Source of the DNA: Anaeramoeba ignava BMAN
Lineage: Eukaryota; Protista; Anaeramoebae
Length of the DNA stretch: 64,000 nt
Reading direction: 5' to 3'
Assembly (NCBI GenBank): GCA_028826165.1
Contig: JAPDFW010000071.1
Location: 186,001 to 250,000, forward strand
Both the position numbers and the translations under genes were made by a program. Positions 1 to 64,000 of this stretch are shown here, piece after piece. The notes beneath the pieces are model-generated. The model saw nothing but the letters and a program-made list of their open reading frames with translations. It had not been told where the DNA came from and did not search any database. The first letter of the stretch is position 1. Every line of letters starts with the position of its first letter.

Positions 1-77
1 TAAAATATTAAAATATTAAAATATTAAAATATTAAAATATAAAAATAATAAAATATTAATTATTAAATTATTATCAG

Positions 78-3000
78 TTCTTCAAAAGTTGAAACAACCA
101 AAACATATGATACTGGAATGAGAAGAGCACAAGCAAATCCCAAACAAGTAATCCTTGAATTAAAACAACAAATTCGTGAATTAGAACAAAAGCTCGCACA
201 ATCACAAAAACAATCACCAAGTCCAACAAGAAAAAGTCCAGATAATTCAAACCAAGAAATACAAAGATTAAAGAATTTACTAAGAGAAAAAGACAAGAAG
301 ATTGCTTCAATGCAAGAGCTTGAAAAGAAAATTGAAAGATTGGAAGAAGACTTGAAAAAAGAAAAGCGTAAATCACCAGTTGTTAAAACAGAAATCAAAA
401 TTGAAAAAGTTGTTGATGAAAGTAAAGTAAGAGAACTTGAAAGGAAAAATAAAAGATTGGAAGATGATTTAAATAGGGAAAAGCGTAAATCACCAGTTGT
501 TAAAACAGAAACCAAAATTGAAAAAGTTGTTGATGAAAGTAAAGTAAGAGAACTTGAAAAGAAAGTGGAACATAAACATAAAAAATCAAAAGAAAGAAAA
601 AAGAAAATTGAAAAATTAGAAGATGATTTGAAAAAAGAAAAAAGCAAAGAACCAGTTGTTAAAACTGAAATTAAAACTGAAACCAAAGTTGAAAAAGTTG
701 TTGATGAAACCAAAATAAGAGAACTTGAAAAGAAAATTGAAAGATTGGAAGAAGATTTGAAAAAAGAAAAAAACAAAGCAACCAGTTGTTAAAACTGAAA
801 TTAAAACAGAAACCAAAATTGAAAAAGTTGTTGATGATTCCAAAATAAGAGAACTTGAAAATAAATTAAAAGATGTTGAAAAAGATAAGGGAGATCTTGA
901 AAAGAAATTAAAAGATGTTGAAGAAGACTTGAAAAAAGAAAAGAACAAAGCACCAATTGTTAAAACAGAAACCAAAGTTGAAAAAGTTGTTGATGAAACC
1001 AAAATAAGAGAACTTGAAAAGAAATTAAAAGATGTTGAAGATGATTTAAAAAAAGAAAAAAATAAAGCACCAGTTGTTAAAACAGAAACCAAAGTTGAAA
1101 AAGTTGTTGATGATTCTAAAATTAAAGAACTTGAAAAGAAAGTGGAACATAAACATAAAAAATCAAAAGAAAGAAAAAAGAAAATTGAGAAATTAGAAGA
1201 TGATTTGAAAAAAGAAAAAAGCAAAGAACCAGTTGTTAAAACTGAAATTAAAACTGAAACCAAAGTTGAAAAAGTTGTTGATGAAACCAAAATAAGAGAA
1301 CTTGAAAAGAAAATTGAAAGATTGGAAGAAGATTTGAAAAAAGAAAAAAACAAAGCACCAGTTGTTAAAACAGAAACCAAAATTGAAAAAGTTGTTGATG
1401 ATTCTAAAATAAGAGAACTTGAAAATAAATTAAAAGATGTTGAAAAAGATAAGGGAGATCTTGAAAAGAAATTAAAAGATGTTGAAGATGATTTAAAAAA
1501 AGAAAAAAACAAAGCACCAGTTGTTAAAACTGAAACCAAAGTTGAAAAAGTTGTTGATGAAACCAAAATAAGAGAACTTGAAAAGAAATTAAAAGATGTT
1601 GAAGATGATTTAAAAAAAGAAAAAAATAAAGCGCCAATTGTTAAAACAGAAACCAAAATTGAAAAAGTTGTTGATGATTCTAAAATTAAAGAACTTGAAA
1701 AGAAAGTGGAACATAAACATAAGAAAATCAAAAGAAAGAAAAAAGAAAATTGAAAAATTAGAAGATGATTTGAAAAAAGAAAAAAGCAAAGAACCAGTTG
1801 TTAAAACTGAAATTAAAACAGAAACCAAAGTTGAAAAAGTTGTTGATGATTCTAAAATAAGAGAACTTGAAAAGAAATTAAAAGATGTTGAAAAAGATAA
1901 GGGAGATCTTGAAAAGAAATTAAAAGATGTTGAAGAAGATTTGAAAAAAGAAAAAAACAAAGCACCAGTTGTTAAAACTGAAATTAAAACAGAAACCAAA
2001 ATTGAAAAAGTTGTTGATGATTCTAAAATAAGAGAACTTGAAAATAAATTAAAAGATGTTGAAAAAGATAAGGGAGATCTTGAAAAGAAATTAAAAGATG
2101 TTGAAGAAGATTTAAAAAAAGAAAAGAGCAAAGCACCAGTTGTTAAAACTGAAACCAAAGTTGAAAAAGTTGTTGATGAAACCAAAATAAGAGAACTTGA
2201 AAAGAAAATTGAAAGATTGGAAGAAGATTTGAAAAAAGAAAAGAGCAAAGAACCAATTGTTAAAACAGAAACTAAAACAGAAACCAAAGTTGAAAAAGTT
2301 GTTGATGATTCCAAAATAAGAGAACTTGAAAATAAATTAAAAGATGTTGAAAAAGATAAGGGAGAGCTTGAAAAGAAATTAAAACAAACCGAAGAAGATT
2401 TAAACACAGAAATAAGCAAAGGACCAGTTGTTAAATACAAAACACGAACAGTTGTTGATGATTCTAAAATTAAAGAACTTGAAAAGAAAGTGGAACATAA
2501 ACATAAGAAATCAAAAGAAAGAAAAAAGAAAATTGAAAAATTAGAAGAAGATTTGAAAAAAGAAAAAGAGAGTGGGAAAATATCAAAAATAACAAATTTG
2601 CCACAACAAACAAAAGAAGATTCGGAAGCAAAAGAATTAAAAACAAAACTTGATCAAGTGAACGATGAAAAACACAGAATAGAAAAGAAATTAAAAATGG
2701 AACTGAAAAAAGTTAAAGAAGAAAAAGAACAAATAGACAAACAATTATTCGAATTGAAACAGAAAAATGAAGAACAATCAAAAAAAATTCAATCTCAATT
2801 ACAAAAAATTATTGCATTAAAAAAGAATGAATCAAACACTGAGCAAAATAAACCAATAAGCCCAACAGAACAAACTCAAATCCAATCACTCCAGAAAAAA
2901 TTAAATGGAAGTTATCGTAAAGTCGAATCATTAACAAACGAAAACGAAACTTTACAGAAGAAAATCAAGGGTTACGAATCAGAAAAGAATGAATGGGAAA

Positions 3001-3769
3001 GAAAAGCAAAACAATTTCAGAAAGAAGTTGAAAATTTAAGAACAGCAAAACCTGTTGTAATATCGAATATAACAAGTGGAGGACCACCACCACCAATGGG
3101 AGGACCACCACCACCAACAGGCGGACCACCACCACCAACAGGAGGACCACCACCACCAACAGGCGGACCACCACCACCAACAGGCGGGCCACCACCACCA
3201 ACAGGAGGACCACCACCACCAATGGGAGGACCACCACCACCAAAAGGTGGACTACCACCACCAACAGGCGGAGGAGCAGGTTCACAAAATACTTTATTAT
3301 AAATTATAAATTATTTAAATTATTAATTATTATAAATTATATAAATAAATTATTTAAATTATTAATTATTATAAATAAATTATTTAAATTATTAATTATT
3401 ATAAAATATTTATTTAAATTATTTAAATTATAAATTATTTAAATTATTTAAATTATTATAAATTATTATAAAATATTTAAATTATTAATTATTTAAATTA
3501 TTAATTATAAATAAATATTTAAATTATAAATAGGTCCAATGTCTTCAGCCCTTCTTTCATCAATTACTTCATTTAGTAAGAATAAACTCAAGAAAACAGT
3601 AACAAAAGATACAAGTAGTCCAATAACAAAAAAAGATAATGACTCAAATCCATCTCCAACACCAACAACAGGTGGAGGTGGCGGTGGAATGAACTTCGCT
3701 CAATTAGCTCTTTCCCAAAGAGGACGTTTAAGAAAAGTTGTTTCCCAAATAGTAAAAAAGAAAAAATAA
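78..3769 (+). CDS. 5'-partial actin-regulatory protein: repetitive K/E coiled coil, (GGPPPPT)n polyproline tract and two WH2-like motifs (WASP/WIP/verprolin-like architecture)
   Basis: Acceptor CAG at 75-77. ORFs 118-792, 929-1753 and 1638-3302 carry the same repeat and join via single extra A bases at ~781 and ~1722. Intron 3280-3533 (GTTCAC...TAG) joins in frame to GPMSSALLSSITSFSKNKLKKT (WH2). A second WH2-like motif follows: FAQLALSQRGRLRKV. Confidence 0.75.
313..2570 (+). repeat. Coding tandem repeat built from modules (PVVKTETKVEKVVDETKIRELEKK / LKDVEKDKGDLEKK / VEHKHKKSKERKKKIEKLEDDL)
   Basis: Near-identical nucleotide blocks recur in shuffled order through the three ORFs. Confidence 0.95.
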
Positions 3770-4035
3770 TTTCGTAACTCAAAAAATTTTTTTGCCTTCC
3801 TTTTAATTCTTCTTTCTAAGGAAAAAAATTTTTTTTTTTTGGATTTTTTTTTTGATTAGGAAATTTTTTTTTTTTCAGTTTTCAATTTTCAATTTTCAAT
3901 TTGATTTTCTTTTTACGCAATTCATGAGAATAAATTCTCAATAACATTTCAATTAAAAAAATTTTAATTTTTTAATTTTTTAATTTTCATTTTTTTTCAA
4001 TTTTTTTTTCATTTTTTTTATTCTTTTTGCTTTAA

Positions 4036-6651
4036 ATGGATTCTATCACATGTCCAATCTGTTTTGAGACATTTTCAGTCAATAAACGCCCAGTAATAAT
4101 ATGTGAAGAAGAACATACAATCTGCGAAGACTGTCTCAAAGATCATGAAAATTGTCCATTTTGTCGACGTTCATTCAATAACTTTAATTTTATGCTTAAC
4201 GGATTATTGATGTCACTTTCAGAAGATAAACAGAGCCCTTCAATCAAGACGATGCCCGTGATTCCTTTTTCTGAATTAGATATACAGCCACAACCATTTG
4301 AGTCCGGAACTATTTCCTACATTTACGCGGCCAAATGGAGAAATAATTATTTTGCACTTAAAAATTTCAGTATTTCAAGCGATTCAAAAGTCGCGCTCTT
4401 TAAAAACGAGCTCAACATGATCTACGGACTCGATCATCCCAATATCATCAAAGTCTATGGGATGATAGAATATGAAAATGTGATGGGAGCTCTTATGGAA
4501 TTGGCCCAAGACGGGAATTTAAATACAAAAATTCAAAACTTGACTTTCCAAGAATCAATTAACTATTCGATTGGAATCACAAAAGGATTGATGTTTTTGC
4601 ATCAGAACTCGATTATTCATCGCCATTTAAAACCAGAAAATATATTGATATTTGAAAACGAGCCAAAAATTTCTGATTTTGGATTTTCTAAGTTATATCA
4701 AGAAGAATTCAATAAGAATTCATTCCCCGTTTTGGATGTTTATTTGGCTCCAGAAATTTTCCAACAGAAATCTTTTAATACTTCTTGTGATATTTATAGT
4801 TTGTCGATGATTTTGTATGAAATTTTTAGCAAAGAAAAACCCTTCCAAAATGAGTATTCTTTGAATCTTGAAATGGTTGTTACTAATCAAAAAAGACCCA
4901 CTTTGTCTCATCAATTTCCAAGGGAATTGGGTCAGTTGATTCAGAAAGGTTGGAATAATGATCCAAAAGATCGATGTTCTTTGAATGATTTTTTAAGTTG
5001 TTTAGAAGAAATGAAGAATTCGATAAGCCAAAGTGAATTTCAAATTAAAATTTAAAAATAAAATTAAAAATATTTAAAATTTCTTTATAAAAATAAAAAT
5101 AAGCATTCGCACTTCCAAGAAAACCAATGATGGGATTTGATTTACCACCGAAACCAAACCAATTCGGAAGTCCTCAAAATCAAGGATTAACATTACCAGC
5201 AAAACCAAATAAAGAATTTCAGTTACCAGCGAAACCCAACGAATCATTCAAAACAAAATCTCAATCAAGTGATTCACTATTTCTTCCACCAAAACCAAAC
5301 CAAGGATTAACACTTCCCGAAAGACCAAACACAGCATTCCAACTTCCAACAAAACCGATAAATTCAATGAACTTACCAAAAAAACCATTTGAAGAAATAA
5401 ATCTCCCACAAAAACCAATTGAAAATCTTTCACTTCCTCCAAAACCAACTGATGGATTAAATCTTCCTCGAAAACCTAATTATCCTACTCAATTTTATCG
5501 CAAACAACATCACACACTTCATCTCCCAAGAAAACCAATTGAAAACCTGAATCTTCCTCAGAAATCCAACGACACATTTAATCTCCCACCAAAACCAACC
5601 GATTCTTTTTCATTTTCGCCCCAAAAAAATGAGCGATTCAGTTTACCTCCAAAACCAAATGAAAAACAATATTCAAACAAAATAAGTGATCCGTTTCAAT
5701 TTTCATCCAAAACAAGCGATTCTTTCCAAGCTTCACCCAAAACAAGCGATTCCTTTCACGTTTCACCAAGATCAAGCGATCAATTCCAATTATCGCCCAA
5801 ATCAAGTGCGCTATTTAATCTCCCTCAAAAACCAAATCAACAATTGAATCTTCCACCAAAACCAAGCAAATCACCAACTTTCCCTCAAAAACCAAATCAA
5901 CAATTGAATCTTCCACCAAAACCAAGCAAATCACCAACTTTCCCTCAAAATCTAAATAAGAACTTAGATCTTCCTCCAAAACCAAGCAAATCACCATCTT
6001 TCCCTCAAAATCTAAACAAGAATTTAGATCTTCCACAAAAACCAAATCAAACATTGAATCTCCCTCCAAAACCAACTGGTCAATTAGATCTTCCACAAAA
6101 ACCAAATCAAACATTGAATCTTCCTCCAAAACCAACTGATCAATTAGATCTCCCACAAAAACCAAATCAAACATTGAATCTCCCTCCAAAACCAACTGAT
6201 CAATTAGATCTCCCACAAAAACCAACTGCAAATTTCAATCTTCCTCCAAAACCAACTGATTCTATTAATCTCCCTCCAAAACCAACTGATTCTATTAATC
6301 TCCCTCCAAAACCAACTGATTCTTTTAGTTCTTTTAAATTTCTTCCAAAACCTAGTGATTCTTTTAATCCTTTTAAACTTCCTCCAAAACCAACTGATTC
6401 TATTAATCTTCCTCCAAAACCAACTGATTCTATTAATCTCCCTCCAAAACCAACTGATTCTTTTAGTTCTCTTAAACTTCCTCCAAAACCATCTGAATTA
6501 ACAAGTAAAAAATTTTTCAAACAAATAAAAAAATATTTTTTTTTTGTTCCACTTTTTTTTAATTTGAATTTTTATTTATTAAAAAACAATTTTAGAGAAA
6601 ATCGTCACAGAAACAGCTTCAGGTTTCTTGTTAAGGAAAATACGTTTATAA
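4036..6651 (+). CDS. RING finger - TKL-like pseudokinase - LPxKP proline-rich repeat protein (exons 4036-5032, 5104-6504, 6596-6651)
   Basis: C3HC4 RING (CPIC...CEEEHTICEDC...CPFC). Kinase fold with FALK, HRHLKPEN, DFG and APE. Phase-1 intron 5033-5103 (GTGAAT...AAG) joins in frame to TFALPRKPMMGF and the 5127 ORF. Intron 6505-6595 gives the C-terminus TKKIVTETASGFLLRKIRL*. Confidence 0.8.
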
Positions 6652-6783
6652 AACAAATCAAAATTTTTAATCTTTTTTTCTTTTTTTTTCTTTTCTTTTC
6701 TTTACTCAAAAATCTCCCAAAAACAAAACATCTTTTATTTTTATTTTTATTTTTACTTTTATTTTTATTTTTATTTTTAATTT

Positions 6784-9700
6784 CTATTTCATCTTTTTTA
6801 AAATTAAATCAATTATTGAATTTTGATTTAATTGATAATAATCTTTAACATCTTCGAATTCTCCTTTCATTTCTTCTCTAATTTCTTTTGGAATTCCTTT
6901 TGAAAATTCTTTTGAAAATTTATCATGATAAAGAAAATAAATTAATTGAGTTATCGTTTCAAATGATTTCTTTGAATAATCATGAACTTGATTTGATGAA
7001 TCGTTCACATTTAATTGAAACATTCCTTTGAATAATTCACTCCTTATCATTAAAATCAATTTATGAACTTTGATTTCTTTTTCTTCACAAATTATTGTAA
7101 AATCTTTTGTTGATTCTTGTTCATATAGTTTTGATAAATCTTTTATTATTCCTTTTCTTCCTCTTTTTGGTTCGATACCAATTTCTTTGCAAAATTCTTC
7201 CATTTTCACTTCTTTTTCAGTTAAAATGGAAATTTCTTCTTTGGAATTTTTTGGATCATTTGGATTTATCAATAGAAATTGCTCACTAAAACGATCAAAA
7301 TCAGGAAATCCAGTGTAAAGAAAATTCAAAACAATCTCAACATCTTCTTTTGGTTTTTGTTTGCAAAAGTTGATAAATTGTTGAAAAAGGAGATTGTTTT
7401 GATCAAATCTTGCCAAAAGAATCAATTTATGAACATTAAATTTGCAAAAATCTTTGGATTCAATTTGGAAATCAGGAAAATTTTCTTTTGATTTAAAGAA
7501 ATTATTCAAATCTTGGTTAAAAGAATAGATTTGAGATAAAATTGGTCTTAATTTATTTGCGAATTTGGAATAATATTGCAAATCTAAAAGAATTTCATCA
7601 TTCATTAAGAAAAAATTGGAAATCTCTTCATTTTGTTGTTTAATTGAAAGTGAAAGAGGAGTTTTTTTTTGAGAATCTTGGGTATTTGTAAAAGCGCCTT
7701 TTGAGATGAGAAATTTAATCATTCCAAGTGTATTTTGATTTTGATTTTGATTTTGATTTTGATTTTGATTTTCATTTTCATTTTCATTTTGATTTTTCTT
7801 TTTTTCACAAAGAAAATGTAAAGCTGTTGATAATTTTTTTGTTTGCAAATTAACATAAGCCCCTTTTTCAACAAGAATCTTAATAATTTCAAATGCATCT
7901 GCATTACTATTTTGGCATGCGCAATGTAAAGGTGTTGGTGACTGATTTACTTGTGAATTAACATCAGCTCCTTTTTCAACAAGATATTTGACAATTTGAA
8001 AAGAATTCGGATCGTTGTATTTGTTTTTACAAAAATAATGTAAAATGGTTTGATTGTCGGATGATTTGGTGTTGATATCGAAACCCTTTTCAATAACGTA
8101 ACTTATAATATCAAATGAATTTGGATTTGGATGTTTGTTCCTACAGATATAAAAAATGAAACTTTCGTTATTAGTGTCTCGGGCATTGATATCTGCTCCT
8201 GATGTAACAAGAAACTTGATGATTTCCAATGAATCAGAGTTCTTATTTAAAGAGACAAAATGCAAAACCGTTTGATTGTATGTTGTTTTTGCATTAATAT
8301 CGCCTCTTTTTGAAACAAGAAATTTGATAATTTCAAGTGCATTTGGATTATGGATTACGCTCGCAAAATGCAAAGCTGTTTGGTTTTGCACTTTTGTTTT
8401 CTCGTTGATTTTAGCCTTTTTAGAAATGAGATATTTGATGATTTCAAATGAATTTGGATTGATATTGATAGTTGCATAATGCAAAGGAGTTTTTTCTTCT
8501 ATTTTTGTTTTTGCATTGATTTTGGCTCCTTTTGAAATTAAGTACTTAGTAATCTCAATAGAATTTGGGTTATGACTCTCACAAATCAAGTGTAAAGGAG
8601 TTTCTTCTTTATCTTTTGTTTTCGCATTTACTTTGGCCTTTTTGGAAATGAGATATTTGGTGATTTCAAGTGAATTTGGATGATTGTTTTGGCAAATAAT
8701 ATGCAAAGGAGTTTCTTCTTTATCTTTTGTTTTTGCATTTACTTTTGCTTTTTTAGAAATGAGATATTTGATGATTTCAAGTGAATTTGGATTTTTATTC
8801 TGGCAAATAATATGCAAAGGAGTTTCTTCTTTATCTTTTGTTTTTGCATTAATTTGCGCTTTTTTGGAAATGAGATATTTGATAGTTTCAATTATGTTTG
8901 GATTTTCATTTTGACAAGCAAAATGTAAAGGAGTTGAATGATCAATATTTGGAGAATTGATATCCGCACCAGATTCACAAAGAAACTGGACTTTTTGCAG
9001 CGGATCTTCGTTTTCCTTGAGACAAGCAATATGCAAAACTGTGTTGTTTCTCTTATTTTTGGTATTGATATCAACTCCTTTCGAAATTAAAAATCTCATA
9101 ATTTGAATTCCATTTTGGATTTGAAAATGGCAAACAGAATGGAAAGGATAGAATCCCTTTTTATGCAGCAAATTAAAATCAGCTCCCAATTCAACCAGAG
9201 TCTCAATGATTTTGGGGAATTCTCACTTTCAGTTTGACAAATAATTTGCAAAGGTGTTGAGCCAGTATCAAGTTTTGCATCGAGATCAGCTCCTTTCGAA
9301 ACTAAATACTTGATGATATCAGCTGAATATTCAGTTTGGAATTGACAAAGATAATGCAAAGGAGTTGCCAATTGCCCCTTTGTTTTAGTATTTACATCAG
9401 CTCCATTTTCCACAAAAATTTGGATGATTTCAAGAGATTTTTCATTTTGAGTTTCGCAAAGAATATGCAAAAGAGCAGCATCTTTTTCGTATGTTTTTCC
9501 ATTAACATCAGCACCTTTTTCAACCAAAAACTTGATGATTTCAACGGAGTAATTCTTTTGGCACACATAATTCAAGATATTCGATCCATTATTAGTTTTG
9601 GCAAGAATATCCGCTCCGTTTTCAATAAGATATTTAAGAATATCAAGTGTGAATCCACTTTCCTTTTCGTTTTCACAAGCGGCAATCAAAGGAGATAAAC

Positions 9701-9935
9701 CGCTAGTATCTCTTGCATTGATATTTGCTCCTTTCGAAATGAGAAACTTGATGATCCCCATCGAATATTGATTCTGGTAATTACAGGCAAAATGTAATGC
9801 TGTTACTAAATATCCTTTTGTTTGCGCGTTTATATCAGCTCCTGATTCAAGAAGAGCTTTCATAATTTCGATTGAATTTTCACTTGGTTCTTTTGCAATT
9901 CTAATCAAACTTAAACTTAATTCGGATTGATCCAT
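6784..9935 (-). CDS. Ankyrin-repeat protein with two C-terminal BTB/POZ domains (putative CUL3 substrate adaptor)
   Basis: More than 20 ankyrin repeats (TPLHxxC...GADIN). BTB motifs PDFQIES...NVHKLILLAR and KDFTIICEEKEIKVHKLILMIRSELFKGMF. ORFs 9096-9995 and 6784-9189 join via a 1-nt shift near 9212. ATG at 9935. Confidence 0.85.
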
Positions 9936-10045
9936 TTTTTTTTTTTTATAAAATAAATAATAAAAATATTCTAAAAGAAAAAAAATGAAAAGCAAAAATT
10001 TTTTTCATTTTTTTTCTCTTTTCCTTTCTCTCAAATTAATTTAAT

Positions 10046-11804
10046 ATGGAATCAATTGTTTGTCCAATTTGTTTTGAAACATTTTCAAACGAAAAAAAAC
10101 CAATAATAATATGTGAACAAGGACATACAATTTGTCAAATTTGCTTAAAAGAAATGGATAGTTGTCCATTTTGTAGAAGTTCTTTTGAAAACTCTAAATT
10201 AATTATCAACAGACCTTTGTTATCAATAATCGAAGAGATGCAGAAGATATCTATTAAGACTATCCCAGTGATTCCGTTAGAGGAATTGGAAATTGAGTCT
10301 CAACCTTTCCAAATTAGTGATTTATCTTATATTTACAAAGCCAAATGGAGAAACTCTTTTTTTGCTCTTAAAAAATTACGAACTTTCGATATTGAAAAAA
10401 AAGACAAATTCAAAAACGAACTTAATTTGATTTTTGGACTAAATCATCCAAACTTGGTCCAAGTTCATGGAATATTTGAATTTGAAAATTCAATTGGGAT
10501 TTTAATGGATTTGTCAGAAGAAGGAAATTTAAAAGATAAAATTGCAAATTTGTCCTTTGAGGATTCTGTTAATTTTTCAATAGGGATTGTTCAAGGATTG
10601 GCCTTTTTGCATCGAAATGCAATCATTCATAGGTTTTTAAAGCCAGAAAATATCTTGATTCTTAAAAATCAACCCAGAATAACTGATTTTGGACTTTCCA
10701 AATTGTATCAACAAGAATCTGATAAAAAATCTCTTACTTTTTCAAATGTTTATATCGCTCCAGAAATTTTACAACACAAATACTCGTTTGATACTTCTTG
10801 TGATATTTATAGTTTGTCATTCATTTTATACCAAATTTTTAGTAAAGAAAAACTTGATGCTGAAAAATTTATAAGTGAGCAAAAAAAGCCAATAATCTCA
10901 AACAATTTTCCACGTGATTTGGCTCAATTAATTCAGAAAGGTTGGAGTAATGATCCAAAAAATCGGTGTTCTTTAAATGATTTTTTGAAATGTTTAGAAG
11001 AAATGAGATCTTTATTAAATCAAAGTAAATTTAATATTTTATTACAAAAGAAAACTTAAAAAATGATTTCAAAAAAAAAAATTATTAAATAGAAAACATT
11101 GAAGATGAAAAAAAATCTAAATCCCAAACTGGAGGTATAAATTTTTCTTAACAAACAAAAAAAAAAAAGAAATTAACAAATCAAAAATTAATCAAATTAT
11201 CAAGAATTTTTTGGAAGTATAATAGAATTTGAAAGAGATGAAAAAAAACCTGAATCACTTAGACGAAAAGAAGTAAGAATCATAATTTAAATTTAATTTA
11301 AATTTAAATTTAATTTATTTATTTAAATGAATAAAGAAAAAACATTCCAAAAAATCCAAGAAAATTTTTGGATTTGCAAAATTAGATTTTCAATCACCGA
11401 ATCAAACACATTTAACATTTTCAATTGGAGAAAAGATTGAAATTCTAAAGATTCTCCAAGATGGATGGGGAGAAGGGTTATTAGATGGGAAAGTAGGATT
11501 GATTCCATTAAATTTTCTTGAAATTATAGAAGAAGAAATTGATCAAAAAAATTGGAAACCAAGATCAGGACCAAAACCTGTTCAAGTAAAAATTCCACCA
11601 AAAATTTTTCCAGCTAAAGTTCTTTATAGACCTCCTAAATTAAAAATGAGAGCGATTCTTGATTTTAAAGGTGAAAATGGAGAATTAAGTTTTGAAGTTG
11701 GTGATATTGTTGAAGTTATTGAAAAAGATGATAGTGGTTGGTGGAAGGGTATGCTTAATGGAGTAACTGGAGTATTTCCAAATAGTTTTTTTGAGAAAAT
11801 TTAA
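10046..11804 (+). CDS. RING finger - TKL-like pseudokinase - SH3 - SH3 protein (exons 10046-11024, 11093-11134, 11205-11272, 11337-11804)
   Basis: Paralog of the 4036 gene (RING; HRFLKPEN, DFG, APE). Three GT-AG introns (11025-11092, 11135-11204, 11273-11336) keep the frame. They expose SH3-1 (FAKLDFQSPNQTHLTFSIGEKIEILKILQDGWGEGLLDGKVGLIPLNFL) and SH3-2 (RAILDFKGENGELSFEVGDIV...GWWKG...GVFPNSF). Confidence 0.8.
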
Positions 11805-12035
11805 TAATTTTATTTTTTTTTAACTTTTGATGAATAAATCAAAATTTTCTTCAAAATCAATTTGTTTTGATTTGAATTCTTATTCTTATTCTTTTATTAT
11901 TTGAAATCTTGATTTTGTTTTTAATTTTTAAGTAAAAAAAAAATGAGTTAAACTGATTCAATTAGAAAGAATCAGAAAAAAGTGAAAAAGAAAGATTTTT
12001 AAGAGAGATTTTTAAGAAAGATTTTTAGGAAAGAT

Positions 12036-15000
12036 TTAAAAGTGTGTTGTGATGACAGGAACTGAAGGAACAGTGCAAACACCACACATATTATTTGCTT
12101 GAGCCATTTTGCAATATCCTTTATCACCCCATAATTCACTCCAAGAATTTTTAATAATCCAAAATGGAGTTCCATCTTCTTCGCCCCAACCAACAAGCAA
12201 AACACCATGATCAAGTCCATCAAAATCACTGTGACAATCTTTACTTGAATAAATTCCACTTTGATAATAAACAAAGTCAAAATGTCCAGCATCAATTGCA
12301 ATAGCAAGTGGTCCATTTGCATATAACATTTCTTTTGTTAATTCAATATCTCCTGAAACTGAAACATTAAGATAGTGTGAAACTCCAATTTTTTGCATTG
12401 ATTTATCATATCCACAATAACTATCCATACAAAGATATGGATATAATTCTTCAGTTGTTAATCCATTTTGAGTCATCCAATCATAAGCTCCATACATCTT
12501 TTAAATTTTTATTATTATTTAAATTTAATTTTTAATTTTTGAATTTAATTTTTGAATTTAAAAAATTACCATTCCTCCTTCACATGCAGAATTACCTTCT
12601 GCCCAACTACATGCCATTAAAGCTTGTTCTGAAAATGTTTCCATTTTTCCTGTTGCTAAGAAATAAGCACCTATTTTTTTTTCCAAAAATTAAAAAAATT
12701 TGAATTAAAAATTTAGAAAATAAAATTGAGTTTTTTTTTACCTTCTGTTGCTCCTGTTGTTGCAAAAGACCAACAAGAACCACAAACACCTTGATCTTTA
12801 ACTAAAGAAACTGCACCATAATCCAACCAACTAAATGAATCAGGTAAATCTAAGTTTTGTCTTTGATAAGGAACAGCATTCTTAAGTTGAACATTAATTT
12901 CTGAATACTTTTTAGGAAGCATTAAAGATTTAAATTCTTCTAAAGTTAAATCTGCAAAATGATTTGGAGCCACTAAAATAAAATAAATTAAATTAAATTT
13001 TAAATTCAATAAATAATTAAATTTAAAAGAAAAATAACAAACATTTAAAAGAACGTTGAGAATTTAATTCATCAATTCTACGTAAATTTTCTTCATAGAT
13101 TAGTTTTCTTTTCTCATATTCGTTTCCTGTGTAATCTTTATTATATTCATTAACATAAGAATTAAATGAACGTGAATTTCTTAAACCTGAAACAAGAGCA
13201 CGAAGAGGAACAGGTGCAACTTTATCAGAATAAACAGTTTCAGTAGAATTACAAATAGGAGGAATATCATAACAGTTGGCATCATTAACATTTGGCTAAA
13301 AAATTATAAATAAAATTATAAATTAAATTATAAATTAAATTATAAATTAAATTATAAATAAAATTATAAATTAAATTATAAATTAAATATAAATTAAAAT
13401 ATAAAAAAAATTATAAATTAAATTATAAATAAAATTATAAAAAAAATTATAAATAAAATTATAAATTAAATTATAAATTAAATTATAAATAAAATTATAA
13501 AATTTAAAAATAAAATAAATAAAAATTATAAATTAAATTATAAATAAAATTATAAATAAAATTATAAATAAAATTATAAATAAAATTATAAATAAAATTA
13601 TAAATAAAATTATAAATTAAATTATAAATAAAATTATAAATAAAATTATAAATAAAATTATAAATTAAATTATAAATTAAATTATAAATAAAATTATAAA
13701 TAAAATATAAATAAAATTATAAATTAAATTATAAATTAAATTATAAATTAAAATTATAAATTAAAATTATAAATTAAAATATAAATAAAATTATAAATAA
13801 AATTATAAATTAAAATTATAAATTAAATTATAAATTAAATTATAAATAAAATTATAAATTAAAATTATAAATAAAATTATAAATAAAATTATAAATTAAA
13901 ATAAAATTATAAATAAAATTATAAATAAAATTATAAATTAAAATTATAAATAAAATTATAAATAAAATTATAAATTAAATTATAAATTAAATTATAAATA
14001 AAATTATAAATTAAATTATAAATAAATTAAATTATAAATAAAATTATAAATAAAATTATAAATTAAATTATAAATTAAATTATAAATAAAATTATAAATT
14101 AAATTATAAATAAATTAAATTATAAATAAAATTATAAATAAAATTATAAATAAATTAAAATTATAAAAAAAAAATAAATAAAATTATAAATTAAATTATA
14201 AATTAAAATTATAAATAAAAATTATAAATAAAATTATAAAATAAAATTATAAATAAAATTATAAATAAAATTATAAATAAAATTATAAATAAAATTATAA
14301 ATAAAATTATAAATAAAATAATAAATAAAAAAAAAATTATAAAATAAAATTATAAAATTAAATTATAAAATTAAATTATAAATAAAATTATAAATAAAAT
14401 TATAAATAAAATTATAAATTAAATTATAAATAAAATTATAAATAAAATTATAAATTAAATTATAAATTAAAATTATAAATTAAATTATAAATTAAATTAT
14501 AAATAAAATTATAAATAAAATTATAAATTAAATTATAAATAAAATTATAAATAAAATTATAAAATAAAAATTATAAATTAAAATAATAAAATAAAATTAT
14601 AAATAAAATTATAAATAAAAATTATAAATTAAATTATAAATAAAAATTATAAATAAAATTATAAATAAAATAATAAAAAAAAAATATAAATAAAATTATA
14701 AATAAAATTATAAATAAAAAAAAATAAAATTATAAATAAAATTATAAATAAAAATTATAAATAAAATTATAAATAAAATTATAAATAAAATTATAAAAAA
14801 TTAAATTATAAATAAAATTATAAATAAAATTATAAATAAAATTATAAATAAAATTATAAATAAATTATAAATAAAATTATAAATAAAAATATAAATAAAA
14901 TTATAAAAATAAAATTATAAATAAAATTATAAATAAAAATATAAATTAAATTATAAATTAAATTTATAAAAATAAAATTATAAAAAAATAAATTATAAAT

Positions 15001-17450
15001 AAAATTATAAATTAAATTATAAAATAAAATTATAAATAAAATTATAAATAAAATTATAAATAAAATTATAAATAAAATTATAAACAAAAATTATAAATAA
15101 AATTATAAAATAAAATTATAAATAAAATTTATAAATAAAATTATAAATAAAATTATAAATAAAATTATAAATAAAAATTATAAAATTAAAATTATAAATA
15201 AAAATTATAAATAAAATTATAAATAAAATTATAAATAAAATAAAAATTCTAAATTATAAATAAAAATTATAAATAAAATTATAAATAAAATTATAAATAA
15301 AATTATAAATAAAATATATAAATAAAATTATAAATAAAATTATAAATTAAAATTATAAATAAAAATTATAAATAAAATTATAAATAAAATTATAAATTAA
15401 AATTATAAATAAAAATTAAAATTATAAATTAAAATAATAAATAAAATTATAAATTAAAATTATAAATTAAATTATAAATAAAATTATAAATAAAATTATA
15501 AATAAAATTATAAATAAAATAAAATTTATAAATAAAATTATAAATAAAATTATAAATAAAATTATATAAATTAAAATTATAAATAAAATTATAAATTAAA
15601 TTATAAATTAAAATTATAAATTAAATTATAAATAAAATTATAAATTAAATTATAAATAAAATTATAAATTAAATTATAAATAAAATTATAAATAAAATTA
15701 TAAAATAAAATTATAAAAATTAAATTATAAATAAAAATTATAAATTAAAAATATAAATAAAATTATAAATAAAATTATAAATAAAAATTATAAATAAAAT
15801 TATAAATAAAATTATAAATTAAAAATAAATAAAATTATAAATAAATAAAATTATAAATTAAAATTATAAATAAAATTATAAATTAAAATTATAAATAAAA
15901 TTATAAATTAAATTATAAATTAAATTATAAATTAAATTATAAATTAAAATTATAAATTAAATTATAAATAAAATTATAAATTAAATTATAAATAAAATTA
16001 TAAATAAAATTATAAATTAAATTATAAATTAAATTATAAATTAAAATTAAATATAAAATATAAAAAAAAAAATTATAAATTAAATTATAAATAAAATTAT
16101 AAAAATTATAAATAAAATTATAAATTAAATTATAAATTAAATTATAAATTAAAATTATAAATTAAATTATAAATAAAATTATAAATAAAATTATAAATAA
16201 AATTATAAATAAAATTATAAATTAAATTATAAATAAAATTATAAATAAAAATTATAAATAAAATTATAAATTAAATTATAAATAAAATTATAAATAAAAT
16301 TATAAATAAAATTATAAATAAAATTATAAAATAAAATTATAAATTAAATTATAAATAAAATTATAAATAAAATTATAAATAAAATTATAAATTAAAATTA
16401 TAAATTAAATTATAAAATAAAATTATAAATTAAAATTATAAATTAAATTATAAATAAAATTATAAATAAAAATATAAATTAAATTATAAATAAAAATTAT
16501 AAATTAAATTATAAATAAAATTATAAATTAAAATTATAAATAAATTATAAATTAAATTATAAATAAAATTATAAATTAAATTATAAATTAAATTATAAAT
16601 AAAATTATAAATAAAAATATAAATTAAATTATAAATAAAATTATAAATAAAATTATAAATAAAAATATAAATTAAATTATAAATTAAATTATAAATAAAA
16701 TTATAAATTAAAATTATAAATTAAATTATAAATTAAATTATAAATAAAATTATAAATTAAATTATAAATAAAATTACAAATAAAAATATAAATAAAATTA
16801 TAAATAAAATTACCTCATAAGAATAATAATCTAAAATATAAATGTCATAATGACTATGGAACACAATATTATAACCATGAAGTAAATATCTAACAGGATT
16901 TCCATCAGCATCAGTATAAAAAGTATAAGAATTTGACTTATTATATTCAGTAATATTCATTTGCCAATAATAACAATGAATTCCACGAACAACACTTTCA
17001 CCCATATAAACCCAAGCAGAATCAGTAAGATTAGGCAAAACATTTGGGAGATTTGAGTCAACAGCAGTAGATGACGGTCCTGCATTCTGAAATATTGTGC
17101 AACCTTGATGGTCTTGCTGAATTCGTAATTCGTACGTTTTGTTCAAATCATCCCGAATTATATCTGTTCCTAAAGCTGTTGTAATATTCATTGAATAGTA
17201 ATCAACTCGTTCATGATCTGAATCTCCATCAAAATTAACAAGAATTGGTTCTGTTACGTTTCCATTTGGTATTTGCCAAATTCCTGTAACTCGGTACTAT
17301 TTGAATTTAAAATATTATTTTAATTTAAAAAATTTTTATTATTTTTATTTTATTTTTAAAAACCTTTGTTGGATAAACTGGTGGATTAATTCCAAATGTT
17401 GTAGAAAATAAAAGACAAAAAGTAAATGTTAATGCAAAAATTTTCAACAT
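12036..17450 (-). CDS. Papain-family (C1A) cysteine protease with long N-terminal domain, 26/29-kDa proteinase / CfaD type; 6 exons (17450-17364, 17296-16814, 13295-13043, 12972-12742, 12670-12570, 12497-12036)
   Basis: Signal peptide [21 protein letters not shown]-terminal domain [10 protein letters not shown]...EPI...RVDYY and [11 protein letters not shown]29 prodomain (NHFADLT). Catalytic motifs [21 protein letters not shown] and IIKNSW. All introns are GT-AG. Confidence 0.9.
13300..16810. repeat. 12-bp AT satellite (ATTATAAATAAA / ATTATAAATTAA) filling the 3.5-kb intron 13296-16813 of the protease gene
   Basis: Five units per 60 nt; almost no G or C. Confidence 0.95.
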
Positions 17451-17592
17451 TTATTGAAAAAATTTGAAAAGAAAAAAATGAAAAAAAAAAATTAAAAAAA
17501 AAATTTTTGTTTTTGTTTTAAAATCAAAGTCAAAAAAAAAAAAAAACAATTTTGATCTTTTTTCTGCTTTTTTTCTTTTCATTTTTCAAAAA

Positions 17593-20500
17593 ATGGAAAA
17601 AAATTATCAATTAACTCTAAATTTAAAAGTTATTAAAGGAATAAATACTTTCCTAATTTCTCAAATCAAAGATCCAAATTGTTTTTTAGCAATTCAAGCA
17701 AAATTTAAATCACAAACAAAAGAATCTGAAACAATTCCAATTGAAATATCATCAAAAGAACAAGAAATTAACATTTCCTTTAATTTCTTTGGGAAAATGA
17801 ATGAAATTAAAAGAAATCCAGTCATTTTCACTTTTTTAATTAGATCTCAATTTGATCAAAAATGTTCCAAAATTGGAAACTTGGAAATTCTCTTTAATTA
17901 TAAAGACAATAACAAAAAGATATGGTATTCTTTTCAACCAAGAATTCTCTTTAATAATTTCTTGGTTGCAAATCAAGAAATTCCAAATTCTATTCATCTT
18001 CTTATTCATTCATTAAGATCAATTTCTCCAGAAAAAAAACCGCAAAATCTACAAATCCAAAAATGTTTTCTTTCTATCCTTTCTCTTTCCTTAAAAGATT
18101 CTTTTCCCCAAGAAATCAAATTTGCAGTTTTTCTTGATAAAAAAACCATTTTTGAATCAACAATTTTGGAAGAATCAACAAAATCAATCAAAACAACAAA
18201 ACCAATTGAAATTGGACTTGAAAACCCTAATCAGGATTTATCTCTTCTTTTTAAACTTTGCGAATCTGCTGATACAAAACATATTCTGGCTTCAGCTGTT
18301 TTTAATCTCAAAAAAAAATTGCAAAATCTCCAATATCAACATTCCAAATTTACTCTTGCTTTAAAAAATCAAACCCAGATCCAAATCCAACAAAGAGCCT
18401 TAGCTCATGTTTCTTTCAAAATTTCAAAACCTCAAACCCAAAGAAAAGATAGAATTCCCTCTTTTCCTTTTTCTTATCAAAAAATTCCAATTCAAAATCA
18501 AAACAGAAATCAATCCCAAAATGATCGAAAAATTCATAACCAAATCAAAAATAATCCTTTCCCAGAAAAGCAAGAAGAGATTATCAAGCAATTTACACTC
18601 TCAATCTCAATAGATAGAATTCGTATTTTAAACAAATCAATTTTCCAAAATCCAATTTTTATCAAATATAATTTAAGACTTTTTAGAAAAATTTTACCTA
18701 TTGTTCTTGGTCCTTTAAACATAGATATTGAGAAAGAAACTCAAATTCAAACTGGAAGAGCAGAATTCGATCTCAAATCAAGTGAAACAGAAGTTCTCAA
18801 AGAAATTTCGCAATCCCATCTTTTTCTTCAAATTTTTCATCAAGAAAAGCTTCTTGGAATAGGATCAATTATGTTTGAAGAAAGTTTCAAATCTTTATCC
18901 AATAGAAACAATTCTAATCCAATTTCTTATTCTTATTCCAAGTGGATTGCTTGTTGTTTAATTGAGAAACAGAATCCTTCAATAAATAGGACCTCCCTTC
19001 TTCAAATTTCTTTCCAATTTCAAGAGAAAATGATCCATGACAATTCAACAAAAATTTCATACAATAATTCTCCCAAAAAGGATCAAAAATTAATCTCTCC
19101 AATTCATTCAACAAATCAACCAAATCAAACAAATCAACAAAACTCTTCTCCTTTTCAAATGATCTCCAAAAATTTTGATTATTTGCATAAAAATATTGGA
19201 AATTATAATTTGGAAAAAGTTCAAAATATGATTTATTGGGAAATTAATTTATGGAAAGAAAGAGAAAATGAAATTTTAGAAAAAGAATTGAAAATCAAAT
19301 CCAAAAATTTCTTACTCAAAAAAGTCGTTCAATTTAGAACAAAAATCAATCCAGTTAAAACTAAACAGAAAAATCTAATTAATGAAATCGAAAGTCTTCA
19401 TTCCTTATTAGAATCAAAATTCAATGAATTTACAAATTTGATTCATTCTTTGAATATTTCCAAAATTGAAATTGGAAAAGAACTTGAAATGAAGGAAAAT
19501 GATCTCATTTCTCAATATGAAAAAAGTAAAGAAAATTATCAAGAAGAAAAATCAAGGGAAATTTTTAGAATTAAAACATCTTTCCAAAATTGGAAACAAT
19601 CCAAAAAATTGATCAAAGAAAAATCCAATTTAGTTGATCAATTAAAACAAGATCTGGGAATTTCAAAAGAAAAACAATTAAAATTAAATCTTGAAACAGA
19701 AAATTTGAAACAAAAAATAATTTCTCTAAAAGAAAAAATTGGAATTGAAAATGAAGAGAAAAAGAATTATTCAAATAAATTAGATTTAATTGATTTAAGA
19801 AGGAAAAATTTAGAAAATAATTTAAATCAAATTGAAAACAAATTTAAGAATTTAAATAATTTTAATCAAATCAATTAAATTTAGAAAATAATTTAAATCA
19901 AATTGAAAATAACAAATTTAAAAATTTAAATAATTTTAATCCAAATCAATTAAATTTAGAAAATAATTTAAATAATTTTAATCCAAATCAATCAAATTTA
20001 GAAAATAATTTAAATCAAATTGAAAACAAAAATTTAAGAATTTAAATAATTTTAATCCAAATCAATTAAATTTAGAAAATAATTTAAATCAAATTGAAAA
20101 TAACAAATTTAAAAATTTAAATAATTTTAATCCAAATCAATTAAATTTAGAAAATAATTTAAATCAAATTGAAAACAACAAATTTGGGAATTTAAATAAT
20201 TTTAATCCAAATCAATTAAATTTAGAAAATAATTTAAATCAAATTGAAAACAAATTTAAGAATTTAAATAATTTTAATTCAAATCAATTAAATTTAAAAA
20301 ATAATTTAAATCAAATTGAAAATAACAAATTTAAGAATTTAAATAATTTTAATCCAAATCAATTAAATTTAAAAAATAATTTAAATCAAATTGAAAATAA
20401 CAAATTTAAGAATTTAAATAATTTTAATCCAAATCAATCAAATTTAGAAAATAATCTAAATCAAATTGAAAATAACAAATTTAAGAATTTAAATAATTTT

Positions 20501-22646
20501 AATCTAAATCAATCAAATTTAGAAAATAATTTAAATCAAATTGAAAACAAAAAATTTAAGAATTTAAATAATTTTAATCAAAATCAATTAAATTTAGAAA
20601 ATAATTTAAATCAAATTGAAAATAACAAATTTAAGAATTTAAATAATTTTAATCCAAATCAATTAAATTTAGAAAATAATTTAAATCAAATTGAAAATAA
20701 CAAATTTAAGAATTTAAATAATTTTAATCCAAATCAATCAAATTTAGAAAATAATTTAAATCAAATTGAAAATAACAAATTTAAGAATTTAAATAATTTT
20801 AATCCAAATCAATTAAATTTAGAAAATAATTTAAATCAAATTGAAAATAACAAATTTAAGAATTTAAATAATTTTAATCCAAATCAATTAAATTTAGAAA
20901 ATAATTTAAATCAAATTGAAAATAACAAATTTAAGAATTTAAATAATTTTAATCCAAATCAATTAAATTTAGAAAATAATTTAAATCAAATTGAAAATAA
21001 CAAATTTAAGAATTTAAATAATTTTAATCCAAATCAATTTAAATCAAATTGAAAATAACAAATTTAAGAATTTAAATAATTTTAATCCAAATCAATTAAA
21101 TTTAGAAAATAATTTAAATCAAATTGAAAATAACAAATTTAAGAATTTAAATAATTTTAATCAAAATCAATTAAATTTAAAAAATAATTTAAATCAAATT
21201 GAAAACAAAAAATTTAAGAATTTAAATAATTTTAATCAAAATCAATTAAATTTAGAAAATAATTTAAATCAAATTGAAAATAACAAATTTAAGAATTTAA
21301 ATAATTTTAATCCAAATCAATCAAATTTAGAAAATAATCTAAATCAAATTGAAAACAAAAAATTTAAGAATTTAAATAATTTTAATCAAAATCAATTAAA
21401 TTTAGAAAATAATTTAAATCAAATTGAAAATAACAAATTTAAGAATTTAAATAATTTTAATTCAAATCAATTAAATTTAAAAAATAATTTAAATCAAATT
21501 GAAAAAAACAAATTTAAGAATTTAAATAATTTTAATTCAAATCAATTAAATTTAGAAAATAATTTAAATCAAATTGAAAATAACAAATTTAAAAATTTAA
21601 ATAATTTTAATCCAAATCAATCAAATTTAAAAAATAATTTAAATCAAATTGAAAAAAACAAATTTAAGAATTTAAATAATTTTAATCAAAATCAATTAAA
21701 TTTAGAAAATAATTTAAATCAAATTGAAAATAACAAATTTAAGAATTTAAATAATTTTAATCCAAATCAATTAAATTTAAAAAATAATTTAAATCAAATT
21801 GAAAAAAACAAATTTAAGAATTTAAATAATTTTAATCCAAATCAATTAAATTTAGAAAATAATTTAAATCAAATTGAAAACAAATTTAAGAATTTAAATA
21901 ATTTTAATTCAAATCAATTAAATTTAGAAAATAATTTAAATCAAATTGAAAATAAATTTAAGAATTTAAATAATTTTAATTCAAATCAATTAAATTTAGA
22001 AAATAATTTAAATCAAATTGAAAATAACAAATTTAAGAATTTAAATAATTTTAATCTAAATCAATTAAATTTAGAAAATAATTTAAATCAAATTGAAAAC
22101 AAAAAATTTAAGAATTTAAATAATTTTAATTCAAATCAATTAAATTTAAAAAATAATTTAAATCAAATTGAAAATAACAAATTTAAGAATTTAAATAATT
22201 TTAATCAAAATCAATTAAATTTAGAAAATAATTTAAATCAAATTGAAAATAACAAATTTAAGAATTTAAATAATTTTAATTCAGAAAATAATTTAAATCA
22301 AATTGAAAACAACAAATTTGGGAATTTAAATAATTTTAATCCAAATCAATTAAATTTAGAAAATAATTTAAATCAAATTGAAAACAAATTTAAGAATTTA
22401 AATAATTTTAATTCAAATCAATTAAATTTAGAAAATAATTTAAATCAAATTGAAAATAACAAATTTAAGAATTTAAATAATTTTAATCAAAATCAAATCT
22501 TTTTATTAGACAATTCCCTAATTTTGGATAAGGAAAAAATCAATAATTTGCAAAATCTAAAAATAGAACTTCTTCAAACAGGATTTTATTCAGAAAATGA
22601 AGAAATTATTCAACAAATTAATAATCAGATTTTAAACAAAAATTAA
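17593..22646 (+). CDS. CEP120: CEP120-like centriolar protein (C2 domains plus coiled coil), interrupted by a 75-bp tandem array
   Basis: A C2C-like segment (FTLSISIDRIR...IKYNLRLF...PI...AEFDLKSS...LFLQIFHQEKLLGIG) and the coil start WEINLWKERENEILEKELK resemble CEP120 (LELEMWKEMQEDIFENQLK). Downstream of the array (22490-22646), LKIELLQTGFYSENEEIIQQINNQI matches the CEP120 C-terminal LxxTGxY...D/ExII motif. Recognised from memory, not by a search. Confidence 0.7.
19809..22490 (+). repeat. 75-bp tandem array (~36 copies) reading NQLNLENNLNQIENNKFKNLNNFNP in one frame
   Basis: Unit AATCAATTAAATTTAGAAAATAATTTAAATCAAATTGAAAATAACAAATTTAAGAATTTAAATAATTTTAATCCA. Most length variants are multiples of 3. 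Confidence 0.95.
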
Positions 22647-22738
22647 TAAGAAGGTAAAAAAGAAAAAAGTTGAAAAAATTGTTTTTTGCTTTTTTTTCTT
22701 TTCATTTTTTTTTCATTTTTTTCTTTCAAAAATATTTT

Positions 22739-25700
22739 ATGGAACTCCTAAAACCAGAAGATTATTACCAAACTGCAAGACTCAATCTAAAAAGATCAAA
22801 TCTAAAACTTGCAATGAAAAACATTGAAAAAGCAATCAAAATGGATAAGGAAAACAATACCTATTTGAATTTTAGAGCCAAAATACATACACTGCAAAAT
22901 AATTTTGATTTAGCTCATGAAGATCACAAAGCGGCAATTAGCCTCCAACCAAAAAACGCAATTAATTATATAGTAAGAGCCAAAACCTTTTATTTACAAC
23001 AAGAAAACTTATCAGCAATGCGTGATCTTCAAGAGGCAATAAAACTAGATCCACAAAACGCATTTGTCTTAACAAAAGTGGCTAGTCTGTATTTCAAAAT
23101 GAACAAAGTCAGAGAAACCATCACCTTCTTTAGCAAAGCATTGAGGATTGATGAATCCTCTTCGTTCACTTTCTATAAAAGAGGCCAATTTTACATCAAA
23201 ATTAAGCGTTATGATAATGCAATGAAAGACCTTAATCAAGCTGTTGAAATAGATCCTCAACAGCCAAAATATACTGCGCAAAGAGGTTATTTGCATTACT
23301 TACAGAACGAGTGCGAAAATGCGCTTGCAGATTTTATGAAGGCAGTTGAAAAAGAGCCTGAAAACAACCGCTATCTCTTTAACAGAGCGCAATGCTATTT
23401 GCAAATGCAGAGATATGAAGAATCAATCCAAGACCTGGAAAAATGCATCAAACACAAGCCAAATAACGATGAGTATATCAACATTCTTGGGTTGTGCTAC
23501 ACAAGAAAGGGTGATTATGAAGAGGCATTAAAGAAATTTAATGAGGCATTGAGTCTTAATCCTGGAAAAGGCGCCTATTATAACAACCGTAGTTTTGTGT
23601 ATTACAAAAAGAAGGAATACAAGAAATGCATCGAAAGTTTGTCTGATGCGCTTCAAAAAGACCCAATCAATGCAGGATATTACCATAGCCAAGGACTTGC
23701 GTATTTCAAATTGGGGATGTTTGATGAAGCAATAAAATGCTATAAAAAAGCAATCGGATTTGAACCAAAAAATCACATCTATTACAGCAATCGAGGAACG
23801 GCTTATTACCAAAAAGCAAAGCTGAAAGAAGCGATTGAGGATTACACACAGGCAATCAATCAAAACCCACAAATGAGTTTGTACTACTATCAGCGCAGCA
23901 TGGTGATTTACAAGATGGGAGACATCTCTAAAGCAATTAAAGACTTGAATAGAGCCATTGAGAAAAACCCAGCTTTTGGTCTTTATTACTACAAACGCGG
24001 ATTGTTGTATTTTGAAGAGAACAATTGGGAGCAGGCCATAAAAGACTATTTCGATTACTCTCAGCTTGAAAAGAATAAAATAAAAACTCGCCCCTTTTAT
24101 GATGACACCGAAAACACCCAGAATAAGGAATACGTCTTGAATCAGCTATTAGTATCTTTCCAATCAATGAACACAGAAGAATTGTATAAAGATCACACAA
24201 AACTTGGCAAAAAAGCATTTTCCAAAAATTTGCCTCATAAAGCTCTCAAACATTTTGATATTGAACTTTTTGTGTCTCCGAAAAATGGGCTTGTCTATAA
24301 CAATAGAGGAGTGGTCCAATTTCAACTCCACAAGCTGAAAGAAGCCAAAGCAGATTTCAATAAGGCAATTGGAATTGAGCCTGAAAACAACCAGTATCTC
24401 TTTAACAGAGCGCAATGCTATTTGCAAATGCAGAGATATGAAAAATCAATCCAAGACTTGGAGAAATGCATCAAAAACGAGCCAAATAACGATGAATATA
24501 TCAACACTCTTGGATTGTGCTACACAAGAAAGGGCAAATACGAAGAGGCATTAAAGAAATTTAATGAGGCAATCAATTTAGATCTTGCAAAAGGTGTTTA
24601 TTACAACAACCGTAGTTTTGTGTATTACAAAAAGAAAGAATACAAGAACTGTGTCGAGGATTTAAATACGGCGATTCAAAAAGACCCAAATAATTCAGGA
24701 TATCACCATAGCCAAGGACTTGCGTATTTCAAATTGGGGATGTTTGATGAAGCAATAAAATGCTATACAAAAGCAATCGGATTTGAACCAATCAATCACA
24801 TCTATTACAGCAATCGAGGAACGGCTTATTACAAACAAATGAAATTGAAAGAGGCAATTGAGGATTACACACAGGCAATCAATCAAAACCCACAAATGAG
24901 TTTGTACTACTATCAGCGCAGCATGGTGATTTACAAGATGGGAGACATCAAAAAATCGATGGAGGATCTTGATCAAGCCATTGAGAAAAACCCAAATTTC
25001 GGGCTATATTACTACAAACGTGGATTGGTGTATTTTATGAAGAAGGACTTCCCCAAGGCATTTGAGGACTACTCGAAGGGAATCGAGCTCAAGCTGCAGC
25101 ATCCATCGCTGTTTATTGGACGCGCAATGATCTATATGAGCGACCACCATTACCAAGAAGCAATTGAAGATTGGAAAGTTGTTATTAATCTTGAACCAAA
25201 AAACGAGAAATGGTATATTGAGCTTGGGAACTGCTATTACAAAATTAAGGAATACGAAAAGGCGATCGAAAGCTTCACAAAAGGCAACGGAAATTGCACC
25301 GCAATGCGACTCTGCATATTATAAAAGAGCATGCTCTTATTGGGAAATGGAGAGATACAAAGAAACTGAAAGCGATCTTCTTATCGCTTGCAAAATCCAG
25401 CCAAATAACCAAAATTACCAGAAGGATTTGGCAGGATGCTATTTTGACGAGAACAAATTTTTGGAAGCAATCCAGATATACACATCAATTATAGAAAAAA
25501 CCAAAACAATGCATTCGATATGGTTGAAGCGCGGACAAGCATATGCCAAAATTGGCAGGTATTACGAGGCAATGCACGACCTCGATAAGGCAATCAAGCT
25601 GAAGAAAGAACCCTCTTTCGCAACATACCAAAGAGCCAAAGTGTTTCTTTTGATGGGGAATATCCAAAAAGCAATCATGGACTTCTCAATCACGATCCAA

Positions 25701-28044
25701 AACAAATCCGATTTGTCTTTTGGCTACCAATATCGCGGGTTCTGCTATCTTCTCAAAAAGCAATATAAAAGCGCCATTGAAGATGAAAAGAAGGCCATCG
25801 AATTCGCAGAAGATCCAAGTGAGCCACACTTCTTCCTCGGCATGGTTCATCTTTACCAATATCAAATGCACTTCTGGAAAACACAACAAAGCAACACAGA
25901 AATTGCCGAGCAAGCCAAGATTGCTTTCCTGAAAATTTCCAAATCCGAGAAAAGTAATGAAAAATATCGAACAGGATCACAAGCGATGCTGGAGTTCTTG
26001 AACAACAATTTCGAAAAAGCTCACGATATTCTCATGTCTTTAATCGGGAAATTTGATGTCAGCGAAATTATAATCTCGCTGTTTTTCTTTGGTGCTTGTT
26101 GCGATATTTACACAAACAAAATGGATCTTGCGCTTCAAAAATTTAAGAAGATCACAGAGTTCTCGACCACAATCAATTTTCCTGGAGTGCGGAGAGGAAT
26201 CAAGTTTTCTTTGGAGAAAATTAGTTTCCCAGACAGAACAAAATCCTGAGCTCATTTCGGACCAGAATTTTTTCGAGACAATCAGAGATTTTATTGGACT
26301 GAAAAAATATATCAACTTCAAAACGCTTGCTGATGAGCAATTATATTCTTTTATTTGCGAGAAAGTGATTCTTTCGGAAATTGAGAAATACTCAGAAAAC
26401 ATTGAAGAAAAACCGAAAAAACTATCGAATGCGGTCAAATTGCTGATCGAAATTGAACCAAAATCAAAGGGATTCACAGCAGCAACGATCTGCAAATCAT
26501 TGGACGTGATTTATCGTAATATTCTCGAAAGAGACGTTGTGGATCAATCAATTTATGAAGTGCTGAATTATTTTATTTACACTCAAAGACAAGATACAAA
26601 TATTCCTCAAAATGGGATTTTTATGAAACTGATTCAAATTCTTGGCAAAACAGAAAATCTAAATTTGAAAACAATTCTTTTATCAACTTTGAATATTTTT
26701 GAGCCTAGCTTTGTTGGCATTTATGAACAGGAAAGCATTATTTCAAAGTTTCTTGAAATCGGACCATCAGAAAATAGCGAGTTGAATGTTTTACTTTGCA
26801 ATTTAATTTTCAAGTGGAAAGATAATTGTATGCCAGAAACACAAGAGAAAATTTCCAACTATTTAATAAGCTTTCTCGAGAATGAAAAAGCAAAAGAATC
26901 ACCATCAATCCAGGCAATCGGATTTTATATCATTTCACTTGCTAATTTGAGTCCGCAAAGGCTTTCCTTTGAGTTTCTTGAGAAATTCCAAACAGAAAAC
27001 ACAAAATTTTCAACTTCAGATTTTTTTGGCATAATTCTTTTATATTCAGCACAAAAAATATTTTTTTCGATGGATATTTTCTCTGTTGATTCAATTGAGA
27101 AATTGTTTGCATTTTGCTTGAAAATTTGGAGTCGATCAGAAAATTTAAACAACAATTGCATCCGAACAATGGAAACTTGTTACGCAAAATTTTCACAGAT
27201 GCAGACAGACCAAGTTATCAAATTTTTTGAGCAAACACTCGAAAAAATGCTTAGTTTCGCTGAAAACCCGAAACACGCTCCTGATTTTCTTTTTGGTTTT
27301 GCAAGTTTTTTTGTGAGATTCTATCCTCGATTGGATTCTCAATTCTCTTCGCAAATCGTAGATCAATATCTTTCCAAATCTCAGTTGCTTTTGGAAAACA
27401 AAAATGTGACTGAACACGATAAATTGATAATAATAATTTCTATTCTTGGGATGATTTCCAAAATGAATCAAAAAAATCAAATTCAATCAAAAGAAATTCT
27501 TGAAAATTTAAGTGTTTCAAATGAGATCAAGAATTTGATTCAGAAAAAATTAACCAAACGAACAGGAAAAAAGGCCTTCTATTTATTATTTTTCCAACAA
27601 AAATCAATTCAAGAGCGAATTGAATTTATTCGAAGTATTTCTTATTTATCTTTTTGCGAAACTGAAAATATCGAAATTCGTAGTTATTCAAAGTTGGTCT
27701 TGAAATTTTGGAAACTTTCATCTTCGAAAAAAGAAAAATTTGAATGTATTGAGCTACTTTTACATCTTTATTTTGCTCAAGAATGTTGTCAAGAAGTTCA
27801 AGAACTTATTGTTTCAATTCTGATGAAAATTCTTCATCAGGAAAAAACCCAAAAAGGAAAAATTTTTCTTTTTAATCGTTTACGTTCCACTTTTATTAAT
27901 AATGATATTTGGGAAAAAATTAATCAACGTTATAAAATTCAAGAAACTCATGATTTTTCTTTGGAGAATTTGGAAGATTCATATTGGAAATTTTTTACTA
28001 CATCATCAATTAAGATTAAAAATTTAATTCAAACAAAAATTTAA
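22739..28044 (+). CDS. Large TPR-repeat protein with a C-terminal helical (ARM/HEAT-like) region
   Basis: Many TPR motifs (YYNNRG...AIEDY..AI..NP). ORFs 22670-25324, 25164-26249 and 26089-28044 overlap and join via 1-nt shifts at ~25284 and ~26206. The join to the last ORF is less certain. Confidence 0.75.
23354..25033 (+). repeat. Internal duplication of ~650 bp (23354-24010 vs 24377-25033, offset 1023 nt) in the TPR gene
   Basis: Near-identical DNA and protein (EPENNxYLFNRAQCYLQMQRYE...FGLYYYKRGL). Confidence 0.9.
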
Positions 28045-28161
28045 TTTGAAACAAAAACAAAAACAAAAACAAAAGAGAAATTTCTTTTTTTTTGAATTTT
28101 TTTTTTTTGAATTTGAATTTGAATTAAATTAAAAAGAAGATTTTTTTTTGGATTTTCAATT

Positions 28162-30597
28162 TTATTTGAAATTAATTTCTTTCTTTATTGGATCATCTTC
28201 TTCTTGTGCAAAATCTGATTCTTGAACATCGGATTCATAATTTTCTTTTATTTGAAAACGAGAAAGCAAACCCAATTTAATTTTATTAAAATTGCCAATC
28301 ATAACAAGTTTATTTTCTTTTTTTTCGAAAAGAATAATAAAGCTCTGTTGACCAATAAAATGAACTTGAAGAATTTTTGGATTTGCTTTGTGGACAAACA
28401 GTTCAGTTTCAAGAACATTGTTTGAGAACTTATCAGTTCCAAAAACCAAGATGATTTTGTCTTGATCAAAACTAAGTGTTCCATCGATAAAATTTGAAGA
28501 AGAAAGAGCAAGTTTGACGCGAAAATGCCAAGAGTCTTTCGGGAAATATTGCCCAATTTTGAGCTCATTCGCGAGAGAAACAAAACTTGCTTTGATTGTT
28601 GAATTGGTGAACATTGCAAGAATAAAGAAGGAATGACCAAGTTGCAATTTGCATTGATTTTCCTTTTGATCGAAAATGATGCATTCACTTAATCGATATG
28701 ATTGCAATGTGTTGTTTTCATTCCAAAGTGTAAGACAGTCTTCAGTCAAAAATAACTGTGATTTTTTAAGAATTTGTGATAACGGGAGTTCTTCAACAAA
28801 AATTGTGAAGATTGATAAATGCTTGCTTATTGAATGCGTGAGATATTTTGTTCTGAGATGATCAAAAACGCTTGCAAAACTATCTGCAATTTGATTTGAT
28901 GGAAATTCAATTTGGATTGTGTTTTTATGATCCAACAAAATGATTTTGATTCCCGAAAAATTTGGATGATTTGCAATGACTTGGGAAGATTTGTATTTTG
29001 ATGAGAATTTATCGATCATTGAATCAATTTTGAAGCAAGAGTTCTCGAGATTGATGTTTGCTGGGATTTTCCCAATTGATGTGTATATGAAGCATTTATA
29101 TTTGAACGATTTGTTTTTGTTTTTTCTTGAAAGATATTCTCCGCAAGTTTTATTGAAATTACCTGCGAAATTCAAAGCAAGTTTTTTTGACACAAATTCA
29201 ATTGTTATAAACTCAATCTCATCAAGATTTAAAATGCATCTAAGCGGATGAACTTGTGAAATTTCCGCTTGTGAAAATTGGGAAAAGGATCTTGAGATTT
29301 GGAAGTGAGGAAATTCGACAACAAAGTGATTCTCGAATACTCTAATATTCGCAACTGCAATTTTATTCTGGATATTGTCGAGAATATAAAAGTAGTCACT
29401 CCAAATTATGTCTTGATTTTTTAAATTATTATTTTCTGAATCATTATAATAGGGAATATATAAATAAATTGTTGGCGTCAAAATGCACTTATCTAGAACA
29501 AATTTTCTATTTGCAGACATAGAATCGTGGAGAGGACTGTCAAAGGAAAACAACGGAGAGAGTAAAGATGATTGGAAAGTATCATGTCGTTGAAATATTT
29601 TCTTTTTTCGTGTGTCATAATTCATTATAACATCAGAATATAAAGCCAATTTTGAATTAGAAACACCAGATTTCACAGGTAATTGTTTTTCCGCAAACTC
29701 AGAGCAATCAACAACAGCGAGACTTTGCGGGAAATTGCGCTGAATATTCGACAAATTCATTTGGTAGAAAATCAATAAAGTCAAATGAATTAAATTCCTT
29801 TGTAAATTCGACACCAAAAAAATGGCGTTTCCTGAATCAACATTTTCTATTGAAATTTTAAGGATATTTTTCTGTTTTTTAGGGGAATAGAATTCCATGC
29901 AGCCATTATTCCAGGGGACGCACACAGGACTTTCTGTTTTTGAGGAGAGCTTGAAACCTTCCCGATCTATTTGAAGAGTTATTGGAACAGGATCGACTGT
30001 GTTTGAAATTACGCTCACAAAAAAAAGTGCATCTCCTCTTGAATAGCACCGCATTGCAAGCGCTGTTAGTTCTGGCTCTTCCCCAAGAATATCCCCGTTG
30101 GAAACATAAGTTTCCGAAAAAATCGTTGGAAATTTTTGATTCATTTTAAATGTTTTCCATAAAACATATCCTTTCTTTTCCGTTTTTGTTTTGATCTCAA
30201 TCCAATTATTATTTCTTGTTCTTAGCAAAAGCTCGCAAAAGTTATCTTCGTCAATAATCATTTCTATCTTGTTTGTTGTGTATTTTTCATCGACCGTTAA
30301 TGTTCCGAATACGGTTATATTGAAATTATTCGCAAATAAATTCATCGTTCCAAAACTTATATTTCCTTCTAAATTCACTGCAATATTATGACTAGAATTC
30401 ATGCAAGCAAAATTCATTTGGACAGATTTGATCCAATTTTTTTTTATTTTCGATAAAGATTTTTCGTTTGTTATTTTTGATGTGTAATTGTGTTTTTTAT
30501 TTTCTGAATTAATTTTATTTTTTTCAATTTTAGAATTTAAATTTGAAGATTTAGGTTTAAATTTTTTAGGACTTTTAGGACTTTTAGGATTTTGCAT
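28162..30597 (-). CDS. Hypothetical 811-aa protein, possibly tandem PH-like folds
   Basis: Long uninterrupted ORF. Recurring pattern of beta-rich ~90-aa units ending in an amphipathic helix (e.g. IEFVSKKLALNFAGNF, IEFPSNQIADSFASVF, ILFEKKENKLVMIGNF). No family recognised. Confidence 0.6.
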   Translation of the reverse strand: MQNPKSPKSPKKFKPKSSNLNSKIEKNKINSENKKHNYTSKITNEKSLSKIKKNWIKSVQMNFACMNSSHNIAVNLEGNISFGTMNLFANNFNITVFGTLTVDEKYTTNKIEMIIDEDNFCELLLRTRNNNWIEIKTKTEKKGYVLWKTFKMNQKFPTIFSETYVSNGDILGEEPELTALAMRCYSRGDALFFVSVISNTVDPVPITLQIDREGFKLSSKTESPVCVPWNNGCMEFYSPKKQKNILKISIENVDSGNAIFLVSNLQRNLIHLTLLIFYQMNLSNIQRNFPQSLAVVDCSEFAEKQLPVKSGVSNSKLALYSDVIMNYDTRKKKIFQRHDTFQSSLLSPLFSFDSPLHDSMSANRKFVLDKCILTPTIYLYIPYYNDSENNNLKNQDIIWSDYFYILDNIQNKIAVANIRVFENHFVVEFPHFQISRSFSQFSQAEISQVHPLRCILNLDEIEFITIEFVSKKLALNFAGNFNKTCGEYLSRKNKNKSFKYKCFIYTSIGKIPANINLENSCFKIDSMIDKFSSKYKSSQVIANHPNFSGIKIILLDHKNTIQIEFPSNQIADSFASVFDHLRTKYLTHSISKHLSIFTIFVEELPLSQILKKSQLFLTEDCLTLWNENNTLQSYRLSECIIFDQKENQCKLQLGHSFFILAMFTNSTIKASFVSLANELKIGQYFPKDSWHFRVKLALSSSNFIDGTLSFDQDKIILVFGTDKFSNNVLETELFVHKANPKILQVHFIGQQSFIILFEKKENKLVMIGNFNKIKLGLLSRFQIKENYESDVQESDFAQEEDDPIKKEINFK

Positions 30598-30713
30598 TTT
30601 TTAAATTAAAGAAAAAGAAAAAGAAAAAAAATGATTTTAATTTAATTTTTTTATTTGAAATTATAAAAAGAAAAAAAAAGAAAACATCAAATAATTTTGT
30701 TTTTTTTTTTTCA

Positions 30714-33700
30714 TCATTTCTTCCATTCTTGTTGAGGAAAATTCTTCAATAAATCTTGATAAAATTTAGATTGAATAAAACGAGGATAACTATCAGTTTT
30801 CATTAAAGAAAAAACAGCGCTTTGAGCATCAGAAAAAGCTTCAGGATTTGGAACTCTCCATGAAAGCCTTTCTTTGCAATCTCCAAGAATAAAAGAATTA
30901 ATGTTGATTTGGTTATCACTTCCTTCCTTAATAAATTTTTCATAAATATTATTTGCGGCTTCGACTAATTCATCCTCATCAATTTTTTTATATTCTTCGA
31001 TTGCTTTCCAAAACAACAAATTTTCTTCACTAAAATTTTCAACCAAGAAATCCATGAAAAATTTACAGTATTTTTCTTCATTAAGTAGTAAATCAAAAGG
31101 AATCAATTCCAAACTTTTTTGCTTCATTCTTTCCTTCTCATTGTCGCTTTTGGCCTGTTTGTCCTTATCGCTCTTTTGGCTTGGATAAATGCCTTGTAGG
31201 TTGTCTGGGAGTTTGGGTATTTCGATTGATTTGTCATCGAAATCCTTCTTTTGTTTTCTTTTCCAAAAAAAGCTGATACTTCGACCTTCTTTTTTTTTCT
31301 TTTTTTTTCTCTTCAGCGCGTCGGACAAACTCTCGCATTTCTCGCTCAAAGTTTTTGAAGACTGCATCTGTTCAGCAAGTGTCTGAGTAACTTGCTGGAT
31401 TTCTCTTTCCTTTGATTCAAATTGGGTGGCGACAAGCTGCAGGATCTCTTCAAGTTCGCTGATTGAATTGATTGTTCTTGCCTGTCCAAGAAAGTTTCTG
31501 ACAAAGTCGCTGAATTTTAAGATCACGTTCGCATTCTCCTCTTTCTGGTTTGCTGTGTCAGATTGTTTGATTAAGTGGGCTTTTTTGGACTGTTCAAGTT
31601 GTTGGAAAATATTTTCTCTTTTGATTTTGAGATCTTCAATCAATTGTTTTTCGTTCAGAATTTGTTCCTCAATTTGGGATGTTGTCTTGTTGCGCTCCAA
31701 ACGGTTCTGGGATTCTTTGGCTTGTAAATCAACAAGTTTTTTTTCTAATCCTGATATTTTTTTGACTGTTTCAAGTGTTTCGGGGTTGATTTTGCTTGTC
31801 ATTTTTTCTATGTCGACTCCATACTCTTCGAATTGTTTCTGTAGCTTTTGTTTCTCATTTCTGAGATTCTGTAGTTTCGATGAGACTGAGTCTATGTTCT
31901 CTGTTTGTGCTTGTGAAATTTGCGCTGCTTGCACAATATTTTTTTGCAGTTGATTTTTGATTTTTTCCAAATTTTCCATTTGATTTTGGATTTTTTGTTG
32001 GAAATTTTGCAAGGCTTTTGAATCTTCAATTTTGGATTCTTTTGTTAGATCCTTTTGCATTTGGGACAAGGGCTGTGTTTCGTTCAAGAGATTGTGCATG
32101 ATTTGGTTGTATTCCTGATCGAAGATGAGCGAGGTTTGTTTTTCTGTGTCAAACTGCAGAACCTGTTCCTCAACATCATCGAACTCAGAGTCGCTGAGAA
32201 AATCATCGATGTCATCGTCGATGCTCGAGAAGATTTCGTCCTTTGGGGGTGTGTCGTCTTGGCTGATCTTCGGCGCTTTGGCGCTGGTGTCTTGATTAAT
32301 TTGTGTTTTTTCTCGATTAAGCTTCGAAATTTGATCCGATTTCATTTTGATTGAATCGAGAAGAATGTTCTTTTTAACTTCCAATGCCTCTTGTGTTCTT
32401 TTTTCATTGTTCAGTTGCTGTGTGATGATGGAGACTTGCTTTTCAATCTCGCCGTTTTCTTTTTCCAATTCTGTTCGCACTTGTGAAATTTCACTGAGTT
32501 GGATAATTTTCTTTGACATTTCGCTTGTTTCCATTTTTAGCTCAATCACTTGTGCCATGTTATGCAATGTTTCCTCGTTTCTTTTTCTTCTTTCTTCGAA
32601 GAATTTCTGCTGAAGATTTTCAGACAATTTCCGGTAGTTTTCAACTTCCATTTTGTAATTCGCAAGACTTTTTGCCTCTTTTTCTTTATCTTGAATAACG
32701 CTCTCAACTTGTTTTGCCCGATCTTTCCAATATATAATTTCCGATTCTTCTTTTTTTCTGTTTAAGTTCTTTTGAAACTTTTCTTCATCAGGAATTTTTT
32801 CATCATTTGTTTTTGATGTTTTCATTTTTTCTTCAATAATTTCTTTTATTTTTTCTTCAAATTCAACTTGTGATTTTTTTTCGTCTTCAATTAATTTTTC
32901 ATATTCCAAAATTTTCTGCTCGAGTTTTTGGTTTTGTTCCTGAATTTTTTGGAGTTTTTCTTGATCGTTTACTTGTCTATAAATTTAAAATGAATAATTT
33001 TTCAATTTGGATTAATTCATTAATTTTTTTTTGAAAATTGAAAATTGAAAAATGAAAAATGAAAATTAACCCAAAATTCTCTTTTAATATTTGTTGAGTT
33101 TTTTGTTCTAATAATTGTGTTTCTTCAAGCAATCCATTTGATACTATTCTTAATTTCTTTACTTCTTCGTGTTGTTTTTTTAATTGATCATTTTTCTTTT
33201 CGTTTTCTTGAGTGAATTTTGCTCTCATTTTTTCACAAACACTTTTCCATCTTGATATTTCGTCTTTATATGTTTTGATTTGGTTTTCAGGGAATGGTTT
33301 ATCTTTTTCTATATTTTGGCTTGTCTTTTGATTTATATTTTAATTTTAATTTTAATTTTAAATTTTTAAATGAATTTTAATTTTAATTTTATTTGAATTT
33401 TATAAATGAATTTTAATTTTAATTTTAATTTTAATTTTAATTTTAATTTATAAATGAATTTTAATTTTAATTTTATAAATGAATTTTAATTTTAATTTTA
33501 ATTTTAATTTTATAAATGAATTTTAATTTTAATTTTATTTTTATAAATGAATTTTAATTTTAATTTAAATTTGAATTTGAATTTGAATTTTAATTTTAAT
33601 TTTAATTTTAATTTTAATTTTAATTTGAATTTGAATTTGAATTTTGAATTTTAATTTAATTTGAATTTTATAAATGAATTTTAATTTTGAATTTTATAAA

Positions 33701-34177
33701 TGAATTTAAATTTAGATTTTAATTTTAATTTTAATTTGAATTTGAATTTGAATTTTAATTTGAATTTTAATTTTAATTTTAAATTTGAATTTTAATTTTG
33801 AATTTTAATTTTATAAATGAATTTGAATTTTATAAATGAATTTGAATTTGAATTTAGATTCTGATTTTAAAATCAATTACAGTTGGAGAAAGAGGCTTTA
33901 AAGAATCTTGAATTCTTGTTGATTGATTTTTTACAGAAGAATCAAGACCAATACCTTGGTTCCGAGTTGAAAAATTTAAAGAATTTAAACTAAATTCAGT
34001 GTTTTGATTTAAATTGGTTTTTTTTTGAAGTTTTCTTGGTTTTGTATCAATTTTTTTATTTTCAGAAGAACGATTTAATAAATTTGTATCCTCTTCTTTT
34101 TGTTGGTTTTTTGGAGTATTTAATATTTCTTTTGCTTCAACCCAACCATCATTATTTCTATCATTTAAGTTTGTCAT
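30714..34177 (-). CDS. Coiled-coil protein with C-terminal RGS domain (exons 34177-33881, 33324-33071, 32976-30714)
   Basis: RGS signature FMDFLVENFSEENLLFWKAIEEYK...IYEKFIKEGSDNQINI...FSDAQSAVFSLMKTDSYPRF. Both GT-AG introns are phase-compatible. Confidence 0.85.
33335..33860. repeat. (TTTTAA/TTTGAA)n with interspersed TTTATAAATGAA, inside RGS intron 1
   Basis: Visible hexamer repeats inside intron 33325-33880. Confidence 0.85.
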
Positions 34178-34310
34178 TTTTTTTTTAAAATGAAAAAAGA
34201 AAAATGAAAAAAATGAAAAAAATGAAAAAGCAAAAAATTTTTTAATTTCAATTTCAATTTCAATTTCTTTTTGTTTTTTGTTTTTTGTTTTCTTTTTTCT
34301 TTTTGTCTTC

Positions 34311-34342
<32 letters not shown>

Positions 34343-34569
34343 CTTTTCTTTTTGTTTTTTCTTTTTGTTTTTTTTTGTTTTTGTTTTGTTTTGTTTTTCT
34401 TTTTGTTTTTCGAATTCGGAAAAATTTTTTTGGATTAAATTAAATAAAATTAAAAATTGATTTGACAATTTGTTAAATTTTATTTTATTTTATTGAAAAA
34501 TATGAATGATTTCTGTCTATTCTTTTCAAAAAAAAAAAAAAAATTTTCTAATCATTCTTTTTATTTCTT

Positions 34570-34986
34570 TTATGACTTGATTTTGATTTTAGATTTTGAT
34601 TTAGATTTTGATTTAGATTTTGATTTTGGTTTTGATTTTGATTTTTTTTTTGATTTTGGTTTTGATTTTGATTTTGATTTATATTTTTTTGTTGGATTTT
34701 TCTTTTCTGTTTGTTTATTTATTTCATCATTTTGAGTTGATTGAATTTGGTTCGCAAATTCACTTTCAGTTTCAGTTTCCATTTGGATTGTATTTTGATT
34801 TGATTGAAAGTCTCTTTTTTGTTTTATATTTTCTTCAATTAAATCAGTTGTTTCTTTTCTTTTTTTTTCTGGTTTATTTTGTAAAATTTTGTTAAATTCT
34901 TCAAGTGATTTCTCTTTTGGGAATCCAACTATAAATTGCAAATCACAAGCATTTGAAAAATTTACTTGAAAAAAGTTTTTTGTCAT
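34570..34986 (-). pseudogene. Short ORF with a BTB-like N-terminal strand motif followed by low complexity; probable gene fragment
   Basis: CDLQFIVG resembles the BTB start (SDxxFxVG), but no HKxIL/RS motif follows. The ORF ends in an (AAATCA)n repeat. Confidence 0.3.
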
Positions 34987-35150
34987 TTAAATTTTTAAAC
35001 AAATATTTATGCACCTTTTTGCCCCTTTGAATAAAAAAAAATTTTTTTAAATAAAAATTGATTAAAAACAAAACAAACAGAAAAGAAATTAAAAAAGAAG
35101 AAAAGAAATTAGAAATAAAAAAATGAAATGATTTAAATAAAAAAATTTTT

Positions 35151-35180
35151 TTTTTCATTTTTTCATTTTTTCATTTTTTT
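35151..35180 (+). promoter_or_regulatory. Example of a tandem TTTCATTTT initiator-like motif upstream of a start codon
   Basis: Three copies just upstream of ATG 35203. The same strand-oriented motif precedes most genes in the window. Confidence 0.45.
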
Positions 35181-35202
35181 TTCAATTAAAAAATTTATTA
35201 AA

Positions 35203-36885
35203 ATGAAATTATTTTTCGCTTTTTTCTTTGTTTTATTTGTTTTTTATGTTTCAGCTGGTTATGTCAATTTAACTATGAATCAAAAATTAGATCATTTTAA
35301 TTATCTTGATGATAGAACATTCAAACAACATTATGTTGTTAATGCTGATTATTATCAACCTGGTGGTCCTGTTTTTTTAGATATAACTGGTGAAGCACCA
35401 CTAGAATATTTTATTAAAACTGTATTTTAATTTTAATTTTAATTTTAATTTTAATTTTAATTTTATTTTAATTTTATAAATGAATTTTAATTTTAATTTT
35501 GTAAATGAATTTTAATTTTGTAAATGAATTTTATTTTTATAAATGAATTTTAATTTTGTAAATGAATTTTAATTTATATTAAATTTTCTTAAATAAAAAG
35601 TATGGATTCCCAATAGAATTAGCATCAAAATATAATGCACTTTTTGTTTCACTTGAACATAGATATTATGGTACAAGTCATCCATTTCCAAACAATCCAA
35701 CAAATGAACAAATGACTTATTTATCATCACAACAACAACTGGCGGATCTCGCAGCATTCCACGATCTAATAATGGATCAATTTAATTTACCTGAAAATAC
35801 AACATGGATAGCATTTGGATGTTCATATGCAGGAATGTTATCAGCATGGTTCAGAATGAAATATCCACATATGATTGCAGGTTCATATAGTGGAAGTTCA
35901 CCTGTTCATGCCAAAATTGATTTCTTTGAATACAATCTTGTTTGCCAAGAAGCACTTGATCCATCTTGTTTAGCATCTTTAAATCAAGCTTTAACAGATG
36001 TTAAAACTTTGCTTCAAACACCAGATGGTCAACTTCAATTACAACAAATGTTCAATGTTTGCACTCCTTTTACCGATAATTTTCAAATTGTCAGTTTTGA
36101 GTATTCAATTGTGGATTATTTCCAAGGTGTAATTCAATATAATAATCCACCTAATTATCCTAAAGAAACAATGTGCCAGATCTTAACTTCAGCTCCTGAT
36201 CCACTTCAAGCTTATGCTGAATTAGTCGTTTCCGATAGTAATGGTAATTGCATTGATTTATCTTCAAACGGTTTGAAATCTGTTGCAAGTGGTGGTAATT
36301 CTTGGTGGTGGCAATGTTTAACTGAATTTGGATTCTATCAAACTTTTCTTGCTAATGAATCTTTTGGATTTCCTGATATTAATGTTGAATATTATCAAGA
36401 AATTAACAACATTGTTTTCGGAATTACAATGGATCCTGATGCTGATTTTATTAACCAATTTTTTGGTTCTACTGATCCAAAAGATGTTACTAATATTATT
36501 TTTACAAATTCGAAATATGATCCATGTAAGAAATAAATAATTTTTAATTTTTAATTTATTTTATCAACAACAAAATAATTAATTTTTAATCTTTTTTTAT
36601 CTTTAAATCTTTTAGGGTAAATTTCAATCTTTTAATTTTTATTTATTATTTTTTAAATTCAAATTTAAATTAATTTAATTAATTTAAAATAAAATAAAAA
36701 GGTCAAGTTTATCAGTTTTAAGAAATATTTCAGATACAGTTACTTCTTATGTTTATACATCTGCAGGTCATTGTGCTCCATTTCATTTTTTTAATTCAGA
36801 AATGCAACAAGATGTTATTGATGCAAGAAATGCAATTGATGAATTTGTTCAAAATATTATTTCATCTTCAAAATCATCAAATTAA
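35203..36885 (+). CDS. Serine carboxypeptidase family S28 (PRCP/thymus-specific serine protease-like); exons 35203-35421, 35601-36525, 36616 (1 nt), 36702-36885
   Basis: Signal peptide, QKLDHF...TFKQHY, LEHRYYGTS, YLSSQQQLADLA, nucleophile GCSYAG, WWWQCLTEFG, IIFTNSKYDP(W) and catalytic His in AGHC. Confidence 0.9.
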
Positions 36886-36978
36886 TTTTCAATTTTTCAA
36901 TCAATTTTCAATTTTAAATCAATTTTCAATTTTAAATCAATTAATTAATTAATAAAAATCAAGATTTAAAATAAAAAA

Positions 36979-38400
36979 TTATTTTTCAAAAGATTCACGA
37001 ATTTGATTTAAAATTAGAGTTGCTGTTGAAAGTGAGATTTCAGAAGGGTTTTTCTGATACAACAATTGTGTAACTTGTTCAATCTCCTGATTATTTTGAG
37101 CGCCAGCCATAATTGCAAGGTTACTTGCATGAAGTTTCATGTGACCTTTCTGGATGCCTTCAGTAACTAAAGCTCTCAAAGCAGCAAAATTTTGAGCCAA
37201 ACCAACAGCAGCAAAAACAGAAGCGAGTTCTTGTGAATTTTTGCAATCCAAAAGTTTAAGACAAGTTTGAGCAACAGGATTAACTTTGGTAGCTCCGCCA
37301 ACAACACCTATTGAAAGAGGAACAAAAAGTTCACCAACTAAATCACCGTTGTTATTTTGGTAGTATTTAGTTAAAGTATTTGTGCGGCTATTCAGTATCT
37401 CCTGTTTTTGCAGGTCTGTGAATAGAATATCATCAAGAATCATCTGTTCTAAACCGGAAAAACGGGGGATTTCCAAAGAATATTTGCGAAAGGAATGAAT
37501 AGCAGATTCAATTGAACGGAAATCATTTCCTGTCGCAATGCAGACTGAATCAATGCCGTTCATCATTCCTTTGAGATGAGTAGCTGCTCTGAAGGGATCA
37601 TTTTCTGCGAATTGCCATGCTTGTATGATTCTTTGCGCAATTTCATCGCCACTGTACTTGTTTTTGGAGCTTTCTTGAAGAACCTGTTTTGTCCAAACTG
37701 CTTTTGCAGTGAATGTGCGATGAATTGGAAGATTCGAGATGATTTTGAGAAGAACATTCCCTTGAACAAGTGTTTCTATTGTTGGCGCAATGAATTCCAT
37801 CATGCTATTGACTATATTTGCGCCCATTGCGTCTTTGACATCAATCATGAAATAAATGATAAGCATTTCTTTTCTTGTTTGTGATTTTTGGAAATCATCC
37901 GAAATTGTGAGTATTCTGCTTGTCATATATTTTGCTCCTCCGTTTCTTTCATACATTTTTGGAAACTTTGTGTTGATCATTAAACACAGTTTTTCTTGAT
38001 ATGAATCCACATTTTTTTTCGCTTCTTCTGCGCTTATTTTCATTTCTATTGCTTGGATTTGCCCAATAACAACATCAATTCCTGTCGAAGTTACAAAAAA
38101 TCCTCCTGAATTTCTTGCTAGTTTTGCTGCAAAGGATACTGCTGCTATCACGCTTGATTCTTCAGTTGCCATTGGGATTATATATTCTTTTTTGTTCACA
38201 ATAAAGTTTGTTGCTATTCCTAATGGAATTGGGAATATTCCAATCATATTCTCGATCATTTTGTCGAATATTTCTGTTTTGTTTTTTGTGTTTGAAATTG
38301 TTTCTATATCGTTTTTGTCCAGAGTGGAGTTTTCAAGTAAAATTTCTTGTCTTTTTTGTAAGGGATTTTTGTAGAATGCTGGTAATTGTGAGGTTTTCAT
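36979..38400 (-). CDS. mvaA: Class II (prokaryote-type) HMG-CoA reductase, intronless
   Basis: ENMIG, PMATEESSVIAA, DAMGAN, DPFRAATHLKGMMNGID, GNDFR and GLAQNFAALRALVTEGIQKGHMKLHA. No N-terminal membrane domain. Confidence 0.92.
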   Translation of the reverse strand: MKTSQLPAFYKNPLQKRQEILLENSTLDKNDIETISNTKNKTEIFDKMIENMIGIFPIPLGIATNFIVNKKEYIIPMATEESSVIAAVSFAAKLARNSGGFFVTSTGIDVVIGQIQAIEMKISAEEAKKNVDSYQEKLCLMINTKFPKMYERNGGAKYMTSRILTISDDFQKSQTRKEMLIIYFMIDVKDAMGANIVNSMMEFIAPTIETLVQGNVLLKIISNLPIHRTFTAKAVWTKQVLQESSKNKYSGDEIAQRIIQAWQFAENDPFRAATHLKGMMNGIDSVCIATGNDFRSIESAIHSFRKYSLEIPRFSGLEQMILDDILFTDLQKQEILNSRTNTLTKYYQNNNGDLVGELFVPLSIGVVGGATKVNPVAQTCLKLLDCKNSQELASVFAAVGLAQNFAALRALVTEGIQKGHMKLHASNLAIMAGAQNNQEIEQVTQLLYQKNPSEISLSTATLILNQIRESFEK

Positions 38401-38429
38401 TTTGAAAAAAAAGAAAAATGAAAAAGATT

Positions 38430-38755
38430 TTTTTGATTTTAATTTTTGGATTTGATTTTAATTTTAATTTTGATTTGATTTTTGATTTTAATTTTGATTT
38501 TAATTTTAATTTTAATTTTAATTTTGATTTTAATTTTAATTTTAATTTTAATTTTAATTTTAATTTTGATTTTAATTTTAAATTTTGATTTTAATTTTAA
38601 TTTTGATTTTAATTTTGATTTTAATTTTAATTTTAAATTTTAATTTTTAATTTTAATTTTAATTTTTGATTTTAATTTTAATTTTAATTTTAATTTTAAT
38701 TTTAATTTTAATTTTAATTTAGATTTTAATTTTAATTATGATTTTAATTTTGATT
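38430..38755. repeat. (TTTTAA/TTTTGA)n microsatellite between the divergent HMGR and CDF genes
   Basis: Visible hexamer run. Confidence 0.9.
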
Positions 38756-38866
38756 TGAAAAAAAAAATTTTTTTAATTTCATTTTTTTCCTTTTCATTCT
38801 TTTTTTGATTTGAAAAAAAAAATTTTTTTAATTTCATTTTTTTCCTTTTCATTCTTTTTTTCTAAA

Positions 38867-41800
38867 ATGTCAGATAGTGATTTGGAATTAGAAACATTTG
38901 AAACAATTCAATTAAACGATCCAGACGAAGAACCACCATTACCATGGAATTACGAAGAATATCGGAGTCCATTTACATCACACATTCATTATTCATGCGG
39001 ACATCAAGTACTAATTGAGCAATTAGACGATGAGCAATTAATATCAAAAAAATGTCCTATTTGCCAGAACGATCAATCACCACTTTCGGTTATCCAAAAA
39101 AAACACTTAAAATGCCCTCAACTTTACTCAGAAAACATCTCAGGAAAAATAAAAGAAATGGGAGAAGATCCAACAATTCGGAACAGAAAATCAGGCGTTC
39201 ATGAATACTATCTGAACCAGCAAAGATTACTGCAGAAATACGGAAGCGATCTGCAAAATGTTCCCGTAAAAAGAAACTATATTACAAAACATGATCCTGC
39301 GAATTTTATGCCCCAAATAGATTCGCAAATAGAAAATTCAACAATTTCGCAAGTTGTCCAAGAAACCGAACTTACAGACCCAACAGAACCAACAGAAAAG
39401 AGCCAAGAAGTTCTTCTCAAAATGAAGGAGCAACGTCGGAAAACGATCCAAACAAAAGCCAAAGAAAAAGAGCAAAAAATAACGGACTTGCAACTTTGGA
39501 TTTCTTTTATTACGAATTTTGTCCTTGTTATTCTCAAATCAATTGCTGTTTCTGTTTCTTCTTCTGCAACGGTTGTTGCCTCGCTAATGGATTCTATTCT
39601 TGATATCCTTTCTTGTTTCACAGTCATTTTCACTGAAAGATTTTCGCGCAAGAAGTCTTTTAATGATCTTTATCGATATCCAGTTGGCAAATCAAGAATG
39701 GAACCCATTTTAATTCTCGTTTTTAGTTCAGTTACTTCAACAATGGGAATCCAATTGTTTATTCAGTCCATCCAGCATTTGATTGGCAAGAAAACTAAAG
39801 TCGAGTTTGGTGTTTATCCTTTCGTTGTTTTGCTGTTTACTGTTGGTGTTAAATTGATTTTGTATATTTGGTGTCGTTTTTCAAAGAGATCTGTCATTCG
39901 TATTCTTTCTAAAGATCATCGAAATGATGTTTTTAGTAATTTGGTTGGTGTTATAATGGCTGAAATGGCCACAAAATATTATTGGAGGTAATTAATATTA
40001 AATTTTTAAATAAATTTTCAAATTTTGAAATAAAATTGATTATAAAATTGATTATAAAATTGATTATAAAATTGATTATAAAATTTATTATTAAATTGAT
40101 TATTAAATTTATTATAAAATTGATTATTAAATTGATTATTAAATTGATTATTAAATTTATTATTAAATTGATTATTAAATTGATTATTAAATTTATTATT
40201 AAATTGATTATTAAATTGATTATTAAATTGATTATAAAATTGATTATAAAATTAATTATAAAATTAATTATAAAATTAATTATTAAATTGATTATTAAAT
40301 TGATTATAAAATTATTTATAAAATTGATTATAAAATTTATTATTAAATTAATTAAAAAAGTGGAATAAAATTGATTATAAAATTGATTATAAAATTAATT
40401 ATAAAATTGATTATTAAATTGATTATTATTAAATTGATTTAAAATTGATTATTAAATTGATTATTAAATTGATTATAAAATTGATTATAAAATTGATTAT
40501 TAAATTAATTAAAAAATTAATTATTAAAATTAATTATAAAATTATTAAATTGATTATTAAATTAATTATAAAATTAATTATTAAATTAATTATAAAATTG
40601 ATTATAAAAAATTATAAAAAAATTGATTAAAATTAATTATAAAAATTAATTATAAAATTAATTATAAAATTAATTATAAAATTAATTATAAAATTAATTA
40701 TAAAATTGATTATAAAATTAATTATAAAATTAATTATAAAATTGATTATAAAATTGATTATAAAATTGATTATAAAATTAATTATAAAAAAATTATAAAA
40801 TTTATAAAATTAATTATAAAATTTATAAAATTGATTATAAAATTAATTATAAAATTAATTATAAAATTATTTATAAAATTAATTATAAAATTAATTATAA
40901 AATTATTTATAAAATTGATTATAAAATTAATTATAAAATTATTTATAAAATTATTTATAAAATTATTTATAAATTGATTTATTTATAAAATTTATTATAA
41001 AATTTATTATAAAATTGATTATAAAATTGATTATAAAATTAATTATTAAATTTATTATAAAATTGATTATAAAATTAATTATTAAATTTATTATAAAATT
41101 AATTATAAAATTAATTATTAAATTGATTATAAAATTGATTATAAAATTGATTATAAAAATTGTTTAATTATAAAATTAATTATAAAATTGATTATAAAAT
41201 TAATTATAAAAATAAAATATAAAATTAATTATTATAAAATTAATTATAAAAGTTAAATTGATTATAAAATTAATTATAAAATTGATTATAAAATTAATTA
41301 TAAAATTAATTATAAAATTAATTATAAAATTATAAAATTTATAAAATTAAATTAATTATAAAAATTGGAATAAATTTTTAAATAAAAAATAAAAATATAA
41401 AATTAATTTAATTATTAAAATTAATTATAAAATTAATTATAAAATTGATTATTAAATTGATTATAAAATTGATTATAAAATTGATTATAAAATTGATTAT
41501 AAAATTGATTATAAAATTGATTATAAAATTAATTATAAAATTGATTATAAAATTAATTATAAAATTAATTATAAAATTGATTATAAAATTAATTATAAAA
41601 TTGATTATAAAATTAATTATAAAATTGATTATTAAAAATTAATTATAAAATTAATTAAAAATTGATTATAAAATTAAATTGATTATAAAATTAATTATAA
41701 AATTGATTATAAAATTAATTATAAAATTGATTATAAAATTAATTATAAATTAATTATAAAATTAATTATAAAATTGATTATAAAATTAATTATAAAATTA

Positions 41801-42750
41801 TTTATAAAATTAATTATAAAATTAATTATAAAATTAATTATAAAATTGATTATAAAATTGATTATAAAATTAATTATAAAATTATAAAAATTATAAAAAA
41901 AATTAAATGGATTAAAAATTGGAATAAAATTGATTATAAAATTAATTATAAAATTAAAATTATTAATTATAAAATTTATAAAATTAATTATAAAATTAAT
42001 TATAAAATTAATTATAAAATTAATTATAAAATTAATTATAAAATTTATAAAAAAAATTTAATTATAAAAATTATAAAATTAATTATAAAATTGATTATTA
42101 AATTGATTATTAAATTGATTATTAAATTAATTATAAAATTTATTATTAAATTTATTATTAAATTAATTATAAAATTGATTATAAATTGATTATTAAATTG
42201 ATTATTAAATTGATTATAAAATTGATTATAAAATTGATTATAAAAATTAATTAAAAAAAGTGGAATAGATTTTTAAATAAATTAAATTTAAAATTAAACT
42301 AAAATTTAGAATGGATTTTATTGGAGAAATGACTATTGCTTTTATGATCCTTTTAACTTGGATTACTTTAATTTATAAAAACATTTTCAATTTAATTGGA
42401 GTAAGTGCACCTCCAGAACTCTTCAATAGATTAACATTTCTTGCATTAAAACATCATCAAGCAATATTAGCAGTAGAAAGAGTTCAAACACTTAAATTTG
42501 GTTCAAAATATTTTGTTGAAATTGATATTGTTCTTCCTTATGATATGGTAATTTTATAATTTAAATTTATTATTTAAAACATTTTAAAATTTTTTTTTTT
42601 TTTTCTTTTTGGAAAAATTTTTTCTAGCTTTTAGAACAATGTCATAGAATCGGTGAATCTTTACAAGATAAAGTAGAAGAAATTCCTGAAGTTGAAAGAG
42701 CATTTGTTCATGTTGATTCTCAAATTGAACACAAACCAGAACATAATTAA
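38867..42750 (+). CDS. Cation diffusion facilitator, Mn-CDF (MTP8-11-like); exons 38867-39987, 42310-42547, 42628-42750
   Basis: TM2 ASLMDSILD (DxxxD), YRYPVGKSRMEP, TM5 DHRND, and C-terminal FVEIDIVLP...HRIGESLQDKVEEIPEVERAFVHVD...HKPEH. Introns are phase-compatible. Confidence 0.9.
40030..42260. repeat. 12-bp satellite (AAATTGATTATA / AAATTAATTATA) filling the 2.3-kb CDF intron 39988-42309
   Basis: Visible 12-nt period, which gives the spurious (KLII)n ORFs. Confidence 0.95.
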
Positions 42751-43779
42751 TTTTTTAATAGTTAATTTTTCTTTTTTTGCTTTTTTTTTTGCTTTTTAAA
42801 AATTTTTCTTTTAGTTTTTTTCTTTTTCTTTTCTTTTTCTTCTTTTTAAAAGGAAAAAAAATAAAAAATTCTTACGTGTACTCTAAAAGAAAAATTGAAG
42901 GCAAAATAAAAAGAAAATTTAATAAAATAAAAAAATAGCAAAAGGGAATAACTTTTTATTTAATTTTTTAATTTTAATTTCTTTTATTTATTTTTAATTT
43001 CTTTTATTTAATTTTTTTTTAATTTGGATCTAATTAATTTTAAAATTATCTTTATTTAAAAAAAAAAAGAAAAAATTTTTTTGATTAAAAAAAAATTTTT
43101 TTTGAATTGTTTATTTAAATAAATTATTTAAATAAATTTAAATTGAAATTTCCAATAATTTCCTTTCAACTTTTAAATTGAAATTAATATAAATTAAAAT
43201 AAAACAAAAAATGAAGTCATCTTAATTTAAAATAAAAAAATTCCATTTAGATAAAAAAAAAAAAATTAATTTTATTAATTAATGAAAAAATTTTTTTTTA
43301 TTTATTTCAGTTTTTATTTTAATTAAAATTTTAAACAAAAATATTAAATTTGGACTTGAATTGAAATTTTTAATTTAATTTTAATTTTTTAATTTTAATT
43401 TTTAATTTTTTAATTTTAAATTTTTTTCCAATAAGTTTTTGATCAATGTAAATTTTTTTTTTTTCCTTTTTATTATTTTAAATTAAAAAAGAAAAAGCAA
43501 TTTTGATTGAATTTTATCTAAATTTATAAAATAAAATTAAGTTTATTTTTAGTTTATTTTTAATTTATTTAAAAAAATATTTTTTTTTTAATTATTTTTT
43601 TTTTTTAAAAGAAAAAGAGAAAAAGAAAAGAAAAGAAAAAAGAAAAAGAAAAAAAAACTTTTTCTCAGCTTTTTTTGATCTTCATTTTTCTTTCTCTCTA
43701 TTTTTTTTTTTCAAACTTTTATCTATTTTTATTCTTTCTCTTTTTTTTTACTTTCTTTTACTTATTTTCTTTTTCTATA

Positions 43780-44813
43780 ATGTATCCTCCTTTTAGACAA
43801 ACTTTTAATTATCCAATGATTATCCAATTCATGAAACAAACGAACTGTGAAAATTTTGAGGAAAGTATGCGATTTCTTGTTTGGTCTGGTTGGGATCTAA
43901 ATGTAAAACAAAATTTTTATTATTTCTAAATTTTTAATTAAAAAAAATTTTTTTTAATTGCTTTTGCTTTTGCTTTTTTTTTCCTTTTTTTATCTATTTT
44001 TATTTTTTTTTTTCTTTTTTTTAAATTGGATTATTCATTCTTTCAAAAAAAAAAAAAACCAATCAATCAATCAAACTAACAAACTAACAAACCAATTAAA
44101 AAAACAACAAAACTTTTTTCTTTTCTATTTTTTATTAGTTTGCTATCTGTCTAAGAAGTCTTTGTTTTCTTCAATCAAATTCAAATGAACAATTTCTCCC
44201 CAATTCACTAATCGAAACAGAAGAATATAAAAAACAAACCCCAGAACACATAACCATTTCAGAATCCATAGAAAATCCAAACAACCAAGAAACAACAAAA
44301 ATGCGAAGTAAAAGAAAAACTTCTCCATCTCCAGATGAAGATATTTTGCAAACAGAAGATGCTCTTGACTCTCAACTCTCACAAAATGGCAAACGCACAA
44401 AAACATCAACTCCGCCGCCAGCCAAACAGTTGTCAGAAGTGTTACATGGACGACCAATTACAGAAGAACTTCTTCACGAATTTCTGCTGCAAAAACCCGC
44501 TCCACGTTGGCAATTCCGTTTAGATGCATTTCAAAAATTACATCCCAACTTTCTTGCAGGATGGCCGGAAGAATTTGATGCTTGTATGAAAGCAAAATCA
44601 GCAATTAATGATCCAACTGGTAATCCTCGTAGATCACGAATGTTCAAAATTGCTGTCAATAAAGATTTACTTGATCAATACCCACAAAATCCAAGTCAAA
44701 CCAAATTTAGATCAAATTTGCAAAGAGGTTTGATCAAGTTTTTTGAAAACAAAGGATTTTCTTATTCAAAAAATGAAACTGGATCATGGATTATTTTTTC
44801 TCAATGGGTTTAA
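43780..44813 (+). CDS. Protein with N-terminal UBA-like domain and an uncharacterised C-terminal globular domain (exons 43780-43902, 44139-44813)
   Basis: IIQFMKQTNCENFEESMRFLVWSGWDLN|FAI fits the UBA-like F..xT...A..xL...WDL..A pattern. Phase-0 intron 43903-44138 joins in frame to the 44301 ORF. Basic NLS-like RSKRK. Confidence 0.65.
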
Positions 44814-45414
44814 AAGAATGGTTTTTATATTTTCTTTCTTTTTCTTTTTTCTTTTTTTTTTATTTTTTAAACTATTTTTTTTTTTGATTTTATTCTGTTA
44901 TTTTTTTATTCCTTTATTTTTTTTCTTCTTTTTTTTTTTTTGGTTTTTCAACAAAAGAACAACTTCATAAGTGTTCTTTTTGTGATCTTAAAATTTTCTT
45001 TTTCTTTTTCTTTTTCTTTTTCTTTATGTTTTCTTTTTACTTTTTTTCTTTTGAAAATTAACCAAAAGAAAAATAAAAATAAAAATAAAAACAAAAACAA
45101 AAACAAACCAAATTTCTATCTTTTTTTTTTCATTTAAATTTTTGACATTTACAAAAACAAAAAACAAAAAACAAAAATTTAATTTAATTTAATTTAATTT
45201 GATCTTTTTTGAATTAATTTTGATCTTTTTGAAATAATAATTTGTAAAAATAATTTCTATTTATTATCCTTTAATCAAAAATTAAATATTCAAATAAAAA
45301 AATTAAATTGATTAAGTGAAAGAATTTTCCAAAAATATTTTTTTATTTTTTTATTTTCATTTTTTCATTTTTTCATTTTTTCTTTTTTTCTTTATTCAAT
45401 CTTAAATAAAAAAA

Positions 45415-48400
45415 ATGACTCAAATTGAACAATGGGAAACAATTCCATTAGATGATCCAATAAAAAAAAAATTCAAATTAAAAAATCCCTTTAACAAATC
45501 AGAATCATCACAATTAGGACAACAAACACAAACTCAAAACACAGAACAATCACGAATACAAACAAATAAAGACACACAAAGATTTGTGATTGATTTCCCC
45601 AAAAAATATCAAGAAAAAGTGCAAGAAAATAACTCAAAAGAAAGGATGATTTTACTTCAAAATGAAGATAAATATAGCTCAATTTTTACTGAATTATTAG
45701 ATTCACTTGAACCTCGATTTTTATCACAAATTCCAATTCTTTCAACAAAAACAGAATCATCAAAAAAAACAACATCATCAACTACTCCAAATCAACCAAC
45801 AGATAATCTTGATTTTATAATAGAATCTATTGATTCGTTGAACAAAAACCAACCTCTTCATTTCAAAACTGATTCTTCTTTAAATTTTCCTTCTATTGAA
45901 AATGATAACCAATCTTTAGATAAAGACACCTCAGAAATTCAGAACGAACTTTTAACCCCAAAAGAAATTAATCAGGAACCAAGTTTTCCTAAATTTGATG
46001 AGTCTTTTTCGCCTCTTCATGATGACAATTCTAATTATGATTCAGATACTAAAAGAAGTTCTTCGAATGTTGCTGAAAAAATTTCAGTTCCTGACTTTTC
46101 AAATTTAAAGAATCAAAATGAAAATCAAAATGAAAATCAGAATCAAAATCAAATTCAAAATCAAAATCAAAATCAAAATCAAAATCAAAATGAAAATCAG
46201 AATCAAAATCAAAATCAAATTCAAAATCAGAATCAAAATCAAAATCAAAATCAAAATCAAAATCAAAATCAAAATGAAAATCAAATTGAAAATCAAATTG
46301 AAAATCAAAATCAAAATGAGCCTGATCCTCTTGAAGATAAATTTAACAAAATTGACAGTAAAATTCAAAATTCAAAACTCAAAACTTAAAATTCAAAATT
46401 TAAAATTCAAAATTTTTTAGAATCTCAAACAACAAATTCATATGAATTTATCAACAAATTTAACAAAAACTTTAACGAAGCAATTCACGAAATGATTATA
46501 AATCATCAAATTCCAAATTATCCAAGTGCTGTTGCTGAATTATTATTTAATTTAAATAATTTAAATCATGATCAATTACTCCAATATTTTATGTCGATGT
46601 AAACATATTTTTTAAAGATTTATTTAAAGATTTATTTACAAATTTATTTACAAATTTATTTATAGATTTATTTATAAAATTATTTATAAAATTTATTTAA
46701 AGATTTATTTATAAATTTATTATAAATTTATTTATAAATTTATTTACAGATTTATTTAAAAATTTATTTATAGATTTATTTATAAATTTATTTATAGATT
46801 TATTTAAAGATTTATTTATAAATTTATTTAAAAATTTATTTACAAATTTATTTATAAAATTATTTACAAAATTATTTATAAATTTATTTATAAATTTATT
46901 TACAAATTTATTTATAAATTTATTTAAAGATTTATTTATAAATTTATTTAAAGATTTATTTATAGATTTATTTAAAGATTTATTTAAAGATTTATTTATA
47001 AATTTATTTACAAATTTATTTATAAATTTATTTAAAGATTTATTTATAGATTTATTTAAAGATTTATTTACAAATTTATTTACAAATTTATTTAAAAATT
47101 TATTTACAAATTTATTTATAAAATTTATTTATAGATTTATTTATAGATTTATTTATAGATTTATTTAAAAATTTATTTATAAAATTTATTTATAGATTTA
47201 TTTATAGATTTATTTATAAAATTATTTATAAATTTATTTATAAATTTATTTATAAATTTATTTAAAGATTTATTTATAAATTATTTACAAATTTATTTAT
47301 AGATTTATTTACAAATTTATTTATAAAATTATTTATAAATTTATTTATAAATTTATTTAAGATTTATTTATTTATAAATTTATTTAAAAAGATTTATTTA
47401 TAGATTTATTTAACAAATTTATAAATTTATTTAAAATTTATTTATAAATTTATTTATATAAATTTATTTATAAATTATTTATAAATTTATTTATAGATTT
47501 ATTTATAAATTTATTTACAAATTTATTTACAAATTATTTATAGATTTATTTATAAATTTATTTAAAGATTTATTTATAAATTTATTTAAAGATTTATTTA
47601 TAAAATTATTTATAAATTTATTTACAAATTTATTTATAAATTTATTTTATTTAAAGATTTATTTTAAAGATTTATTTAAAGATTTATTTAAAGATTTATT
47701 TAAAAGATTTATTTAAAAATTTATTTAAAAATTTATTTAAAGATTTATTTAAAGATTTATTTATAAATTTATTTACAAATTTATTTATAAAATTATTTAA
47801 AAATTTATTTATAAAATTATTTAAAAATTTATTTATAAATTTATTTAAAATTTATTTATAAATTTATTTAAAAATTTATTTATAAATTTATTTAAAATTT
47901 ATTTATAAATTTATTTATAAATTTATTTATAAATTTATTTAAAGATTTATTTATAAAATTATTTAAAGATTTATTTATAAATTTATAAATTTATTTTCAT
48001 AAAAAAAAGTTCGGAATTTAATCAACAAGTTTTCAAAGCATTTACTCGTCTTTTTAATTTCACAGAAAAACCTATTGACGAAGCATTCACGTAAAAAAAA
48101 ATACACAATTAAACATTTTATACAAATTTGTTTATATCTATAAATTAAATACAAATTTATTTATATCTATAAATTAAATACAAATTTGATTTATATCTAT
48201 AAATTAAATACAAATTTGTTTATATCTATAAATTAAATACAAATTTGTTTATATCTATAAATTAAATATATTCAATTAGTATCTTTTTTTCTAAAATGGG
48301 ATTTCCAAAAGAACAAGAAAGTATTAAATTCTTACTACAAGAATTTTTACAAAGATATACTTCTCAATTTACTCCTCAAGGTTATAAAACAATTATTTTC

Positions 48401-49264
48401 AAACTTATATAATCATTTAAAAACAATTTCTATTTAAAACATTTTTCCTTCTTATTAAAACAGAAAATCATTTTCTATTGATAAAAATTTTGGAACTTCA
48501 TATTGAATTACATATTAAGCAATATAATTCAAAACCAACTCGTGCAAGTTTCATTAAATCTTTTCAAGAAGCTAATCACAACTTTTCTTTTTCAGAACGT
48601 TTTCTTTCTGAAATGTATGATCGAGTTTCACAGAAGGGATTACAAATCCAAAACACAAGTAAAAAAATGATGAAACTCGATTTATTTCCTTGTCTAAAAA
48701 AAGGAAATATGACAAAACAAGTAACTTTATTCACTTTATATGATTTCTTATTATCCAAAACAAAAATATTAATAATAATATTTAATCTTAACTTTTTTTT
48801 TTTTTTGGATACTATAATTGATAAAAGGGAGGAAGAATTAAAAATTGGAAGAAAAGGTGGATTGTTCTTAGTTATCAAACTCTCTCTTATTTTAAAAATG
48901 ATAAAGTATTTCTTGTTTAAATTAAAAAAAAAAATCAAATCAAATCAAATAAAAAATATTCAAATTTTCCTTCTTTTATTTAAAGAGCGATACTCCTTGT
49001 GGTTTTATCAATATGGAAAATGTTCATGTTTCTCGTCTCGAAGAAAATAAACGTAAAAAAAATGTTAAATTTAGTATCCAACTTACTCCAAAACAAGGAA
49101 AAAAAATTAATGGAGCTAAAATCAATTCAAAAGGAAAAATTATTTCAGGAAATCATTCAAAATATATTTTCTTTGTTTCTTCTGAAAAAGAAAGAGAGGA
49201 TTGGATTTCTGCAATTCAATTTATTGCTGATTTTGATTTACTTCAAATTTTACAAAAACTTTAA
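45415..49264 (+). CDS. Cytohesin-like Sec7 + PH ArfGEF, divergent (exons 45415-46357, 46421-46598, 48010-48090, 48280-48380, 48464-48720, 48828-48905, 48986-49264)
   Basis: Sec7 helices (NKFNKNFNEAI, AVAELLF, FNQQVFKAFTRLFNF, GFPKEQESIKFLLQEFLQRY, FLSEMYDRV). PH domain KKGNMTKQ|GGRIKNWKKRWIVL...SEKEREDWISAI. All six introns are GT-AG and phase-compatible. Confidence 0.85.
46610..47995. repeat. 12-bp satellite (AAATTTATTTAT / AGATTTATTTAA variants) filling the 1.4-kb intron 46599-48009
   Basis: Visible 12-nt period. Confidence 0.95.
48121..48268. repeat. 29-bp minisatellite x5 (TACAAATTTGTTTATATCTATAAATTAAA) in Sec7 intron 48091-48279
   Basis: Five near-identical tandem copies. Confidence 0.9.
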
Positions 49265-49348
49265 GTTTAACTTTAGTTTTGATTTTGATTTTAAATTTAA
49301 GCAAAAAAACATAATAAAAAAATGGAAAACAAAAAGAAAATCATTTCT

Positions 49349-50988
49349 TTATTTAAACATCCTCACTATTTCAATAAACATTAAATAATCACCAATGATA
49401 ATCAACAGATAAATCAAACTAAATGAGACAATAAAATGAGTTTTAATCTCAGAAAAAATAATGAATAGAATTTCTTGAGCAAGCAATATTCCTGAAATTA
49501 CAAAAGAAGCATAAGTAATTTGTCTGTTTTTCAAAGATAAACTCCAGAAAGAAACAAAGTTCAACAAAATCAACGGAATAAAAACAACAAAATAATGCCA
49601 ATTAGTTGTTCCTTCAATTCTCAAAGAAAGAAAAATAACAAACAAAGCCCAACAAACAGAAGCAAATAGAAAACAGTGAGAAACAAATGAGAGAATTGGA
49701 TTTCGATAATAATGAAGAAAAACACTTGCTAGATACAAAGGAATGCACATTATTAATGAAGGAACAAGCACAGCAATCCAAGACCAATCAATAAACCCAT
49801 CTACTCTCAATCCTATCAGCAAAATCTGAATCCAAACTAAAACTATCAGTGAAATCACTATTCTTGGGTTGGATTCACTTCTTTTCCCAGAATAAGAAAT
49901 CAGTCGCTCAAATTCTTTTCTTTGGGTGAAGAACTCGAATATGAACAAAATCATCAATCCAAACAAGGGGAGAAGAAGCGGTATGCTCAGCAATGTGACT
50001 TTGGTATCTGTTTTGCATTCAACTTTGATTGAAAGGAGAATGAAATGAATCGTTAATCCAAGTGCAATAAACAATCCCGATATTGCATACCAATAGTGGT
50101 TGTTTTGATTACTATATCGTTCATTTTGAGCAAATAGATATTTCTCTGATTTGAATTCCATAATTTCTTTTTCTTTTTGGTTTCTCTTTCGAATTCTTTC
50201 TTGCATTGATTTTTTGTTCTTTTTTATCAATTCACGAATTTTTCTTGCTTTGTCAATCATTTCTTCTTTGGGGTTTTCCAACAAATGAATATATTGGATT
50301 CTTTGCTTGTTTGTTGATATTTTGACTGGAATTATAATTTCGTTTTCATCTCGAGTTATTGATTCATCCCATTGGTTGTTATTGAAGTGTTTTTTCATAA
50401 TTTTTTCCTTTTTTTCTTTTTGTTTCTTGAAATATTTGTGACTCAAATTCGGGAAATTTGGGTCTTGTTTTTGCATTAAAAGTTTTTGGATCTCTTGTTT
50501 GATTAATGTTTGGAATCCAACCACTTCATTTTGTTGTGTTTGGTGGTTAAACATTGTTTCAAAATGATCAGAAATGAAATATTTTTGATGGTTTTGGGCA
50601 ATTTTTCTCCAAGTTTGTTGATCTTCTGAAAGTTGTTTGAAACTATAACAAGTTGACCCCAATCTAATAAAATCACCAGGAGATAAATATTGACAAATTT
50701 CTAACAAAACTATTTATTATTTATATTTTTTAATTTGATTTTTAATTTGATTTTTAATTTGATTTTTAATTTGATTTTATTTTACTTTCTTGAGGAAGTT
50801 TGTTTAAAATTAAATTTGGTTTTTGGTGTTCGGATTAAATTATTTGAAGGTTTAATGAAATTCCCTCTTTTTAATAATTCGTAACTTTCTTCAGGAAATA
50901 ATACAACTCCTTTGTTTTTAAAGATATCTAATTCAATCGAAAAAGAATAATTTGTTTGTTTTGTAAATGTTGAATATGTATTCGTCAT
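49349..50988 (-). CDS. F-box protein fused to a multi-pass membrane domain (TMEM185/TMEM60-like)
   Basis: Intron 50785-50710 restores the F-box KLPQE|ILLEICQYLSPGDFIRLGSTC. Repeated LRVDGFIDWSWIAVLVP / LRIEGTTNWHYFVVFIP membrane motifs. A 1-nt shift near 50805 is needed to link to the ATG at 50988. Confidence 0.75.
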
Positions 50989-51070
50989 TTTAAAAAGAAA
51001 AAAAAAATGAAAGAAAAAAAAAGATAATTTTTTTATTAATTTTTTCTTTTCCAAATATTAAAAAACATTA

Positions 51071-52850
51071 AATTTAAATTTAAATCTAAATCTAAATCTA
51101 AATCTAAATCTAAATTTGAATCTAAATCTAAATCTAAATCTAAATCTAAATCTAAATCTAAATCCAAATCTAAATCTTTTCTTTCAATTTAAATATAAAT
51201 CTTTTCCTTCAATTTATTTATAAATATTTTCCTTCAATTTATTTATAAATCTTTTCTTTCAATTTAGATATAAATCTTTTTCTTCAATTTAGATATAAAT
51301 CTTTTCCTTCAATTTATTTAAATTTTCTTTTAATTTAAATATAAATCTTTTCTTTCAATTTAGATATAAATCTTTTCTTTCAATTTAAATATAAATCTTT
51401 TCTTTCAATTTAAATATAAATCTTTTCTTTTAATTTAAATATAAATCTTTTCTTTTAATTTAAATATAAATCTTTTTCTTTCAATTTATTTATAAATCTT
51501 TTCTTTTAATTTATTTATAAATCTTTTCCTTCAATTTAAATATAAATCTTTTCCTTCAATTTAAATATAAATCTTTTCTTTCAATTTAAATATAAATCTT
51601 TTCCTTTCAATTTAAATATAAATCTTTTCTTTCAATTTAAATATAAATCTTTTCTTTCAATTTATTTATAAATCTTTTTCTTTAATTTATTTATAAATCT
51701 TTTTCTTCAATTTAAATATAAATCTTTTCTTTTAATTTAAATATAAATCTTTTCTTCAATTTAGATATAAATCTTTTCTTTTAATTTATTTAAATTTTCT
51801 TTCAATTTAAATATAAATCTTTTTCTTTCAATTTAGATATAAATCTTTTTCTTTTAATTTAAATATAAATCTTTTTCTTCAATTTAAATATAAATATTCT
51901 TTCATTTTATTTAAATATTCTTTCAATTTAGATATAAATCTTTTTCTTTCAATTTAAATATAAATCTTTTTCTTTAATTTAAATATAAATCTTTTCTTTT
52001 AATTTATTTAAATATTCTTTCAATTTAGATATAAATCTTTTTCTTTCAATTTAAATATAAATCTTTTTCTTTTAATTTAAATATAAATCTTTTCCTTCAA
52101 TTTAGATATAAATCTTTTCTTTTAATTTATTTATAAATTTTTTCCTTCAATTTAGATATAAATCTTTTCTTTTAATTTAAATATAAATTTTTTCCTTCAA
52201 TTTAGATATAAATCTTTTTCTTCAATTTATTTAAATATTCTTTCAATTTAGATATAAATCTTTTCTTTAATTTATTTAAATTTAAATCTTTTTCTTCAAT
52301 TTAGATATAAATCTATTCCTTCAATTTATTTAAATTTTCCTTCAATTTAGATATAAATCTTTTCTTTCAATTTATTTAAATATTCTTTCAATTTAGATAT
52401 AAATCTTTTCCTTTCAATTTAAATATAAATCTTTTCCTTTCAATTTAAATATAAATATTCTTTCAATTTAGATATAAATCTTTTCCTTTAATTTAAATAT
52501 AAATCTTTTCCTTTAATTTAGATATAAATCTTTTCTTTCAATTTATTTAAATTTTCTTTCATTTAATTTAAATATAAATCTTTTCTTTCAATTTATTTAA
52601 ATATTCTTTTAATTTAGATATAAATCTTCTCTTCAATTTATATATAAATATTTTCCTTTAAATTTAAATATAAATCTTTCCTTTAAATTTAAATATAAAT
52701 CTTTCCTTCAATTTAAATATAAATCTATTCTTTAATTTATTTATAAATCTTTTTCTTCAATTTAAATATAAATCTTTTCTTTCAATTTATTTAAATATTC
52801 TTTCAATTTAAATATAAATCTATTCTTTAATTTATTTAAATTTTCTTTAA
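51071..52850. repeat. Intergenic satellite: (AAATCT)n followed by ~25-bp units (CAATTTAAATATAAATCTTTTCTTT)
   Basis: Degenerate tandem units of about 24-26 bp over ~1.7 kb between divergent genes. Confidence 0.92.
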
Positions 52851-52955
52851 ATTCATTTTGAAATTGTTAAATTTATTTTGTAAAAAAAAATGAAAATGAA
52901 AAAAATGAAAAATTTATTTTTTCTCATTTTTCCATTTTTGTTATTTCAAAAATTA

Positions 52956-53334
52956 ATGAATTGGACAAAAGAAGAAGAAGACATATTTATGGAAAAGTAA
53001 AATTAATTCGAAAATAAATAATTCAAAATATAAATTAAAATCCTTTTCCTTTTAAATAAAAAGAATTTTGATCTATTATAAAAATTTTTCAAAAATTGCA
53101 TCATTTCTTCCAGAAAAAACATCAAAAGATGTAGTTGCATATTATTATCTTAACAAAAAAAAGCTTAATTTGAAAGAAAAAGTTAAATCAAAAGCACCTT
53201 ATTTACTTAAAGCAAAAACAAAAATTACTCAAGAAGGTCCTCCTCATCCTCAACAAAGAAAAAAAATTCCAGAAGATGAAAAAGAAATTAAACCAAAGAA
53301 ATCACGAAAAAGAAATTTACACGATCAGAACTGA
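52956..53334 (+). CDS. Small (~103 aa) SANT/Myb-domain protein of the NCoR/SMRT/Snt1 SANT1 type (exons 52956-52996, 53064-53334)
   Basis: Spliced product MNWTKEEEDIFMEKILIYYKNFSKIASFLPEKTSKDVVAYYYLNKK, followed by a basic tail. Confidence 0.8.
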
Positions 53335-53528
53335 AAAGTTAAGAGATAATCTTTTCTATTCTTCTTCTTCTTCTTCTTCTTCTTTAAAAATTTTGGATAT
53401 AATCAGAATAAAAATCATTTTAAAAGAAAACAAAAGAAAGATTTACTTTTTTTTTTTGTTATTATTTTAGAAAATTAAAATCAAAAATTAAAATTCATTT
53501 TTTTTTTTTGAAAATTTTTTAATTTTAA

Positions 53529-56500
53529 ATGCTCAAATTAATAATCACTTCCATTTTAAATAAATACTTAAAACAATACATTCGATTAAATCGTGATCAA
53601 CTTAAAATTAAATATCTGCAAGGAGATGTCTCTTTACAAAATATAGAAATTAAAAAAAATGCTTTGGATTTTTTAAGCTTACCTTTGGAAATTAAAAATG
53701 GGTTTGTTGGCTCTCTGCATGCTTGCTTTCCTTGGAATAATCTCAATTCAGAACAAACAATAATAGAACTTAAAAAAGTTTATATTATTGGAAAACCAAA
53801 ACAAAATTTCCAAATAAAGCTAAAAGATCCAAAAAAAATTCAAATGAAAAAGAATCAAAAACTGGCAAATTGGGACAAGGAAAAAGAAACAAAAATTAAA
53901 CAAGAAAAAAAAAATCAGAAATTGGAAGAAAAAGAAAAAAGAAAACAAAATAAAAATAAAAATAACAAAAATAAAAATAAAAATAAAAATAACCGAAAAG
54001 AAAAATTAAGTGCACTTGCAAAAGTAAATCGGAATATCAGAGTTTCCATTGTTGATTTCTATCTCGGTTATGAAGGTGAATTGAATGGAATAAACTTTTC
54101 ATTTGGAATGCAATTTGATGAACTTACTGCAGAATCTGCAGATTTAGATTGGAATCCTCAATTAATTACTAAAGAAACAGAATTTATTAACAAAATCATT
54201 CATTTCAAGCAATTCTCCATTTTTTGTGATTTATTGCCTCAAAATCAACAAACCCATTTATTCAATTCCCAAAATTTTCTTCAATCAATAGAAGAACGTA
54301 AAAAAAGAAATCATCAATACATCATCAAAAAAATGGATCTTTCTGTTAAGTTGCATTACAAATTAGATGAATATCCCGTTTTATTAACAAAGAAACAACC
54401 CAAATATACATTTAATGTTGATCTCGCAGATTTGATAATAAATATCAACAAAATACAATTGAATCTCTTTCTCCAAATTTACGATTTGACATTACGTTTG
54501 TGGAAAAAAGAAAAATACAAAGATATTCCTATCCCTTCAAAAAAACCCATTGCTTCAAATAATGATATTTCCAAAAATTGGTGGAAATATATTTTCGATT
54601 GTGCAAAAAGAAACTTACCCCAATATAAAACAGGTGGAAATGCTCATCAATTTTTCCAGAAATTAAAGGACCAAAGAGAATACATAAGTTTATATAAGGA
54701 AAAGCTTAAACTTTCAAAGAAAAAATGGAGAAAAAGTGAAAGCTCAAAAAAAATCCGAATTTTAGAAGAAAAATTAAGTTATGAATTGATTATATTGTAA
54801 ATTTAATCTAATTTAATCTAATTTCATTTAATTTAATCTAATTTAATTTAATCTAATTTTAAAAGGTTTCGATTTCTTGCTGAAGTATTCTTTCATTTTG
54901 GAATTCTTTTGAAAATAATCTTTATTTATTTATTTTTATTTATTTTTATTTATTTTCAGTCAAATTCAAATTCAAATTCAGATTCAAATTCAGATTCAAA
55001 TTCCGAATCAAACTTAAAAGATTATTCTTTAGTTGAATCTATTCAAGATTATCGAAAAACAATGAAAATTCAACAAAAAGAATTACCGGAAGATGTTTGA
55101 TATTATATATTTTATTTATATATTTATTAAATCCATAAATTTTTAACCTATTGTTTATTTTTAAAGTATGAATATTCAATTAGTAAAATCAGTTTAGGAA
55201 ATCTTCAAATTCTCTTGATAAATCAAGAAACCAACTCAAAAAAAGTTCAAAATTTAATTTCTCTTCAAATTCAATCCTTTTCATCTGAAATTCTGTTTCG
55301 ATCAAGATCAAATACTTCCACTTTAATGATTCAATCAATAAGAATTCTTGACCTTTTCACTAAAAATACCTTATATAAAGAAATCATTTATCCCAAAATG
55401 AATAATTCAACAGATAAATTAATCACTTTGGTGTTCAAAACATACATACCAGAAGCTGAACCTTTTTATTCAATTTCGATTGATTCTAATCCTTTAGTAG
55501 CAATTTATAATCCACTTTTGTTTTCACAAATTTGTAAATCAAGATCAATTTCATTTCAAAATAATAAATAATAAATAACAATAACAATAACAAATAAAAA
55601 ATTCTTTAATTAGTAAACTTTTTCACATTTATTGATGAATCTGTAATTTTAAGAAGTTTGCAAAAGCAAAGCCTTAGAAAAAATCCATAAAATTAAAAAA
55701 TCAACTCAAAAAAAAATGAAATTTAAATTTCAAAAACAAAATCCATTAACTTTAGATATGAAAATCCAAGTAAATACAAAAAAAGAAAAAGAAAAAGATT
55801 AATTATTTAATTTAATTAAAACTACTTTTAAAAAAAAAAAATAACCGAAGGCTCCAATTATTCAAGTTCCAGAATTTTTCCACAAACCAGGAAATTCTCT
55901 TATTCTTAATTTTGGACAATTATATCTTCGAAATAATTCAAAAGATAATTCCTTGGATTCCACAAATTCTTTTGAATCAAAACCAACAAAATCATCATCA
56001 CAAATTTTCCTCAACTTAAAAAATGCTCATGCTCTCATTTTTGAAAATCAAGAACAAAAAATAAACTTTGAAGAAAAACAAAATCCTTCAAACTATATTT
56101 TGAATAAATTTAGCATAGATCTAATAATAAATATACCAGAAGATGAAGAAACCCAAACAAAGTAAATGAATTGATTTTGTTTAAAAAAAAAAACAACAAC
56201 AACATATTTATTCATTTATAAATTTTTTTTTCAATTATACGAAGATTATTTGGTAAAATTCCAGTTTTAGATTTGCATTTATCAACCTTGCAATATCCTA
56301 TTTTTATTCATTTAATTGGGCACATTTCAAAATCAATTCAATCAATCATCCAATCAAAAACAACTAAAATTCGACAAATCACGCATTCAAACAAGATTAA
56401 TTTCCAAAAAAAATTAAATATCGACAAAAAGAAATTGGATGAAATAGGATCATACATCGAAATTTTAAGTTTGGAATTTTTACTTCAAATTGCAAAACTC

Positions 56501-59500
56501 ACAATTAAAGATTCAGAAGAAAATCAAATTGCAAATATTCAATTCAACCAATCTTCCTTTCATTTCACAAAAAGACCCTATGATTCGCAATATACATTAC
56601 TAATTGAATCAATTTTTGCTCATGAATGCTCTTCAGAAAAACAAAAAGAAGAGCCTTTTCTTTTCACAAAGCTAAATGATAAAAGAAACCAAAAAAAGAA
56701 TATACAAAAATCCGTTATCAAACTTAGTGGAGCTCATCATAACCCCAAATCTCCATTTTATAAAGGAAAAAAATCACAAATTAGAATATTTTTCAGTGAA
56801 CTTGGTGGAATAATTCAACCTAATTTAATTGCTTCATTTATCAATTTTTTTAAATTAGGAGTAAATTCTGAAAATGATAATATCCAAAAAATTGAAAAAA
56901 ACAACAACAACAATTTAAAAGCAACAAACAAACCACAAGAAAAAAAATTGAAAAAGAAAATACATATTCTCAAAAGAGAATCAGAAAAAAATCCAGAGTA
57001 TTCATTAATGGAAGTCCTCCTAAAATTGCAAATTCGTGTGGAAAAAACTGAACTTACTCTTGTTAACGAAAAAAAAAATCTTTCTCGTTTATCAATGAAC
57101 CACACTGTTTTCCAACTTATTAATTATGAAAACCTTGATAAAATGTTTCATATACAAACAAAAAATGCAGAGATTTTTGAATTAATTAATGGGAATTCGC
57201 AGCTCATTTTCTTATTGGAAAACGAACCTTCTCAATTTACAATCCAGAAGAAAAATCAAATCCCACTGAAACTATTTCTCAATATCAACAATAGTTTGTT
57301 TATATTCTCTCATCAATTTGTTTCTGAAATTTTACGTTTAATCAAAGAAATTGCAATTTTTAAGCAAATCATTCATGATACAATCAAAAAATCCAAGCAA
57401 AAAATTGAAGATTTTGTAAAAGAAAAAAAAGTTATCAATCTCAATTTTACTTTTAATAACCCAAGAATATTAATTCCTCAATCAGATTCTGGGAATGAAG
57501 TAATAGCGTTATCGTTGGATCGTTTGAGACTTTTTAATAATATTAAAAGAGTTTCTATTTCTGAAAAGCAAAAGGCAGGATTTTCTTATTTTGGAGAAGA
57601 AGATTCTATTTTAATGGATGAGATTTCCATTTTTTCAGAATCTTTGAAAATTGGAACAGAATGTTTACAAAAAGGAGTGTTAAATTTATTCTCTGATAAA
57701 GAGGGAACATTACTTCATCCAGTAACAACAAAAATTATTGTTAATAGAGTTATTAATCATGAAATTCCTTGTTCTCCTTTGGTTGAAATTTCTTGCAAAG
57801 TATCTGATATTGTTGTAACATCAAATCAAAAACAGATTGGATTTTTTAAAACAACTTTGGTTAATTTATCTAATTTAATTACCATTTTGAAAGAAAATTT
57901 AAAGAATGAAGAAAATTTAAAGAATGAAGAAAATTTAAAGAATAATAAGAATTTAAAGAATAATAAGAATAATGAAAATATTGAAAATAATAAAAATATT
58001 GAAAATATTCAAAATAATGAAAATATTAAAGATATTGAAAATATTGAAAACAATGAAAATATTAAGAATAATGAAAATAATGAAAATAATGAAAATATTG
58101 AAAATATTAAAAATAATGAAAATATTAAAAATAATGAAAATATTAAAAATAATGAAAATATTAAAAATATTGAAAATATTGAAAACAATGAAAATATTAA
58201 AAATAATGAAAATATTAAGAATAATGAAAATAATGAAAATATTGAAAATATTAAAAATAATGAAAATATTAAAGATATTGAAAACAATCAAAATAATGAA
58301 AATATTGAAAATATTAAAAATATTAAAAATATTGAAAATATTAAAAATAATCAAAATATTAAAAATAATCAAAATAATGAAAATAATGAAAATAATGAAA
58401 ATATTAAGAATAATGAAAATAATGAAAATAATGAAAATATTCAAAATAATCAAAATAATGAAAATAATGAAAATATTGAAAATAATAAAAACAATGAAAA
58501 TATTGAAAATATTCAAAATAATAAAAATATTGAAAATATTAAAAATAATGAAAATATTGAAAATAATGAAAATAATGAAAATAATCAAAATGTAAAGAAT
58601 CCAACATATTTTCCATCCCGATTACTCTTGGTTTTTTTCGATATTGAAATTAAAAGAATTGAAATACAATTACTTAATACACATAAAGAAAAAAAAAGAT
58701 CAGGAAATAAATTCCTTCTTGGTATCGAAGGAGAAGAAGCAAAAATTATATTCTCTTTAAACAAAACTAATGAAAAAAAAATAGAAATAATAACAAAGGA
58801 TATTTCTTTTGTTGATGCAAGAACAACTTCCTCAACTTCAAATATGCACAAAATATTTTCTCCTTCTTCATTGAATTCAAATCATTTCATTATTCATTAC
58901 TTAATAGATGAAGAAAAAAATCAAGAACTTCAGATCATTATTCAATCTTCAAAAATATTGTTAATTTGGGATTTTTTCTTTGAAATTTACAAATTTATTA
59001 TTCCAGATATTTTTCAACCGCAACAAACTATTGGATATTTACCTGAATTGAAAATTATGGTTCAAGTTATGGGAGTTGAATTTGTTCTTCTTGGAAAAAG
59101 AAAAAAAGAAAAGGATTTGCTTGATTTAGTAACTGCAAAAATTGATACTTTATTTATGATTTATAATGATTTGAGAATCAAGAAAATTATTGATATGAAT
59201 ATTTCAAGAATAACAATATCATTGAAAAAAAAGAATTTATTAATAGAAAATTTGTCCGAAGAAGATTATTTAGTTGATTTAAATGACATACAATTGAAAA
59301 GTGATATTAATCTTGATATCGATTCACCTTCATTGTAAAAAAAAAACAAAAGCAACAAATTTAATTTTAATTTTTAATTTTAATTTTAATTTTAATTTAA
59401 TTTTAGAACAAATGTTATTTCAGTTCAAAAAATCGATTATTTGTTTTCTTATATCCAAATTCTCAAATTAAATGCTTTTATCAAAAATATTATTTCTGAA

Positions 59501-62500
59501 ATTAACTCTTTAATAAAAAAACTTCCAAAAAAAGCAATAGAAATTTCAAATCAAAATTCAAATTCAAATTGAAAATCAAAATCAAAATCAAAATCAAAAC
59601 CAAAAACTCAAAATCAAAATCAAAATCAAAATCAAAATCAAAATCAAAATCAAAATCAAAATCAAAATCAAATTCAAAATCAAAATCAAAATCAAAATCA
59701 AAATCAAAATCAAAATCAAATTGAAAATCAAAATCAAAATCAAAATCAAAATAAAAATAAAAATAAAAAAGAAGATGATGGATTTCTTTTAATTGATTTT
59801 GATGCTTTAGGAATCCCAAAAATCGAAAAGAAAGATTCACAACTACAACAAAGAATAGAAAATAAAAATAAACAGATTAATAAATTTACTGATTCAAGAA
59901 GTGATATTGCAAAGTTCAAAAATAATTTCAACATTACTTCCTTTGCAGAAGAAAAACTTATTCTCAAATTTAATCAAGTAAATTTAACACTTAAAGATGA
60001 TTGGGAAAAAACAATTCGTCCAATCTTAAATCTTGATATTTCAAAATTCGTTTTAAATGCTTCTGGATTGATTTCCAATATTTTAAACCAAAAGAAGAAT
60101 TTTTTGGAAGATTATGATCAAATTCCAAAAGAAAAAGATATAGATATAAATATAGATATAGAAAACAAACAAAATAGAAAAATTACATTCAACCAATTAT
60201 TAACAAAATCATTATTTGAGCCTATTCAAATCTCATTGGATTATATATTGCTTATGAATTATTTCAATTATCATAAGGTTCATTGGGAACCATTTATTGA
60301 AAAATGGAATTTTGAGATGAAAGGATATGAATATTTTCTTCAAACAGAAACCATATTTAATTTTGAATTTAATCTTCTTGATAGATTGAATATTAATATT
60401 ACAGAAGCGTTTTTCAATTCAATTACATTTACAGCAGATGAACTCATTTCAATTCGAAGATCAAGAGCAAGATCAAAGCCAAATCCAAAATCAAACATAT
60501 TATCGAAATCAGATTCCAAATTACAAACAAACTCAAAATTAAAAACAGATTCAAAATCTAAACGAAAAGCAAGAGCAAAATATTATCATTTCAATCCTTA
60601 TTGGATTGAGAATCAAACAGGAAAAACACTTTACTTTTCTTTATATCCAGATTTCAAAAACCCTTTTGTTATTCTTTCGAGAAATAGACAACCAATTTCT
60701 GAGAAATATGAAAACAAATTAAGCAAAGATGAAAGAAATCTAAAATACAAAAAGGAAGGAAATGCAATTCCAAGTGTTGCTTATATATCTTTCCAAAATG
60801 ATGGGGGAAGCAAACAAAAAATATCGCTAAATAACGCAGGATTTTATGATTTATTACTGAATAAAAACGAAAAGGAAAAGGAAAAGGAAAAGGGATTCTT
60901 TTATCAAGTCTTTAATGAGAAGGGAGAAATTAATATTTTAAAGTTGCGTTCAAATGTGATGATATCAAACAAAGCATCTTTGGAATTTTCAGTTGGAACA
61001 AGAAATAAATCAGGGTTGTGTGTTGTGATAGGCACTGTTAAGAATAACGAAGATCTGCCAATCCCACAAGAACTAATTGATGAGCAAAATGACTTCTCTC
61101 TGTCGGTTGTGTCAAAAAGAAAAAGCGAAGAGTTATGGTTTTCTTTTGCACACATAAAAACACAAAATGTGCCACTTATTTTTTCATTTCCAAAGAGCAA
61201 AAAGACATTTTCTGTTCGTTTCATTATTGAGGAAGTCAAAAAAGGAAACAGACTCAAGGAATCCTGCTATACATTTACAATTATTCCTTTGGCTTTTATC
61301 CACAATTTACTTCCTTTCACATTAAAAGCGACTTTTTCATCATCAAAAGAAATTCTGCCAGTCTCAAGTTATGAGAAGAAAGAAATCCAAATATTTAATT
61401 CACTACAAGAAAAAATGATGCTATCATTATTCTACAAAAGTAGGAAAAAATACACAACAAAATCTGAAATACTTCTTGATTTAAGCCCAAAAACACAGAA
61501 AAGTTTTGTTCAAAAATTACAAATTATAGACAAATGGGAAAACACAACAGAATTGAATATGGAAATTTCATTCACAAGCAATCTCATCTGCGAAATTGTC
61601 ATTTTCACAAGCAATTTATTGATAAATGATACAGGAAAAGATATTTTTTTCACAGTCGATGGGAAAGTGCTTCCAGGCCAAAATCAAGTGAAAGAAATTG
61701 AGAGAGCAAGAATAGAACAGGATGTGAGACAAAACGAGATGATCCCGATCATTTGCGAACAGAAATTCTTCACGATCCAAATGATGGAAGATGATCCAAG
61801 AAAGAAAAGAAAAGCGATGTTTTTGCCATCAATAAAGATTAGCACAGCAAATCCAATAGCCAAAAGATCCACTTTGGTTCCTTTTGAAGGCAAAACATTT
61901 TATGAGTTCGGGTTCTCTGTGCATCGAAGAAAGCAAGAACTGCATCGCACACAACTATTTGTTTTTACGCCGAGAATCATTATTTACAATCACTTGAAAA
62001 CTTCCATAAGAGTTTCGCAATTTTTAGAACATGAACAACAAAAATGCATCCTTAATATACCCAGCAGGGAATGGAAACCCTATAATTACTGGAGCTCAAA
62101 TAAAAGATTTAGGGCATTGTCTCTCATATTGGATGACGAAAATAGAGACGGTTCTTGGTTTACTTATTCTTGGTCTCAAGGATTTTTTGCAACCCAAATT
62201 GGAACGCATATTGTTTCTATTAAAGAATACAAAGTCTATAAAGAAAACCAAAAAGAAAATGACATCTCAAGAAAAAAGAGGATTAAAACAGAGCCCATTT
62301 CGGACAGAGAAGTGCACGTTTCTGTCGATATTAAGAAAAAGGAATCGACATTTTACTTGATATTGAAAATGATTCACGAGTTTGATTTCCCTTATATCAT
62401 CACAAATAACACTTCCCAGATGCTTCGGATTTCTCAGAGGAATTGCAAGCAAGAGAGGTTTATTCACCCGTTCACTTTTATTTACTACACATGGGAAAAT

Positions 62501-63907
62501 CCACTGGAAGCGAAGCAAATCAATGTTTATTTGATGCAAACAAGCCTATCTTTTCGTTTTAACTTGAAAAAGAATATGAAAACAGAACCGTTCCAAATCA
62601 TGAACAGCAGCACAAAATATTACTTTGAGGTTGTGCGTTCTCATCACACCACAGAATTGAAATTGGATACGATAACAAAAGAGAATCAGGAAATGTGCAA
62701 CTTGGATGATCAAATTTTACAATCAGAACTTTGTCATTCTGCTGTTCTTGATTTTTTGCCAGGATTGGGTATTTCGATTGTTTCGAACAAGCGCGAAGAA
62801 ATACTCTTTGGATTATTTGAAGGAATCACAGGAACAATCAATGTATCTCGCTCAAAAATACTTTTCCATTGGGAAATTCATGATTTCCAGGTTGATAACC
62901 AGCTTTATTCTTCAAATTTCCCTGTTTTTATCAGTGAAGAAAAGCAAAACAATCACCATTTTTTAAGCTTTGATATTACCAAAAGTCGGCTTGAGGAAAG
63001 CATCCATTTGTTTCTTAATTTCGATTTGAAGATACAACCGATTTATATAATGGCTGATGAGGTTTTGCTTACCTCGTTGTTTTTGTTCTATAAAGAAATA
63101 GTGAGCCAATTAACTGGCTTTATGGGCTATTTTGAGCGGAAGTTTATTTCTCAGAAAAATTTCGAGTCTCATAAAGCCAAAACAAAGAAGATTATTGATG
63201 ATTTCCGATCTTATTCACGTCTCCGTTTTTGTTTCAAAAATTTCTCTATTGATCCTATTTATGCAATTATATCAACACGAATACAAGAACTTCGTTATCT
63301 TTCGATATTAACCAACGGAATTGGAAATATTGATGCAAAATGGGTTTTCGGAAGTTTTTCTTTTAGAGACCGATATTTAGATGAAGATTCCTTTTTAGAC
63401 GAAATCAAGATCCACTATTTGAATTATTTCAATGAATACTTAATATCTTTTCTGAATCGCGAACTAGTTACAAAACTGAATTTTTCAAATTATTCATTTG
63501 CTTTTTTTGGTGATGATTCTCCAATTACACAAAAAGTGAAAAAAAGATTACCAAGAAATTTTGGGCAAAATCAAGTTGTAATTCCTTATGATCCTGATTT
63601 AGCACTTGGCCAATTTCTTTTGTATTCGCAACTAAAAGGTGGTCAATTTGAGAAGGAGAATTGTATTTTGTTCATTAAAAGTGGGAAAAAAGCTTTAGTT
63701 TTTTCTGAAAACATTTTACTTTATGTTTCTGATTTTGAAGATCAGAAAAATATCAAAAGTTTTTTTATTCCTTTGAAAAAAGCAAGTTTAAATTTTGTTG
63801 AAAATGATTTGTTTGCTATTGTTTATGAAGAAAGTAAGATACAAGTTCAGATACAAGATTCTAAAACCATGGATAAAATTTTAGATCTCATTTCAAAAGT
63901 GGATTAA
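53529..63907 (+). CDS. VPS13: VPS13-family bridge-like lipid transfer protein (introns 54797-54865, 54885-54959, 55095-55166, 55534-55613, 55770-55850, 56162-56244, 59335-59406)
   Basis: Chorein_N (LNKYLKQYI...GDVSLQNIEIK...LPLEIKNGFVG...FPW), WWKY, LFRFLAE, LDMKIQ|APIIQVPE, YFNYHKVHWEPFIEKW, VAB repeats (PYWIENQTG, FTPRIIIYNHL, PYIITNNT...YTWENP), GLGISIV, QVDNQL and a C-terminal PH-like region. 1-nt shifts at ~55664 and within the NQ repeat ~59550-59760. Confidence 0.9.
57890..58590 (+). repeat. In-frame 9-bp-period coding repeat (NNE/NIK/NIE)n inserted in VPS13
   Basis: About 230 codons of AATAATGAA / AATATTAAA / AATATTGAA within ORF 56273-59338. Confidence 0.9.
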
Positions 63908-64000
63908 AAAAAATTTTTTTTTTATATAAAATTTAGAAATTTCTTTCATTTCTTTCATTTGATTTTATTTTTTAAATTTAGAACGATTTTTTTAATTTGA

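Follow-up and report, generated by a model that had tools for sequence, protein, structure and literature searches.

In the anaerobic amoeba Anaeramoeba ignava, gene A (4036 to ∼6651) and its neighbour gene B (10046-11804) lie 5 kb apart on the plus strand of the window, the stretch of 64,000 nucleotides that was analysed here. Both start with a RING and a kinase-like domain, and they end in different tails, an array of proline-containing LPxKP motifs in gene A and two SH3 domains in gene B. The question is whether these genes form a dedicated pair of ligand and reader, or whether they are two members of something larger. A preliminary description of the window argued for the former: it took A and B for duplicated RING-pseudokinase genes, which had exchanged tails at a shared intron and now constitute a two-gene lock-and-key module. 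The features of the locus are listed in Table 1.

Table 1. Features of genes A and B and of the interval between them, numbered from the first nucleotide of the window. Spliced models were searched one exon at a time.
Feature	Position	Strand	Basis
Gene A exon 1: RING (∼nt 4051-4167) and kinase-like domain (∼nt 4303-4995)	4036-5032	+	Pfam, motif table
Gene A putative intron 1: 71 nt, GT..AG, phase 1, 7% GC	5033-5103	+	Family-conserved donor, composition, frame
Gene A exon 2: disordered array, 31 LPxKP motifs, 35% GC	5104-6504	+	Frame, motif count
Gene A candidate intron 2: phase-1 donor A/GTAAAA, 91 nt, 11% GC	6505-6595	+	Composition, frame; low confidence
Gene A candidate terminal mini-exon: 18 codons, TAA at 6649-6651, 32% GC	6596-6651	+	
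Opposite-strand gene(s) between A and B: ankyrin repeats and BTB	6784-9995	-	Pfam
Gene B exon 1: RING (∼nt 10061-10177) and kinase-like domain	10046-11024	+	Pfam; residues 1-326 of P0001
Gene B intron 1: 68 nt, phase 1, 10% GC	11025-11092	+	P0001, composition
Gene B exon 2: 14 codons	11093-11134	+	P0001
Gene B intron 2: 70 nt	11135-11204	+	P0001, composition
Gene B exon 3	11205-11272	+	P0001
Gene B intron 3: 64 nt	11273-11336	+	P0001, composition
Gene B exon 4: SH3-1 (∼11376-11507), Pro/Lys linker, SH3-2 (∼11649-11780), stop	11337-11804	+	Pfam, SH3 scan
Gene B linker motif GPKP	11568-11579	+	Motif coordinates
Gene B linker motif IPPK	11592-11603	+	Motif coordinates
Gene B linker motif RPPK	11628-11639	+	Motif coordinates

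The N-terminal heads of A and B are 60% identical, and both head ORFs match RING models and Pkinase in Pfam, as expected from the common N terminus that had been described. The Sina_RING model scores 34.6 bits in gene B, above the cut-off of 29.3, and 26.9 bits in gene A, just below it. When a C3HC4 RING is defined as C-x2-C-x(9-39)-C-x(1-3)-H-x(2-3)-C-x2-C-x(4-48)-C-x2-C, both genes contain one, with all eight Zn ligands (C6, C9, C23, H27, C30, C33, C40, and C43). Both RINGs have an Ile after the first Cys and an Arg directly after the last Cys, residues that have a role in E2 binding. The Pkinase profile is matched over positions 9-258 of 263 in gene A (E 1.7e-45) and 15-259 of 263 in gene B (E 1.7e-41), which predicts a eukaryotic protein kinase fold in both. 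A catalytically competent kinase is recognized by the HRD Asp, the VAIK Lys, the DFG Asp, and a Gly-rich loop. Both genes keep the VAIK Lys, the αC Glu, the Asn of HRDLKPxN, and DFG; they fall short at the HRD Asp and at the Gly-rich loop. Because the motif table gives HRH (nt 4618-4626) in gene A and HRF (nt 10628-10636) in gene B in place of HRD, and because the Gly-rich loop is degenerate in both (one Gly in A, none in B), A and B are pseudokinases by the usual motif criterion, as the preliminary description had it. Judged from motifs, both proteins would have E3 activity and an inactive kinase domain.

These two heads belong to a large family. The A. ignava genome contains ∼40 near-full-length RING-kinase head loci, most of which keep the Gly-rich loop, VAIK, and DFG. 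HRD is kept in 29 of the 34 heads in which this region is readable, A and B being among the exceptions. In a tree of the family heads A and B are sister paralogs with a support of 100/100, which bears out the proposed duplication. The pair sits on a long branch (stem 0.64, tips 0.44 and 0.38; the median tip of the family is 0.08). The catalytic Asp has thus been lost in the A/B lineage, and its heads are fast-evolving. Public models of the family, such as P0001 (which corresponds to gene B), P0002, P0003, P0121, and P0122, have the same RING and kinase head exon, with 44-60% identity. The public names in this family, among them "palmitoyltransferase", "nek11", and "ulk3", are misleading. The family of ∼40 genes is undescribed in the genome paper, in the main text of which the words kinase, RING, ubiquitin, and SH3 never occur (PMC11550330).

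What family members share with A and B beyond the head is the conserved intron after the kinase domain. In A and B its phase-1 donor, CAAA/GT at 5033 and at 11025, lies 11 residues past the Cys of CLEEM, so that the two genes do have the same donor, as was first noted. Of 32 family heads, at least 23 have a phase-1 A/GTAA donor just past the kinase domain, for most of the family 3 residues earlier than in A and B, and unrelated tails follow it. As assessed by Pfam, these tails include SH3, ubiquitin-like, five TLDc domains, RhoGEF-PH, and PCMT, and many others consist of simple low-complexity repeats (NQ, KS, or DS type). Exchange of tails at a shared intron, which had been proposed for two genes, is therefore seen across the family.

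The gene B model can be compared with a public protein. Its four exons encode every residue of the A. ignava protein P0001 (518 aa) when the two are compared exon by exon with a local script, and the splice junctions originally proposed (11024/11093, 11134/11205, and 11272/11337) agree exactly with this protein, whose public name "palmitoyltransferase" is a misnomer. The predicted two-SH3 tail was recovered as well, as an SH3_1 match of 81.4 bits in two stretches, above the Pfam cut-off. In the AF2 model both domains have a pLDDT of 84-90 and contain β strands, whereas the linker between them is disordered (pLDDT <50) and undocked. The GW and P-x-N/S-F positions of the binding face are present in both, and each qualifies as an SH3 domain. 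The nearest solved relatives of SH3-2 are the C-terminal SH3 of GRB2, which is nearest by sequence, p47phox, and CIN85/CD2AP. An SH3 related to SH3-1 (42-53% identity) occurs in five further RING-kinase genes, whose kinases are intact. Among the family members seen, only gene B has a second SH3, in which it ends; the other SH3-tailed members continue instead.

In gene A, the putative intron 1 leads into the sole open frame. The tail has no stop codons in one of six frames, over 465 codons, with 21-35 stops in each of the others, and its GC content is exon-like (35%), in contrast to 7% in the intron. It encodes 31 LPxKP motifs that are exact, and a relaxed pattern brings the count to 34; they are spaced by 10 aa 18 times and by 20 aa eight times, which corresponds well to the 30-35 motifs at 10-11-aa intervals that had been counted before. 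The 10-residue period has the consensus Phi-N-L-P-P-K-P-T/N-D/Q-S. Every one of the 31 copies retains L, P, K, and P, whereas the flanks differ, as do the synonymous codons used for Leu and Pro. The array consists of 21% Pro and 11% Lys, and 37 PxxP cores occur in the tail. Its 3' half is made of near-exact 30-, 60-, and 138-nt tandem repeats, and the near-exact 60- and 138-nt copies point to a recent expansion. No Pfam domain matches exon 2, and the LPxKP tail has neither a similar locus elsewhere in the genome nor a counterpart in the family; the candidate mini-exon has no similar C terminus among the paralog loci. Word searches of public proteins gave no match to the gene A tail (319-1015 aa range) and did not return gene A with its head (183-581 aa range), and exact look-ups of the unspliced ORFs in public proteins found no match; a search for public contigs that encode P0001 gave none. 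The gene A fusion was hence not found in the public protein set as searched. Because the mean identity of Anaeramoeba orthologs is only 37%, word searches could miss them.

Whether the array could be read by SH3 domains was assessed from its sequence and from its distribution. Canonical SH3 ligands have a PxxP core with a basic, class-defining flank (+xxPxxP in class I, PxxPx+ in class II). With PPKP as the core, the flanks of the gene A motif at the class I and class II positions are T/N-D/Q and non-basic; in the register Phi-x-L-P-x-K, Lys takes the class II position, with L, F, or I in place of the first Pro. As a putative ligand, LPxKP fits neither canonical class exactly. Ligands of the Crk N-SH3 are of the form PxLPxK, and those of the GRB2 C-SH3 and STAM are of the form RxxK, ending in KP. 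The LPxK core and Lys-Pro ending of gene A resemble these lysine-reading ligands, although gene A has Leu, Phe, or Ile where PxLPxK has its first Pro, and lacks the Arg of RxxK. Genome-wide, the LPPKP pattern has 87 matches versus 41 for the control, and these are concentrated in gene A, in a giant poly-SH3 protein on contig C140, in a WASP/WIP-like Pro-rich ORF, and in a myosin-I-like tail. The C140 giant has at least 16 SH3 matches with LPPKP arrays between its SH3 domains, and PhiPPKP arrays are also present in the myosin-I-like tail and the Pro-rich WASP/WIP-like protein. Since such arrays occur elsewhere in a genome with at least 150 SH3 matches, LPxKP looks like a general motif of the SH3 world. 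The earlier suggestion that the motif is SH3-associated is in keeping with this recurrence in SH3-rich and actin-type proteins; the co-occurrence of LPPKP arrays and SH3 domains suggests an association and is not proof of recognition.

Taken together, we lean towards a reading in which the sister genes A and B belong to a large modular family, the gene A array is an SH3-docking platform beside a RING, and gene B is a plausible client. The family plan consists of a constant first exon (C3HC4 RING and kinase), the conserved phase-1 intron, and interchangeable tail exons. The A and B proteins would be RING E3 ligases or scaffolds, in which the dead kinase domain may serve as a binding or regulatory module and not as an enzyme. 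Because PhiPPKP arrays recur in SH3-rich and actin-type proteins, the ∼31 PhixLPxKP decamers of gene A most likely form a multivalent SH3 docking array, which would gather many SH3 proteins beside the RING. Besides gene B, candidate clients include the five RING-kinase-SH3 paralogs, whose kinases are intact, and other SH3 proteins, and their gathering may lead to ubiquitination or co-clustering. As a client gene B is plausible but not exclusive; a predicted complex of its exon-4 protein with 60 array residues scored 0.00 in a run without controls, which speaks neither for nor against binding. Should SH3 domains indeed dock on the array, gene A would combine a RING E3 with a platform of valency 31, and its sister would have the matching reader domains. 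The two genes would then be a compact natural test case linking valency, clustering, and ubiquitin ligase activation, and an example of how new signalling pairs arise by duplication and tail swapping at a conserved intron. More secure is that A. ignava has ∼40 RING-kinase genes with modular tails, of which one lineage turned pseudokinase.

The dedicated lock-and-key, in which the array would bind the tandem SH3 domains multivalently to form a polymeric or phase-separated active ubiquitin ligase, with the gene B linker as an autoinhibitory element, appears unlikely. It is consistent with sister paralogs 5 kb apart on one strand, with their complementary tails, with the second SH3 of gene B, and with the likeness of GPKP, IPPK, and RPPK in the linker to the gene A motif (alignment to two decamers, E 0.056, non-significant). 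However, the motif and SH3 domains each occur at many places in the genome, five other RING-kinase paralogs have a homologous SH3, and the linker is undocked in the AF2 model. Nothing specific ties A to B beyond paralogy and the 5-kb distance. Of the initial interpretation, duplication, tail exchange, the pseudokinase, and the SH3-linked motif therefore stand, whereas a dedicated two-gene module is not supported.

A related scenario, which we consider improbable, is a ubiquitin-ligase condensate assembled from paralogs through SH3 domains and proline motifs. The ancestor would be a RING-kinase-SH3 gene, one duplicate of which swapped its SH3 tail for a ∼31-valent motif read by the sister; both dead-kinase RING proteins would co-assemble, and clustering would turn on the E3. 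The motif may have been amplified from an ancestral inter-SH3 linker that still has IPPK and RPPK in gene B. Descent of the array from this linker was searched for by local alignment and set aside, the best alignment (E 0.056 without composition correction) being not significant.

We regard it as similarly improbable that the array has no recognition role and is a polyproline-II, Lys-rich spacer, which drifts by repeat expansion and might act as a rigid rod or accept ubiquitin during auto-ubiquitination by the adjacent RING. Its Pro and Lys content without a Pfam domain, its recently expanded tandem copies, and the plain low-complexity repeats common among family tails would all suit a spacer. 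A drifting spacer fits less well with four residues that are invariant over 31 copies while flanks and synonymous codons vary, or with the recurrence of the same motif in SH3-rich proteins. It is very unlikely that the gene A fusion is wrong, with the head ending at the stop at 5053-5055 and a separate array gene starting at the in-frame ATG at 5127, or with a decaying copy whose array is untranslated: the public protein searches, this ATG, and the low-confidence 3' exon would agree with it, but the parts are only 71 nt apart, and the intervening 7% GC sequence has canonical GT..AG ends, lies at the position and in the phase conserved in the family, and leaves the array in frame. Moreover, no other frame is open across the array, and the head ORF is uninterrupted and includes a complete RING.

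The docking reading has parallels in known systems. Multivalent SH3/proline-rich-motif assemblies include Nck/N-WASP and engineered SH3n-PRMn; their architecture of PxxP array and tandem SH3 gives polymerisation or phase separation, and in CIN85-Cbl, where CIN85 clusters the RING E3 Cbl, it clusters an E3. A and B resemble these systems in that one chain has many PxxP-type motifs and the other has tandem SH3 domains. They differ in that their binding is hypothetical, that PhixLPxKP is non-canonical, and that both partners would be RING-pseudokinase paralogs. POSH/SH3RF1 is an E3 ligase with a RING finger and four SH3 domains that scaffolds kinases. Like gene B, it has an N-terminal RING and several SH3 domains in one chain, a likeness of domain content, but unlike gene B it has no kinase-like domain. 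GRB2-SOS1 is another multivalent SH3/proline-rich-motif assembly (PMC11391413, PMC5704491). A literature search found no described precedent for pairs of RING-pseudokinase and SH3/proline-rich-motif proteins.

A RING E3 fused directly to a protein kinase domain is also found in Arabidopsis KEG (KEEP ON GOING), which consists of RING, kinase, ankyrin, and HERC2-like repeats (PMC3697954, PMC5385374). The tail is different, as Pfam finds no ankyrin or HERC2-like domain in A or B; they are not KEG-type RING-kinase E3s, and the fusion in KEG arose independently, in a lineage that is distant. The ankyrin-BTB ORFs that Pfam detects between A and B lie outside the pair, on the other strand.

The two genes at issue, gene A (4036-~6651) and gene B (10046-11804), each consist of a constant first exon (the head) followed, after a conserved phase-1 intron that is predicted in the case of gene A, by a distinct tail: an LPxKP array in gene A and two SH3 domains (SH3-1 and SH3-2) in gene B. 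Pfam detects a kinase domain (Pkinase) in both head ORFs (4036-5055 in gene A, E 1.7e-45; 10046-11059 in gene B, E 1.7e-41), and several RING models match at both N termini, with eight of eight zinc ligands present, followed by Arg, in each protein. The RING and kinase N terminus that the preliminary description attributed to both genes is thus real. As assessed by alignment with 33 paralogous heads, A and B both retain the VAIK Lys, the αC Glu, the Asn of HRDLKPxN, and DFG. The HRD position reads HRH in A and HRF in B (HRD in 29 paralogs), and the Gly-rich loop is degenerate in both, without any Gly in B. Judged by these motifs in the conventional way, A and B are predicted pseudokinases.

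Both heads end with a phase-1 CAAA|GT donor located 11 residues past the Cys of CLEEM, i.e. the intron position is shared, as proposed. For gene B, an exon-by-exon comparison showed that the four exons proposed previously (10046-11024, 11093-11134, 11205-11272, and 11337-11804) recover the 518-aa public A. ignava protein P0001 with every residue identical. A public annotation of the B fusion thus exists, albeit under wrong names ("palmitoyltransferase" or "MAPKKK" in its sources). RNA-seq has been mapped for this strain (PMC11550330). For gene A, word searches and exact look-ups of the unspliced ORFs found no public protein with its head or tail. Its predicted intron 1 has a much lower GC content than the flanking exons (33 and 35%), in a genome with 80.65% A+T overall and 91.86% in introns (PMC11550330). 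Splicing would lead in frame into the sole stop-free frame of six over 5104-6500, the remaining five having 21-35 stops each. At the candidate 3' end, a phase-1 donor at 6505 and a stretch of 11% GC precede an in-frame mini-exon.

The gene A tail contains 31 exact LPxKP motifs (34 by a relaxed pattern), in line with the ~30-35 initially estimated, spaced by 10 residues 18 times and by 20 residues eight times. The decamer consensus is Φ-N-L-P-P-K-P-T/N-D/Q-S (Φ, hydrophobic); L, P, K, and P are invariant across the array, and the Leu and Pro codons differ synonymously. Part of the array is young, because its 3' half is made up of near-exact 30/60/138-nt tandem repeats. Taken together, these findings confirm the arrangement originally described, with the gene A splice junction as a prediction.

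A search with the gene A head identified ~40 near-full-length RING-kinase loci in the A. ignava genome, many of which are clustered in tandem (contigs C128, C61, and C73). An A|GTAA phase-1 donor is found in at least 23 of 32 heads, 8 residues past the same Cys and hence 3 residues upstream of the A/B donor, and the predicted junction of one member agrees with the public protein P0003. The tails behind this intron are mutually unrelated (see table), with an ARM-like start following the SH3 in locus L016. Duplication and exon shuffling at a common intron, as invoked for the A/B pair, is therefore correct, yet characterizes the family at large rather than the pair. Because the heads of L020 and L023, which have RhoGEF-PH and SH3 tails, respectively, are almost identical, a recent tail swap is suggested. 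One tandem cluster (L021/L034, G000:C128:45500-65499) contains at least nine heads, some of them damaged (AGFG or DFR for DFG, HHD for HRD, LQP for LKP, or in-frame stops), and looks like a birth-and-death array.

Features of the RING-kinase family, gene A, and loci with LPPKP-type repeats
Feature	Location	Strand	Remarks
Tail: one SH3	five family genes
Tail: ubiquitin-like	three family genes		two in L035, one in L042
Tail: five TLDc domains	L043
Tail: RhoGEF-PH	L020
Tail: PCMT methyltransferase	L030
Tail: low-complexity repeats	many family genes		NQ/KS/DS types
Gene A intron 1 (predicted)	5033-5103	+	71 nt, GT..AG, 7% GC
Gene A terminal mini-exon (candidate)	6596-6651	+	32% GC, TAA stop; called from composition and frame only
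Giant SH3-array ORFs	L044, 497..2962 and 4142..8749	-	at least 16 Pfam SH3 matches, 20 SH3-like cores
Pro-rich ORF, WASP/WIP-like	L045, 1082..2146	-	354 aa; ~eight xLPPKP, then KPPPPPRP repeats
Myosin-I-like tail, then (F/I/L)PPKPQIQ arrays	L047, 299..1777	+

In a tree of family heads, A and B are sisters (support 100/100) on a long stem (0.64), with tips of 0.44 and 0.38 versus a median of 0.08, and they fall outside an 18-member clade containing the other SH3-tailed genes. SH3-1 of gene B shares 42-53% identity with the SH3 of these genes, whose heads are 44-47% identical to that of gene A, i.e. SH3-1 has diverged about as much as the heads. This fits an ancestral SH3 tail, which would later have been replaced in A and extended by a second SH3 in B. 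The evolutionary part of the original interpretation is supported and generalized.

A back-translated LPPKP pattern gives 87 matches in the genome versus 41 for a reversed control. The 87 matches are clustered, with 18 in gene A and 25 on contig C140. The latter contains two huge ORFs of 821 and 1535 aa (L044, G000:C140:56500-66400), in which SH3 domains are interleaved with 9-residue EKPK(D/E)II repeats. Two linkers in L044 are DIQLPPKPK arrays (nine and seven copies), so that a putative ligand array shares a chain with SH3 domains. The two ORFs are separated by 1.2 kb of sequence that also resembles coding repeat. ΦPPKP is common to actin-type proteins as well, since it is present in the L045 and L047 ORFs. 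These sequence associations support ΦPPKP being an SH3-world motif in A. ignava; equally, they imply that it is not private to gene A. LPxKP exactly fits neither canonical SH3 ligand class, and we take its nearest relatives to be the lysine-reading types PxLPxK and RxxK-KP.

Pfam places both SH3 domains of gene B in its last exon; they are modeled by AF2 with pLDDT 84-90, and among solved structures the C-terminal SH3 of GRB2 is nearest to SH3-2 in sequence. Their 30-residue Pro/Lys linker (with GPKP, IPPK, and RPPK) is disordered in this model and docked on neither SH3, so its suggested autoinhibitory role is still a guess. That the gene A array and the tandem SH3 of gene B form a functional lock-and-key, through putative binding, is plausible but unproven. 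Many other partners are available, which weakens this claim: at least 150 SH3 matches genome-wide make gene B one candidate reader among many. On balance, we lean slightly toward a broader scheme, in which both proteins would be RING E3 scaffolds carrying a dead kinase module, and the ~31-valent array of A would dock and concentrate SH3 proteins at a ubiquitin ligase. Possible clients would include gene B and active RING-kinase-SH3 paralogs. A and B would be a variation on types already known, namely KEG-like RING-kinase fusions, POSH-like RING-SH3 scaffolds, and SH3/PRM assemblies of a multivalent nature.

Upstream of gene A, a region of coiled-coil repeats that closes with nine GGPPPP(T/M) units (1638-3302, +) and an ORF with a WH2 motif (3539-3769, +; Pfam E 2.5e-07) are probably one intron-split WASP/verprolin-like actin regulator. 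Between A and B (6784-9995, -), two ORFs encode numerous ankyrin repeats together with a BTB domain, an arrangement resembling a Cul3-adaptor architecture; the two share positions 9096-9189 and probably represent a single intron-containing gene. Downstream of gene B (12036-13009, -), ORF translations suggest fragments of a papain-type cysteine protease. Kilobase-scale stretches with GC near 0 occur at ~13700-16000 and ~40000-42000, the former, as read over 13700-14120, being an A/T-only tandem repeat that has ATTATAAATAAA among its units.

What the first reader, a model, noticed from the sequence alone, without database searches (positions are those of the whole stretch)
36525..36702. Single-nucleotide exon: the conserved Trp codon of an S28 peptidase is split T|G|G across three exons
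Seen: exon 2 ends ...GAT CCA T|GTAAGA (donor 36526). The last exon begins AAAAG|G TCA AGT TTA (36702) and encodes the catalytic-His region AGHC. Direct splicing gives TGT CAA GTT TAT CAG TTT TAA, which is out of frame and loses the His. The intervening DNA has no G apart from the splice sites, except for TTTTAG-G-GTAAAT at 36610-36622: an acceptor, one G (36616) and a donor. Including that G gives introns of 90 and 85 nt, typical for this window, and TGG, restoring DPW. Established: xxFxNGxxDPW is the conserved catalytic-Asp motif of family S28. One-nucleotide internal exons are extremely rare (one is reported in Arabidopsis APC11). Inference: there is an obligatory 1-nt exon, implying pure intron-definition or sequential splicing. 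Skipping it would give an inactive enzyme, so it could act as a switch.
Basis: partly seen in the sequence, partly recalled or inferred. Interest (0 to 1): 0.9.

Follow-up and report, generated by a model that had tools for sequence, protein, structure and literature searches.

The report
One-base exon in an amoeba peptidase
In the anaerobic amoeba Anaeramoeba ignava, a peptidase gene very probably has an exon of a single base (G) that completes a conserved tryptophan codon; such exons are known from plants and fungi, the same layout turns up in this amoeba's only CPSF4 gene, the public annotation misses both, and no RNA could be checked.

Summary
The gene is an S28 peptidase of Anaeramoeba ignava. 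Between donor 36526 and acceptor 36701 the only internal splice signal is AG-G-GT at 36614-36618 (chance about 1e-5 to 1e-3). Including G36616 gives DPWSSLSV: 104 of 105 homologs have this Trp, and Asp-His spacing becomes 25, as in human PRCP. A second case supports the reading: the single CPSF4 gene has the same T|G|G layout, and its intronless A. flamelloides ortholog has exactly that Trp. The scan had also noted CPSF4 and many 3-nt exons on other DNA of this genome. Likely mechanism: constitutive, intron-defined, one-after-the-other splicing after a recent intron gain one base from an older intron. One-base exons are already published (plant APC11 and VPS55, Fusarium CYP621A), so this is a new member of a known kind. 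Nothing supports a switch. No reads were laid, so mRNA proof is missing; mature mRNA alone could not separate this from a one-base-shifted non-canonical splice.

The parts
35203..35421 (+). Exon 1 of the S28 peptidase gene (73 codons, hydrophobic N-terminus that looks like a signal peptide by eye)
   Evidence: Pfam PF05577 positions 1-42, E 1e-10
35422..35600 (+). Intron 1, 179 nt, GT-AG, phase 0; an intron lies at about the same place in the C34 and C63 paralogs and both A. flamelloides homologs
35601..36525 (+). Exon 2; holds catalytic Ser148 (35823-35825), catalytic Asp380 (36519-36521) and the T of the Trp382 codon (36525)
   Evidence: PF05577 E 1.5e-67; match to PRCP chain 3n2z_B, E 1e-25
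36526..36615 (+). Intron A, 90 nt, GTAAGA...TTTTAG, phase 1; same position as the single intron of the sister paralog on C34
36616..36616 (+). One-nucleotide exon (G), middle base of the Trp382 codon; inferred, not seen in RNA
36617..36701 (+). Intron B, 85 nt, GTAAAT...AAAAAG, phase 2; absent from the C34 and C63 paralogs and both A. flamelloides homologs; GGT occurs at both ends
36702..36885 (+). Last exon; third base of Trp382, catalytic His405 (36769-36771), stop codon
36714..36715 (+). Rival in-frame acceptor (third AG after the AT-rich tract) that yields the 437-aa NCBI model KAJ5073933.1

Best explanation
G36616 is a real, constitutively included one-base exon. Shown: the sequence layout and the protein's need for exactly one G there. 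Inferred: the two short AT-rich introns (90 and 85 nt) are each recognised across the intron and removed one after the other, since two spliceosomes cannot sit on both sides of one base; removing either intron first leaves an ordinary exon-intron border for the second step. The product is a 442-aa S28 proline-specific peptidase with Ser148-Asp380-His405 and Trp382, the equivalent of PRCP Trp432 in the proline pocket. Origin (inferred, weaker): intron A arose in the ancestor of this gene and its C34 sister; intron B was then gained one base downstream at G|GT, in a genome whose splicing tolerates very small exons.
For: Island far beyond chance. Trp in 104 of 105 homologs with the motif, the exception being the NCBI model of this gene; Asp-His spacing 24-29 in nearly all, 25 with the G, 20 in the NCBI model; PRCP Asp430-His455 and Trp432 (PMC2893456). 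Gap-free alignment to the nearest paralogs and 422.7 bits against 397.8 (NCBI) and 372.6 (skip) on a profile of other homologs. The sister paralog (tree support 100/98) has intron A alone, and its transcript-derived protein reads DPWSKLS. Second case: the only CPSF4 locus has T|GTGAGT..TTTTAG|G|GTAATT..AAATAG|G TCA with no other G in 594 nt; its intronless A. flamelloides ortholog reads CYFWSKY, as the one-base model predicts and the NCBI model (CYFCESKY) does not. Acceptor-NNN-donor islands number 679 genome-wide against 19 and 45 for one and two bases. Published precedents.
Against: No RNA read, intermediate or transcript-derived protein of this gene was found. The assembly is nanopore-based with Illumina polishing and has damaged stretches elsewhere. 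One-base islands are not enriched as a class genome-wide (19), and some lie in AT repeats with no visible gene. Of about 60 islands examined, only CPSF4 qualified, and it was found by looking for AG-G-GT, so it is one extra case, not a rate. Branch points were not identified.
Confidence: 0.85

Rival explanations
1. Assembly error: the true DNA has one more G at the 36701-36702 (or 36526) junction, so a single 176-nt intron splits T|GG exactly as in the C34 paralog, and the internal island is chance.
For: Nanopore assembly in which G runs are error-prone; sister paralog has one intron at this position; damaged assembly at the 5' end of the C34 gene; 176 nt is a normal intron size.
Against: Needs an error at this exact base plus a 1e-5 to 1e-3 island, and the same double coincidence in CPSF4. 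The rest of this gene is free of frameshifts. Two rounds of Pilon were applied.
Confidence: 0.04
2. The NCBI model is right: one intron 36526-36715 is removed in frame and the protein lacks Trp382 and four neighbours (DPF-LRN).
For: In frame, GT-AG, 190 nt, deposited as KAJ5073933.1.
Against: Loses a Trp kept in 104 of 104 other homologs, shortens Asp-His spacing to 20, scores 25 bits lower. It skips two upstream AGs; none of 38 sampled introns has another AG in its last 20 nt or ends in CAG (my filters lean that way). My own predictor, with no RNA input, gave the same boundaries here and in CPSF4, so the deposited models need not rest on reads; the CPSF4 one conflicts with its ortholog.
Confidence: 0.05
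3. One intron with a non-canonical end shifted by one base (GT...AA ending at 36700, or starting at 36527), or an added G in the RNA, gives the same DPW mRNA without using G36616.
For: Because the needed base is G and both intron ends carry a G next to the exon, the mature mRNA would be identical (sequence).
Against: Does not explain the island in either gene; the sister paralog uses ordinary GT-AG ends at this position; such ends are very rare in general (own knowledge).
Confidence: 0.04
4. The exon is real and its skipping is regulated, switching the enzyme off.
For: Skipping gives a 387-aa product without the catalytic His; retention of intron B gives an immediate stop after the Trp; the skipped span is a normal intron length.
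Against: No data on isoforms; the same layout sits in the single-copy housekeeping gene CPSF4; the APC11 and CYP621A exons are described as required for the normal protein.
Confidence: 0.06

Closest known systems
One-nucleotide exon of Fusarium CYP621A (PMC12940212)
   Same: AG-G-GT island supplying the middle base of a conserved codon; phase-1 to phase-2 mismatch without it; intronless homolog as ruler; missed by annotation.
   Different: Conserved across about 20 Fusarium orthologs and confirmed by SRA reads; here it is lineage-specific (absent from paralogs and from A. flamelloides) and unconfirmed in RNA.
One-nucleotide exons of plant APC11 and VPS55 (PMC4674806, PMC8831610)
   Same: Spliceosomal 1-nt internal exon, absent from reference annotation; intron definition with one-after-the-other removal was proposed for APC11.
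   Different: Old and conserved across land plants, validated by RT-PCR; the APC11 base is an A. Here the host is a metamonad with very AT-rich introns and hundreds of 3-nt exon-like islands.
Placozoan cox1 single-base exon (PMC5436844, title only)
   Same: One coding base between two introns.
   Different: Mitochondrial; not spliceosomal (own knowledge).
Recursive splice sites (AG|GT, zero-length exons)
   Same: Stepwise removal through an internal acceptor-donor pair.
   Different: A base is kept in the mRNA; introns here are under 100 nt rather than very long (own knowledge).
Peptidase family S28 (PRCP, DPP7, PRSS16-like)
   Same: Pfam PF05577 over cut-off; Ser, Asp, His motifs; Trp two after the Asp; Asp-His spacing 25.
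   Different: His is followed by Cys (HC, as in the PRSS16-like homologs), not the second His of PRCP; substrate and activity untested.

Membership tests
Spliceosomal one-nucleotide internal exon | One base flanked by AG and GT, with introns of spliceable size on both sides | tested here: met
   TTTTAG-G-GTAAAT; 90 and 85 nt against a minimum of 64 and lower quartile of 86 in sampled introns
Spliceosomal one-nucleotide internal exon | Flanking exons are phase-incompatible and the base restores the conserved protein | tested here: met
   Phase 1 to phase 2; DPW and Asp-His spacing 25 restored. An in-frame but worse alternative exists at 36715.
Spliceosomal one-nucleotide internal exon | The base is present in mature mRNA | not tested
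Spliceosomal one-nucleotide internal exon | Both internal splice sites are used (intermediates, or a substituted base is carried into mRNA) | not testable with these tools
   Needs raw RNA reads or a minigene
Spliceosomal one-nucleotide internal exon | Genomic sequence confirmed by independent DNA reads | not tested
Spliceosomal one-nucleotide internal exon | Conserved in orthologs (true of the published cases) | tested here: not met
   No intron at this codon in two A. flamelloides homologs or the C63 paralog; one intron only in C34. Not a defining feature, but this line of support is absent.
Peptidase family S28 | Pfam PF05577 above the curated cut-off | tested here: met
   228.7 bits for exon 2 and 41.2 for exon 1, cut-off 25; PRCP and DPP2 structures matched
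Peptidase family S28 | Ser-Asp-His triad with Trp two residues after the Asp | tested here: met
   Ser148, Asp380, Trp382, His405 in the four-exon model; PRCP Ser179, Asp430, Trp432, His455
Peptidase family S28 | Proline-specific peptidase activity | not testable with these tools
   Needs an enzyme assay
Regulated (alternative) microexon | Condition-dependent inclusion | not testable with these tools
   No RNA data reached

The most novel reading that the evidence does not exclude
Anaeramoeba ignava splices with practically no lower limit on exon size, so that newly gained introns can land one base from an existing intron and be fixed. It then carries several young, independent, constitutive one-base exons (this S28 gene, the single CPSF4 gene, perhaps more) beside hundreds of three-base exons, all missed by annotation: a natural system for watching sequential intron-defined splicing and intron gain.
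Probability: 0.6. Interest if true: 0.72.

Novelty: new member of a known kind. Interest (0 to 1): 0.55.

Why it matters
Only a few spliceosomal one-base exons are published, all old and conserved, in plants and one fungal genus. A young one in a metamonad, with a sister paralog that keeps the one-intron state and relatives with no intron, shows a path by which such exons arise, and a second one in the only CPSF4 gene implies the organism splices them reliably. It also corrects two deposited proteins (KAJ5073933.1, KAJ5076198.1) at functionally important residues. It does not reveal a new kind of mechanism.

Tried and rejected
Spliced models were searched exon by exon by reference; joined models were built only inside scripts and never sent to a search tool, so an exact look-up of the joined proteins was left out. 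A search for short C-terminal fragments found nothing; an exact look-up of the exon-2 ORF found no Logan contig. A nearest-splice-site phase test on about 60 islands was mostly uninformative: most are ordinary exon ends or starts. Intron B is not a recognisable copy of intron A, of intron 1 or of the C34 intron (z at most 1.5), so tandem intron duplication is not supported here. A 4-nt exon hidden by a G-run error was rejected because the alignment to paralogs has no extra residue. No paper on Anaeramoeba micro-exons was found.

Full report
Observation. The described layout is in the sequence at the stated coordinates. Exon 2 ends GAT CCA T at 36525 before GTAAGA; the last exon starts G TCA AGT at 36702 after AAAAAG. 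In the 176 nt between, G occurs only at 36526, 36530, 36615-36617 and 36701, and the only internal acceptor-donor pair is TTTTAG-G-GTAAAT. Joining 36525 to 36702 gives DPCQVYQF-stop at 387 aa; adding G36616 gives 442 aa with DPWSSLSV and the AGHC motif. The island is not chance: 2 in 200,000 shuffles of the interior, 1e-5 (AGGGT) to 1e-3 (AG-N-GT) under a model of 37 other introns, and 1e-4 to 1e-3 from the 91 such islands in the 42.8-Mb genome. Introns of 90 and 85 nt fall in the short mode of 38 introns extracted from this genome (64 nt minimum, 86 nt lower quartile).

Identity. The exons match Pfam Peptidase_S28 and human PRCP and DPP2 structures. The top database hit is this gene as annotated in Anaeramoeba ignava, KAJ5073933.1, 437 aa. 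So the reading frame alone does not force a one-base exon. Homology does: 104 of 105 homologs with the motif have DPW, the only exception being this model; Asp-to-His spacing is 24-29 in nearly all, 25 with the G and 20 in the deposited model. In PRCP the triad is Ser179, Asp430, His455 (spacing 25) and Trp432 forms the proline pocket (PMC2893456). The four-exon model aligns without gaps to the nearest paralogs and scores 422.7 bits against 397.8 and 372.6 for the deposited and skipped forms. The 36715 acceptor is the third AG after the AT-rich tract; none of my 38 introns has another AG in its last 20 nt, though my filters favour that result. A simple predictor of mine with no RNA input chose the same boundaries as the deposited model, so that model need not rest on reads.

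Paralogs. The genome holds S28 genes on C34, C44, C55, C63, C64 and this contig. The C34 gene is the sister of this one (100/98) and has one intron at the same T|GG position; its transcript-derived EukProt protein reads DPWSKLS, so that intron is spliced. The C63 gene and two A. flamelloides homologs have no intron in this codon. The simplest history is gain of intron A before the split from C34 and gain of intron B afterwards; loss of B in C34 is possible too. Intron B is not a recognisable copy of its neighbours. It has GGT at both ends, as a short target duplication at G|GT would leave; this is an inference from three bases. Recent intron gain in A. ignava is proposed in PMC10710043.

A second case. 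A genome pattern search for AG-G-GT in G-free surroundings led to CPSF4/YTH1 at G000:C63, where the layout repeats: TTC T, donor GTGAGT, 94 nt, G, 499 nt, G TCA AAA, with no other G in 594 nt. With the base the zinc finger reads C-YFWSKYGE-C. The deposited model KAJ5076198.1 uses a donor 4 nt downstream and gives nine residues between the cysteines, alone among 124 homologs. The A. flamelloides ortholog is intronless and reads CYFWSKY, the residue the one-base exon predicts. This is the only CPSF4 locus found in the assembly. I found it before seeing that the scan had noted the same base (s1-692302). An assembly error would now need two double coincidences. It is one additional case out of about 60 islands examined, not a frequency.

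Genomic setting. Acceptor-donor islands between pure A/T flanks number 34, 19, 45 and 679 for spacers of 0, 1, 2 and 3 bases. The excess at three agrees with earlier notes of this scan on single-codon exons and suggests a spliceosome at ease with minimal exons; one-base islands are rare and not enriched as a class.

Mechanism. Shown: layout, need for one G, paralog states. Inferred: each short intron is defined across itself and the two are removed in turn, as proposed for APC11 (PMC4674806). If A goes first, the donor becomes CCATG|GTAAAT on a long exon; if B goes first, the acceptor becomes TTTTAG|GGTCAA, the state of the C34 paralog. Order and branch points are unknown. Skipping gives a truncated, His-less protein, but nothing indicates that this is regulated, and the same layout in CPSF4 argues for constitutive inclusion.

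Rivals. A missing G in the assembly (nanopore with Racon, Nanopolish and two Pilon rounds) about 0.04; the deposited acceptor as the main form 0.05; a one-base-shifted non-canonical splice 0.04.

Limits. One run holds the gene, of unknown kind and not on record as RNA. Neither the DNA nor the RNA of the junction has therefore been checked against reads.

Comparison and verdict. One-base spliceosomal exons are published for plant APC11 and VPS55 (PMC4674806, PMC8831610) and Fusarium CYP621A, which has the same AGGGT and the same split-codon logic (PMC12940212). I found no paper on micro-exons in Anaeramoeba. This is very probably (0.85) a new member of that rare known kind; what is new is the lineage, its apparent youth with a one-intron sister gene, and its recurrence in one genome. 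Interest 0.55.

Noticed in passing
L075:1204-2267 (G000:C63:5458-6521; base at C63:5772): CPSF4/YTH1 gene with a second probable one-base G exon splitting a Trp codon; intronless A. flamelloides ortholog has that Trp; NCBI model KAJ5076198.1 differs.
   Followed up: yes
window 36979-38400 (-): Intronless 473-aa HMG-CoA reductase ORF (PF00368, E 6e-98), converging on the S28 gene with stop codons under 100 nt apart; looks bacterial in type from memory, not tested.
   Followed up: partly
window 38810-39991 (+): Cation efflux family ORF (PF01545, E 2e-22) with a long N-terminal extension holding a Cys/His cluster.
   Followed up: partly
L019 (G000:C34, about 32700-33500, - strand): The 5' part of the C34 S28 paralog is duplicated and frameshifted in the assembly compared with its transcript-derived protein P0271 (461 aa); the NCBI model is cut to 368 aa. 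Points to local assembly damage.
   Followed up: partly
G000:C21:54712-57833: Twelve near-identical acceptor-donor sites with no base between (TTAG|GTAAAA), many about 160 nt apart: tandem intron-like units with zero-length spacers, or a satellite.
   Followed up: no
G000:C19, C31, C41, C146; C25, C79, C114, C117: Recurring two-base islands (TTAG-AA-GTAATA in seven places; ATAG-GA-GTAA in contexts like those of 3-nt exons): possible 2-nt exons, frameshifted copies or G-run assembly errors.
   Followed up: no
L017:4470-5080 (G000:C55): The C55 S28 paralog has small exons of about 21 and 18 nt, one carrying its DPW motif.
   Followed up: partly
L059:1518, L078:1518, L023 (- strand) 1517: Isolated AG-G-GT islands inside long AT-rich tracts with no flanking exon visible in the 3 kb held; unresolved.
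   Followed up: partly
window 14001-16000 and 40001-42000: Two 2-kb stretches almost free of G and C (GC 0.001 and 0.039).
   Followed up: no
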